Source of the DNA: Pavona decussata
Taxonomy: Eukaryota
Length of the DNA stretch: 64,000 nucleotides
Direction of reading: 5' to 3'
Assembly (NCBI GenBank): GCA_977016875.1
Contig: CDRNST010000052.1
Location: 434,001 to 498,000 of the forward strand
The position numbers and the translations under genes were made by a program. Within the stretch, counting starts at the first letter, position 1. Every line of letters starts with the position of its first letter. Of the stretch, positions 1-64,000 are shown piece after piece. The notes beneath the pieces were generated by a model. It did no database searches and was not told where the DNA came from. It was given only the letters and a program-made list of their open reading frames with translations.

Positions 1-11
1 TTATTTTTTAG

Positions 12-3000
12 GCTCGTGGTCCGAAGAAGCATTTAAAGCGCTTAAATGCTCCGCATCATTGGATGCTTGATAAGTTGTCTGGTACTTTTGTAAGTATGCC
101 TCTTATTGATTGTAGTATCTGCCTCTGTTATCTGACTAAATAGCTTAAAATCGGTTTTGCTTGACCATATCGTCGGCTGAGAATTAAGTTGTTTCCTGTC
201 GATGGGTTCTTATTCAATGTTGAATTCTGTGAATAAGACAATTATCAAGAAAGCTTACTAGAAACCGTTTCAGTGAGTCCCAAGTTGAAAATATGACTTG
301 GAACTAAGAATTGGGTTTATATGAACAAAATTTTCCCATCTGAAAGTTTTATTTCTTTAGTATTATTTACCTCCCTTGCCTGTTTACAATGTATTGAATT
401 GATACATCGTACAAAAAGGGAGGTAAATACTATGCTCTTGGTTGTATTTCTTAAAAACCTGCATGTTCAACTCAAATTCCCTGACACTCAAAATGGCTAA
501 ATTGAAAGTGGGGGACACACAGACATGCAATCACGAACATGAATACTCTTTTACTGCCTTTTATCTGTCTATTTGCATCAAAAATACACTTCGTAACCAG
601 TTATAAATTCACATTTTTGAGAGAAATGATCATAGTTTATCTGCTTTTGAAATGACTCAATATTTAGCTCCATTTTGTACTTTTACCACATCAGACAGCA
701 ATGGAAATGGTGCTATAAATTTATAAGCAAGTTATTTGTTACTATTCTTCTCTGGTTATCGCTGGTATAATAAAACAAACTTCTTGTCTTTGTTTTAGGC
801 ACCACGTCCGTCCACTGGTCCCCACAAGTTGCGAGAATGTTTGCCTCTCATTGTTTTCCTCAGGAATCGCCTCAAATATGCTTTGACATATGACGAGGTG
901 AAAAAGATTCTTAAGCAAAGGCTGATTAAGGTTGATGGCAAAGTCAGGACTGACATTACCTTTCCAGCTGGGTTCATGGGTAAGGGTTTGCTTGAGAGTA
1001 CAAGATATTTGTCGAAATGGTGTAGTTTTTATACTTTTAACCGTTGCCTAACATCACTGTAACAAGCCATAGCTTGGTATGTTCAAGAAAGTGAATTCAG
1101 GGCAAGAAACTTCCTTTCAATTTCGTCTTAGTAGTGTTCGTAGCAATGGCCAGTTTTGAAGTTCATAAAGAGACTGGGCCCTAGTTTACACAGCATTCAA
1201 ATTTAAGAAATGAACGCCATTGCCAAAAAGATCGCATAAAAATTAGTAAGTTTACCAAGTTTGGTTTTGTTTCATTGCATAGTAACCTGATTGTGACCAG
1301 TCAAAGGTCGCCCAAAGTCCATACAGATGTCTCTAATTCTGAGATGGCGTCCCCCAAATCCATACAATGTCTCTAATTTTTTCCGATTTTTGAAAGCCTT
1401 CTATATGGTTGCAATCTAACGACAGAACCCCAAACTAAGTAAAACTGACCAATTTTAATGTGACCTTTCTTATGATGGACTCCAATTTCGGATTAAATGA
1501 AAATTTAAAATCTCATCCCCAGTCTCCACTTGCACTTAGAACAGGTAATGGCCAGCAAGACATTCCTCCAGTATGCAACCTTTTTCAGATGGGAGGGGAG
1601 CCATAAAGGGCTAATTCAATAATGCACCATTGTGCCCTGATTGTTTTTGTTGTAGATGTCATCACCATCGACAAGACTGGTGAGAATTTCCGTCTGTTGT
1701 ATGACGTGAAAGGTCGCTTCACTGTTCACCGCGTCACCAACGAAGAAGCTAAGGTTAGTGTTGGAATACTGGTTACTTTGTCGCTAATAAAGATGAGCCC
1801 GAGTCTGACAATGGAAAGACTCATTCAACTAGCATGGTTCGTACAATCTTGAAAAGGTTTTGAATTTTAGTAGTCGTCTTGAAAAGTCCTTGAATTCGGT
1901 TAAGGTCCTTGAAAAGTACTTGATTTCTTTATTAGGTCTTGAAAAGTCCTTGAAATTTCGTAATTTGTTTATTCGGTATCACTTTTCTGAAAAATTTGAT
2001 TTTGCCGGGTAAATTTGTGCATTGACGACTAATAACTGGCGATAACAATGGGACAAATGGTTGGTATAACACATGTAAGAATACATGAAGCAAACTTTGA
2101 CCTTTGCCTCAATTTCATGTATGTCTCACCAGGTCATGTGGGTTTGTCCACCACATGCGTTTGTTTTCAGGGGCTATGTGATCGGTCATGTGTAGCGTTT
2201 TTTTAAGCGAGGTATTTTTGATTTTCCCTTCGTTTGCAATTTAAATGAGCAATCGGCAAATGTGTATTTAATCGTAAATGGTTAACTGGTGCAAAGTTAA
2301 GCTGAGTGAAAGGATTCAAAGGCGACAAACACAAGACCATATGTTGTGTTTGTAATGAAGAGATCAACATAGAAAGCATGGGAGAAAGAGCCTTGAAGTC
2401 TTACATGAAAGGAGAGAAACACAAAAAGAAACGCTGGAACTGGATATAGACTCACTTGTGAAGTCAACAAATGATTTGAGTGTCAAAGCTGAAGAAACTT
2501 GGCAGCTGACTCTTGCCAATAAGTCCAGTGCTCTTTAATAGAAAAGCAGCCAAAGATAGGACTATTCCACTGCAAGAAGTTGAGGACAAACTAAATGGAA
2601 AGTTGGAAGCTCTAAAAGGCTGCTGAAACATAAAAATTTTATCATATTTGTTGAACAATATTGTATTGCTGTATCTGCATTTCAAAATTTATTTCTGTAC
2701 CTCAGACGTAAGTGCAAGTAAAATAGCCGGTGGTTGATCATTTTACAGAATTTCATTACAGAGACTAACTTCACCAATCAAGGCTGAACTTTTTGAAAAC
2801 CGGAAATAAGTTATGACTGAATTGAGTGTTTTAGGTGTAAAAAGGGGACACAAATATTGATATACTGAATAAACATTGGTCCTTGAAAACTAGTTTTTCT
2901 CCTTGAAAAGTCCTTGAAAAGACCTTGAATTTTGTTTGTCTGAAGTTGTACGAACCATGACTAAGCCGTCTGTAGTCCATTTCAGCTTCTGTGATGCTTG

Positions 3001-5040
3001 TATGAATAATTGAAGGACTCAGTGCAAACAGGGCCTGTATGTGCAGTTTTAGGCCAAATTTTGAAATACATCCAATTTAAACAAAAATTGAACAAGTTAT
3101 CCAATTGTTACGCACTTGCTGTAACAATAATTTGTTTGTTGGTAGGCTGATTTCACTGCAGAAATGATTTAATTCTTCCTCATCAAATTTAGCCTAAAAA
3201 TGCATATATAGGCTCTTTCATTACTCAGCTCTTCAATAATTTTATTATTTCTTTGCATGTGCCAAAAAACAAATTCTCAAGAGGTAAAGATACAGTTCTT
3301 AAATCAAAATTAATCGGTCTGAAACTAGCAGTTAACAGGTGAAGCTGGTGGTAATGTGTGTGTTGTTTCTCCCTGGGGATGTTATTTTTCATTGGTATGG
3401 AGCAAGTGATGTTTAATAATTGCAGAAATTTGAAGTATGAATCAGCCCTGATTCTATTGTGTTACTACTGATGCTCCTTCATCTTAGTGTTTAACTTTTA
3501 TTGTAGCTATAGAGAGAGACTGATTAATCAGTTTACACTGGCATTGGTGCCACCGTGAACAGTACATTCTGAAAGATGTGCTGTTTGCTTCTTGTTAGTT
3601 TGTCATCGCTGGTTTGACAACCATGTCTCAGTGGGTCTTGTTTCTTTCTTTAATATATATTTCTAACATTCTTCTGTCTTGCCTTATAGTACAAGCTTGG
3701 TCAGGTGCGACGTGTTGCCACTGGTGCCAAGGGTATCCCCTACCTTGTCACACACGACGGTCGCACCATCCGCTATCCTGATCCCTTGATTGCTGTCCAG
3801 GATACTGTTGTCGTAGCGATCAAGACTGGCAAGATCATTGATTTCATCAAGTTTGACACTGGAAATCTTGCCATGGTTGTCGGTGGCCGTAACATGGGCC
3901 GAGTTGGTGTTGTCACTCACCGTGAAAGACATGCCGGTATGTTATACTGTTGCTTGGTTCACTACAATGCTGATACATAACATACGACCCGCCACCTTGA
4001 AAACAAGCCGACAAAGTGAAGTTTTGGCGGATGTAGCTCAAAGAAAAGCCATTGAAATCCTTTTGAATTCTGGCTAGATGTCCATGCAACAGAGCCAAAA
4101 AACTGTCAATTTTGCCAATGTTACCGCTCTGATGAAGGGCTAACGCTTGAAATGTCAGCACTCAAACCTCTACAGTGGCTAATTTACCTTTACTTAACGA
4201 CTCTGTGGATAAATCAAACATTCAAGACATTTTTACCAGCTGACAGTTGATTTCCAAGCCAGCTAAAGCTAAAAGAAAGGGCATTTTTTTGCAAGTTGTA
4301 AGACTTTTTAACTTCACTGCACATGATAGTTTGCAAAGTCAACGATGAACGCGAGTTAGCATATTTTCATGTGCAATGAAAAGATTTCATTAAAAATATG
4401 GTATGCACTAAATGACACCTTTAGCTTGAACTGCCTCAGAAATCAATTTGAATAACATTTTGTCGTAGCTGGTTAAATTGTCAATTCTTTTGGCCCTGTT
4501 GCCTTGAAATCTTGTCAGAATTCAAAATAGCTTTAGTGGGTTTGTTTGATTGACAGCGGCCAAAACCCAACTTTATCCCACTCTTTTGAAGGCAGTAGGT
4601 TCCATGTTAGGGGTAACCACTGTAATTAAAAAGAACTCAAATATTTTGTGATCTTGCCTAAGTTATTTAGTAAACCTTGAACACATGGCATTGAGTAATT
4701 TATTTGAATTGTGCATGTTTCTTCATCCTCCTTGTTGAAAGAAGTGGTTTTCACGAGGAGGGCAAAAAATAATAGGCTTTGATGATGTTGAGGTGGCTCC
4801 AAGTGAAGAGTTGGTTGAACATTGAAATTTCATTGTTTGTGGATTTCAGGTTCATTTGACATTGTTCATGTCAAAGACAACACAGGTCACCAGTTTGCCA
4901 CGCGAATCAGTAACATCTTTATCATTGGCAAGACAAACAAGCCTCACGTGAGCCTCCCCAAGGGTAAAGGAATCAGGCTCACTATTGCTGAGGAGCGAGA
5001 CAGAAGGCTGCAAGAGAAGGCCAAAATGAGCTCCATGTAA
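12..5040 (+). CDS. RPS4: 40S ribosomal protein S4 (eS4); exons 12-89, 799-979, 1656-1753, 3690-3936, 4850-5040; ATG exon lies upstream of the window
   Basis: Translates [21 protein letters not shown]...[11 protein letters not shown]...[12 protein letters not shown]...[14 protein letters not shown]. All introns are GT-AG with matching phases; 795 nt plus ATG gives 265 aa. ATTAAA at 5061. Confidence 0.98.
1833..2959 (+). mobile_element. Internally deleted DNA transposon (hAT5-like) in RPS4 intron
   Basis: 14-bp TIR CATGGTTCGTACAA/TTGTACGAACCATG; 5-bp flanks ACTAG/ACTAA; subterminal (C)CTTGAAAAG repeats at both ends; decayed N-terminal Zn-finger fragment ([10 protein letters not shown]...[27 protein letters not shown]) near 2255-2430. 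Confidence 0.8.
3007..3243. mobile_element. Degenerate MITE-like inverted repeat
   Basis: ~55-bp imperfect arms AATAATTGAAG...TTTTAGGCCAAATTT and AAATTTAGCCTAAAA...CTTCAATAATT. Confidence 0.5.
3399..3477 (+). ncRNA. Candidate intronic box C/D snoRNA
   Basis: 6-bp terminal stem GGAGCA/TGCTCC, box C-like GTGATGT at 3406, box D CTGA at 3468-3471, internal TTGA/CTGA; 79 nt; sense strand of a ribosomal protein gene intron. Confidence 0.55.
4126..4225 (+). mobile_element. Penelope-like terminal-repeat fragment with minimal type I hammerhead ribozyme motif (4126-4159)
   Basis: GCT-CTGATGA-A-GGGC-TAAC-GCTT-GAAA-T-GTC-AGC: stem I GCT/AGC, conserved CUGAUGA and GAAA boxes, stem II, GUC triplet. Confidence 0.7.
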
Positions 5041-5431
5041 ATGACACAGAAGGACCAGTAATTAAAGTTCAGAATTACAGCATTTTGCATGATGCGTGTT
5101 GTTTCGTTTACCTTCATTTAAATGATTTGAAATCCTCAAGACACCCAAGGCCAGGAAGTCTCCTACATCACGTCACGCACTCCTCCGTGGATGAATGCAT
5201 GGCGTGACTAGCCAAAGAATGTGTAGGTAGGAGGCTAAAGGCCAGGTAGTTTACTGAGGCAAAAGAAAGTTAAAACAGGCCAATTTAATCTGCATGGAAA
5301 GCTGGTTGTTCACCTGTTTTGCTCTCCCTTTCTCTGACTGTCTTCCCCTGGATGGAACCCTTTTAGCAGGGGTTTCTTCGTCACCCAATCTATCAGCAAG
5401 CAGTTGGGGCAAGTAATTCATGGTAACATAC

Positions 5432-5495
5432 CATATAGTCACCCACATAGCCCTAACCCTTCATATAGTCACCCAACCCTCTATATAGTCACCCT
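5432..5495. repeat. Short imperfect tandem repeat (ATATAGTCACCC x3)
   Basis: Motif ATATAGTCACCC at ~5433, 5463 and 5484. Confidence 0.6.
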
Positions 5496-6536
5496 TACCT
5501 TACCATAAATTATATGCCCAGTTGGGAAAGGGGGAGAATTTTCTGCAGAGGACTGTTTGATTTCCTATGAGACCAACTCCATAAAATGTTTTGCTTGCCA
5601 TCGCCTCGGTTAAAAAAGAAAGATTTTTGTTTACCCAGCTCATAGTTAGTCCCCTCTACTAACTATGCCCAGCTGAATTTGATTGTCTTCGCAATGATTG
5701 TCATGTATACAGCAAGTGGTTTAATATCACTCTTAAAAAGCATTGTCAGGGCAGTGATACAGACGACTGGTTCATACAAAGTACGTGGAAACTTCGAAGT
5801 GACAATGCATCGAAGTTGTGTTTGTCTGGAGATGGGAAGCAAAACATTCCATGGCCTCACGCATGTCATACATTTACAATGCGCCACGTGGAAACACGAC
5901 TGAATTACAGGATATCCCTCAACTCTGCGGCATATCTGTAATATCCACTGACTTTTTCAGTGAATTAGGTAGAGCCAGACGCACGGTCAGTGTTGGTAGA
6001 GTTCCGAGTTTTTTTTAAGCAACGATTGCATAAGGAAGATTTCTCTAAACAATGAAAACCGGAGATCTGTACAGAAAGGACTATGTGCAAAGTCTTCAGT
6101 GGCCTAAAGGCTACTGGCTATACTAACTTAACAGTCCGACCATGGATGGTAAATAACTTTTTCTACCGCTGCAATGTTATAAGGAAATCACCACAGGCTG
6201 TTAGTAGCAAGCCATGTAACATCAGTTCATTTCTGTTCTAGTTAATGTTACTACCTCAAGAAGCGAAATAACGGATGCTATCCCCGGGTCAGATTCACAA
6301 AGCCATCCTATTTAATTTGCCTTGCTCTACTTTGGAGGGAATTTTCCATAGCCCCCCTAAAACCTACCACCGAAAAATCGTGACATTGGTTGGATCCGCG
6401 CAACAATAATAAAAAATGCGAGAGTCCTGGAGACGAGAATGGAGCTTAGGGGTGGAGAGAGGTTGTCAGTTGCGCGTGTTGGTCGCTCGCGCACAAGCGC
6501 GCGCAAACTGCGATTATTACGTCAGATACGTTGACT

Positions 6537-9140
6537 ATGTCGTCATGTAAATGTAACGTCTCTTCAACAAACACTAGCAAACAGTCAGTTGTGCTCCGCC
6601 AAGGAAACCTTGAGGACATGGAAAATTCTATAGAGAGGTTTTTTAAAGGGTTCTCGCTCGAGGGCTACAGGCTGCAAGTTCTTATGAACAAGCTAGAGAA
6701 GGAGAAGAAACAATGCCTTAATCGACTGCGAGAAGAAACGCACGTATTCAAAATGTCCGTAAAGCCGCTGGTGAAATGTGGAGAACAGTACAGTCAGTAT
6801 GGGGAAAGATTTCATGCGAACGGAGACAAGAGAGAAACGAGTTGGATCACGCATGTTAATATGGAGCACAATGAGGAAGGTTGGTTTCTTTTCAGTATCG
6901 CTTTTTCTACCAAAAACTTCTTAAACGTTTTTGCCTGGAATTCATTGTTACCGCACCTGATCAATTCTGAGAGTGTTTTGCCGCACTTTCAATTTTGAAA
7001 TCACTTCACTTTATTCAAGTGTCTTGGAGTGCTAATTGACGTAATTGAGGTCATCTGAGCACCAGAAGTTGTTCTGGCGCCCTTCTTATTAACTATGCCT
7101 CTTCATACCTCTGCAAGTTTATTTAAATATTCAAAAAATTAGCAAAAACAGAGAGACTGGCCCGCAGGTAGCGAGAGCTAATCTAGGTGGGCCAGACTTA
7201 CAACAAAATAAATATTATTACAGTTATTACAATCAAAGACAGAACAAATAGAATTTAGGGAAGGTAGAGAAATCACGGGTAACACACACAAAAAAGGGGG
7301 GGGGGGTGGAAGTCGAAAATTAACGAAAAACAAAAATTAACGAGTTGAAACTAATTTGCGAGACCCATTTTCTGTACTGTGATAGGCGTTTCAATACAGT
7401 CATTTTCATTTACCAAAATATCGAGGAGAGACCGGCGAACTCAGTTGCAACACAAAATTCCACAACAGAACAGAATGAAATGAGGGGTGCGCGGGGGGAG
7501 TTCCCCACAAACCTCAATCTTGTTCTTGATAGAGTTGCACTAAATCTGCGGAGCTGTCAAGTTTAAACATAAACAATTCTGATAGACGTATTTTTTCAGT
7601 CAGGGCGCAAGTTCGACCCTGTTTTAGGGAGGCGGATTTTCTTTTTCGAGTACGCTTTCAGTAGTCACTGGCTGAAAAAATAAGTCATCGTTTATTCACC
7701 AGGCTAAAAACATCACATCACACTTCTTTTAATGCACATAAATAATTTCGTTGTACTGATAATTAACTTTCACACTTTGTTCATCAGAAAATTTGAAAAC
7801 AGACACAGCCTTCCAAGACGCAACCACCTCTAGCAACTCGCAGAAACCTTCAAGTCGGAATATTCAAATACCATCAGAGTCATTACATCTTCGCGGTGGA
7901 TCGAACCAAGCTCTCCAAGGTTCAAGCCACTTGCAACGAAACAGAGAGAGAAACAATAACGGGAAACAAGATTCCAAGAAGAAAACCAAACCATCCGACT
8001 TAACTTTGTTGGAAATATTATGCGCCGATTTTGAGAACGGCACGGCATTACTATCGAAGAGAACAGGCGTTCCAACTGATGTTGGTGACAAAACTGGCTC
8101 ACTTAATTTGGGTCAGGGGCGTTTTAAGAAAGCGGGTCAAATAACCGAACATGAAAACAAACCCGTTCGTTTGGACAGCGATGAAAGTCTGAAGCTTAAA
8201 GGAAATGTGGAAAGGGCTGCGCAGTCTCGCTCAAGCAAAAATCTTCTTGAAACCATCAGATGTGGAGATGGTGATACTACAGACAATCAAAACAGTTGTA
8301 TTAGCAGATTAAAAACAGTTAGTTCTGAAGGGGTGAGCTCCGATAATTCATCCACCGAGTCGCGCATCAGTGAGTGGTGTTTAAGCTCTCAGGAGACCGC
8401 TCCATTGCGAGAAAGATTTGCGCAAACTGTCAGTTGGACTTCTGAAGAGCCTATAGACAGATGCGAACTCGGAGAAGACGAAACAAGTTTGCAAACGGTT
8501 AGCCAACTAAGCAAGAAAACTAGACTACCAGAAAAGCTAACTGTGCTTTCAGCTTCCTCAGATGACCCGGCTAGAAAGAACGAGAAATCCATCCTCTCTA
8601 GCCGTACTGGTTTGTCTGAAAGAGACCGGGATTCACAAACATCACAGAATTACAGATTTGTGCATTTTAAAGAAGGACGTAAACCAGCGAGACGAAAGGG
8701 TAAGAAAGAAAACTGCGTTGATCGAAGTAAAGACAAGGAAAAACTAAACAGGACACGAAGCTCAGGAGTAAAGCTGTTTCAAGTGGAGGGACTTCAAAGC
8801 TCTCAGAAAAGAAAATCTCAGGTGAGACCTCCAAGCCGAGGTGTAAGATAATGGTACCTACGGGGCACTGGTTTGGTCCGTAACCAATTTCTCGTTTTGC
8901 CATTAGGAAGAGGTCGACAAAGAGACGAGGCAGAAAATGGATCAATTCTTTGCTAAAGTTGAACGTACAAAATGTCTTCAAACAACAAAACAAAGGTGGA
9001 GGTGTAGTAGCGGCGTGGATCTTAGCACGAGAAGAAGCGAGAGAAAAAGTCTTGTAGAACCGGGAAAATGTATTAATGTCGGCAAGAAGGAACACGGTTA
9101 CCGCAGAGCACAGCCTTGGCCAACACAAGTTTGGAGTTAA
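6537..9140 (+). CDS. Uncharacterised ~536-aa protein (N-terminal coiled-coil, Ser/Lys/Arg-rich disordered middle); exons 6537-6879, 7788-8821, 8907-9140
   Basis: Three ORF segments join in frame via G|GTTGGT...CATCAG (phase 1) and CAG|GTGAGA...CATTAG (phase 0); 1034-nt stop-free middle exon. An alternative in-frame donor exists at 8843. Confidence 0.75.
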
Positions 9141-9838
9141 AGTGGAGGATAGTCGGTTCCAGAATATTAAAACTTAATGTCGTGTGACTAGTGTATTCTG
9201 TGGAATTTCGAGATTTGTTGCAATATAAGACTAAGTTGTCGTGAGGTGGGTCAGCTTGGTTTTTTAAAAGTACTGAATAATTTTCATCCAAGCGAAGAAC
9301 CGTTGGCTTTATCATAAGAGTTCGGTTGCTTTCAAGACATTAGTTTCAACACGGAATTCAGATTTTAACTTAGATCGATTTTATAAATACGTGCATTCCT
9401 GTAAATTCTTTCGGACCTACGTTTTTTAGTTGGATGCCAAGCAAGCAAAAACGACTTAAACAAGAGAACTGACAAACTTTATTGAACATCTAATCTCAGA
9501 TTCGCGTTAATCATCCTTGCACAAGGCCACGCAGTATTCATTCATTTCTACTGCTGGCCCTGAAACACGCTCAGCCAATCAAAACCCAAAACCACTCGCA
9601 CTTCCCTTATGATAATTTTCCCGCGCTTGGCACCGGTTGCATGCAGGCTGGCTATCCACCGTTCCGAGTTCTGATTGCCTCGTTGTGATTGAGACCAGTT
9701 TAGCGACAATCATTAGAAAGTAACAAAGCTGCTCTACTAATACAACAAATGACTCGAACAGTAACTTCACAATATTTATTTGTTCCAAGAGACGGAATAT
9801 TAAATAGACAGTAGGAAAATATTAGATAACCAGAGCTG

Positions 9839-12800
9839 TCATCTTTTTCTCTCTTTCCTCCATCTGTAAACGGGAGCAGATTTGTCGTCTGTCTGAACCT
9901 TGACTCGTCTTCCCTTGCCCTGCAAAACAACAACAGCACACTAGAAATCTTCCACTTGAGTACCTTGCTCATGACTCACGAGGAACGGTTCGTTTTCTCA
10001 ATTTTAGAACGATTTTGACAAAACTCTTACTAGCAAAAACCCGTGACATAAATAAACTCCCTTTAACCGAATTAGCAAAAAACATTGCTCCGCGATCCAT
10101 TAATCTGTTGCAAGCGGTTAAAATTCACAGGTTTAGGCATTCCAAAAAAAAAAAAATGCCAGTTTGTGACTAAAATGGACCGCGGACACCCTATTTAAAA
10201 CTTTCCCAGGCTCAGAGTTCGTCAGTTTTGTTTGCAAACAGAAAGTGCAAAAACAGAACAAATCAATACCACATACCATAAGATGCTTTTGAAGCTGCAG
10301 CTCTTCGGAAACCGTTTTCATTTTCTTTTCTCGTTCGATCCTTTCCCTTAATTCTTCATAGCAACGGTGCCTTTGTTTCTCAAGTTTCTGTAATTCAAGC
10401 AAGGTCAAGAAGTGATAAGATTGGACAAGAGGAAGATTAAAAAATTGTACATTAGGGTCATTGATGCGAAACTGAAAGTATAAGTGGAATTTAACATCAG
10501 ACGCAAGATTTGCGAGGATACATTCCCACCAGTGCTGTATACATATAGCCTGCGTACGTAGCAGATGTGGTGGGGTGAGGTTGGGGAGCGGGGAGTGAAC
10601 AAGTGGGAGAAAAGAGAAAAGAACCCCATTTTCCCCCACTTTTCTGTCTCCCCTCCCCTCCCCCCTCCCTACTTAAAAAAAAATACGCCAGCAGGCTACA
10701 TACACCAGGCACTGAAAGCGCTTTTGTTAAGGTATTTCCAATTTCTTTGAGAAGTGACTTTTATTAATCGGAACGGTTACGACATCTGTTTCCATCCAAG
10801 ACGACTTTATTTCCCGGTCATTGTGGCATGGGCCGACGTTTAGACAAACCATGTTATGCCTCACCCAACCTTACTCTTTCTCTCATTCAGATGTGGGTAT
10901 CACAAAACTTCCACGGCAGACCTAACTGCTTACATCAGACAATTAAAAAGTGATTTTGGCAGTTTTGGCTGACACTATGTTTCATGCAACTTGCCCAAGA
11001 AGTCAGCCTGTTAGTAATCACTGTACCTTAATAGTGTGAACATCTGGAGCTTGTATTAATTGATTCCTGAGAGTTTCTTTCTTGGGTCTGTTGTACGTTC
11101 TTGACACCAGTTCCCGTACAGTATCAAAGTGAGCTGCTGCATCAAATGACTGGGCTGAGAAAGAAGAGGTATAAAGTTATAGCAAAATATACCAGAGCTA
11201 CACTGATTCCAGACTCCAGAATGCTAACCATTGAGCCAATGCAAGACCCCCCACCGCTTATTCAGTGTCCTGAAACCCTATATGCCCCCTCCCTCCCCCC
11301 CTCCCCTCCCCTGGAAAGGCTAATAATCATATACCAAGTCTATTATGTTGCTCTATTGTCAGCTCTGTTGTGTTGCTGTCATTTACCAAGTTCAGAAATG
11401 ATTGTCATTTTACTCTGTTCTTTTTGACACAAGTTAGGTCTTGGTAGTTGCCAACAAAGGACAGACAAGGCTTTTATGCTACCTTCTCTATAACAATGGG
11501 TTGTGTAATGTTGCAGGCAAAGTTGAACCAGTATTCAACACAGGTTGAAATGTTTACTTGGTATTCATATCCTGGTGAGTACTCAAAATTCTTTATTTCA
11601 TTGTGGGGGTTGCGTGTAGAGTAATGTGAGGAGAGGGGAGGGTGGGTGTGAAGGTCACAGTAAGGGTTTGAATTAGGGTTAGTTTGAGGTTAGCTTTAAT
11701 AGAGCCAGGGTTATCCCTCCCCTCCAAACTGCACCCTATCTTTAAACTTAAGCTGACAACTGATCTAAATTAAACTAAGTTGAGTACTGCAGATCACCAA
11801 TTCAACCTTTATTAATGTGTTTGACCTGAAAAACTTTATTCCACCCGCGACAGCAAACATCCTAGCACTAATAAGACCATATTCTGCATGTTGAAATTAC
11901 GTATTTAAAGCTACAGCTAAAGCTAAAGTTTGCAGTTGGGTGGAAAAAAGACAAGCTACAAATAAGTGCACTCAGTATAATAATTGCATAAATTACATAA
12001 GAATGACCACATTCCTAGGCACATATACAGTGTAACACACTACAAATAATGTTAACCAACCTTCTCTTTCACTATCAACAAAAATAATATGCTGATTTGA
12101 AGGATGGGAATCATCTTCAGCTCCTAATAAATGCAGGCTTGATTGGAGCTTCTCTATTTTCTGTTTCAAGAAAATGGAATAATGTTTCAATGTACAAAAA
12201 TAAGAAGGATACCTCTTGACAATGATTTGAAATCCTAGAGTGGGTTTTGTGAAAAACAAACAAATAAACAAACAAACAAACAAAACAACAGGGAACTGCC
12301 CAGGGCTCTGTTTTCCAACAGACTGATTATTAAAGTACTTAATTTAATACTGCATCAAAAGAAATTATATGTTGTATTCTATAAAGAACAGGAAAGCATT
12401 CTAACCAGTGTACAAGAATGGCTTGCAAGCTCTTTCTACAAAGAGTAAAGGTGGGTATAAAATTCCTTGTGCCTAAAATTCATGCTACAAGTCATATTTA
12501 CTAAATATATCAGGATCTAGGTGAACAAACAAGTCTCATGTTTTATATTTCACAGGTTGTGGCACAGTTAATGTACAGCTACATGTACCAATCACACGCA
12601 TTTTATAACCTTTGCTTCCATTGATCTTTTGGAATTTATATAGTTAAGATCTTGGGTTTTCATGAGTTTCAAGGCATCAGCTGTGTGCTTCTTTGTTCTC
12701 TTGATGGTGTGAACTCCATCCTTAAATAGAAGGAAAAAAAAAAAACAATGTTTGTTCTTTAGTTTAATTTAATTATCAGTGTTCCAGATAAGAAAGGGGG

Positions 12801-15800
12801 TCTCAGGTTAAAAGCCAGACAAAGCTGGCTTTCTGACCTGACAAAATGAATGGAAAACTTAAGAAGATTGGGGCAACCTGCACAATTTGCAATGTCTTTC
12901 GTGGTTAGTCAAGAGGAAAAAGGAATGAACGACAGAACCATGTGCCAAGCCCTACAAACAATGCAGCTGCAGTTTATAAGGGTCCAGTGAAAATAGAGCT
13001 TTTGAAAGATGCAGTGTTGCTGAGACAATCTGGAAATAAAACAGAGCTACTGACCCCTCAAAATTCTTCTGCTGTCCCTAACAAACTTGAACAACTTCAG
13101 ATTCTACAGAGTATCACTAAAAGGGCCACAACAAAGAACTTTATATAACTAAATGTTAGATTATTACCACTTACCTTGGTCTTATTGTTGATCATTTTAA
13201 AATAAAATTCATCTGGATTCTTGTTTAAGGCCTAAAATGTTCCAAAAAACAAACAACGTAAATGAAAAGAACAAAAAAAAAAAGAAAGAAAAAGAACGTT
13301 TCAAATTTTAATAATACCTTAAGACAGATCAGTCTTGCCTCCCTACCCCCCCCCCCCCCCTTTACTTCTCTTGTCAATAAACCTGGAGTTTAATGTAACT
13401 GTCACATAAAAAGCAACATTTTTTGAAGTTTCTATTTAACAGTGTTAATCTATCCATTGCAATATCTATTTGTTTGTTCCCTTGCAGGCTTCATTTGCCA
13501 GATTGCCTGAGGTATTTTAAAAAATACATTTACTCACAAAATGTACTGCCATAATTTTAACAATCTGATCCTGGCTTAGACAACCCAATCTTCCTTTTTT
13601 CTTACAGCCAACTGTATTTTTAGTTACTACTTTAACCTATTGGTGAAGCTTCCATTTCATGATTCTAAGAAGGAACCAATTTCAGGGGTGGTTCTTGGAA
13701 GGAACACAGTCAATCTCTTTTAATTTGTAACCTGTAAGCCTTATACTCACTTTCTCTCTGAGAAGTTTCAGTCTGTCTTGTTTCTTATGGTAATCTCTGC
13801 AATAATGAAATAATATTGAGCAATGTTAATCAAACAATCACATTTGGGCAAGAAGGGTCAAACAGTTTCAAATACATTGGATACAATGGGGCAAGAGGCA
13901 TTGTTTTTGTTTTTGTTTTGTGGGTTAGCACTGTCTACAACAGCTGATCAGCAGCAGTAACGGTAATGGATAATGGTAACAGCAACAGCAAACAGAATAA
14001 TCTAAAAACCACACCAAATGAACAATTTTATCTAAAACTTTCAAAAAGCTGCTTTAACAACAACTTAATACATGCCACCAAAAATATACGTGATTACAAT
14101 GATGTGAGCACAAGTTCAAATGTTATGCACATCCTCATTTATTGACCTAAACACGTAGTCTATTTAAAACTTACCTTGCTCGCAAAACATAATCTTTATG
14201 CTTCTCAAGTAGACCATAATGCTTTCTGCTTTTCAACTGCAGGTGTATGAAAAGGAATGATGAAGGTTTACTATTAATAACATAATTAACAAAGTAAATT
14301 TCTCTGGCTCAAATACGTTTACAGTAAACCCATAAAGATACATGTAGAACACCTTTTCTAAAATTGAAGGTAACAAATTTTGCTGTTAGTGACTAGGTCA
14401 GGGGCGTTCAGACCTAGAAAAAAAGATGAAACTCCTTTGGTAAGCAAGAGTGGTGAACATCTGGAATGTCTCCTTCTAAAACTGTTAACAATGAAGGGCC
14501 TGTCAAAAACTATGCTAGGTTACAATTCAGCCTTATTTAAACTAAAATTTGCTCCACATTTATTCTTGACTAGTTTGACATGCAAGATTGGTTACCATGC
14601 AAGAAAATAATATAGTTGCATGTTTATTTTTTATCCGAATATTTAAATTCCAACAATTCTTAACAAAAAAAAGATAAAAAACAAAAAACAGACATATAGT
14701 GAAAGCAAGTCTATAAACCCAATTACCGCAGATTCAATTTCAGTACGGCAGTATTTCCACATACTGCACAGTTTTCAATCAATTTCTTCAATTATTTACA
14801 GGAGGAGGAAGATGTGATGGGAAAGTAATAGCCTGTTCCAGGTTCCTAGAGAGATGCGCAAAGGAGAGGCGAGGGGACGAAAACGATGGGGGACTGTCCC
14901 CCCTTGTTTTCGTCCTCTCGTCTCTCCTTTGCACGTCCTAGGAACCTAGAACAGGCTAGGAAAGTGAAAGATTTGGAGAGGGTGGGGGAGGGCCTTGAAA
15001 TTTGCAACTTTGGCATTTGGAGGATTAAAATTTTGCCTAGTAGATTTTAGGGGAGTAATGAGTTCCTGGCAGGTATTTTTTGGATTAAAGACAGATTTTC
15101 TGGGTTTAGTATTGGCCCATGCCATTGGGTATTTATTGGGATGTTTAGATTTGGCCCATAGATGTTCTCTTTTTTGGGGGGGGGGGGGGGAGGGGGAGCA
15201 GATAGGGGGGAAGAGGAGGTAAGGTATTAAAATATAGCTTCATTACCCCACAACCCTGTCGGATAATTTTCACCTTCAAGAAAACATGTCACAAAGAGTA
15301 GAGCAGATCATTACTAACAAGGACAATGTGAGGATGCGGGGATGGCCTGCTTGGCCAACAAGAGTTTTATCCCAGTACTTATTGCATGAAACAAGCCAGC
15401 CCAGTACCAGCTAACTTTGGAAGTTGTTGTCTTGAAAATATTGCCAACCTACATGATGTCACTTGGACATCACAACAACTGAAGTCCAGGGTGCATGTGC
15501 ACTCTGTGTACGTCCCACGCCAAAGATGGATACACCGAGTGTTTCGAAGATCTACATCACACAGCCACCAAAGTGCCTACCCCAGTTTAACATGCAGACC
15601 GTCACACCAACCTCAAGCCCCCAGACTCCCCGTTTCTCTGTCTAGACTCTAAATCCTACACTGTTAGAGAAATCCTAGACATGTTTGGATAACAACAGTT
15701 CATTTGAACAGCTAAGTTTTCAAAAGCCAAGGTAATTTTTCTTTACGCTAGCGCCTATGCCAGGCTCTGCGTCTGTATTACGTGCTTTATGTCAATGCAA

Positions 15801-16585
15801 TTTGGAAACCCACGCCGATGATCTTCGGTGAACCTTTCTGTTGTTAATCTAGGAACTGGTGCTTTATGATCGTATGATGTTGCAGGTTTACAATGATACC
15901 TTCATTGCCTGCTTTACCTCTATGCGCTTTACAGAAAGAGTGGCGTTGTAGCTGGCTAAGCAAAAAATAGTTTATGTGGAGATTAAAGCAAAACACTTCC
16001 AAACATATAACCCGATGACATACCTGCCAACTCTCCCGCTTTTCCCGGGAGTCTCCAAGTTTTTCATGAAATCTCCCGGTCTCCCGGGTAGAACACCAAA
16101 TCTCCCGGGAAATACTAGCCTCCCACGCAGTCGTTTTTAGGGGACTCGAGGAGGTAATACGATTCCCCTAAAAACGACTGCGTGGGAGGCTAGGGAAATA
16201 CCTACCGCGGTCTTTTTATTAATATTGGTTATTCCCCCCCCCCCCACCCCCCCACTGAAGCTCTAAATGTAGGCTTGATGACACGGTTCTGCTGGGACGC
16301 GGAACAAAGAGAACAGATTTCTAGACGTCTCCAGATTTTTGTACTCCGGGGGTTGACAGGTATGCGATGATTTGTTCCCTTCACTGGCCCGGGTAATTTC
16401 ACGATCACAAATTTGTTTTAGAACTGTTTTTAAACAACTATTTTGAGTACATGGAGGGTAGTACCGTAATGATCACCATAATCTGAAATTATAAGATGTA
16501 TTCCCTAATACCAATGTATTTTTACCTGTCCTCTCTCCTTATGAAATCTCTGATAAGATTTTTTAGCTTTGTCGAAAGACGCCAT
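9839..16585 (-). CDS. UTP11: U3 snoRNA-associated protein 11 (SSU processome); exons 16526-16585, 14175-14236, 13751-13796, 13175-13231, 12610-12720, 12061-12160, 11027-11154, 10277-10387, 9839-9919
   Basis: MASFDKAKKSYQRFHKERGQ...GLLEKHKDYVLRARDYHKKQ...ALNKNPDEFYFKM...LMKTQDLNY...VYRWRKERKR; 251 aa, all phases consistent. Confidence 0.96.
14829..14958. mobile_element. TAGCC...GGCTA MITE (Academ-like)
   Basis: Hairpin TAGCCTGTTCCAGGTTCCTAG/CTAGGAACCTAGAACAGGCTA; 9-bp flanks GGAAAGTAA/GGAAAGTGA. Confidence 0.75.
16019..16364. mobile_element. Non-autonomous hAT-like element with 6-bp TSD
   Basis: TIR CATACCTGCCAAC/GTTGACAGGTATG; perfect TSD CGATGA (16013-16018, 16365-16370); TCTCCCGG subterminal repeats. 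Confidence 0.8.
16116..16192. mobile_element. TAGCC...GGCTA MITE nested in the 16019-16364 element
   Basis: 29-bp perfect arms TAGCCTCCCACGCAGTCGTTTTTAGGGGA; perfect 9-bp TSD GGGAAATAC. Confidence 0.85.
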
Positions 16586-16744
16586 CTTGAAATTTTCTTC
16601 AATCGTATGAGCCAGCGATATCTTACGGTCCTAATTTACCGTTTATGAGATGGTTCATCCATGTAAACCCATATGATTTGTACAGGGGACTGGAACGACT
16701 CGATCGGTAGCTTTGCGCGCCATGTGCAAAGTCGATCTTTTGCA
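16586..16744. promoter_or_regulatory. Putative bidirectional promoter UTP11/NUP43
   Basis: Only 159 bp separate the two divergent ATGs. Confidence 0.7.
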
Positions 16745-19700
16745 ATGGCGAATGTTGGAGAAACTATAGCGAAATATGTAGGACACAAGGTAGCAAAAGT
16801 TCGATGGATTCCTCAAGTACAGGGACAGCTGAATCCTTCAGAAACGTTTGTGACCGGTGGCTGGGACGACCAGGCAAGTTTTCGGCTTACAAACTTCAAC
16901 CGTTCTTCAACGATTTGACAGTTCGATGGTTTAATATAAGGTTTCTACATTTCCTCTCTGATCTTTGTTTGTCTAGATTAACAAGTTGAGTGTTTGGAAA
17001 GTCGAGGAGGCAGGTGGAGATTCGGCTGCAGCCTTCAATGTTACCAATGAACCTAAGCTTTTGTGCGAAACAGATTATGTAGGGGATGTAACGGACATTG
17101 AGGTGTGTAATAGTTTTAATTCACTGTGATTTGTAGTACAACTTAATTAAGGTTAAGTTTAAATCTCATAGCTTCATTTTTGTGATTATGAGGAAAAGAC
17201 TATTGATCAGTAGGCCTCTTTTCCTTTTATTGTATCTATCCTTAGTGTTAGAGATAGGAGAACTCTCGAGTCTTGTGTGAGAATTATGGCCAATTCGCCC
17301 AGAGCCACCAACAATCTCGCCCTGAAGGAAGATGACATTTTGTGGTTATACGCTTAATTACATCCATTTTGAAATCACTGGTGATCCTTGGAATCTGATT
17401 GGTCCAAAATGGTGCGATTTATTTCCAAATTGCACCATTTTGGACTCTAAATCGCATCATTTTAGACTCTAAATTGCATCTTTTTAACCAGCCAATGAGA
17501 TAGCGGGATTATTTAAATTGACCAATCAAATTGATTTTTTAAATATAACATATTCTGGGTGGGGGAGGCTGAAATCTTTTATTTAGACACTTTTTTGGGC
17601 AATATTGGGGGATTTCAAAATGGGTCACGTAATTCAGTGGTAATTGAACTTCGTGTCATGCAATTTTGGTCTGAAATCATACTTGTGATTTCAAATCAAA
17701 CTCGCGCTATCGCGCTCGTTTGATTTTGGAATCACGCGTATGATTTCAGACCAAATTGCACTCCACTCAGTTCAATTACCAATATTAACAAATGAGATAT
17801 AGTCACTTCTATTTGTGCGTTCTTTGAGTAACAAGTTCCACTAAGCTGCACCTGTCAATGTAAAAGCAACTATTTTAACAAATGTAGAATGCGCATGTTG
17901 TGGGCGAGATGGTATGTGGGCAAATTACTGGTTACCTTGTGTGTATGTGCAACATGTACACTCTATCACCCATCTAGAGTTACTACATCACTCATTACAA
18001 CTTCACGCCGATTTAAGTGTGTCATTGAGAAATGGGTGACTCCGCTGGATTTTGTTGCCTGAAGGCTCTCTTTATTCCTTTGGGCATTCACTTCGGCAGC
18101 CGCGAAATTAGCTCGTTTTTACTCGGTTGAGAAAAGGTGAGAACTTTGCAGGAAGACCAAGATGCGAATTCAAAAGACAAGAACAATTGTCTAATTAAGC
18201 AGCCTTGAGCCGCGAAGTTGCGAGAGTATTCCTTTGTTCTTGTTATCAATAGGAACTGCGAGGAATCACTGCAGACATTTGATGGTTTTAAGTTCTTCGC
18301 AAAATACTTTAAGCTGTTATTTATATCAGTGAACGAAGAGTCTTTTGAGAGCTTTAAAAAGAGATCCTAAATGTGGTGTCTTGATCACTGTAAGCCGAGT
18401 TTCGATATTTTTCGCCAAGCGGTGCTTAGAGCAGCGAAGTTATTATGCTTAATTAAATTTGTGCATGGCATCATCATCTTACCGACGCGTGGAAATCAAT
18501 ACCATCTGTTTAATGATAACTTTTTTACGAAAAAGCTAAAACACTGATTTGTATTCCCTAAAGAAAGCACCTCAGGAGTTATGAAAGAGTCAAAAGAGTT
18601 CCAATTGTAATTCACTGTAAGCAAACTGGTATTTGATGTTGTGCGCTTTGTTTGTTACGAGTGAAGACGTAGTCGATCGTAATTAAGTTTATGTTTCTAA
18701 AATACTTGCTTCTAGCGAAGAGATTCCAAAATATCAGACCAAAAAAGGAAGAAAAAGAGGGAAACTCGGCGTGGAAGTCGCATTCTGATTATACTTAATG
18801 ACGCATTGACAAACAGTAACACCGGCTCTTTGGCCGCCTATGTAGGCACGCGCTCTTTTCAGTTGACCTTATTTACATTTTATATTCAGCGATTCTCTAA
18901 CTTTGAGCTGAAAACCGAGAATCTGTTATAGATCGCTGTCATTAAAGATGACAGATAAACAAATCGGCAAATCCATGTATCTGTTTAGCGAACGAAATTT
19001 GTTAATTAGTTATTCGTTAGTTTGCAGGACGGGAAGTTGTTTTTAAAACTCTCGATGCTAGAGCGGCGCGTTGCGAGTCGATGTGATCATGGTGACTCAT
19101 TTCTCTAGCCTCCCCAGGGAGCTTCCACAGGCCAGCAGAAAACTCTTAAACAAAAGATAAAATATCTCACCTACCTCAAAGGCTTTGCGATCTTCGGAAA
19201 CATGCTCTATTGTCGGAAATTGTTCGACAAAAGAGGACAATAGCTTGAATATATGAATACTTAACGACCCCAAAATTTGGGGTACACACTTAAATCGGCG
19301 TGAAGTTGTAATGTAACCTTGTTCGGAAAGATGAATTTCCTAAAAATATTTTACTCCAATCAAAACTGTTTCAAAGTTTTTGAATCTGACTATCAATCAG
19401 CATTCATGATTTGAGCTAAACAAATCAGACTCTCCCTTCAGTGTGATCCCCTGACTTATTTTGTCAATTGCTCTTATTACTACAGACCAGACTGACCTCC
19501 ACTCCATCCTGTTACCATTTTCAATCACTATACATTTAAGATCTCTTGAAACAAACTGCCTCACCTGGTCAACCACCTTTCCCTCAGTTTGGGTTGGGTG
19601 CAAGTCCGATGAGGGGGAGGGGTGAGGGGGAGGGGGGTATGGAGCACTTGGCAGTTTCCGTACATTGTAGCAATCTCATACCCATAGTCCTTAGGCTCTT

Positions 19701-22700
19701 TGGCCAGCGGTTGGTCGCCAGGAGAATCCCTGGGGAACTGGAATTCTATTACCGCTCCAGTTTCCCAGAATCTCTCCTGGCAACCAACCACTGGCCAAAG
19801 AGCCTGAGGGCTCTAGGTACAAGATTGTTCCTGTAACCTTCACTACCAGATCTTAACCCTTTCTTGGAATTTCCTGCCTCCTTACCTTTTTGCTATCACA
19901 AAGGATGACACAATATAATGTTGTACATTGTTATATACATGTACTCACCACAGAACATTATAGTTTTCAGCAATGGTATCGGTTCCCTACTCAACTCACT
20001 TGAAACTGTAAGACATATTATAACCATCCAATTAAATTCCATGTGGATTCTATTGTTGTTAGAACTCAAGAAAAAAAAATTATTGTGATGGTCATTTGTT
20101 AATATTTAATTATTAATACGGTTCATAGAATTTTAACATTTATTTTTCAGTGTGTTGATTCAGGGAGAATCCTTGTATCATCTTCAACAGGAAGTGTATC
20201 TTTATTCAATTACAGTTCAAAACACCAGGTTAGTATTATGTTTGCTTTGCTTTGATTATTAGATTTCATAATGATTATTGAAGAGCTTGCTCAAAAGCTC
20301 TTATTTTGGCCAGAATTGTACCGAATTAGCTCTAATTTTGCATATATACAGATCCGTATACCTTTAGAGGTGTCTCTTGTGCGAGTGATGTAGCGCGTCC
20401 GGTTCAAACTGTAGATACCTTAACCCCTACATAATACATCAAATTAAAGCTTATAGAGCTGGCCATCAAACTATACCAAGAATTTTGAAATAAAACAAAT
20501 TGTTGAATTTTTCACAACCTCTAATTGTGAGCGTCTGAATCATCTTTTGAAAGCTACAAGTCAAAGCAAATTTTGTTTTTCACTAATTTAATTTGCTCCT
20601 CAGTTTCCAGACCCAAAGCGCTAAAAAATGCCTCTGCATTTTTCCATATTCAAGTGCAGTGAAAAGTTACAGAACATTTTTGAAATAGGATTAAAAAAAT
20701 ATGGAGTGATCGAACAAAAATCACTCTCGGAGAAAAAATATTTTGAAAGAAACAATTCACAGACACATTTTTTTGTTTATATGTCAAACTATCTACTGAC
20801 CAAATCTGAAGGCAAACAAACCAATTTCCTTTGTGTTTTAGCTCTTTAAAGTGTCTCCTTCAAGTGAAAAAATTGATTTGAGAAAACAGGGCTAAAAATT
20901 CGACAATTCAATAATTGAAATAAATTATTTATTTCAAAATTCTTGGTATAGTTTGATAGCCAGCTCTATAAGCTTTAATTTGATATGGGGTTTAGGTATC
21001 TACAGTTTAAACTGGATGCGCTACATCGCTTGGACGTGAGACACCTCTAGAGGTATACGGTAACCTTAATATGTTTCTAACAAAAAGTCAAGCAAATAAA
21101 AACAAAAATGGACCTGATGCTTCATGCATATGGTTGATTACTTTTTTTTCGGCTCAAACAGAAAATAAATCATTCTGTTTCTTGCTTTGGCTTTTGATTT
21201 AGTCTTTTTTAATTTAAATGTCAGAGGCTAATTCTTTGAATATAATCCGCAAGATCAAAAAATAGTAAAGATGATTCTGTGTGCCACAGTAGAGCTGCTT
21301 TGGAACAATTTGGATTTCACTGCCAACGTTCCATATATTAACCCTTTCAGTTTCAATATCAACATGTATCTTCTCCTCACTGTCCTTCATATATTTCTTA
21401 TGTTACAAGTTGGGAGATTTTGTCTAAAAATCAAGGCATTCCATCTTTGGTGATTATTTCCTTTTTTCCCCTTGACTTGAATGTTTAATCAAGCAGGGTC
21501 ATTGTAAGGAGAAATTTGATGTTGATCACCACTGGGGCTTATTTAGGATTAAGTAACTTACCATTTTTGACCAAGCTGTTCAATTCTTGTCATAGTGGAA
21601 ACTAGCTATCACATTGATAAAGGCACTCCCAAGTTTGCAGGGATGCCATTAATGGCAGCAACTTACCACAGTTAAGGCTGGTAAGTTAACTTCTTGCTAT
21701 GCTTAATTTCAGGCCATTAAACCCCAGCAGGAGTGGAACACGTTTCATCATGTGGCAGGCCGTGGTTGTTCGTGTACATGTCTTGCTGCTAATGCCAGCT
21801 CATCGGAGTTTGTAAGTGCTGGTGAAGATGGACAAATCAATGTTCTTAAACTGGACCAGAGACACGCAGTGAGAACAATTGGTAAGAAAAGAAAACTATT
21901 TAATTAATCACTACAAACATATGTAGAAAGTGATGTTTTATTCTATTCATGGTAATGACTGTCTCAACCAATCTTAAATAATCATTTTGAATGACCAGGA
22001 AAATCTTGAAATATTGTTGGGTGGAATTTATGTCCAAAAAGAAATGGTCTGAAAACTTTTTAGGTTTAAGAAGACAGTTTGAGACAAAGAAATCAAGTTT
22101 CCTGTTTCTAACAAAGCCTGCAGTTGGTTTTTGCATATTGATAGGCTTAGTTATGTCTTGTTTAGTCTAAGTTTGGACATTTTATACATCTTGCAAACAA
22201 CTGTGATAAGCAATACCAAAAGTATTTCCTGGTGGTGTTAGGCTTGGCTGTGAAGTAAGAAAACTTATAAATAATGTGACATCTACTGTTCTATGGGACT
22301 ACAAGCCAAACGATGTGAGCTTGTAATGGAGACCTCACACTCATAACCATCCACAGACATGTTGAATACTCTAAACACTTGGACAGCTTTTTCAATCATT
22401 GTGACACTTGTGACACCATGTTTTATTTCTAGAATCTGCTGATAGCACGACCATAAACGGTATCACATTCACAAAATCAAGTGAGGTAGCTGCGGTAACA
22501 TTTGGTGGTCAGATGAAAGTTTGGGATCTTAGGCAACCAAGTGATAAACCTGCAAGAACAATGTTACTGTAAGTGTTGAGTAAAAGGATAACTTGATAGT
22601 TCTTATTAAGGTGACTCCTTACAGTTATTTGGCGTGCAGCGACTGGGTACTAAAATGGCATGAGTGCACGCGGTTGTCTAACTGATGCGTGAATTTTCAT

Positions 22701-25700
22701 TATGCTGACACGTGAAACAAGGCTAGTTTTAGCCTGAAAAGTAAGGCTATTTTAACAAGTTTTCCACGGTGAATTTTCTGTAAATTGGCTCAATTTTAGG
22801 ATTCAACTGGTATTTGTACTCCAAAAAATCTATAATAAATAAATAGCAAAAGCGAAAAATTGCAGAAATTGGCCAAACGTAAACTATGTACAGAATTTGT
22901 TTTGACTTTACGAGGAGATACTTTGAAGTTTGTCTCTAATTACCCCCAAAAAAAGCAAAAATTTGACAGCGCAAAATTTGGACAAACCTGTTTTGAAACT
23001 AGCTAGGAGTGAAGGAAACAACAGATGTATCATCTGCTGGTTACCATGGAAATGGGGTTTTCCAGTTGTAACGGTGTTTTTAGCAACGCATAAGGACTTA
23101 AATACTCAAAACTATGTTTGAACCCTGATATTTTCAAAGGGCTGAAAGAACCAGAACATCAAGAAAAATATTTATTACTACCAGCGTAAAAATGAAGAAA
23201 TGGTATAGAGCCACCTTTGGTTAATAAACAAAAGTGTCATTTATAAAAGGGGTCTTGCCTCAACAGCCACTAAGTTAAACACAAAGTCTGACAAATTACT
23301 TACTAGGAAATTTCTTTCATTTTTTGGTTTCTTGGCTCTTGGAATGTACAAACTGAGATACATATTTGGTTATGGGACTCTTAAGTCACCAATGTGTCTG
23401 AAAGAAACCTGTTGTTTTTATTCACATTTCACAACTTGAAAAGTATAAACTAAGTGAAGGAGTTGGCTCCCTTATGGTGGAATTTCTTGAATGTTTATTG
23501 AATTTATAGTGATTACCAGTCTTAATTTGTAACAAGTGCTAATAAAAGATTTTTGATCAATTAATTAACCTCTGCCGGTGAACGTCCCACACAGGAACAT
23601 TGAGGATCCTAATCTGTTACTATACATAGGATCTTGTCAAGTAGGATCCTGTATACTACCAAAGGATCCCATATGCATGCGAGACTTCTACCAGAGTAGG
23701 GGCAATTTGTATAATATCATTCAGTAATAAATTATTACTGACTTTACAATACAAATTGCTCCTGCTTATTGGATATCATTTGGTATTCCTGGGTTTCATT
23801 CGTTTACTCTTGGATTGTTTATGTTTCATGTGTTTTTGTGGACAGTTCTGGTGACCGTGTGTCTTTGCTGTGTGTTGACAAACACCCCACTCAGCCGCAC
23901 CTACTAGCTGCAGGAGGTCAAGATGGTGTATTGAGTATCTGGGATATGCGGCAGGAACTCTATCCTGTAACACTACTAGAGGCACATAGTGCAGAAAGTA
24001 AGATGCTGTATTGTTGTTCTGGAGTGTATCTTTATGTTTTTACTGTTTTGTCTTCTCTTGTGACCTTAAGGCTTTTAAGAGCCACTGTCTGTAAATATCG
24101 AGAATCCGGCGTCAGTCGTGAAATTTTCAATTTCTTCATATTTTGCCCAAATAACCTCTATAGTGAGTTATTTTCGAAAATACTATTCAAAGGACCTGAA
24201 GCGCTTTAGTTTTTTCAAAATCTAAGAAAGTTCGAAAAACGCCATTTTGGCCTTCCGGCGGCGTCGAAACTACAATAAAATTATGCATTTTCTTTTCGCT
24301 CGTTCAGATCAACGCAATAACATCTATCGATGTACTTTGGTTCACTCATAACAGAACTCTTGATCTCCCTGAATCACTAAATTATTTTGAGAAAGGTGTT
24401 GAAAACTGCTTGTTTTTGGCTGTTACAATTACCCTTATTACAGCGCTTTAGCGGATAAGGTAATTTTAGCTAACTTTAACAGCAACAAAAGCCCACTGGT
24501 ACATGTAATTTGAAGTTGAAACTAGCATGGCCTTAAAGCCCATTCTTTATAGTTTGTTGTGTAAAAATTGCTGAGGCGGCCCGACAAAAGTGTCCTGTCG
24601 AGAGACGGAAACGTGAAGTGTACTTTCTGGAATTTCGACCCTTCACGAAGCGAACAAGAAGCATCCCGATTCCGAACAGAACCGCACATTGTAAAATCTA
24701 CCGATGGAAACCTGTTTCGAAATCCTGGATGCATCAAAACAGTCTTGTACTCAAAGCTACAATCCTTTTTGATTGAAAATATTATTATGTTAACACTTGT
24801 GGAAAACAGGAGACGTTTAGTTCAAGCCGTGAAATATGTAATTTAACGCCGCGCCGAGCAGATATCTACAGTACCACGCACGTGTACATGACGCAAGATT
24901 GCTCAGTTTCGTTCCGCTATTATTTTACCGTTAAAAGTAAAAAGAAGATCCTCAATATCATGCATGTTGTCGTCTTCCTTCGTTCATTCTTATCTCAAGA
25001 TTTTTAAGCTCTGAAGGGAACACGCTACACGCCAAAAAAAACCAAAACAAAACAAAACAAACAAACAGGGCGATCAAATTCCAAGACAAATGCAAATACG
25101 GTAGCTACAAATCCAGGCCCGATAAATTTAGTATTCAGTTGATTAACGCACATTTATTTTATATTCCAGTGATAAGGCATAATGTACATCAAATGATTTC
25201 GTAAACAAAGTAAAAACAAACTTTCAGCAATGTCAAAGTACCGTGGGAAAGCAACTGTTAACAAGCTTTTTAAATTAATTTGTAGTTGGAAACAAAACAA
25301 TGTCAACCTTACCGGTCTTTTGGCAATCCTTGAGAAAATTAGTGAATCCCTTGCTTCTATTGCTATGTATGACAAACTTGCTCCTATATGTAAAGTTAAA
25401 AAACCGGTAGACTTGTTTCCTCCAAAGGCTGTGAATTTACACTGGAGTATTGCAATTACCTTCCGTCAAGTACAAAAGTTACTTTTATAGTTGACCAATC
25501 ACGCCATATGGTCCAGATTTCTTCCTCTACAAAACGTTCCAGAACGTCGTTTGTGGCCAGATTTTGAAGTAGTTTTGTTGGCCTGTCCCAATAACTTTTG
25601 TCCTCTGGGAAGCTTGCAAACGGGCACTGTTATGGCCTTGTCGGGAACGGTGTGTAAATATTCGACTTGGTGCCTGTGCGGCTCCAGCAACTGTGGAATG

Positions 25701-26245
25701 CGTGACAGTCTATCGGGCGTCCAAGGGCATCTCGCATTTTGCCAAGAAAGGACAGTTAGCGACGATTGTGGAGTGGACAGTGAATCAAAATTGCTGCTTT
25801 CCCAAACAGGTAAGGTGTCAAATGATTATAAACTTCACAGTACACATTGTCACGGTTTTTAGCGCTCAAATCAGTGGAGCCGCGCGCGTTGCGCGTTGCG
25901 CGTTGCGCGTTGGGAGGGTGTAGGGGGTGGGCAATTGAACTGGAAAGTGGAAAAAAAAAAATCACAGGAAATTTTTCAACAAGGCTGCTGCTAAGGCCTT
26001 GTTTTGTTTGGCTCCTGTGTTTAAATGCAAATGGTTCTTTTAGGACCTACAAATTAAAATAAAATTATTTCTAAGAGAAAAGTTTAAAAAATCCAATTGG
26101 TTAAAAAAATCGTCCGTGCACGCGCCCGAAAAGAAAAAGGTAAGAGGAGAGAGCGGTCGGTCCCTTGGATGATTAGAACTTCTAGCTAGCAGGATTCCAG
26201 CTTGATTATAGCTTTCAGAGTTATAGCCCTTGCTCTGAAATGAAA

Positions 26246-26326
<81 letters not shown>

Positions 26327-29300
26327 AAAATATGAGCGAGCACGATACACTCCTTTTTTTTAGTTTGTAACTTTAAATTTAAAGTGAAGTAATTTATTTA
26401 ATGTCAAAATCATAGGGATTACTTGCGCAATCTCCCGAGCCAGAGGCGCATGATAAAGTGCTTCCCTATAATTATTAGTAGATTGGAATTCAATTTGATT
26501 TTTGAGGAGAGGGGAAAATCGGAGTAATCGGAGAGAAATCTCTCCAAGCAAGGACGAGAACCAACCATTAACTAAGCCCTCTTATGAAACTGAGCACTAG
26601 AATCGAACCCGGGCCATATTCAAACCAAATTTCCGGTATAACTACCTACATGATAATGACGACGAGCTGTGCTCTTTTTTCATCTTTTTTCATGTCCAGC
26701 CAAGCCTGACGTTTCGGCTCGTTCGATGGATGCCCGATGGCTATGCCATGCTGATGAGCCCGAAACAGTTGTCTACAAAGGACTACACACTCAGAGCAAG
26801 AGAGGGAGTTGTAATCTTCCAAGGGACCAACCGTTTTCTCTTCTTACCATTTTTTGTTTGTTTGTTTGTTTGTTTTTCGCGGAGGGTAAGGGCCGGGCCT
26901 GATGCTGATGCTTCTGAGCAGCTGAATTTGTTTTTCAACTTTAGCCAGTTTGGGAATAAGTTTTTTTTTTAGGTCCTGAAAGGACCATTTGCATTTAAAC
27001 ACAGGAACCAAAGAAAACAAGGCCTTAGCAGGAGCCTTGTTGAAATTTTTCCTTTGACTCAATGTGCGCGAGTTTTTCCACCTTCTTGTTCCAATGCCCA
27101 CCCATACCCCCACCCCCCCCAACTCCCAACGGGCGCCTCCACTGATCTGAGCCCTAAAAACCGTGACAATGTGTAATCTGAACCTTGCAATTATTTGACA
27201 TCTTACCTGCTTGGGAAAGCAGCAATTTTGATTCACTGTCCTCTCCACAATCGTCGTTAACTGTCCGCGAGATACCCTTGGAAGTCCTTTTTACACCGCG
27301 CGATAGACTGTCACGCATTCCACAGTTGCTGGAGCCGCACAGGCACCAAGTCGAATATTTACACACCGTTCCCGACAAGGCCACAACAGTGCCCGTTTGC
27401 AAGCTTCCCAGAGGACAAAAGTTATTGGGAGTTATTGGGACAGCCCAACAAAACTACTTCAAAATCCGGCCACGACGTTCTGGAACGTTTTGTAGAGGGA
27501 GAAATCTGGACCATATGGCGTGATTGGTCAACTATAAAAGTAACTTTGGTACTTGACGGAAGGTAATTGCAATACTCCGGTGTAAACTTACAGCCTTTGG
27601 TGGAAACAAGTCTACCGGTTTTCTAACTTTACATATAGGAGCAAGTTTGTCATACATAGCAATAGAAGCAAGGGATTCACTAATTTTCTCAAGGATTGCC
27701 AAAAGACCGGTGAGGTTGACATTGTTTTGTTTCCAACTACAAATTAATTTAAAAAGCTTGTTAACAGTTGCTTTCCCATGGTGCTTTGACATTGCTGAAA
27801 GTTTGTTTTACTTTGTTTACGAAATCATATGATGTACATTATGCCTTATCACTGGAATATAAAATAAATGTGCGTTAGTCAACTGAATACTAAATTTATC
27901 GGGCCTGGATTTGTAGCTACCGTATTTGCATTTGTCTTGGAATTTGATCGCCCTGTTTGTTTGTTTTGTTTTGGTTTGGTTTTTTTTGGCGTGTAGCGTG
28001 TTCCCTTCAGAGCTTAAAAATCTTGAGATAAGAATGAACGAAGGAAGACGACAACATGCATGATATTGAGGATCTTCTTTTTACTTTTAACGGTAAAATA
28101 ATAGCGGAACGAAACTGAGCAATCTTGCGTCATGTACACGTGCGTGGTACTGTAGATATCTGCTCGGCGCGGCGTTAAATTACATATTTCACGGCTTGAA
28201 CTAAACGTCTCCTGTTTTCCACAAGTGTTAACATAATAATATTTTCAATCAAAAAGGATTGTAGCTTTGAGTACAAGACTGTTTTGATGCATCCAGGATT
28301 TCGAAACAGGTTTCCATCGGTAGATTTTACAATGTGCGGTTCTGTTCGGAATCGGGATGCTTCTTGTTCGCTTCGTGAAGGGTCGAAATTCCAGAAAGTA
28401 CACTTCACGTTTCCGTCTCTCGACAGGACACTTTTGTCGGGCCGCCTCAGCAATTTTTACACAACAAACTATAAAGAATGGGCTTTAAGGCCATGCTAGT
28501 TTCAACTTCAAATTACATGTACCAGTGGGCTTTTGTTGCTGTTAAAGTTAGCTAAAATTACCTTATCCGCTAAAGCGCTGTAATAAGGGTAATTGTAACA
28601 GCCAAAAACAAGCAGTTTTCAACACCTTTCTCAAAATAATTTAGTGATTCAGGGAGATCAAGAGTTCTGTTATGAGTGAACCAAAGTACATCGATAGATG
28701 TTATTGCGTTGATCTGAACGAGCGAAAAGAAAATGCATAATTTTATTGTAGTTTCGACGCCGCCGGAAGGCCAAAATGGCGTTTTTCGAACTTTCTTAGA
28801 TTTTGAAAAAACTAAAGCGCTTCAGGTCCTTTGAATAGTATTTTCGAAAATAACTCACTATAGAGGTTATTTGGGCAAAATATAAAGAAATTGAAAATTT
28901 CACGACTGACGCCGGATTCTCGATATTTACAGACAGTGGCTCTTAAGCCTTTTAATTCTTTCAATTTTTTCTGATCATTGCTTTTTCTAAATCCTTAAGA
29001 AACTCAAACGAAATAGGAGCCTGTGCTTGGCTGAGTCTCAAAAGAAATTGATCAGTCATGAATCTTTATTGTTGCATTTTGGAATACATAGAGAGCTTAT
29101 TCTTAATGTGAGCAAGCGAGTTCTAAGGTGCCTGTGGTGGGGTACTCTACTCACATGCAAGGATGAGAGCCAACAACAAACTCAATCCACTTATGATGTT
29201 GAGTCAGATGTTTTCAAACCCGAGTGGCCACTCAGCTATTAACAATGTCTGAACATTTGGCATTTTTCAGAAAGGCATTTTCTGATCATATCTGCTACAT

Positions 29301-30020
29301 CAAATGAAATGTGATATTCCTTTTTAATTTGTTGTATTTTTCCTTTTGCTTAGCTTAATAATAACAAATAACATGGTTAAAAATCCCAGCTGGCAGGAGG
29401 CAGACCAGCTGGCTAATTACAAGTGAGGCCAAGGAGTTGAACTTGGGGCTACCGAGAAACAACTCCAGATAGTGGTCAGAGCGGGACTTGAACCCGGGAC
29501 CTCCAGATTATAAGTCCGGCGCCCTAACCACTCGACCATGCTGCCTCCTGCTTGATAAAAAAAAAAACTGGTTACGTTTGCCTTATCAGTCCAGTAATGG
29601 TTGTTAGTGACTGTTTTCAAGTAAAATGATGGTATTAGTTAATTTTCACCTTTTGTTATTTCAGTATGGGAGGTGAAATTTCATCCCCTCAGTCCAGACA
29701 ACCTATTTACATGTTCCGAGGACGGCTCTCTTTGGCACTGGGATGGTACATCTGTGGCAGTACAAAGTGTTACAGGGATCCCAGGCACCAGTAAAAGCTA
29801 TCTTCCAAGTAGTATTGGTAATGGTGCTGGCGTGGGTGGTGGATATGACAGCATAAGCCCTTGGCTGTCAGTGGACGCAACAAAACATAAAATGGAGACA
29901 TTTTCTTTACTTCCCTATAATAGACTGTCAATCAACTCACTGGATATCCAATCAAAACACTTATTGAGTGGGAGTGACTGCGAAGCTATTTTTATTATCA
30001 AAGATCTTGTCATAAGATGA
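16745..30020 (+). CDS. NUP43: Nucleoporin Nup43 (WD40, Y-complex); exons 16745-16873, 16977-17102, 20151-20228, 21713-21881, 22433-22568, 23846-23997, 29665-30020
   Basis: AKYVGHKVAKVRW...FVTGGWDD; CVDKHPTQPHLLAAGGQDGVLSIWDMR; WEVKFHPLSPDNLFTCSEDGSLWHWD; 381 aa; intron 1 is GC-AG. Confidence 0.96.
17638..17781. repeat. Palindromic interspersed-repeat hairpin
   Basis: TGGTAATTGAACT...TGGTCTGAAATCATAC...GTATGATTTCAGACCA...AGTTCAATTACCA, ~65-bp imperfect arms. Confidence 0.7.
17993..19313. mobile_element. 1.3-kb non-autonomous TIR element in NUP43 intron 2
   Basis: 30-bp perfect TIR CATTACAACTTCACGCCGATTTAAGTGTGT; no TSD resolved; no coding capacity recognised. Confidence 0.7.
19671..19828. 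mobile_element. CAA...TTG hairpin MITE
   Basis: CAATCTCATACCCATAGTCCTTAGGCTCTTTGGCCAG and CTGGCCAAAGAGCCTGAGGGCTCTAGGTACAAGATTG are imperfect complements. Confidence 0.65.
20354..21060. mobile_element. Non-autonomous element with ~150-bp imperfect TIRs (CCGTA...TACGG)
   Basis: CCGTATACCTTTAGAGGTGTCTC...AAAGCTTATAGAGCTGGC is mirrored by GCCAGCTCTATAAGCTTT...GAGACACCTCTAGAGGTATACGG. Confidence 0.75.
26246..26324. repeat. (ATG)n microsatellite, ~26 units
   Basis: Uninterrupted ATG run in the spacer of the foldback element. Confidence 0.95.
26480..26615 (-). mobile_element. Truncated tRNA-derived SINE (same family as 57188-57465)
   Basis: Minus strand reads GGCCCGGGTTCGATT...GTTGGTTCTCGTCCTTGC...TTTTCCCCTCTCCTCAAAAA, similar to 57241-57362. 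Confidence 0.6.
29359..29551 (-). mobile_element. tRNA-derived SINE
   Basis: Minus strand: A box TGGTCGAGTGG, B box GGTTCAAGTCC, non-tRNA body, TTA/TTG-rich tail. Confidence 0.8.
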
Positions 30021-31764
30021 TTAGTTTTGTGCTCTTACATTCTATTAATAATAGTGTTTATAACTTTTACATGTAGATGCAAGGCTGTACAGTAACAATA
30101 AAATTTGCTTATTACCCCAATTTGACACATACCCTTGTGTCTAAGTTCCATTCTGCAAAGTTGGCCAGGAAAGGTTTGCCCGTATTCTTGATTCATGTAC
30201 AAAAAAGACTTACATGCAGTCAGTCTATGTTACGCATGACCAGTATTTCCGAGAATGAAATGAACATTCAAATTCCTCTTTGTAAAGTCCAGCATTTCAA
30301 TGGAATCTTGAAGATTTCTCTGAAAATCTTTTCGAAAAAGATGCATTAACTGAGAAAAAATTCAAAATAGTTGGGAAACAAAACTTAAAATGCTGTAATG
30401 TAAAGAAACATTGATAGCTTGATACCATCAATAAACTAGGGAAGTTTCTACAGGAACTCTGAAATCTTGCTGGCAATGTTCAAAACTTGCATGTAAATTT
30501 CAAAATTCTGTTCAAATTTCAACATACTGGTCACGTGTGATGTAGATTGACTGTAAAAATTAGCAAAGCTTGACGTTCTAAAATAGTGACTTTGTCGAAA
30601 ACACTGTGGATTTTGTGCGCTGAACCCTATATTAAATTTATTGTGCAAAGGCTAATTTACTAAAAAGCTTTCCTCTGCTTTGATGTTGTGGCAGTTTTAT
30701 GTCATCAAATCGTTCAAAATACAGCCTTCGGACAAAATGCAAATATCGATCCACATTTAACACTCAAAATCTGCAGTGCACACTAAAACAAAGCAAGCTC
30801 GGAGAGTTTTTTTCTGACTTGTGCCAAAAAAGTAATATACACTCCTTTTGATTAAAGACCCACCACTGCAATGTATAAAAGGCAAATTTAACCAACAAGA
30901 GCAGGGTAGTTATTCCCTTTCAGTAAATTATGGTGCAAATCCATAAACCATACAATGTGTTTCTTAAACTTTGAAAGACAATTTTTTCAAGATCTCTTTT
31001 TTGATGGCTAGCTAGCTAGCTAAAATATTATTCTTAATTCTTAGTTTTGTAACTAACAACAACCATTCAATGTGTATGCCTTATATCGTTTTTCATTGGG
31101 TGGGATATTTCATAGACCTTACTGCCTGTAAGGCTGCTAATTTGAAAGCATAGAAGGACCTTCCACTGCCACTCTTCTTGGAAGCACATTTCAGGCCCTG
31201 AACTTTCTTGGAATGAAAGAGTAGTTATTAATAATATTATTCAAAATATATTAGTCTGGACTTGTTGCTAAACTTGTGCACTGATATAAGTGCTCGCATT
31301 ATTTTTTTGTCTAACTTGCAATTTTAGTGGGTTCAAAAGTTTTCTGAACTGTCAACAATATGCAAAAACAAACCAGGTGTTAGGCTGTTTTTGAATAAAA
31401 TGTCCTTGTTCCATAGCCTTTTTGATACCATCAGTAACCATACATGTACAGGAAGGTTAAAGTCCTCAATGTGTAAGATATCTCTCCAAAGCTATTTCCA
31501 AAATTAATTAAACTTAACACTAACAGTGAACATTTCTTCACACCTATAATTTGTAATGGAATTTTTTTTGAGTGAAAAGTTATGTTGGAAGTATTTTTAA
31601 TCAAATTAAACTGACTGAATGTTGACACAAACTGAATGAAGAAAGCTATAAAAACTATTTTACGTGTAGGTAGGCTATTTACCGAAGTTCAGCAAGACAT
31701 TGTGAATTTTCCTTCATTTGTGTAAAATAAAGATTCTCAATAACCAGTGGCCTGAGTTAAAACT

Positions 31765-34700
31765 TCAATTGTTTAATTCACTATCATAATTTACAAAACA
31801 AGCAAACTGATTGCCCAGGTTCCTAGTATGTTTTGGTTGAAACTTGCAAGGTGTTACCGCAAGAAGGTTGTAGGCTAAATCTTCCATGACTTGACCTGAA
31901 ACAAAACACAAGCACATCCCATAATTAAGTAAATAACTGTGTTTGCAGTTCTGTGTTCCAATAGTCTCCTTCGCAGCCGTTGTTTGGGCTCGTCAAAACA
32001 ACGGCTGTGAAGGAGACTAGTGTTCCAAATGACTGGTACATTTCCCAACTGCAAATGTTTTATCTGCTGTTGTGTGCTTCATTTGCAGTAAAAACCCATG
32101 ATATTGGTAAGGTTTTCATTCTTTGGACCCAGTGAAACTTGCAAACTGGTGGATAAAACATTGGGGCAATGTTTGCTGAAGCAATTGAAGGCAACATGCA
32201 AAAAATACACCGCGACCAGCAAATCTGGCTAAAACAACAAAAAGGAACCCAAAAAGCGTTTAATTTATAGGTCAGTTATGCCTCAAGCCCTTCAACCACT
32301 ATGGCATTACTTTGACCATGCAGCGGCCAGCACTGGTTGAAATATCCACAACATACATCAAATTGCTGTGCAGTGTGCTCCCTCAAAACAGCCAGTTTGA
32401 ATAACAATACAGTCAGCCGGTGCAAGGTGAGAAACAGAACAGGGATGGCGGGGGGTGGGGGGAGTGGGGGACTGGTTGAGGGCTGTCATTAAAGCCCACA
32501 TGTACAGCAGCTGTTTACATGAAGGGAGGAAGATCCTAGAAGGCGGATCATCCTAGCGCCATATGTTTTCTGTATTCAGTTGACATGCAAAAGGTTGTAC
32601 TTGGCCCTTGTGCTAGGATCTTTCTAGCAAAAGGATCTTCCAACCTGAGATAGGAATATCGTAGCACCATGCAAACTACCTTTACTTGGAAGGTTCTAGT
32701 ACTTGGGACAAAAAAAAAAAACAAACAAACATGGTGGCAGCCGGGCATTCAGCTCCTCAAGGCTGACAAGTTTTCTTCTTTAATTTTCTTCTCCACTTGG
32801 TCATCACTCTGACCGAAATTTCTTCATGTAAACCAAACAAAAAGATGTTTTGCCTTCTATGATATTCTTAGTTCTAGGATCTTCCTCCATCCATGTAAAC
32901 AGGGCCACAATCAGAGAGACTTGGAGAAGATAGGACTTTAAAATACCCACATAGCCGCCAAAAATTCGAATTCCATAACTTGCTTACTTAAATTATTAAT
33001 TTAGTAATCCATGGCTCAAGTTAGTGCTTAATCCTCCCACCAGCACCCTTACCTGTGCACAGCATTATTTTTTCCTTAGCAAGATATCTTATTGTCTCTG
33101 TTGTTTTTCTAAGGCATTCATCAGAAAGGAATGGAGGATCTGCAAACACCAGATCAAAGGAATGTTCTGTGACTGAATCTGGTAAGTCCAGTGGGTTCTT
33201 GTAATCATAGAAAATAAAATCCTCTCCAAACACAGCAAATCTTCTGTCAAATTCAAATACTTTTGCCTCGCATCCAGCTGGCTTGATCTCTAAAAGTTTC
33301 TTGTATAAGGTTGGTGCACAAAGACATGCTATCCTAGAACAGCAACAAAAGAAATCATGAGTGGTAAGCCATATACACACCTGGGCCCTATGAGGTAATT
33401 AGTTTCCAAGAAATCTACATGTAAGCCTTCCAAAGTAACTTAAAAATACCTGGACCATTAGTGGCCCACACAACCACAGCTTAGTTAATTAACATGTACA
33501 ATTTAAGTGAAATTCAGCTAGAACATAATACATACATGTATTAGTTTCCAAAATTTAATACAGGAACCTCTTGTTGTTCCTGGCTATTAGGGGCACCAAC
33601 CCATAGTGCTTTTTGTACATCACTTTCTCTTGTTTTGGCTCAGATTTTCCAGATATTTTGCACATGTCTCCCAATTCCTTAAGGAAATGTTGTCCAGTGA
33701 GAGCTTTTCGCTCTTTTGCTGCCCGTTCCTTTGGAATAAAAACCCATGATTATGGTGAAGATTTCCATTTTTTATCACAAAATGAAGTGCAAAGCAGAAT
33801 ATAAAACATTGAGGCATCATTTTATGAACTGAACTTTGCAAGCAACAGTGAATCTGAGTTAAAACAACAAAACAAACAAACAAAAAAAAGATCTATAGGT
33901 TGGCTATGCCCCCCCCCGGGAGGCCGCGGGCTATGCCCCAAGCCCTTCGATATTAAAAAAATCCCTATTTATTATAGGTTGTTTTGCAAATTATATCAAA
34001 TATTTGATAAAATTGTTATGGAAGAGATTTTATTTACCTGCTGTTGTTAGCTGCCCTGAGAGCTTCCTTGGCCAGCACCAATGCTGTATCATCATCATAC
34101 CAAAACTGGCTGAGTTGCTGACAAAGAGAAGCAACATTGTAATTAGCCGATAACAAACACTTTACTAGGATTTAATGTGCCTTAAATGTGCCTGCAATGT
34201 CCCTTAAATAGCTGGACATCACCTAGCTCTGGCTCACACTCCTTCCACGATAAGATGCTACTTCATTGAAGGCTTGGTCCGGCCAGAATTTTGTCAATAG
34301 ATTTCCCAAATTCAAGGTCTTTATTTGAAATTTTAAACACATTTTTCTGGGATATGGATTCTTCACTGATAATACTCACTATTAAGTAATCACTTGCTCG
34401 CTCAATTTCAACAAAATAACATAAAAGGCGCAGCTTAGTACCCAGTTTTCCTCTAGATCTGTGCTTTCTTCTGAAGCTTCTTGTTCTTGTCTTTGTTTCT
34501 CTTCACTATAAAATTCCTGCAAAGCTGCAAGGGCTTGTGCTGATAATTGAGGTACATCATCATCATCATCATCACTGTCGCTTTTACTGTCAACCTGATT
34601 CTATAAAAGTAAACAGAAAACCCTGGCTGAACATGTTAAATGCACATATATACTTTTGAATAGAGCAGATGCCTAGAGAGTTGCTAAGACAACCAAGGAG

Positions 34701-36128
34701 AAGTTCCTAACCTACATCAACTGGTCTTAGGTGCTTGGAGGTTGGGTGGGGTGGGGGGCTGGACTCAACTATATTTATATTAGTGATAGGGAGGTGCAAA
34801 GACTGTTTGGGGGTTTGGCAGTTCAATTTTTTCATGTGGAGAAAATGGAATTTTGGGGATAACATTCTAGGGCCCAGTTGTTCAACGCCCGATTGAGCTA
34901 ATTGCGGATTAACAAGAACTTTGGTTCAAGTTTAATTACACACACAAAAAAATTTTGTCCCTTAGTTTTGACATTGACTTTTCTTTACTGCTAGCTTAAC
35001 ATTAGCCTTCACAAACAATAAATATTTTAGCAAGCGAGCTGAAAACCTCGGCTAACTTTTAATCATGGATTAACTTTAATCGGCTTTCGAACAACCGGGC
35101 CCAGGCTGTTGGACTTTTTGGGGATCGTACAACTTGTCCTCATTCAGACCTCCCCAATGAGCAATAATAAACCTCAGTGCATTGTACCCCTCTGGTGTAT
35201 TCTAAAAGATAAACTGGCCATGGCTTGTAACCAGATACAAACAGGGGAATGTAATGGGGCATCTGACAAGGCAAGGGCACAAGCAGATAGGCCGCACACT
35301 CAACAGGCAGCATTCCCAAAATTAAAATAATGCAGTGTCTATATTATAACAAGGTTTTTGCAAGGAGAGAGTTGACTGTAAGGGGGTTAAGTCAAGGCAG
35401 CAAGTCAGGTTAGCTTAAAATACTCCCACCAATGGGGTACTTAGATGTAGAATTAATGGATCACCCCCCCCCCCCCCCCTTCCAGATTCTTTCAGATTAA
35501 TACAACTTTTAATAGGGATACAGTTTTCCAACAATTTTCCGCAATAATATTGAAACTTTCATGGTCTGAAAATTCTAGCCTGGTTTCGTTCTTTCCTATA
35601 CTAAGATTTTCTTGCCTAATTGATGTTACATTAGCTTGCAGTAATGGTTTTGTTATTATAAGTGACCATCTGATAAAAGTGATTGATCAGTGAGGATCCT
35701 AGATCAATGACAAATTTGGATTCTCCAGTGTTGCCTCCAGATTTCCAGCAATTGGTATGATCGAGTTTGGATAGACCCAAGCATTTCCCTTAATAAACAC
35801 CATCGCCTGTATCGAAATCTATGACCAATTCCGAGGTCACTATGCCCATTGCGCCATCAAAAAACCCTCTTCTCAACTTAGACAAAAATTTCATCACCCA
35901 GTTAGATTGAGCCGGGCAGAGGGCACGTGTGTAAGAAGAGCGAGTTTTTTTTAATTTTTTTGTCAATAAGACAGGCTGTCCTACTATGATTACTATCTCA
36001 TCAAGGCCACAACTTTTGCCTTTTCTACCCAGATTTAGTCGAGAAAACTACCCTGGCAAAAAGCTAAGATCACTGAAAGCCTAAAAAAAAAATACCTGAT
36101 TGTCGTTCAACCTCTCGTCGTCGGCCAT
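31765..36128 (-). CDS. EEF1AKMT1: EEF1A lysine methyltransferase 1 (N6AMT2); exons 36096-36128, 34442-34594, 34038-34117, 33053-33333, 31765-31895
   Basis: PQLSAQALAALQEFY...EENWQLSQFWYDD...IACLCAPTLY...FEFDRRF...FYDY...ADPPFLSDEC...CTG; 225 aa; phases consistent. Confidence 0.96.
31962..32019. mobile_element. 58-bp TAGTC...GACTA MITE
   Basis: Hairpin with perfect 9-bp TSD GTGTTCCAA. Confidence 0.8.
32511..32906. mobile_element. Harbinger-type MITE (degenerate)
   Basis: CTGTTTACATGAAGGGAGGAAGATCCTAGA / TCTAGGATCTTCCTCCATCCATGTAAACAG inverted termini; internal GATCCTAG/CTAGGATC motifs. Confidence 0.6.
34871..35101. mobile_element. Harbinger-type MITE with GGCCCRGTTGTTC termini
   Basis: GGCCCAGTTGTTCAA / TCGAACAACCGGGCC; 3-bp flanks TAG/CAG; terminal similarity to the element at 53948. 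Confidence 0.75.
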
Positions 36129-36365
36129 GTTGAAAATTAGTAACCTGGCCAGATGCTCTAGCGCGGTCACCAAGCAATGGAGATTAAAGTTTCCATAACG
36201 ACGCTTATTACAGTAATCAATTTCGCATACCGTAATTCATAATGAGGTCGAGGAGATTTATATTAATAAACATCTCCACAAAAAAGACGCTGTGTGGTAT
36301 CCCCCTGGTGAATATGGCGATCAGGACATATTTGCCGTGCTAGGAATAAGCCGACCCATTTTGGA
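36129..36365. promoter_or_regulatory. Putative bidirectional promoter EEF1AKMT1/MATCAP-like
   Basis: 237 bp between divergent start codons. Confidence 0.6.
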
Positions 36366-39300
36366 ATGCACCCTTCGGAGACGGACGTAATGAGCAGCGT
36401 GTTCGATCCAACTGTGAAGACCTCCGTGAAAATTTTGCGCGAAACGCCGGTGAAGTACCAGTCGAGCGACCACATAAACAACCTGCAAGAAGAAAAGGAA
36501 AATTTCCTCAAGTTCGGCAAGGTTCCCAGGTTCAAATTCGCTGGATCCGTGGACTGGCTGGGCATCAATAAAAAGAAAACCGAGATTCGATTTGACTTTT
36601 TGCCGGAAGCGCGCTTCATTCTGGAGCGCGTGCGGGATGTGTTTGGCAGTGGGGACGTTTTTTTGGACGCGACATTTGGACAAAGGATCTCGCTCGTTCA
36701 AGCTTCTCAGACGGTCCTGCAATATTTGAAATCGCACGGCTTGGATGGATCGCTCAGCGTTGTTTGGACGAATGATTTGAACGGTAGCGGCAAAATGTTC
36801 TGGCAAGGACCGAGTGTTCGCTACAATCGACCCGAGGCTCGCAAATTCACCTTATGGCTCAAACAAAGCAGTGAAAACGTCTACCTTCGAGAGCATGGAA
36901 TAAAAAGTCTGATGGACCACGAGATTGGAACGCATTTTGTATCCTTTCTTCTAAGCATCGGATCTAATTTGTAGGAAATTAAATCGTCAGTAGGGTATCT
37001 CCTCAAGGTTTTGTAATTTGCATATGCCTGTTACCCGTCGGTGTTGATTAAAACTTTAGTGTTTATGTAATCAAATTAAATTCGGTTTATGCTTCACTGT
37101 TGGTGTCGATTCACTCGACTGAGGCTTTGTTTATAATGCGGTAATATCGTCTGGGCTTCTATGGGCTTGAGATTTTCCCACCAGTCTTACAAAAGTAAAA
37201 TTCCCCGAGCCGGCATATCATGTACTTCAAGGCAAAATTATCGCGGTATTATTTTTGCGGTTACGTAATTGTAAGAATTTTATTAATAATCAGCGTACGT
37301 AAACACAGCTTTTAGCAGCTTTTAGAGTATTACGTCCGTCCTTTTCACTACGTGAATAGAAATTGATTTATAACTGGTAGACCTTTACTATGTTTCGAAT
37401 GAAACGATTATCACTGGAAACCTTTACGATATGAAGCCCGGAATCTTCCAGTATTAAGAAGATTGCGGCAAAATGAATCATATACAATTTTTGCACTTTT
37501 TAATTTTGTTTGTTTTGTTTGCTGTTAGCCTTTCGAATGATATAATCTCAGCAAAACTGAGAGTCAAATCTCAGACTTCCTTCCCCGATTTTTTTTTCTT
37601 TTTTTGCAACCCTTGCGTGACTCACGCCCTCGATGGTACAAGCATTCCTTTTCGAGGCATTCCGGATTGCAAACAAGAAAATAAAATTGCGAGCGAAAGA
37701 AAGGAAAGGCCGGATCCGAACGCCTGGAACAGAAGAATGAAACTGCGTTTAGCGCGCATACCAATGCGTTTTGTTCTTTAAAATTTATAATGCTTTTCAG
37801 CTTCCTTGCTGACACCATCAATCCCTTATTAGACCCAAGAGAGGACCCCTTGATACTCTCTTGTTAGGCTCTTACAGATCGCTACTATCCACATTTTTGC
37901 CTCCAACAAAAGCTCATGCAGGCAGTTTCTCAGTTATCGCGGGACCAAAATTTGTTTAACTGAAGCCCGGACGTGACTGGTTTATGGTAATTTATTTATG
38001 CGGGTTTTTTAGTGGCACAGAGGTCACACTATTAAAAAAACGAAGAAAAATCTTCATCGTTTCTTTGAACAACAAAATGGACGCAATGCAAAGCAAAGAC
38101 CATAAAGTTTTCTTTCAAAAAACGAGAACTCGTGGCTGGTGGTGTGGACGGACGGAAACGAAACTAGGAAAAATGAAAAGGAGAGATTTTAAATTTTGGA
38201 AACGCGTTCATGATTATTACATAACTCACATAGCTCTCAAATCATATAGTTTATCCCAATTCCCTTAGATCGCCAAGTGTTGCTGGAATAGTTTCCCAAT
38301 AAGCTGGTGAGAAAGGCCTACTGCATGCTGGTAATCAATAGGATTCGAGCGATTGTTTTATTATTTGCCTTAACTTGTCATTTCCAATCCTAGCTTCGCG
38401 CCACTAACGATGGCTTACAGCCGTGGTATTCAAACAGGAAAAAGTTCGATCTGCGTCCCTTTAAGTCTTACACTGGCATGGTGAATGAAGAAGGGTTGGC
38501 GGCTATTAATACTATTTACCAAGCGCAAGTTAAGATGCTGTTTCTACCCGCTTTGCTCTACTGTAAGTATTTTTAAAATGCACGTTCTAAATATAGGAGA
38601 GTTGTTGACAGTTATGACATTTTTTTTAATTACCGCCTTATCTTACAGACACTGCATGTATGTCGACTGAAATGTCCTTTAAGGAACTTTTCGAGCACCT
38701 GGCCATGTACATTTATGATCCAGAACAGCGCTGGAAGCAGGTGGTACGAGCCAAGCGCTGTCTGCCAGACTGTAGTGAAGTAGGAGGCTGTGGATATGAC
38801 CAGTGCTACTTTGAAGGTGGGTCTGAGGTTTGGGCGTTTTAACCAATCACAGGCGCAAATAAGTATGCAATATGCCAATCAGAGTTCGACCCTGAAAAAG
38901 GCGATGTATTGAATCTGCACAAAGCAGGGAAGTGCCCTTAGGCTACAAGGGGTTTTGCATTCTTATTGGCTACACGGTTTTCTAACAAATTAAAGGCGCG
39001 TTTTTTGGGACTACTTAGAATTCTTGTCCTTTTGGGGCCTACGCTGTCTTCGGAATGAACAGGAATAGTATTCCGTTCATTCTGCCCCCGTTAATTGACA
39101 AAACGAACGAAAGACGATTTCCTCAGATCACAATAATAGGAACTGTGTTCTTCTGGAAAGGTTTTCCGGTTGACTTCCTTCAATTTCTTTACGTGAAAAT
39201 TGCTTACGTTTGCGTTTGCCTAACGTGAAAAAAAGTTCGATCGATTATTTATTTTTAGTTAGGTTCAGTTTGAGACGAAATTAATCTACCATTTATCAGT

Positions 39301-39775
39301 TCTAAGAGCAATTTGAAGAAATTAATTTTTTTTCCCTGTAGGAGCTGTCATGATTCTACGCCAAGTGAACGAAATCGACTTCAAGCTGTTGTACGCGGGC
39401 AAAATATGCTGCGATGAACTTCAAAGAATCAAGCGCATCGCTCGACAAGACTGCGTCAAGTTACCTCACTTCTTAAAAGATATCGTAACTTATAAGAAAA
39501 CACTCAACGAAATTGCTCTGACAAATGGACTGATACAGAAAATCAATAGACCGCTATCCTGTCGAAATGCGTCTCGGCCAAAAGCCAGGAAAAAGAAGAA
39601 TCGGGTGTCACCGCAAGAACGCGTCCCGTCAAGAGCTCTAAGTTGTCCTTCGAGGACACGTTGTGGTCTTCAGTGCAGCACCACTGCACGTCCGCCTAGG
39701 ATTCTTTCTCGACGATCTAGCACTTACAGACGTCTTTGTACAAGTGTAGCTTCCTTCGCTCCCTTGCCATCTTAG
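36366..39775 (+). CDS. MATCAP/KIAA0895-family (DUF1704) microtubule-associated tyrosine carboxypeptidase-like metallopeptidase; exons 36366-36938, 38394-38562, 38649-38816, 39342-39775
   Basis: LREHGIKSLMDHEIGTHF-LRATNDGLQPW (HExxxH), EEGLA, MSFKELFEHL...RWKQVVRAKR...DQCYFEGA...IDFKLLYAGK; 447 aa; paralogue (MATCAP1 vs 2) cannot be assigned; start could be 36390. Confidence 0.9.
36939..38393 (+). other. U12-type (minor spliceosome) GT-AG intron
   Basis: 5' splice site GTATCCTTT; branch site TGCCTTAAC at 38366-38374, ~20 nt from TAG; weak polypyrimidine tract; splicing restores HEIGTHF-LR. Confidence 0.9.
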
Positions 39776-40567
39776 CCAGAGCAAAAAGGAAGCGTGCACT
39801 TTGCGTGTGGAGTTTGTTTGGTACAGTTGCGTGTGCGTGTGTTGAAGGTGTTGGTACCGTGCAAGATGAAGAGAAAGAGAACGTTATAAAGACAAAAAAA
39901 AACAGAGTTGATTGGATTCGAAAAGATTTATAGTTTACCACAGGAAGAGTCGTTTGGCCTGGTATTAAATCGATTTTGGATCGTGTCAACTTGTGTTAAT
40001 TTTGCCGAAACTGAAAAGAGCCGAAAGTTATTATACTATTTAAATCACAAGGAATACGTTTTCAAGCGAAAAGAGGACGAACTTTTGAGAACACGAAAAA
40101 TTATTATTAAAATACAGGGCAAAATGAGGAGTCTGTATTTACTTTTATAAAAAACTTGTAATCAGATCGGATGTCACACACTCCCCGTTAAACTATTAAA
40201 TTTGAAATGGGACATAAGGAGCTATAAGGATGAAGTGGACACTGAAGCCTTATATCAGGCCAAGGGAGGATCCTCTTTCGATCAGGCAAAATATTTTTAA
40301 CGTTCTCAGTCTTAAAAACTGAGGGATGTAGTTGAGGTAGAAAAACTCATCGTGTTCCTAATTCTTCCATGCATATGTGCACTGATTCTTTGAAAAACCT
40401 TGTCAATCACGCGGCAAAAAATTTATGAAAATTGCACACGTGGTTACTCACTTTTGTTGCAAGTGGGACGTCTGCTCTCGAACGCTCGACTGCTTCTCAA
40501 CATGAAACGAAATACCTCGGCCCTACTGGCCTCGGTTTTGCTCTAAAAAAAAGTAGGGAGGGGGTCC

Positions 40568-40635
40568 CAACCTCGTTCCCAGGGCTTTTTCCACCCCACC
40601 CCCAAGCCAGGGAAAAGGCCCTGGGAACGAGGTTG
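40568..40635. mobile_element. CAACCTCGTTCCCAGGGC hairpin MITE
   Basis: 18-bp perfect inverted termini. Confidence 0.75.
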
Positions 40636-41319
40636 AGTGGTCCGGGCCCCCCACGGATTTTAAAGCGAAAAACTCAATTTAGCTTGTACCCAAGCGCATC
40701 CGTCAGTGCAGGAAGTGAGTACCAGCCACATTTTCTGTCCCAGGTTCCAAAGTAGCTCTTCCGTCATGCCATTTATTTTTACCCTTCTTTTTTCCCACCC
40801 CTCCCCCGCTCACCTACCTACCCCCTAGGTAGTAGATAGAAGATAGTAGATAGAATACTGGTATTGGTTTCAATGACATGCGCAAACGTTGCACCAAATG
40901 GCCTCTCAACAGGAGAATACTCGACTCTAATCGTGTCAAACACGCGTGGCCTTTGCGCGAGTGCTCCATGAAAATGGCACAGTAAATTTCCTCATTACGT
41001 CGGCATGACTGGAGTACAGTGTACTGCATTACAGCAAGGACCATATAGGTTCCTAATGCAGCCGTATTAGATGAGTGGTGGTGGAAAACATTTGGCGTAC
41101 CGGGTAAACAACTGATTCACCGGTGCATATAGTTATCTGCTGATCAAGGCTGAGCTGAGGGGGACTCGTATCACACAGCATCATACACTCGACAAGGAAA
41201 ATTTGAACAGCCTGTGGTCGTATAAGAGAAATATATAAAGTGAAGCAAGTTTCTTGGCTAATAGTCACGTCAGATAAGAGACTAAAAAGTAAGTGTTATG
41301 TTGAGATGCCAGCCAACTA

Positions 41320-41462
41320 TAGGCTGCGTAGAAGACGTAATTTGGGAGGGGGAGGGAGAGCGAGAAAAAAAAGAGGGTGGGGGGGGGGGTGCTATTTTCT
41401 GTCACTTTTTCTTTCCGGCTCTCCTAGCTCCCCCTCACCGATTACGCCCGCTCCGCAGGCTA
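41320..41462. mobile_element. TAG...GGCTA MITE
   Basis: Imperfect termini flanked by perfect direct repeat GCCAACTA. Confidence 0.7.
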
Positions 41463-42270
41463 GCCAACTAAGCAGGTCGTTTCTTCTCCAATTGGCCATC
41501 AACAACTGTAAATTATTCAGATCGTACATTGAGGTCCGGCCCGGGTATGTTCTGAATGCACTTTTCAAACTTAACATATTGCCTTATGCGCCGATCAAAT
41601 CGAACCTTTAACATTTCCCCTACCCACACTATGGTCGCGTTCAAGGGGTGGGGGGGGGGGGGGGGATGTTGTTTTGTGAGAATTGGCCCACCAGAAATGG
41701 GCTCCGAAAACTTTGCCGTGTTTTCGAAGGCGTGTCTGGAAAATTTATTTGAATGTAAATGAACCAGTTTCCAACAATCCTAATAGCGGACATTTGTTTT
41801 TGAGGAAGGGCATTTGATCGTCAGATAATTCGGCGCTGGGATATCGGATGGGGCATTTGAACGACTGTTTGGTCCCACAGGACTGGAATTTGTACAAGCC
41901 AAATTTTCAAAAGTTCAAGGGATTCTTTATGAAGAAGTCCCGAAGCAAGTAAAAATATTTCGGCTACTAGACATATAGACAATCACGAACTATGGAACTG
42001 AAAGAAGGTGATGTATAATTACCATGCTACATCAATATGATCATGCCATAGTTGGCAGTAGTCCCACTGACTATGAGCATACTAAAGTAGGTCAAAGTAG
42101 GCCCCAACCCCCACCCCACTCCCCAATAATTAAAACTCTAGAGCGTGTTGTTTTGGGGCATGAAAGAAAGACAGAAAGCAACGCCCAAACGACTGGCCGT
42201 GCTCGGACTGGGCCGAGTTTAAGGCTCGCCCATTTGTCAGCGGTGTTCGCCAAAAGAGTTAAAATCCAAG

Positions 42271-45200
42271 ATGGGCGCTAAAGTTTCTCGAGCAACTCGG
42301 TTGATGAAAAAGCCCCTTGAAACACGGCGCAGAGTGGATAAACTACTGGAAAATAAACCCAGACCAGCACCAAGACACCCTACCTCGCAGTCTGCATTAA
42401 ATGAAGAACGAAAACGTAAGTATCCGCTTGGTTTTGCCACTACAGCAAAGCACATGCGGGATCGGATGATTATGTAAGCTTTGATATTAATGCTGGTATA
42501 CTGGTATTGGGGCTTTATAGGGTAATCGTCAATTTTTTTTAATATTTTCAGGTAATGAACAGCTTTTTAAAGAACGTGACAGAAAAGACGATGATTTTTT
42601 GGGTCGGCTGAAAGATTTCAAAATTGAATCATTGGACCCACAAGAATCAAAGGTAGTTACTAACTATTAAAAGATGACAATTGGTGTATAATCTGTACCA
42701 TGGGATATTCCATTTTTTATCCGCACCCCCCTCCCCCCCAAGGATAGCAAGTTTGTGCTGAGTTTTTGGAAGCTTTGGATTAATTTTTTCAAAGATACGC
42801 CAAAATCACCCCTCCCCCCCTCTCCTTAGAGGGTGCCATCCATTGCGGGGAGAGTGGGGAGGTGGATAAAAAAATGGAATGTGCCCATTTGTACAAAACT
42901 TGGAGGGCTGACAGTTTTATTTGTGAGAGCATCTGTTAAAATTCTATTAGGTTTTAGTGTAAGAATTTTCTTTAACAGAGCTGAGGGTTGATGGTCCAGT
43001 GGCCAAAGCCATAATATAATTTTTGGAGTTGTTTGTATCTCCCAGGTGACAAACTGTTCCTGGTATCAATTTGAAGATCAATTTAAAGCTTAGAGTTCCC
43101 TTTTCTGAATCTGCTTATTACCAACTGGATAAAGTGTTCAAAGGCCTTGGTAGACTTCCCTAAAGCATCCACACTCCTTTACGCTAAAAATTTGGATAAA
43201 TGTTTGCTACCTGGAGAGGGGTCTTATTACAAAATCTGATATTAGGCAATCCATATTAAGGGCACAAGGACTAATATTGTTTTGAAACTGTGGGGGATAT
43301 TATAGAGAAGTAGTATTTTAGCTTAATGCATCCTAGGCTAAAGAGGAAACTATGGTAAATTCCCTCTTGAAAATTAAAATTTTGGCCTCTTTCCAGTGGA
43401 CATAGAGCAACCAAAATGAAAAATTGCCCCTCCTAGACAGTTATCACAGAAACAAATGAGAACTTAACTGAGCAGTGGCCCTGTTGCATAAAGCACATTT
43501 ACCACCTTAAGGGTCTACTCATGCGTGGGATATGACTAAGAAAATGCTCCAATACTTTACCACAAGTTGGTTTTGTATTATAAGTAAAAAAGCATTAAGG
43601 GGGAGTTGCACCTGAACGCCATTTTTCCACCACTTGACATGGCTTTAATGAGAATCTCATTCGTGTTTCAAGGAATTTTTGGGTGATTTTTGGGTATATT
43701 TGGGAGGAGTAGTTTTTCTAGAAGGATTGGTAAAATTAAGAGAAATAAGAAATATTGAAGAATTATGTGAAGTTTTAAAATTGGAATTTGTAGTTAATAA
43801 TTAATAGACGGATACCAGTTAGTCCACTAGCAACCTGGGGTGCTGTTGCGTGAGTATCAACTGTCTGTTAGTGTTCCAAAAATTATTTTCTTTCTTCTAT
43901 CCCTTCTTAAAACCTCTTCAAATTTCATTCAAATTTAGGTGTAACACCCCCTTAAAATCTAATGCATATTAATACATATTAAGCATTTTTCTTACGTGTA
44001 AGTACTATAAAGAACATGGTAAAGTTAATTTTCACCAGAACTTTTGACAATAGGAAATTTTGTAGATCAAGTTTTTCACCTAAAAAAATTAAAACCAACT
44101 GAAAGTATCATGAAGACTTACGAGACCTCTGGAAGTCCCATAACTTTGTACGTGATATTTATGATTGAGAACATCCATAATTTCTATTGGTGCATTTCTT
44201 AGTGGTCTGTTTATGCAACATCACAAATTTATGTAGTGTTTGAAAAACGAGCAGGAGTGTACTGTTTTATCGGGTTTAAAACCATGAGGCGCAGCTGAGA
44301 CCCGATAAAACACGTGCTTCGAGTTTTTTTAACGGTGTCAAAAACATTCCTGGAAAAGCGTTTGTCAAGAGAGTTCATAACAATGATGCTTTTGTGAGCA
44401 TTGGAAATTAGCATATGAGAAAATAAGTAAGTGTCTGTATTAAGAGGTTCTGCTGGGACATCAAACCTGGGTCGTATGCCGCAATAAGGCAGACTGCTCT
44501 CAGTTTGGCAATCATGCTGGGAGTGGTTTCCCTCAGCTGTGCAATATAATGTCGTCACTTGAAATGTTTGAAATGTTTCTCTGACATTTAAAATGATATT
44601 TTGCTAATAATAATAACAATAATAATAATAATAATAATAATAATGATCTTTATTTGTGCTTTTTTTTAATGTACATAGTTGATTCTTACAATCTTGTAGT
44701 GGTAATATATAGAATTAAATTAATTATAAGTTAAAATAATGTGCAAGCAAGGAAGCTATATAGAAGTGAGAGTTATATATGCATTTTTACAATAACTGTC
44801 CAAATTCCCGCGCGCTGATTGGCTCGTAGCTATTGTCTATAAGAGTACAGACGATAAAATGACGTCAGATGTAACGCGGCGCGCTTTCTCAACGGAAAAA
44901 AATAGCCAATTCTCGTAAGTGACCGCCTAGCACTGGACATTTTGGGTAGTCACTTGGGATATTGCGGTCTATGCGGTCGTGATTTCCAGTCCCACGTTGT
45001 TGAACGTGTTTAATTAACCAATCAACACACATTACACCACTTTTCAGCCAATCACAGGAAGCGGAGAATCCAAAAGGAAATTACCGGAGTCACGTACGCC
45101 ACGATATCCCAGGGAAATCGGAGAACCTGCGAAGGGGAAAATAACCCCCGTGCAATTATCAGAACTGTTTGCGAGGAGATTACAGGATCCTGACAAGTGG

Positions 45201-45338
45201 ACAGATGAAAAACTCGCTGAACATTATCACCTCGACAAGGAAGCTCTGAGTTCCGTCTTAAAACACTTTAGTGATTTTGCAATTGTGAAGAAGTTAGACT
45301 ATCCGAGGCCGCAGGACGATGTGAGCTTTATCAAATGA
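42271..45338 (+). CDS. NDUFAF4: NADH:ubiquinone oxidoreductase complex assembly factor 4; exons 42271-42415, 42552-42652, 45048-45338
   Basis: MGAKVSR (Gly2), KPRPAPRHPTS, RKDDDFLGRLKDFKIESLDP, KGKIT...DPDKWTDEKLAEHYHLDKEALSSVLKHFSDF; 178 aa. Confidence 0.9.
43599..43951. mobile_element. TTAA-flanked MITE (Kolobok-like)
   Basis: TTAA|GGGGGAGTTGCACCTGAA ... TTAGGTGTAACACCCCC|TTAA. Confidence 0.6.
44607..44644. repeat. (AAT)n microsatellite
   Basis: ~12 AAT units with one AAC. Confidence 0.9.
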
Positions 45339-46169
45339 TATTTTTTTTTACGGTGAGCAAGACACGTTGTTGCGTGATATGATACAAAAATACGAGAAGT
45401 AAATAACGGAGCGTTATGGAGCTACTTGTTTGCTTTCTTCATGCTACAGTCAGTGAACGAGTGTTGGACGTGGTTGCGGTAAATACAACATGATGTCTCA
45501 TTACCAGAAAAGAAATCAAGCTACACGTGACACTGGATTGGACTGCGTTTCTTTGACGATTTGAGTGACGTTTCGTGGTTGTTATGGTTACGGTGAAATA
45601 CTGAATACGGTTTGATCATATTGTTCGTTGGCAAAATGAGTAAAATATACCTTTTAAATGATTTGTCAGCAGTGTTATAACTGTATTCAGTTCACGATGG
45701 ATGAAAGTGATGGCTTGCAGGCTACATCTGCAAGCTTCTTGGTTGGGTTTTGCAAACCGAACCTCTTGGCGGCAGTGCCTCCATTAACGTCACCGTGGGG
45801 GGGGGGGGGGGGGGGGGAGTCACCATGAAAGGATACTCCCATCGCTTGCGTTCTGATAACCTCGCCGCCAAGACTGAGATTCTCCCCAACCACCTAATAC
45901 TGCTCGAATGATGGATGTTCAGTTGCCATCCAGGAAAATAAGGCTCGATATCGCATCACAAGAAAATAAATGAAAGGCATCATCGAATGTATTTTTCTGG
46001 AATTCCTATAAGAAAACTACCTACTGACATTCCGTCTCTTTGGATATAACTGGATAGATGCTTTATTAAAACTAAGTTGCAACCCGAGGGTTGAATTATA
46101 TAGTATTTTACAATAAAAGTTAATTGTAAATTCAATTAAATTTGGCCGATTTGCTTGCGTTCCGCTTAA

Positions 46170-46693
46170 AGTGCCCATAACCAATTTTTTTTACTTTCTC
46201 ATCTGAATCTTAGCATTTTCTCAAAGACATTTCGCGATTAAAAAAAATTTGCGGCTTGCCGAAAATGCGATTTTTAAAGTGAAGTTAGAAAACGTTCAAA
46301 TTTGCCGCCATTTTGGTTCACCACTTTTAAGATTAAGAAACATGTGACTTCATTTCCATCTCAGCTGTTTAATTACTCACTTTCTGTGTCAGACAAGCTC
46401 TCTTCAGCCGATCACATTGCAGATATAACACGAAGACCGACAACAAGATACCAACACTAACTATTTTCCTTTCACTTCGTTTGCAACACTCTAGCGCTGG
46501 TTCCTGAATCTACGTCACGTGACGTCCGTCGGCCTTCCTAGACAGTGGCACACGTAGACCGCAAAAATTCAGTATTTTAAAAAAATTGTTAAAAAAATAG
46601 CGTTTTCTGCAAATCGAAACATTTTTTCGTTTAAGTTCTTTGGGTTTTGTGAAGATTCAGGTGAGGAAATAAAAATAATAATGCACGTGCACT
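46170..46693. mobile_element. TTAA-flanked MITE (Kolobok-like)
   Basis: TTAA|AGTGC...GCACT|TTAA with further imperfect complementarity (CATCTGAATCTT/AAGATTCAGGTG). Confidence 0.65.
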
Positions 46694-46912
46694 TTAAGTT
46701 TGAATTGTAGAAATTAGTGCATTCATGGTAGTGCTGAATTCCGAGAAGTTGTATCTAGAACTTTTGCTTTGCTTTCTTTGTTTTGCCTTTCACTTCTTTT
46801 ACTGTACCCATGTCCAAAATTGCAAGAAAATCTCTTCTCTGTCCTTGTTTTTTATCCTTTTGTATTCAGCAGGGTTTTTCTATGCGACATGAATCAGTGA
46901 ATGGCCTTTTAA

Positions 46913-47287
46913 GGGCCTCTTCATATGAGCTCGGCCGACCGGGCTGGCTCGGTTTCCGAGATCTCGCCTCGCCACTCTTTCCTTTACAAAAATTTCGATG
47001 TGTTCATATGAGAAGGCGGGCTGGCCCGGTTACCGAGATCTCGGTAACCGAGCTGGAAATTTTTCCCGTATGAACACTCCAGCCCGGATACTGAGACTGT
47101 CCGAGACGAAACATTTTCAACTGCGCATGGCTTGTAAGGTCGCTGACAAGTCGGAACGCGGTTCCAGGGGGTATTTTAGGGGCATTTTTATCTCGATAAC
47201 CGGGATTAAATTTCCCATATGAACAGAAGACAAAATTCGTCCCGCCTACCGGGCCAGCTCGGTTACCGGGCTCATATGAACAGGCCC
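46913..47287. mobile_element. PIF/Harbinger (Tourist-like) MITE
   Basis: TAA|GGGCCTCTTCATATGAGC ... GCTCATATGAACAGGCCC|TAA; internal CGGTAACCGAG/CCGAGATCTCGG palindromes. Confidence 0.85.
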
Positions 47288-50200
47288 TAAACCAGTAAAC
47301 CGGCATTGATAAGGAAATATAGCTGCAGACGCCTGTATTTTCTGGTCAAGACTCACAAGAAACATGTTTAGACAACGAATTTGTGTTTTGGAAGTAACAA
47401 AATGTTTTTGAATCAAATTACAAAAATTCTTGTTTTCACTAACGCCACTTTTGCTTCCTAAACAAGTATAGCCACTGAGAAGAAAATGTTGTTTTCATAT
47501 GAATGTTTTCTTGTTTTGCTGGGCCCTAAGCACATCCACCAAAGTTCGGCAAGTTTGCTGTTATTTTTGCAAACTGAGTACCGTGTGAACCAATGAGTAG
47601 GAAAACAACTTAAAAGATAACTGCATAACTGTCCGGTTAAGCGCCTTAACTCGTTACTATGCCGTTGAACTGAAAACATGTATACAATGAATCAAGATTT
47701 ATATGTGAACCATCACCAATGCTTCCAACATGAGGCAAAAATCACGTTTCCGGATAATCTGTTTCGTGTACGTGAAGAAATTCTTCCCCAGTAATTTCAA
47801 ACATCTCGCCGTGCGTTTTCGGGTTTTGTCAAGTCTCAACGTGCAGTCACGTTCATTTCATGTTACTCAGAACTCACTGTCTTTTTTGTTTGTTTGGTTT
47901 TTTTTTTTGTATTTTTAGCCATTAAATTAAAAAAAAAAAAAAAGAAAATGAACTGAACTGCAATCGTAGAGATGTGATCATGATGCTGACAATCGATTTG
48001 TAAAAAAAATTAATGACATTTTTGATTTGATATTAGGATCGCTAGCGAAAATGAACGATATCGTGAACATACGACCGTTTTGGCTACAAGTTATATTCCC
48101 TTTGTATATAGTTCGAGGTCTAAATATTAAAAGAGCGAAAAAATCACGCTTTATAGCGATGAACATGTCATTTTCACAAGGTTACTGCCGCTTCCAAAAG
48201 GAGAAGAAAAGGAAAAAAACAAAAGGTTTTGTGAGAGACGCAAACCATTCAGTTTTTGAGTGTGTTTTTTATATGCATAGACAACTCTCTCAGTAACAGA
48301 TTTCTTAAGACACCTCGATGTTGGTCCCTGCGCAGCTGATTCACTCTTTTTTTTTTATTCCTACTGCAGAAGGAACTCTCTTCGATTCAAGATGTAGACC
48401 TCTCTAAAACGGAAAGATTGTACTCGTCCCTACTCGATACGGTGCCCATCTTTAACAGGGGAAGTTGAATGTTGCATTTTTGTCAAAAATATGACTCACC
48501 CCGATGATCATAATCAACATACTTATCTCTTATTTGTTGTTTACTCACTCGACATCAAGCTGCTCGTACGTGAGGAAATTAGTCTCAAACTATTTGAAGC
48601 ATTTTGTTTTGTTCAGAGGAGGAAATTTTTTCTACATGTGACACTTCGATCATTTTTAGCAGCAGCACCGATGTCATGTGGGTTTATCTTTAACTGAATA
48701 TTTTGCAAATGAAGGTTCAGCAGATTGCGGCTGACCCTGTCTACAATGATAGTGGAGACTTAGAGACATTAATTATCGATTAAAGTTTAATCGGATATTG
48801 CTGGTGAAGTGCTGTTAGCTTATTTTATCATTACACTGAGAGCGCGATCTTCCCCGTCCCCCCAAATTCACCCTCCCTCTGCCCCTATTGCTGGCTGTAC
48901 CCCTGGGATTACGAGTTTAACTCCACGCGATCTCCGCATAGTAGAGAACTTGACCGACGTGGCCACGCGAATTGTCTGGCATTTGACTTTTTTGTGCGGG
49001 TATAGTTTGCTGAGGTATTTCAGCGTCTAGTAAGGAGGGAATGTTTGATCGTCGTGCTATTTGCCCCAAATTGGGGGAATTTGACCAAGATTTTTCAAAA
49101 AAGTCGAAGTCCGGAGCGGAGAGAGCCGGGGAAGGGGGGTGACAGGGGATCGTGCAGCAACAGGCTTAGCTGGCGGACATGGAAATGTTGCTAGAGGCCT
49201 AGAGACACACTTGATCGTGGCGGTCATTTTCACTAAATCACGGCTTCGTATCAGAATGTATATTATTTTCTGCTTGGGCAAAACAAAGGGTCAGGAATAA
49301 CCCAAAAGTTTTAAGTTTTTGCGAGTCTTGTTTTTGTCATGTATTGGCTTATTGATTAGAGGAATTTCGCTAAGATCTGAATTTGTCCAAGTTATGTAAC
49401 ACGGATATTGTTAATTAGTTTGAGTGGTTCCAGCGATCTGGACGGGAAGACTTCCTGTCTGGTGACTCTCCCGGCGAAGGTCGAGATATCAGTACAGATA
49501 AAAATAATTGGGGACGTGCAGCAATGTAGTGCAATTCAGTCTTGATCTTGAAACTAATGAGATATAAAAACCACAAGCACAAAATCGGCTTCTGTTTGTG
49601 TTGAAAGTCAATTGTGAGAGAGTATGACTTTTAATTTGCTTTCTTATGATACTACGGTCTCAGTAAAGCACACGACCCCATTTTTGTAATACCGGGTATT
49701 GTGTACTCAAACACCTTTCGATTATTGTCCACCAAACTTTTCTAAAGCGTTTGCAAACACAGCCCCGATTCCACCCTGAACGGTAACGGATGCATATCGC
49801 GAATTCTGCGAAGGCTTTGACGGTACTATGCGTCATAATGATACAAAGTCGTGTTGTCCAATCGGTAGGAAGTATTTCTTACTCATCTCGTTCTAATTCT
49901 GGGAGGAATATGCCGTTTCATCGTCTTAAGGTCTTAAAAGGGATATTTGAACAAGCCAGATTAGCTGGATGTGTGACTCACCGATAAGATTCTTCCCCCC
50001 ACTCCTCGACAGTTATTTTTTCTGAAAATTACAGGTGGCCTTACAGTGCACCCCAAATGGCTTCTTCTTTTTTCTTCTTTGTTCAAAAATGTTTGCGTGT
50101 CACGAAAATTTGTAACCTTGGGGTCCCTTATTTGGTCACTTGCTAAAATTTGTTTGATTTCGCGTTTTTCGCGGTAATGATTTACCACTGAAGCGAAAAG

Positions 50201-51054
50201 AAAATAGACAGGCGACATTTGGCTACAGAACGATACTTTTTTGTTCTTATGAGCCGAAAGAGTGTCCGACGAGCTACGGAGTCTGACTGGACTCCCACGA
50301 AAACGAACTTTGAGAAAGGACCACAAAGTCTTTGATGCCCCCGCTTTCTTTACGATATTTGTAGCTAGCTTGACCATACATCTCGAAGCCGTGTACGCAT
50401 TTTAGTCTAAACACAAAGGTTCCGAGTTGTGTGTGTTTAGCTTGTGATTGCTGAGTAAATGACTTGTTCGAAAAGCTAGAGTTCTTCGTTTTCTGAGCTT
50501 CCTTTTCGTTAACCAAACAATTATGTAGAATAATCCCAAATTACAATATTTTATAAGATTTTTTACATTTTTTCACCCACGCTCATCCCCCTTCAGCGCT
50601 TGTGCTTAGGTCATTGCGTACGTAATTTGCGTTGTTGATGAAATAGCTTGAAGCTGAGCTGGTTTAATAATTACGACATTCATTGGAAATTAAGCCACTT
50701 CCACCCATGGCTAAGCTGACAATTCTTGTAACGCGTGGCATCTTTGTAAATCGCATAATCATAGGAATTTTCAGCTTGTGTCATGGACAGCGTACGATTC
50801 ATTTCGGTGGATACGTCACACCCCCAGTCATACAAACGTCTATAAATTTTTCATTTTTCAACTTGCATTTTCGTTTCAAGCTTTGTTGGGTTTCAAAATA
50901 CTGAAAAAAGTTTGAAAAACCAAGCTAACAACTTAAGGGGTCTGTTATCCGGGTTTAAAATAAAATTAACTAAATATGTAGTTTTATAGTGGAAATACAC
51001 TTAGCTAACCTAAGCTAGTTAACAGTCATTCCACTCAGAAATAACGGGAAACAA

Positions 51055-51220
51055 ATAATAATAAAATTAAACATAACATGTTAAAAATTTCAACTGGCAG
51101 GAGGCAAACTAGAGCTGGCTATACACAAGCGTGGCCGAGGACGGCCAGGCTTGAAATTTCAAGTCCGGCACCCTCAACCGCTAGACCACGCTAGATCACG
51201 CTAGATCACGCCGCCTTCCA
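51055..51220 (-). mobile_element. Degenerate copy of the 29359-29551 SINE family
   Basis: Shares CATGTTAAAAAT..CAACTGGCAGGAGGCA..C.AG.TGGCTA..ACAAG.G.GGCC and AAGTCCGGC.CCCT with that copy. Confidence 0.65.
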
Positions 51221-54160
51221 ATCAGCATATATAACGCTCATTAAAGAAAGGCATTCTTTTATAATATGTCTTGAGTTTCTTCACAGTACGAGCTTATCTC
51301 CTGTGGGAATATGTTCCAATTCACATGGAGGGTCTACAGTACTCCAATCCACCGCACCTAAACTATAAGAAGATGACGACTGGATATTTACCCATAATTC
51401 TCAGCGTACGAAAACCCTAAAAACGTTCATTAAAACGCACAGAATGCTTCTAAAATTAAAACTTCAAACTTTATACCGCGCATACACAATGTTGTTAGTA
51501 CAGGGACGAGTTTCGCCAAGAACATGGCTTCCTTTGTGGCTATTGACTATGTGAGGTTCGCAAGGTATTATCGGGGAAAACGTAGTACAGCCACCTTTTT
51601 TTCCGTACCGAAGAAAGTTTACTTTGGCACCAAAAAGCGAGGTGAAGGGTATTTTATTGAAAAACAAAATCAAAGCGTAACAAACTATAAATTTAAAAAA
51701 AAACATTCCTAGAAAGTGTGTTTAATTTGTACTGTTTGGTATTTTACACACCCTAAAAAAATAAAAATAGAAACTTATGAATTCGTCGTGGTGTCCTGCC
51801 TTTATGCATGCACCCACAAAGACGAGAGCTCGTTGTCTCGCGCGGGTTTCCTCCTCGTTCTCGCGTGACTACCTGCGAGCAAAAATCGCTAGACTACACG
51901 CGGTCAGATATCGCCGTCGGCGCCCAAGACGCTCGGTTTTGTACCAATGCATGGGCATGCCAGAAACCGCTTGCTACTATATCGGCATGAGTTACCAAAA
52001 TAGCGCGAACGGCTGTCACCTTCAGGAAGTTAATCATATTTTGTATCAATAATCTGTTTACACTCCCTTCGAGTGATATTAATGAACATCCGTTTAGCCC
52101 AGTTCGCACTTTGAACTTCAACGGGAAGTTTGATAACATTTGCTGACGCTAAACATCTGATCACCTGAAAAGCCTGCACTTTTTGACAGGGCACTTTTAT
52201 CAGAGTAGTATCGCAGGTTAATTCGATGTTCATCGTGTGTTCAGTTCCTAACTTCCGGTTTGCTCTCTAGGAATAAGAAATTCCGGTTTGTGGTTTTAAT
52301 TGAGCAAGAAATAATTTTTTTTACGGGAAATCCGCTGCTGGAAGTGGTCTGGTCGACTGGTTTTTTCGAAGCTCGCAGCTCATACATGAAATTTTAAGGA
52401 AAGGTCGAGAAATTTGAGTCGCAGCCGGGTAGATTTTTGAGAAGATGTACTTGGCATGGAATCTATCAATTCTAGAAACCATTCCATTTTACCAGTCACA
52501 CAATTTATTTTGGGTGCTGATGTTATTTGAAAAGCAAACGAAACGAACTAACTTTGCATTTGACATCAGTGATAGGACAAGCTCGAAGAAACATAAGAAA
52601 GTCCGTCCAAAGAGCCCGGGAGCTGATGGGTGATTCCCTCAAGCAAAGATGTGGTAGCCATTCGCTGTTATAGTTGTATGAATAACATTCAGGTTTATAT
52701 TTATAATTAGCCATGTGCCCCACCAAAAGTATTCACGGTTTCTAAGCCATTTTGGGCTGAAATACTGTACAGCGTTGCCTGTTAAAATGGGTTAACTCTA
52801 TTTCTGTTATTTCAGTATTTCGCCTATTTTGCCCACTGGACTACTTAAAAGGTCTTAACTAGGGATTATGGAAAGCATGTAGGGGTGAGGTCGGAAATCA
52901 GAAAGGGTATAATATGTTGTGAAATGTGGTTAGATTTTCATCTTTCGGGTGGAACCTAATACTAGTTTAAGGCGTTAGAACGGTGTTTCATATTCCTAAC
53001 GGTATATAAACTTCCTAACAGAAACAGTGTTAACTCAGTTTAACAGAAATTTGTTTTCGAAACGTTGAAACATCCATCTTAAAAAATAATGTAATGCATG
53101 CATCGGAATGAGCGTTGTTATCCCATGAAGTTTTTTACGTGCTACCTTTAGTTACAGTACGTGCGCTTATAGTGGCTTTGAGGTTTGTCGCTTTCAGTAG
53201 CCATTTTAGGCAAGGTCAACAAACGTCCAGAAATAAAAGAACATAAAACGTTCAAAATAAATATATGTCAGCACATGCAACCTTGAGATGTTTTTCTTGG
53301 CGTGGAACGTGATGATTATTATTCAGACGTAATTTTAGTGCAGTATTTTAGTAGTGGCTAGGTCGTTTTTTTTGGCCCTCTCGACCACTAAGCTAAATTT
53401 AATTACAAAGTTCGATATAGCCTAGAATATAGTGGCCACGATACGCGAAGGGACTTGTCCCGAGGGCCATGGGCAAGGCCCTGCAAGACTCCTGTAATCC
53501 GTATGAAGTTGACAGGATCTTCTTGCAAGATTGATATTGTGGTTGCTGTTTAATTTCGTTTGTCACACGAACAGTTTTCTTGAGGGGGAAAACAATGAAA
53601 CCTGTGACTCGATTTTTTAAGAAAATAAGTTCAAGCGAAGGTCGGTGAGACTTGAAATAAATGTTCATGGCACCAACAGGAAAAGCGCGGGAAAACTTTC
53701 TACCAAAAAATGCGGCAGCCGGTCCCAAAACATGTGAAGACAGCAACATGAAATGCGCGGGAAAACTTCCCACCAAAAGTTGGAGCAACCGGTGCCAAAA
53801 CAACAGAAGACATACGACGTGAAATGCGCGGGAAAACTTCCCACCAAAAGTTGGGGCAACCGGTGCCAAAACAACTGGAGACAACAACATGAAATGCGCG
53901 GGAAAACTTCCCGCCAAAAGTTTGGGCAACCGGTGCCAAAACAGCTGGCCCCGGTTGTTCAAAGAGCGGATAAGTCTTATCCACTGGATAAGTCGCTATC
54001 CAGCGGATAAAATTTATCCACTTGCGTCATTTCGGTTGTTCGAAGCTTGGATAGCGCTTTCCAGCCGCTATCCAGTGGATAAAGTTATCCATGTCAAGGT
54101 AGGTCGTATAACTTTTTATCCGGCGGATAAAATGTAGCGGCGAAAGCCCAGTAAATAAAC

Positions 54161-55550
54161 ATGGCCGCCCGTAGTCTTTCTCGTATGATGAATAATTTCC
54201 ATAATCCTAGAAAGGCTAGAGTCTATCGTAGAGAAATTGACCCGTTGGCGTGCTACACTGAAAATGAACTTAGATCTCGGTATCGTTTTGGGAAAGAAGG
54301 TCTTCAGTTCATCATTGACTTACTCGCCGAGGAAATTTCCCCATCGACAAGAAGAAGCCACTCGTTGTCAGCGAGCGAACAAGTGTTAATTACGTTAAGA
54401 TTCTTGGCTTCGGGTAGCTTCCTTGAAGTAGTTGGTGACACTTTTTTATCTTACGATAAATCCACCGTCAGTCGAGTTATCCGTCGGGTGACTCAATGCC
54501 TTGCCGCCAAAGTGAACGATTTTGTTAAATTTCCATCGACGAGAAACGAGCGAGATGAAGTCAAGCGAGGCATGTTCCGAATTGGAGGCTTCCCGTGTGC
54601 AATAGGCTGTGTAGATGGTACACATGTGAAGATAACTGCGCCGTCGCTGAATGAACCCGATTACGTCAACAGAAAGGGCTTTCATTCGATAAATGTGCAA
54701 GCTATTTGTAATCATGAAGGTGAGCAATGTAAATGTCAGCCATGTTTGAACGTAACCATTTATTTGTTATTGTGGGCATACTGTAAGGGATGGATTGGAA
54801 TGGATTTATAAAACGCGGACTTGTAAATCGAGGATTTGCAAAACGCGGACTAGTACACAATCACAAGAAAAGAAACAAAACAAAACAAAATTCATTTCTT
54901 TGATGATTTACTATAAATTATGGCAAATTATTTTGACTCTTTACTCATAGATTTTATTTTATTTTATTTTATTTTTATTTTCCTTCATGCCCCGCCTTAA
55001 TTGCATCAGGCCTGATACACGCTTCTACGGGAAACAATGATCTAAAAAACTGTATATTTTTGCAGGATTGTTCACAAATGTGGTTGCCAGGTGGCCTGGC
55101 AGTACTCATGACAGCCACATTTTTAAAACATCTGCTGTGGGTCGACAGCCGGAACAAGGAGGAGGTCATGGGCTGGCAGATGGAGTGCTCCTTGGCGATA
55201 GCGGGTATGCCTGCACTTCATTTCTGTTGACACCCTACTCCCAGCCACATTTACCATCAGAGGAGCGGTTCAACAGGGCCCACAAAACAACGCGCTGCAC
55301 GATAGAACGTACGTTTGGCCTTCTTAAACGTAGGTTCCACATCCTACACTCAGAAATAAGAATGGCTCCTGATAGGGTTTGCACGATTGTAGTCGCATGT
55401 TTTGTTTTGCACAATATTGCTATTAATTTAAGGGAGCCAGAAGTGGATGATGGTCATGTAGATGATGAGGACTGTGATGTGCAGGAGCAATATCATGGTC
55501 CTGAGAATGGTAATGCTGTTAGGAAGCACATAACAAACACTTTCTTTTAA
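54161..55550 (+). CDS. Harbinger transposase (HARBI1-like, DDE_Tnp_4); exons 54161-54719, 55066-55550
   Basis: RSRYRF, LRFLASGSF, GCVDGTH, YVNRKGFHSINVQ, RWPGSTHDS, LLGDSGY, FNRAH..TR..IERTFGLLKRRF, ACFVLHN; 347 aa, uninterrupted after one phase-1 GT-AG intron. Confidence 0.95.
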
Positions 55551-55840
55551 GTTCTCTGTGTGGGTAGGTTCTTTTTTGATATGCTCATGACTGAAGGATT
55601 ATGGACAGGAGGGGTGTATTTCATATATATTATTAGATGGTTTTACATTCAAAATACACGCAGATATTTTGCACGTTGTCTAGTACTATTTTTCCCGAGC
55701 CCCGAAAGGGTGTGGAAAATGAGCAAAATGTCAGCACGCATTTTCTATACAAATCATCGAATAAGATCGAGATTTATTATTCCACTACAAAAAGATTTTG
55801 CTATTTTCGCTTCAATTTAATGGTGAGAGTGTTGAAATAG

Positions 55841-56240
55841 AGTCCTAAAGTGATGATGCCACAAAAAACAAAATCTATGAAATTATGGGATATTGTTAGA
55901 ATACTCTGAAAAAGCATGATGGAAAATGCCTACTTGCCAAAAATCAGCATTGCAATTTGGGAGTGAGATATTTATAGCTCTGTTATGCCCCAATGACTCC
56001 ATACAAATCCTTTTAATTTTGTCTCAGCTCCAAACAGTAAGAACTGAAACATAATTAGAAAGATTTGTATGGAGTCATCGGGGCATAACAGAGTTAATAT
56101 CTCACTCCCTTAATTGCAATTATAATAAAGATGCTGTTTTTTGACAAGTAGGCATTTGTCATCATGCTATTTCCATTAATATACTAACAAATCCCATAAT
56201 TTAAAAAATTCAAATATTTGTGAAGTCACACTTTAAGACT
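55841..56240. mobile_element. Foldback MITE nested in Harbinger
   Basis: ~170-bp diverged arms, e.g. CTCTGTTATGCCCCAATGACTCCATACAAATC / GATTTGTATGGAGTCATCGGGGCATAACAGAG. Confidence 0.7.
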
Positions 56241-56473
56241 CAATACACCCGGCATAATCAGCTGTCTATTAGTATAATGTTACATGCAAATAGCATAAAT
56301 AACACAGAAAGCCAGTGGAGTGTAGTGGTCATTAAATGACCATATATTCACTAACGTGAACCCGGGTCAAACCGGGACACTACAGTGTATTACGGTCTTG
56401 TATTTTGCGTGTTTCTTTGATCTTATTTGGTGAAATGACATAAAAGTGGAATAATAAAATGATTTATTTCTTG

Positions 56474-57009
56474 CCTTAAAATCAAAATTACTCTAAAGAA
56501 GCCCTATTTTGGCACAGAGATTGGTTGATTTGGCTTATTTCTGTTATTCAGGTACGTACTTCGCGAGGGCTGTCATTAAGGGCCGTAACCCGTAACACCT
56601 GTTACGGCTGAGTATGCTTGATGGGCCCTTGATGCTACGGGTGAACTTGCCTGTTGTTGATATCATTCACACACAGTAACAAGTTTGTTACGGGTGTGAA
56701 GATCAAGGAAACAGGTGACTCAAATCTAAATGACAGCCCTGTACTTCCAATATTATTATTTAATTGCTTGACTTGGTTCAGACTCTACTGGGTCGTCCTG
56801 TGTACAATTCTGTATCTCTTTTGTGTAGCTATTAGCTGGTTACTTGTATTTTCTAGAAGAGAAAAGCTATTTCTTGTTTATTTGGCATTATTTTATAATT
56901 TGCTTAAAAATTATGGTAAATATTGTGCCACTTTAAGTGTCTTTATCATGACCAATCTCTATGATCTGTGCCAAAATAGAGGTTATTTGAAGCAATTTTG
57001 ATTTTAAGG
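56474..57009. mobile_element. Diverged TIR element nested in Harbinger
   Basis: CCTTAAAATCAAAATT...CTATTTTGGCACAGA / TCTGTGCCAAAATAG...AATTTTGATTTTAAGG. Confidence 0.6.
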
Positions 57010-57187
57010 TGCTCATGGATAAATTGAGTCATTTACACCCCTCTAGCACAAAGCCCTTCAATTGTTTTTGCTTGAAAAAGTGTGAGAGCAGTCATTATAC
57101 TGCTTTGTATGCTGAGTTTTTCGAAAATCATAACTTTTCGTTTTACCTCAGATTTCCTTTCCTTAAGTCAGAGCAGGGGAAAAAAGT

Positions 57188-57465
57188 GAGCAGAGGGATG
57201 GCACAGTGGTGAGAGCACTTGCCTCCCACCAATTTAATGTGGCCCGGGTTCGATTACCAGACTCAGTGTCATATGCTGGTTGATCATGTGTTTGTTGTTG
57301 GTTATCGTCTCTGCTCCAAGGGTTTTTCTCCGGGTACTATGGTTTTCCTCTCTCCACAAAAACCAACATTCCAAATTACAATTCGACCTGGAAACAGTGG
57401 ACGAATAGCCACTCTAGATCTGTGGATGTGCCACTGAGATTCCCATTTATTTATTTTTATTTTGT
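57188..57465 (+). mobile_element. tRNA-derived SINE nested in Harbinger
   Basis: A box TGGCACAGTGG, B box GGTTCGATTAC, body, ATTT-repeat tail. Confidence 0.8.
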
Positions 57466-57911
57466 AGATGGCTAATTTTGCATTTAATTAATTTCCAAAA
57501 CATATTGTTCAGCAATTTTTTTTCACATTTGGGCATTCATTTTTTGCTAAAAGCAGACAATGTTATGTAATGTTTTGAAAATTTTATGGCATCATTTAAT
57601 TATGGTCTCTTTGAGTACATTACGGCAGACTATAGAAAACTGCGCTGTCAGTTGTTTTTACAATAACATGGAAAAAAGTACATGCAGAATTCACATGGCC
57701 TTATTTTCTGTTGAGATTAAGGGTGTGCATCACATCTGACATCATTTTTATTCATGTCTGTGCTCTTTTAGACAAAAGCTCATACTAGCCAATCGACATG
57801 CGGGAATTTTGACAGTTAAATGCATTAATGTATTGTAAAAAGCATTTAGTATAGTTTTACTAAGTTGTTCAAGAAGTCACAAAAATGCTCCCAATTTTGT
57901 TTTAGTTGCAT

Positions 57912-58111
57912 TGTGCTGAGTTCCAGAATATATCCATACTCCCCCCCATGGAAGGTTTTTGTTTTGCACCCCTCCCCCCCCCTCCCCCCAGGAAATTCCA
58001 GTTTAGCTTCATACTTTCCTTCTAAAATTTTGATTTTTAAGACCCCCCTCCCCCTAGGAATTTCCAATGACCTTCCATGGGGTGGGTATGGATTTTTTCT
58101 GGAACTGTACA
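57912..58111. mobile_element. MITE nested in Harbinger
   Basis: AGTTCCAGAATATATCCATAC...CCATGGAAGG / CCTTCCATGG...GTATGGATTTTTTCTGGAACT. Confidence 0.75.
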
Positions 58112-58490
58112 TTGTAGATTTTGTATACTTAAGCTAAACCAACATTAATTAAGACCTTAAATGTATTGCGCATTTTAAAAAAAGGTTAAATTACTGATGA
58201 CTAGCAAGTAGAAATTGCCTTTTCACTTTTATTTTATTTAGCAGTTTTATGTGTAATCAGTTTTTCAAAATGTAGCATTCAGCTGGCTTATTATAGAAAA
58301 CAAAATTAATATATAAATTTGGATGCACATTTTTCACAGAAAATCTGCTGTACATACAAAATGAAAACTGACTTTTTGGTTAGGAAAGCAATATACAGAC
58401 TAGCTTTTGCTAATTGTAACGCTCACTAGGATTTGTTTGAATTTATTAATGTGTTTTGAGTTTTTAAGCTAGTGGTTGTGAACAATGTTA

Positions 58491-58772
58491 AGGGCGATTT
58501 AGACGGTATGATTTTGCCTACGTCGCATGCGACACGCTTACGCCATGCTGGAACAACACGAATCGCGTCGTGTAAATCAATTAAACCTACAACATCCTTA
58601 CGACAGATGCACACAACACATAAAACATGTTTTAAAATCCTACGATAATCGTAGGTAAAGGCAATGTTGAGTGGCGAGAGTTGTGTACGATTTTTACATG
58701 ACGCAAGCAGCGCGCGCTCTAGAAATCGCATGCGACAGTCGTAAGAGAAAATCGTACGGTCTAAATTGCCCT
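58491..58772. mobile_element. Harbinger-type MITE nested in Harbinger
   Basis: AGGGCGATTTAGACGGTATGATTTT / AAAATCGTACGGTCTAAATTGCCCT; flanks TTA/TCA. Confidence 0.7.
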
Positions 58773-60777
58773 TCAGATGGTTTCAATAATTGAAAACTAA
58801 ATATTTATTGATGTGCACTCTCATTTTTCTCATGGGTGTTAATAATAATTTTTATAAGTATATTAATAACTGACTCATCAATGCATGCGCAGTTCCAGAG
58901 TTTTGATTGGCAATATGTTTATTTCAGCCATAATATACCATGCCCCACAAATATGGTAAGAGCTAGTATGTGTCAGGGGGCAAGAATAAGCGATTTCTTG
59001 TGGTTGTTTTTATTAAAATAATTATCCATTCCACTCAGGGTTGTTAGATATATACAAGGTGATTATAGCCAACTTGATGCACACCTCGTGCTCTGAATGT
59101 GCACTCATGGAATAACTAATAAATTCACAGGTCCATTAACCTAATTTGATAAGCCTTGCTCAAAGTAAAATAATTTTTTGATTTTCCAGTTTATTAAGAA
59201 TGAGATAAGAAAGGCTACTTGAATACAAACAAAAGATTATAGGCGTTAATTATTATCTTTTTAGAATAAGCTCTTCACAGCCATATGTATACCCAGATCT
59301 TGATCCTTCATGTTTCATCGGGATCAATGTATATCATATGTCTCACTGGCAGGAGACAAAATTTTGTGAGGGTAAATAGCCCATTAATTCAATGTTTTGT
59401 TCACTGAAGTTTAAATACGTGAGAGTCAACTTACAGCAGCTTGACAATTTTCATGATCCAATTATTGCTTATATTTTAGGGATGTGTATATATATTTGTA
59501 TTTATTATTAAATTTACAGCTACTCGGAATCCTGGCCAAAATTCCCAGAACAGAACACAAAATTAAGCATTGTCAGTGAACATTTTCATTCTGCATATCT
59601 TAAGTCAGTCTTCAAAATTTTTCTTAAGTTGTCTTTAATTTGCAATTTTTGGAAAGCCCCACTCCCCCCAAACAATGTTGAGTGCAACTGGAATCATTTG
59701 GATTGTAGATAAACACAGCTTCGAAACAACATTGCTTGGGGGTGGGGGGTGGGGGAGGGGGCAGGGGAACAGTTCAAGATTAATTTTGCAAATCGTCCCA
59801 TTATTTCTGGCCAGGATTGTAGCCTTAAAATTTAACTTTTATGCTCCAAATTGCATTATATGTATATTTTTTACCTTGTACGTTGACATCTGTTTGTAAC
59901 TAATGCGTCAATAAATATTCTTAAAGACCTTTTATAAAAACATATATTAAGTATTTACAGCAATATATAGTTAATGGAATGATGGTTTCAATGTTCAAAT
60001 GCATGACTGTATAAATATGAATTTCATGGATATTATATATAAATAAATTTATTTAAGTAATAAAAATCCTTTTTGCAAACATTTAAATTTGAACAGTTGC
60101 ATGATCACTTCTGAATATTTAATTTCATTTATAATAATATTATAGGAACCTCTTCCCTAATGATGTTGAATTGTTGGAAATAATGTCTATAAATTCTAAA
60201 TTTTAAATGAAATAGTGAAAATTTTGAATGCATGATTCTGTATACTGTTGATGTTGGAAAATAGATGTTCTAATAGAGCTGCTGCTATTCTGTGATGAAC
60301 AATTAAGAAACTGAATGAAGTCATAATAAGACAAAATGTTGGCATAAGGAAAGCTTTTAAAATATTACAAACAAGCAGTGTTGTATACTCAAATACTGTT
60401 TTATGCAGCAATGAAATAATTTGCTATATTTCCAATGAAATTTGAAAAATATGTTAGTTTAATTTGTATTTCCAACAATTTAACCCCAATACAATTTCAA
60501 GAATGATGTCACCTTTACAATGGATATAGTTACAAAACATTTATGCTTATTTGAAATTTGAAAGAGAACAAACATGGCATTTTCTTTTTTGAATATCTCT
60601 TGTAGAGATATTAAAGATTTTTTGTTCAAAAAAATGATAAAGAAAAAATTTTATATGGGAGTCCCCCCCCCCCCCCCCCCCACCCTTGGGGTTTGTACTT
60701 TGAGTCCACTTAGTTATTTGCATTGAATTTTGTTAGTTGGCCTTGATTGGAGTCAGGTCCGGACACTAATGACCTCA

Positions 60778-62720
60778 CTAATGGTCAAAAGAGAAATTGG
60801 AACTTCTTGATCTTGCTTCAACTTCTTCAATCTCTAACTTCAATTTCTTTTTTTGAAGTTGAAGATTCTCCATTTCCATATCCATTTTTCTACTTTCTTT
60901 TCTTAGTACCTCCAATTGCGTCTGTTGGATTTCATCAACAAGGGTCAGCTGCTTTTGTGGTGTACTTGATTTTCTAACTTGTTTTTGCTTTACTTGCCCA
61001 GTCACGGAGGTTGATGGTCTCAAAGCAGGCAATTGAGGGCTGTCTGGCAGTTGTAGCAAAGGGGCATCATGTATACTTGCTCCTAAAACGGTTTCCAGCA
61101 CTGTGGCATCAACATGAACGCCAGTCTCACTGATCCCCTGACTGGTAGAGGGTTCATCTCTTAAGATCCCTAAGTAATTTTCAGCAATCAAGAAAAAAAT
61201 GTACTCTGATAAATAATTTTTATCACACAGCCCCGACATGCCAATTATTTCACTTATTTGCTTTTCAAGATGGAATTGTTGTTATAAAATGAACATTTCC
61301 AATTTTCTTTTGGAAACCACTCCGCTTTTCTAACGCAAAAAAGTCTTTAGCCGCAAAGTTCAAACCCAAAAAAGGCATTTGCACCCGGATAGTATGCAGC
61401 TCTTAAAAGCTTGTAATTTCATTTGTTTAACATGCACGTAGCTGCATTGTTATTTGGGTTTGGGTTATTGTTTAGCTTCTTTGTTTATTGTTTCATTGTC
61501 CAATTGTGCAGCATCTTGAAAGAGCTGCGTACCGTCTCTTTGCACCTCCCTGTCACTAACACCCGAGTACCACCTTCTGGGGTTTCAAGTATTGTTACTG
61601 ATGAGAAATGGCACAGATGTAGTGTGTAACCCTTATAACTGATGTTTATCAATAGTTAGATGATATGGACCTCACCCAGATCTAGATGGTGAAATATGTA
61701 GTATTGAGTGTTTGGATGGCAATTTGACTTTATTTGTTGTTTGAATATCAATTAAAATTGACGATTAAGTGCCCACAATATCATGCTTGATTTTAAAATT
61801 AACTTCTCCTTGCTGAAAAAATATACATACATATAACATTTTAATTCTTCTCCGTGTTCTGGAAGAAACAGAACTCAGCCCAAGAACACTCGACTCGATT
61901 GCCGACAAATCCGACATTTTGGATCGCTATTCCCATTCCATTCATTTTTTTCCAACCGGAAGCCAGGGGAGCGGCCACTTTGGATTTCCTGCCAAACATT
62001 TCCCGAAAGAACGCTTATTCCTTTCGTTCATTTCTTTCATTCTGCTATCAAAAGAACACAAATACCGTCTATTTTGAGAATTCATATTCTGTAATAGTCC
62101 CAAATGAACGCGCCTTTGAGCTTACGTATTCAATTCCGCCGGCAACACCGGAAAAAGACGGATCTAAACAACTCGATAATTTTTGTGGCACCCTTTGGTG
62201 AATCCGGCATCCCTCCACCAAAACGACCCGTGACAAGTAATGTGCGGTCTTTTGTTTGCATACAAAATTAGATACATAAGCTTTCTGTCACGAACTTAAA
62301 ATGTAACTTAGGACAAAGTTTGTTTACGTTTAATAATTACCTGACTCGATCCCGCCGATTATTCCGGAAAACGAAGGGTCGTCCCCAAACAATTCAATAA
62401 TTTTTTGGGTCGCACTTTGGCTTAGGTCCTCCACCGGTCTTCCTTTGGGCTGTGGAGAATTGGCTGTGCTCTTTCTTTGCGTTGCCGACCATTCTTCGCC
62501 ATTTATCTTTCACTTCCTGCACCGACCGCAAACAGACGCCGAGCGAATTCACTTTATCCGTAATTTCCTCCCATACCTTCTTTTTGTTTGCATTGGACAG
62601 CGTAGAGGAAAACTTACTCCTGATGACTTCCAAGTTTTCTTCAGCCAACTCGCAAAGTAAGGCGCATTCCGCAGCTGAAAAATTAGCCTTTCGCGTACGC
62701 TTATTTAAATTTTCCGCCAT
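60778..62720 (-). pseudogene. Harbinger Myb/SANT-like DNA-binding protein, frameshifted as assembled; exons 62341-62720 and 60778-61169 (possible small middle exon near 61530-61600)
   Basis: RKANFSAAEC..L...KKKVWEEITDKVNSLGVCLRSVQEVKDKWRRM...RKTGGGP; continuation KIIELFGDDPSFSGIIGGIES lies in another frame near 62400; C-terminal coiled coil QLEVLRKE...ENLQLQKKKLKLEI. Confidence 0.85.
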
Positions 62721-64000
62721 GTTTTTGCGCGAACTCCTCGCGAGCTAGTCACGTAGTTTATCACCATGGCAACAATTTGGCGAGTGGATAGTTATTCGCG
62801 GTCCTATTCAGGCTTCGTGCAACGACATTTTATCCAGCGGATAACTATCCACTGGATAGCAAATTTATCCAGCGGATAGGCCTATCCGGTGGATAAGTTA
62901 TCCGCTCTTTGAACAACCGGGGCCTGGAGACATGCAACATGAAATGCGCGGGAAAACTTCCAACCAAACGTTGTGGCAGCCGGTGCCAAAACAGCTACAG
63001 TCAAGACGTCCATAGATTTCGAGTGCTTGATTTTGCAGAAATATCCGTAAAGCTTAGTGAAAGACAAAGCCGATACATCTGATATATACCGCCTTATCAT
63101 ATAAGCTTAAATATAGTTCGAGGGATAGTTCTTGGAAGGGAGAAAAAGCTGCAGACCTCACATTATGGTAAGCTCTGCTGGATAATATCATAACCATAGA
63201 TTCTAAGTTGCTTTCGGTTGGCACCATTTTGGCTCATTTTTGATCAGGCAAAGTGATTTTCTCGTTCTGAAAAATTAATTATCCACAGACATTAAGTTTA
63301 CAGGCTCGCCTTGGGCAGCAGAACAGGAATACTGCTTAGTAGCTCTCATTAAGGTTTGACAAATGGTCCATGTGGCGACTCAAGAACCAAACATCGGCCT
63401 CATTTTTACACGATTTCTGACGCCATTTGTTGGGAACAGCCTACGAGCGGAGTCTTGCCCCCGCGCTAAGAGAGAATTGTAAGCAGAATTTTTTTAACGG
63501 TGGATTCAGAGCTGAACTTTTTATATTTGTAATTTTTCTCTTTCTTTGAACCCATGCAATCAATACAAAAAATAAAGAATTATTGTTATATATGTACCTC
63601 AGTTATGTAATTCACCTGATCGAAAATTAGTCATTTAGCCCTTTATAGACTTTGCGACGTTCGCAAACTGACATTAGCTTCTTTCATGTCGCTTATCATG
63701 ATTTCATGAGTATGCGATTTGCATATCTTCAAATAAGGAAGGTTTAAAAATTTCGCCACCTGAATTTTCCCTTATATTTGACGGAAACAATTTTAGAACA
63801 AATACCCTTTACAAGATGTATTTACCGTCAAAAGCCGATAAATCCGACCGGAGTTACAGAAGTTCAAAGTCGACCAATTTTAGCATGTTTGACTCCAGCC
63901 AAGATGGCGTCACAAACCGTGAATAGAATAGCACAGTATATATTGGTCTTAAGCTTAACCCGGTGACCGACTATTAGGCAGACTCGCTATCTGATTGGCT

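Follow-up and report, generated by a model that had tools for sequence, protein, structure and literature searches.

A TTAA-flanked foldback transposon with ~2-kb inverted arms in the last intron of NUP43 in the stony coral Pavona decussata

The NUP43 locus and the architecture of the element

The window analyzed here is a 64,000-nucleotide stretch of Pavona decussata DNA (assembly GCA_977016875.1, contig CDRNST010000052.1, positions 434,001–498,000 of the forward strand). The element lies in the last intron of NUP43, and the exons that flank this intron match human NUP43, confirming the intronic location given in a preliminary description of the locus (Table 1). The 5’ splice site GT that follows the penultimate exon is at 23998–23999, and the point of insertion is 78 nt downstream of this splice site. 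The element occupies the transcribed strand of this housekeeping gene; without it and one TTAA, the intron is 799 nt in length. A SINE-like repeat (29157–29556) is also located in the intron.

The preliminary description, made from the sequence alone, reported a 4864-bp unit with ~2-kb inverted arms, GA...TC termini, TTAA on both sides, and no recognizable transposase, and all of these points were confirmed. Self-BLAST recovers the inverted arms (element positions 1–1975 versus 4864–2888, 94.4% identity) with the 912-bp loop between them. The outermost parts of the arms are nearly identical (24075–25215 versus 27806–28946, 1141 nt, one mismatch), and inward of these the arms pair at 97, 99, 89, and 89%. 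The termini are GAGCCACTG...CAGTGGCTC. A Pfam search of the open reading frames of the arms and loop gave no matches, and the reading frames in the arms are not preserved in other copies of the family; the arms are thus non-coding. The arms have no tandem subrepeats and contain short microsatellites only, and an (ATG)27 microsatellite lies within the loop (26246–26325). A segment of the loop (~26390–26700) is found at very high depth in read contigs, and therefore also belongs to a high-copy repeat. Read contigs connect a single high-copy repeat family with the loop as well as with the SINE-like repeat, although BLAST detected no significant similarity between the latter two.

Table 1. Features of the element and of the surrounding NUP43 locus (window coordinates).
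Feature	Positions	Strand	Description
Penultimate NUP43 coding exon, 3’ part	23841-23997	+	Human NUP43 214-263, E 2.6e-21
Last NUP43 intron	23998-29664	+	5667 nt, GT..AG
Left TTAA target-site duplication	24075-24078	.	TTAA at left end in 21/21 copies
Whole element	24079-28942		4864 bp; self-BLAST and arm pairing
Left arm	24079-26053	.	Element 1-1975; starts GAGCCACTGTCTG
Arm-to-arm gene-conversion tract, minimum extent	24904-25184	.	Element 826-1106; right-arm states in the left arm
Loop	26054-26965	.	912 bp
Right arm	26966-28942	.	Element 2888-4864; terminates CAGACAGTGGCTC
Right TTAA target-site duplication	28943-28946	.	Directly after 24074 in empty-site contig
Last NUP43 coding exon, TGA stop included	29665-30020	+	Human NUP43 264-378, E 9e-27

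An empty site at the same locus

Empty-site alleles had been suggested as a check on the insertion, and one was found in a contig from a public run (X1, record 1; 703 nt). This contig joins 23681–24074 directly to 28943–29251, with a single TTAA and five SNPs relative to the window. The filled and empty sites differ by exactly the element and one TTAA. As another haplotype lacks it, the window copy is a young and still polymorphic insertion, not one fixed in NUP43. In contigs of the X5 and X11 runs, the match to the window ends at 24079, and the letters past this point do not fit the element. No contig that bridges flank and element at the NUP43 locus occurs among the matches listed, and the filled allele thus rests on the assembly and the exact TTAA duplication. 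The two flanks of the window copy carry a 13-bp near-repeat (TTAAGGCTTTTAA and TTAAGCCTTTTAA). This was considered as a longer target duplication and rejected, as it reflects a 9-bp tandem that pre-existed in the target, and the other 20 copies have TTAA only.

A foldback family in the coral genome

The element belongs to a family of about 50–70 copies in the coral genome. The arm and loop were matched at 33 or more loci, with the arm-loop-arm order kept. A 28-nt pattern for the terminus had 142 matches genome-wide (68 + 74) versus none for a reversed control, and two internal arm motifs had 106 and 95 matches, respectively. The further TTAA-flanked copies that had been expected of a non-autonomous foldback family were found by this genome search, and, as expected, no transposase is encoded. 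All 21 copies read are flanked by TTAA at both ends, and their flanking sequences are unrelated. The ends across these copies read GAGCC...GGCTC immediately inside the TTAA; GA...TC is found in 20 of the 21, and one has C as its first base. Copies are typically 4.0–4.9 kb in length, with shorter derivatives of 1.2 kb (C78:2829823-2831059) and 1.6 kb (C89:2269537-2271175). Identity over 41 arms is 99.1% at bases 1–100 and ~90% at bases 900–1300, making the termini the best conserved part of the element and one that is under constraint. A scan of metagenomes for the family terminus gave no match, and literature searches on TTAA foldback transposons and on Kolobok in corals turned up no description of such a family.

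In a tree of the inner arms (positions 1142–1975) from all copies, left arms group with left arms and right arms with right arms, the two clades being divided by a single change with 100/100 support. This separation establishes that the foldback transposes as one whole unit. Within the conversion tract of the window copy, the left arm has the right-arm state at eight of nine diagnostic sites; outside of it, position 59 and all sites from 1134 inward have the left-arm state in the left arm. The two arms appear to evolve partly in concert through arm-to-arm gene conversion. To this, and to ancestral arms that diverged little close to the termini, we attribute the near identity of the outer 1141 bp.

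The ends resemble those of Kolobok elements

Kolobok elements have a TTAA target and 5’-RR...YY-3’ termini, the latter in contrast to piggyBac (PMC9587614), and the combination of a TTAA target with RR/YY ends has been used as a Kolobok signature (PMC6004289). The coral family has both features, with TTAA flanking every copy read and occurring singly in the empty site, and with 5’-GA...TC-3’ ends in all copies but one. The earlier suggestion that TTAA and a purine-purine start fit Kolobok, not piggyBac, is thus supported by 21 copies and by the published signature. With such ends, a transposase of the Kolobok superfamily is the most likely mobilizing enzyme, an assignment we favor with some reserve.

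The termini of piggyBac elements are usually CC...GG, which the GA...TC ends of the coral family do not resemble; the TTAA target agrees with piggyBac as well as with Kolobok. It is nonetheless unlikely that the family is mobilized by the piggyBac transposases of this genome, that is, by the other TTAA-specific superfamily. These would account for the TTAA duplication in 21/21 copies, and also for the exactly one TTAA in the empty site, as would be left by seamless excision or seen at a site never filled. Such transposases also appear to be plentiful, with at least 119 matches to PF13843 (DDE_Tnp_1_7; 116 of 357 candidates scored), many with uninterrupted frames of 588–594 amino acids. However, none of these matches lies inside any copy of the family or any candidate partner, and the ends are G-A...T-C, the RR/YY ends of Kolobok being what separates the two superfamilies (PMC9587614).

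A predicted RNA hairpin

The element is predicted to fold with an energy of -3724 kcal/mol, with 1889 of 1980 left-arm bases paired to the positions that mirror them and perfect helices of up to 908 bp. A single transcript of the whole element would form a stem of ~1.9 kb. The preliminary description had NUP43 pre-mRNA form a ~2-kb double-stranded RNA stem; this holds for the in silico fold of the element only, and the element may have an effect on NUP43 RNA. An ADAR or Dicer substrate, a splicing modifier, and a fragile site were named there as potential roles.

We consider it improbable that the element serves the host or its own regulation as a hairpin-RNA locus, whether by supplying siRNA or ADAR pathways or by modulating the splicing of NUP43. 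The extent and energy of the predicted stem are in keeping with such a role, as is the location in a housekeeping gene, where the element lies on the transcribed strand and 78 nt away from a splice donor. However, another haplotype lacks the insertion, and the element is therefore no conserved part of NUP43. In Mu-killer-type silencers, an inverted duplication of transposase-coding sequence gives rise to double-stranded RNA directed against the autonomous element, whereas the coral arms show no match to the coding sequence of any known transposase. Lastly, in one RNA library, changes of the A>G and T>C types did not exceed other changes in frequency, in a comparison based on contigs of paralogous copies, which cannot show editing.

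Candidate sources of transposase

Two low-copy relatives, located by coordinates only, were found at C48:1076603-1087038 (10.4 kb) and C88:2421973-2435479 (13.5 kb). Both have the terminus and the motif at offset 149, with the same 2-nt variant, and both lack the arm motif at offset 626; their overlap with the foldback family is confined to the terminal ~170 bp. These two candidates are the likeliest source of transposase. The shared ~170-bp ends, if transcribed, could target the transcript of such a partner. We regard as speculative the further idea that GAGCC-ended elements are moved by a TTAA-targeting lineage that is neither piggyBac nor canonical THAP/KolX Kolobok, with the 2-kb hairpin copies restraining this lineage as sources of double-stranded RNA.

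Transposases of the Kolobok clade are DDD/E enzymes with a C/DxxH motif and a zinc finger, often of the THAP type. The C/DxxH motif is common to Kolobok, MuDR, P, and hAT transposases (PMC9587614). Genome-wide matches to PF13843, PF05485, PF20478, PF10551, PF04434, PF00929, and PF09588 do not overlap the termini of the family, and no piggyBac, THAP, KolX, MULE, SWIM, RNase_T, or YqaJ match lies inside the C48 and C88 candidates or any long copy (116 of 357 piggyBac candidates and the best 150 of 621 THAP candidates were scored). To our knowledge, Pfam has no model for the Kolobok transposase, and so the absence of profile matches in the candidates is weak evidence. In keeping with a Kolobok enzyme, THAP matches occur within a few kb of KolX/P2RX7_C matches at ~20 loci of the genome; Kol0-type Kolobok elements carry these two genes as a pair.

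The extra length of the longer copies read is due to nested, unrelated elements, and none of three such elements is the partner. The 7.7-kb copy (L043) is interrupted by a Harbinger in which the DDE_Tnp_4 gene is intact and accompanied by a Myb-like gene, the 7.4-kb copy (L034) by a second foldback whose arms are minisatellites, with a kinase fragment, and the 9.1-kb copy (L050) by a 4.4-kb element with ~520-bp inverted ends.

An enzyme from a lineage as yet unlinked to TTAA targets, such as the MULE/SWIM type, is improbable: a MULE-domain match (C334:2395654-2395962) lies ~8 kb from a family terminus (C334:2405041), but no MULE or SWIM match occurs in the C48 and C88 candidates or in paired copies, with all candidates scored.

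Discussion

The preliminary description raised the concern of an assembly foldback, and we set this aside: that the palindrome is such an artefact, or a local inverted duplication formed in place, is extremely improbable and, as a general explanation, has been refuted. The near-perfect outer arms do look like chimeric hairpin artefacts, and support for the locus comes from the assembly, but the same structure, equally sharp at its ends and bordered by TTAA on either side, is present at 20 further loci whose flanks are unrelated, the empty and filled sites differ by just the element and one TTAA, and the inner arms have family-wide left/right differences.

The best overall explanation, in which we have considerable confidence, is a non-autonomous TTAA foldback family that is mobilized in trans, inserted recently into NUP43, and has arms evolving partly in concert. 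The foldback is a cut-and-paste DNA transposon composed of two ~2-kb inverted arms around a ~0.9-kb loop, with no gene. A transposase encoded elsewhere in the genome, possibly by the 10.4- and 13.5-kb relatives, would recognize the conserved ends, excise the foldback whole, and insert it at TTAA, duplicating these four bases. The copy in the last NUP43 intron is a recent insertion that is still polymorphic, and arm-to-arm gene conversion keeps the arms partly in concert.

The family is well defined, recently active, and TTAA-targeting, and resides in a stony coral. It represents no new kind of element or mechanism, and the NUP43 copy, although real, is a rather ordinary case of a transposon insertion. 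It does provide a clean example of whole-unit foldback transposition combined with arm-to-arm gene conversion. As the insertion segregates beside a NUP43 splice donor, carriers and non-carriers form a natural comparison for three questions: does a 2-kb hairpin in an intron undergo editing, is it diced, and does it disturb splicing?

MITEs are non-coding, high-copy elements under about 800 bp that have inverted termini and duplicate their target; at 4.0–4.9 kb, typical copies of the coral family are too long for this class, even though 1.2- and 1.6-kb derivatives exist. Drosophila FB elements have arms of tandem subrepeats and 9-bp target duplications, and Galileo is a long-TIR element of the P superfamily with 7-bp duplications. 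The coral family resembles these two in its very long inverted arms, short middle, mostly non-coding copies, and ability to fold back, but differs in having arms of complex sequence without subrepeats and a TTAA target; it has neither the subrepeat arms nor the 9-bp duplication of the Drosophila type.

Similarly to non-autonomous Kolobok elements such as the Xenopus T2-MITE, the coral family has a TTAA duplication, an RR start and YY end, and non-coding copies that are probably mobilized in trans (PMC6004289, PMC9587614). T2-MITEs, however, are a few hundred bp in length, their inverted repeats are short, and their ends are AGGRR, whereas the coral elements are 4–5 kb with arms of ~2 kb and GAGCC ends, and have two candidate partners as a putative source of transposase. 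Non-autonomous elements derived from piggyBac share the strict TTAA target and single-TTAA empty site, but not the GA...TC ends, RR...YY being set apart from piggyBac (PMC9587614), and no piggyBac gene is associated with the coral family. KolobokP (Kojima and Bao 2022) likewise combines the Kolobok signature with unusually long terminal repeats. Those repeats are direct, ~450 or 660 bp in length, and each has short inverted repeats, and KolobokP encodes a transposase and a His-Me nuclease; the coral elements encode nothing, and their long repeats are inverted and ~2 kb in length.

Structure of the foldback element in the last intron of NUP43

Self-comparison and reading of the ends bear out the preliminary description of this element (24079–28942) as a pair of long inverted arms around a loop, with TTAA on both sides and GA...TC ends. 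Element positions 1–1975 align with positions 4864–2888 at 94.4% identity, leaving a 912-bp loop between them, and the termini are GAGCCACTG...CAGTGGCTC. The outer 1141 nt of the arms, given as 100% identical by a repeat finder, contain one mismatch, near 24137, when both ends are read; pairing further inward is 97, 99, 89, and 89%. The window contains no N. The arms carry small microsatellites only, with no tandem subrepeats found. ARAGORN found no tRNA gene, and Rfam had no match inside the element, its sole tRNA-like match lying outside. None of ten ORFs of the arms and loop has a Pfam match, and among 15 full-length matches to a 123-aa arm/loop frame in other copies, 4 keep it open. The ORFs are not kept across copies, in line with the original statement that the element has no recognisable transposase.

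The placement inside a NUP43 intron is likewise correct, as the flanking frames, ending at 23997 and starting at 29665, match human NUP43 residues 214–263 (E 2.6e-21) and 264–378 (E 9e-27), respectively. The GT and AG signals at its ends give an intron of 5667 nt, or 799 nt once the element and a single TTAA are taken out. The left TTAA begins 78 nt downstream of the splice donor. The target was a small tandem (TTAAGGCTT TTAAGCCTT TTAA), with the element in the middle TTAA; this tandem mimics a 13-bp target duplication, which we rejected.

A very high-copy SINE-like repeat lies in the same intron, just right of the element. Its BLAST comparison with the loop gave no direct similarity. Read contigs join it through 20–37 variable letters to a loop segment ending near 26526, and because of this link the two seem to belong to a single abundant repeat family.

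Coordinates of features in the window, in other copies of the family (L), and on contigs of the genome assembly (C)
Feature	Coordinates	Description
TTAA target-site duplication, left	24075–24078	read from sequence
TTAA target-site duplication, right	28943–28946	read from sequence
Outer arms (1141 nt)	24075–25215; 27806–28946	paired by repeat finder
Intron splice signals	23998–23999; 29663–29664	GT; AG
Tandem at target	24066–24078; 28943–28955	mimics 13-bp duplication
SINE-like repeat	29157–29556	very high copy
tRNA-related segment of SINE-like repeat	29473–29545, minus strand	Rfam tRNA, 38 bits
L043 (7.7 kb), nested Harbinger/PIF	L043:3663–6153 (C259)	intact genes: uninterrupted 407-aa DDE_Tnp_4 transposase (E 5e-32); 279-aa Myb/SANT-like protein
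L034 (7.4 kb), nested 2.6-kb foldback	L034:3998–6558 (C162)	arms of 30-nt minisatellites; protein-kinase fragment (Pkinase, E 6e-11)
L050 (9.1 kb), nested 4.4-kb element	L050:2250–6650 (C68)	inverted ends ~520 bp; abundant in genome
Tandem array of L050 insert	C372:9666–125015	>20 units, period ~4.7 kb
Candidate partner terminus pair	C48:1076603–1087038	10.4 kb
Candidate partner terminus pair	C88:2421973–2435479	13.5 kb
MULE match and family terminus	C334:2395654–2405041	~8 kb apart
THAP + KolX/P2RX7_C, examples	C56:2444638–2447420; C6:6042937–6045667; C109:468014–471248	
THAP + YqaJ, examples	C15:325929–328585; C28:985170–987826; C56:6675408–6678064; C62:208058–210714; C144:2672185–2674841	identical scores

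The insertion is young and polymorphic

Public sequencing runs, all in the form of contigs and several labelled coral metagenome, supplied the empty-site allele. A 703-nt contig from run X1 places its bases 310–703 on 23681–24074 and its bases 1–309 on 28943–29251, spanning the site with a single TTAA and no element; five flanking positions differ from the window. The element junctions have only five bases (TTAAG) in common, so a 31-mer assembler jump is impossible, and the contig is a true empty-site haplotype. Contigs from runs X5 and X11 agree with an empty site, more weakly than X1: their match ends at 24079, and the letters beyond do not fit the element. If X1 is the sequenced colony rather than another colony, the insertion is heterozygous. 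Inner-arm tree distances of 0.6–1.1% to the three nearest relatives indicate that the subfamily of the window copy is young. The insertion at NUP43 is thus real, young, and polymorphic.

A family of foldback transposons

A query of arm plus loop matched at least 33 other loci at 85–97% identity, each with arm, loop, and inverted arm. We read 20 copies fetched from these loci alongside the window copy. In each of the 21, TTAA stands directly outside sharp GAGCC...GGCTC ends, in unrelated flanking sequences, establishing the proposed transposon family and its further TTAA-flanked members. Genome-wide, a 28-nt terminus pattern (≤3 mismatches) occurs 68 + 74 times and its reversed control 0 times; conserved arm 28-mers occur 106 times (offset 149) and 95 times (offset 626). 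These counts give a family of roughly 50–70 copies or fragments. Copies are usually 4.6–4.9 kb, with a deletion subfamily of 4.0–4.2 kb and two short derivatives (1.2 and 1.6 kb). Literature searches found no account of the family.

Four longer copies were read: L040 (5.6 kb) and three that were analysed in detail. The extra length of L043, L034, and L050 consists of nested unrelated elements, and we rejected these copies as autonomous partners. The two-gene Harbinger/PIF copy in L043 is possibly active, judging from its sequence.

Evolution of the arms

Identity to the window left arm among 41 arms falls from 99.1% (bases 1–100) and 98.6% (101–200) to ~90% by 900–1300, the pattern expected if the transposase binds at the ends. 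A maximum-likelihood tree built from the inner arms (element positions 1142–1975) puts all left arms on one side and all right arms on the other side of a single branch (100/100 support, a single change). The arm difference is therefore older than the spread of the family, and the foldback transposes as one unit. Left and right labels are intermixed in the tree of the outer 1141 bp, where the two arms of L039, L050, and L047 are each other's nearest relatives and the window left arm groups among right arms.

We defined 113 diagnostic sites separating left from right arms in three sibling copies. At position 59 the window left arm shows the left state; between 826 and 1106 it shows the right state at 8 of 9 sites, and from 1134 inward every site is again left. 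The right-arm states mark a tract of gene conversion between the arms, at least 280 bp long. This tract and the low ancestral divergence in the first ~800 bp account for the near-perfect outer arms.

Predicted RNA hairpin

The ~2-kb dsRNA stem proposed for NUP43 pre-mRNA is supported as far as in silico prediction: the 4864-nt element folds at -3724 kcal/mol, with 1889 of 1980 left-arm bases paired with their mirror positions and a longest uninterrupted helix of 908 bp. A giant hairpin would thus be physically expected, given an intron transcribed in one piece. If formed, such a hairpin would draw the flanks close to each other, and the intron may then act much like its 799-nt ancestor. The suggested effects through editing, dicing, splicing, and fragility are putative. 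In the one RNA library, a metatranscriptome in contig form, the sole junction contig has a different flank and so comes from another copy; the mismatch spectrum has no A>G excess, in contig data unable to show editing.

Candidate transposase and probable relationship to Kolobok

Pfam searches of the genome scored the best 150 of 621 THAP and 116 of 357 piggyBac candidates. No THAP, KolX/P2RX7_C, piggyBac, MULE, SWIM, RNase_T, or YqaJ match falls between paired family termini, and the suggested autonomous partner is represented by two candidates with common ends, on C48 and C88. The offset-149 motif, with the same two-base inner-edge variant, occurs at both C48 ends and the C88 left end, and the offset-626 motif is absent from both elements, which limits the sequence common with the foldback family to ~170 bp of ends. 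Sharing of this extent is the rule between autonomous and non-autonomous relatives, making the two elements, located by motif positions, candidate partners.

On C334, a 270-aa frame with a MULE-domain hit of 41 bits accompanies a family terminus whose arm matches bases 1–887 only; the two may be neighbours by chance or belong to a composite element. At five loci, a 523-aa frame with a THAP domain has a 545–584-aa YqaJ-exonuclease frame ~2 kb away, a predicted young two-gene transposon of ISL2EU or KolobokE type.

The genome has many intact piggyBac genes. THAP matches also lie a few kb from KolX/P2RX7_C at ~20 loci (Kolobok-type gene pairs; spacing 2–4 kb, mostly without stop codons), which points to a putative, sizeable Kol0-type Kolobok population in the coral. 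Kolobok transposases are kin of MuDR, with zinc fingers. Kolobok elements make TTAA duplications and have 5'-RR and YY-3' termini, unlike piggyBac (PMC9587614), and Xenopus T2-MITEs were put in Kolobok on these two features (PMC6004289). The foldback element has both, its GA...TC termini differing from those of piggyBac, and the early preference for Kolobok fits this published signature. The element is a foldback transposon that is non-autonomous, targets TTAA, and has ends of Kolobok type.
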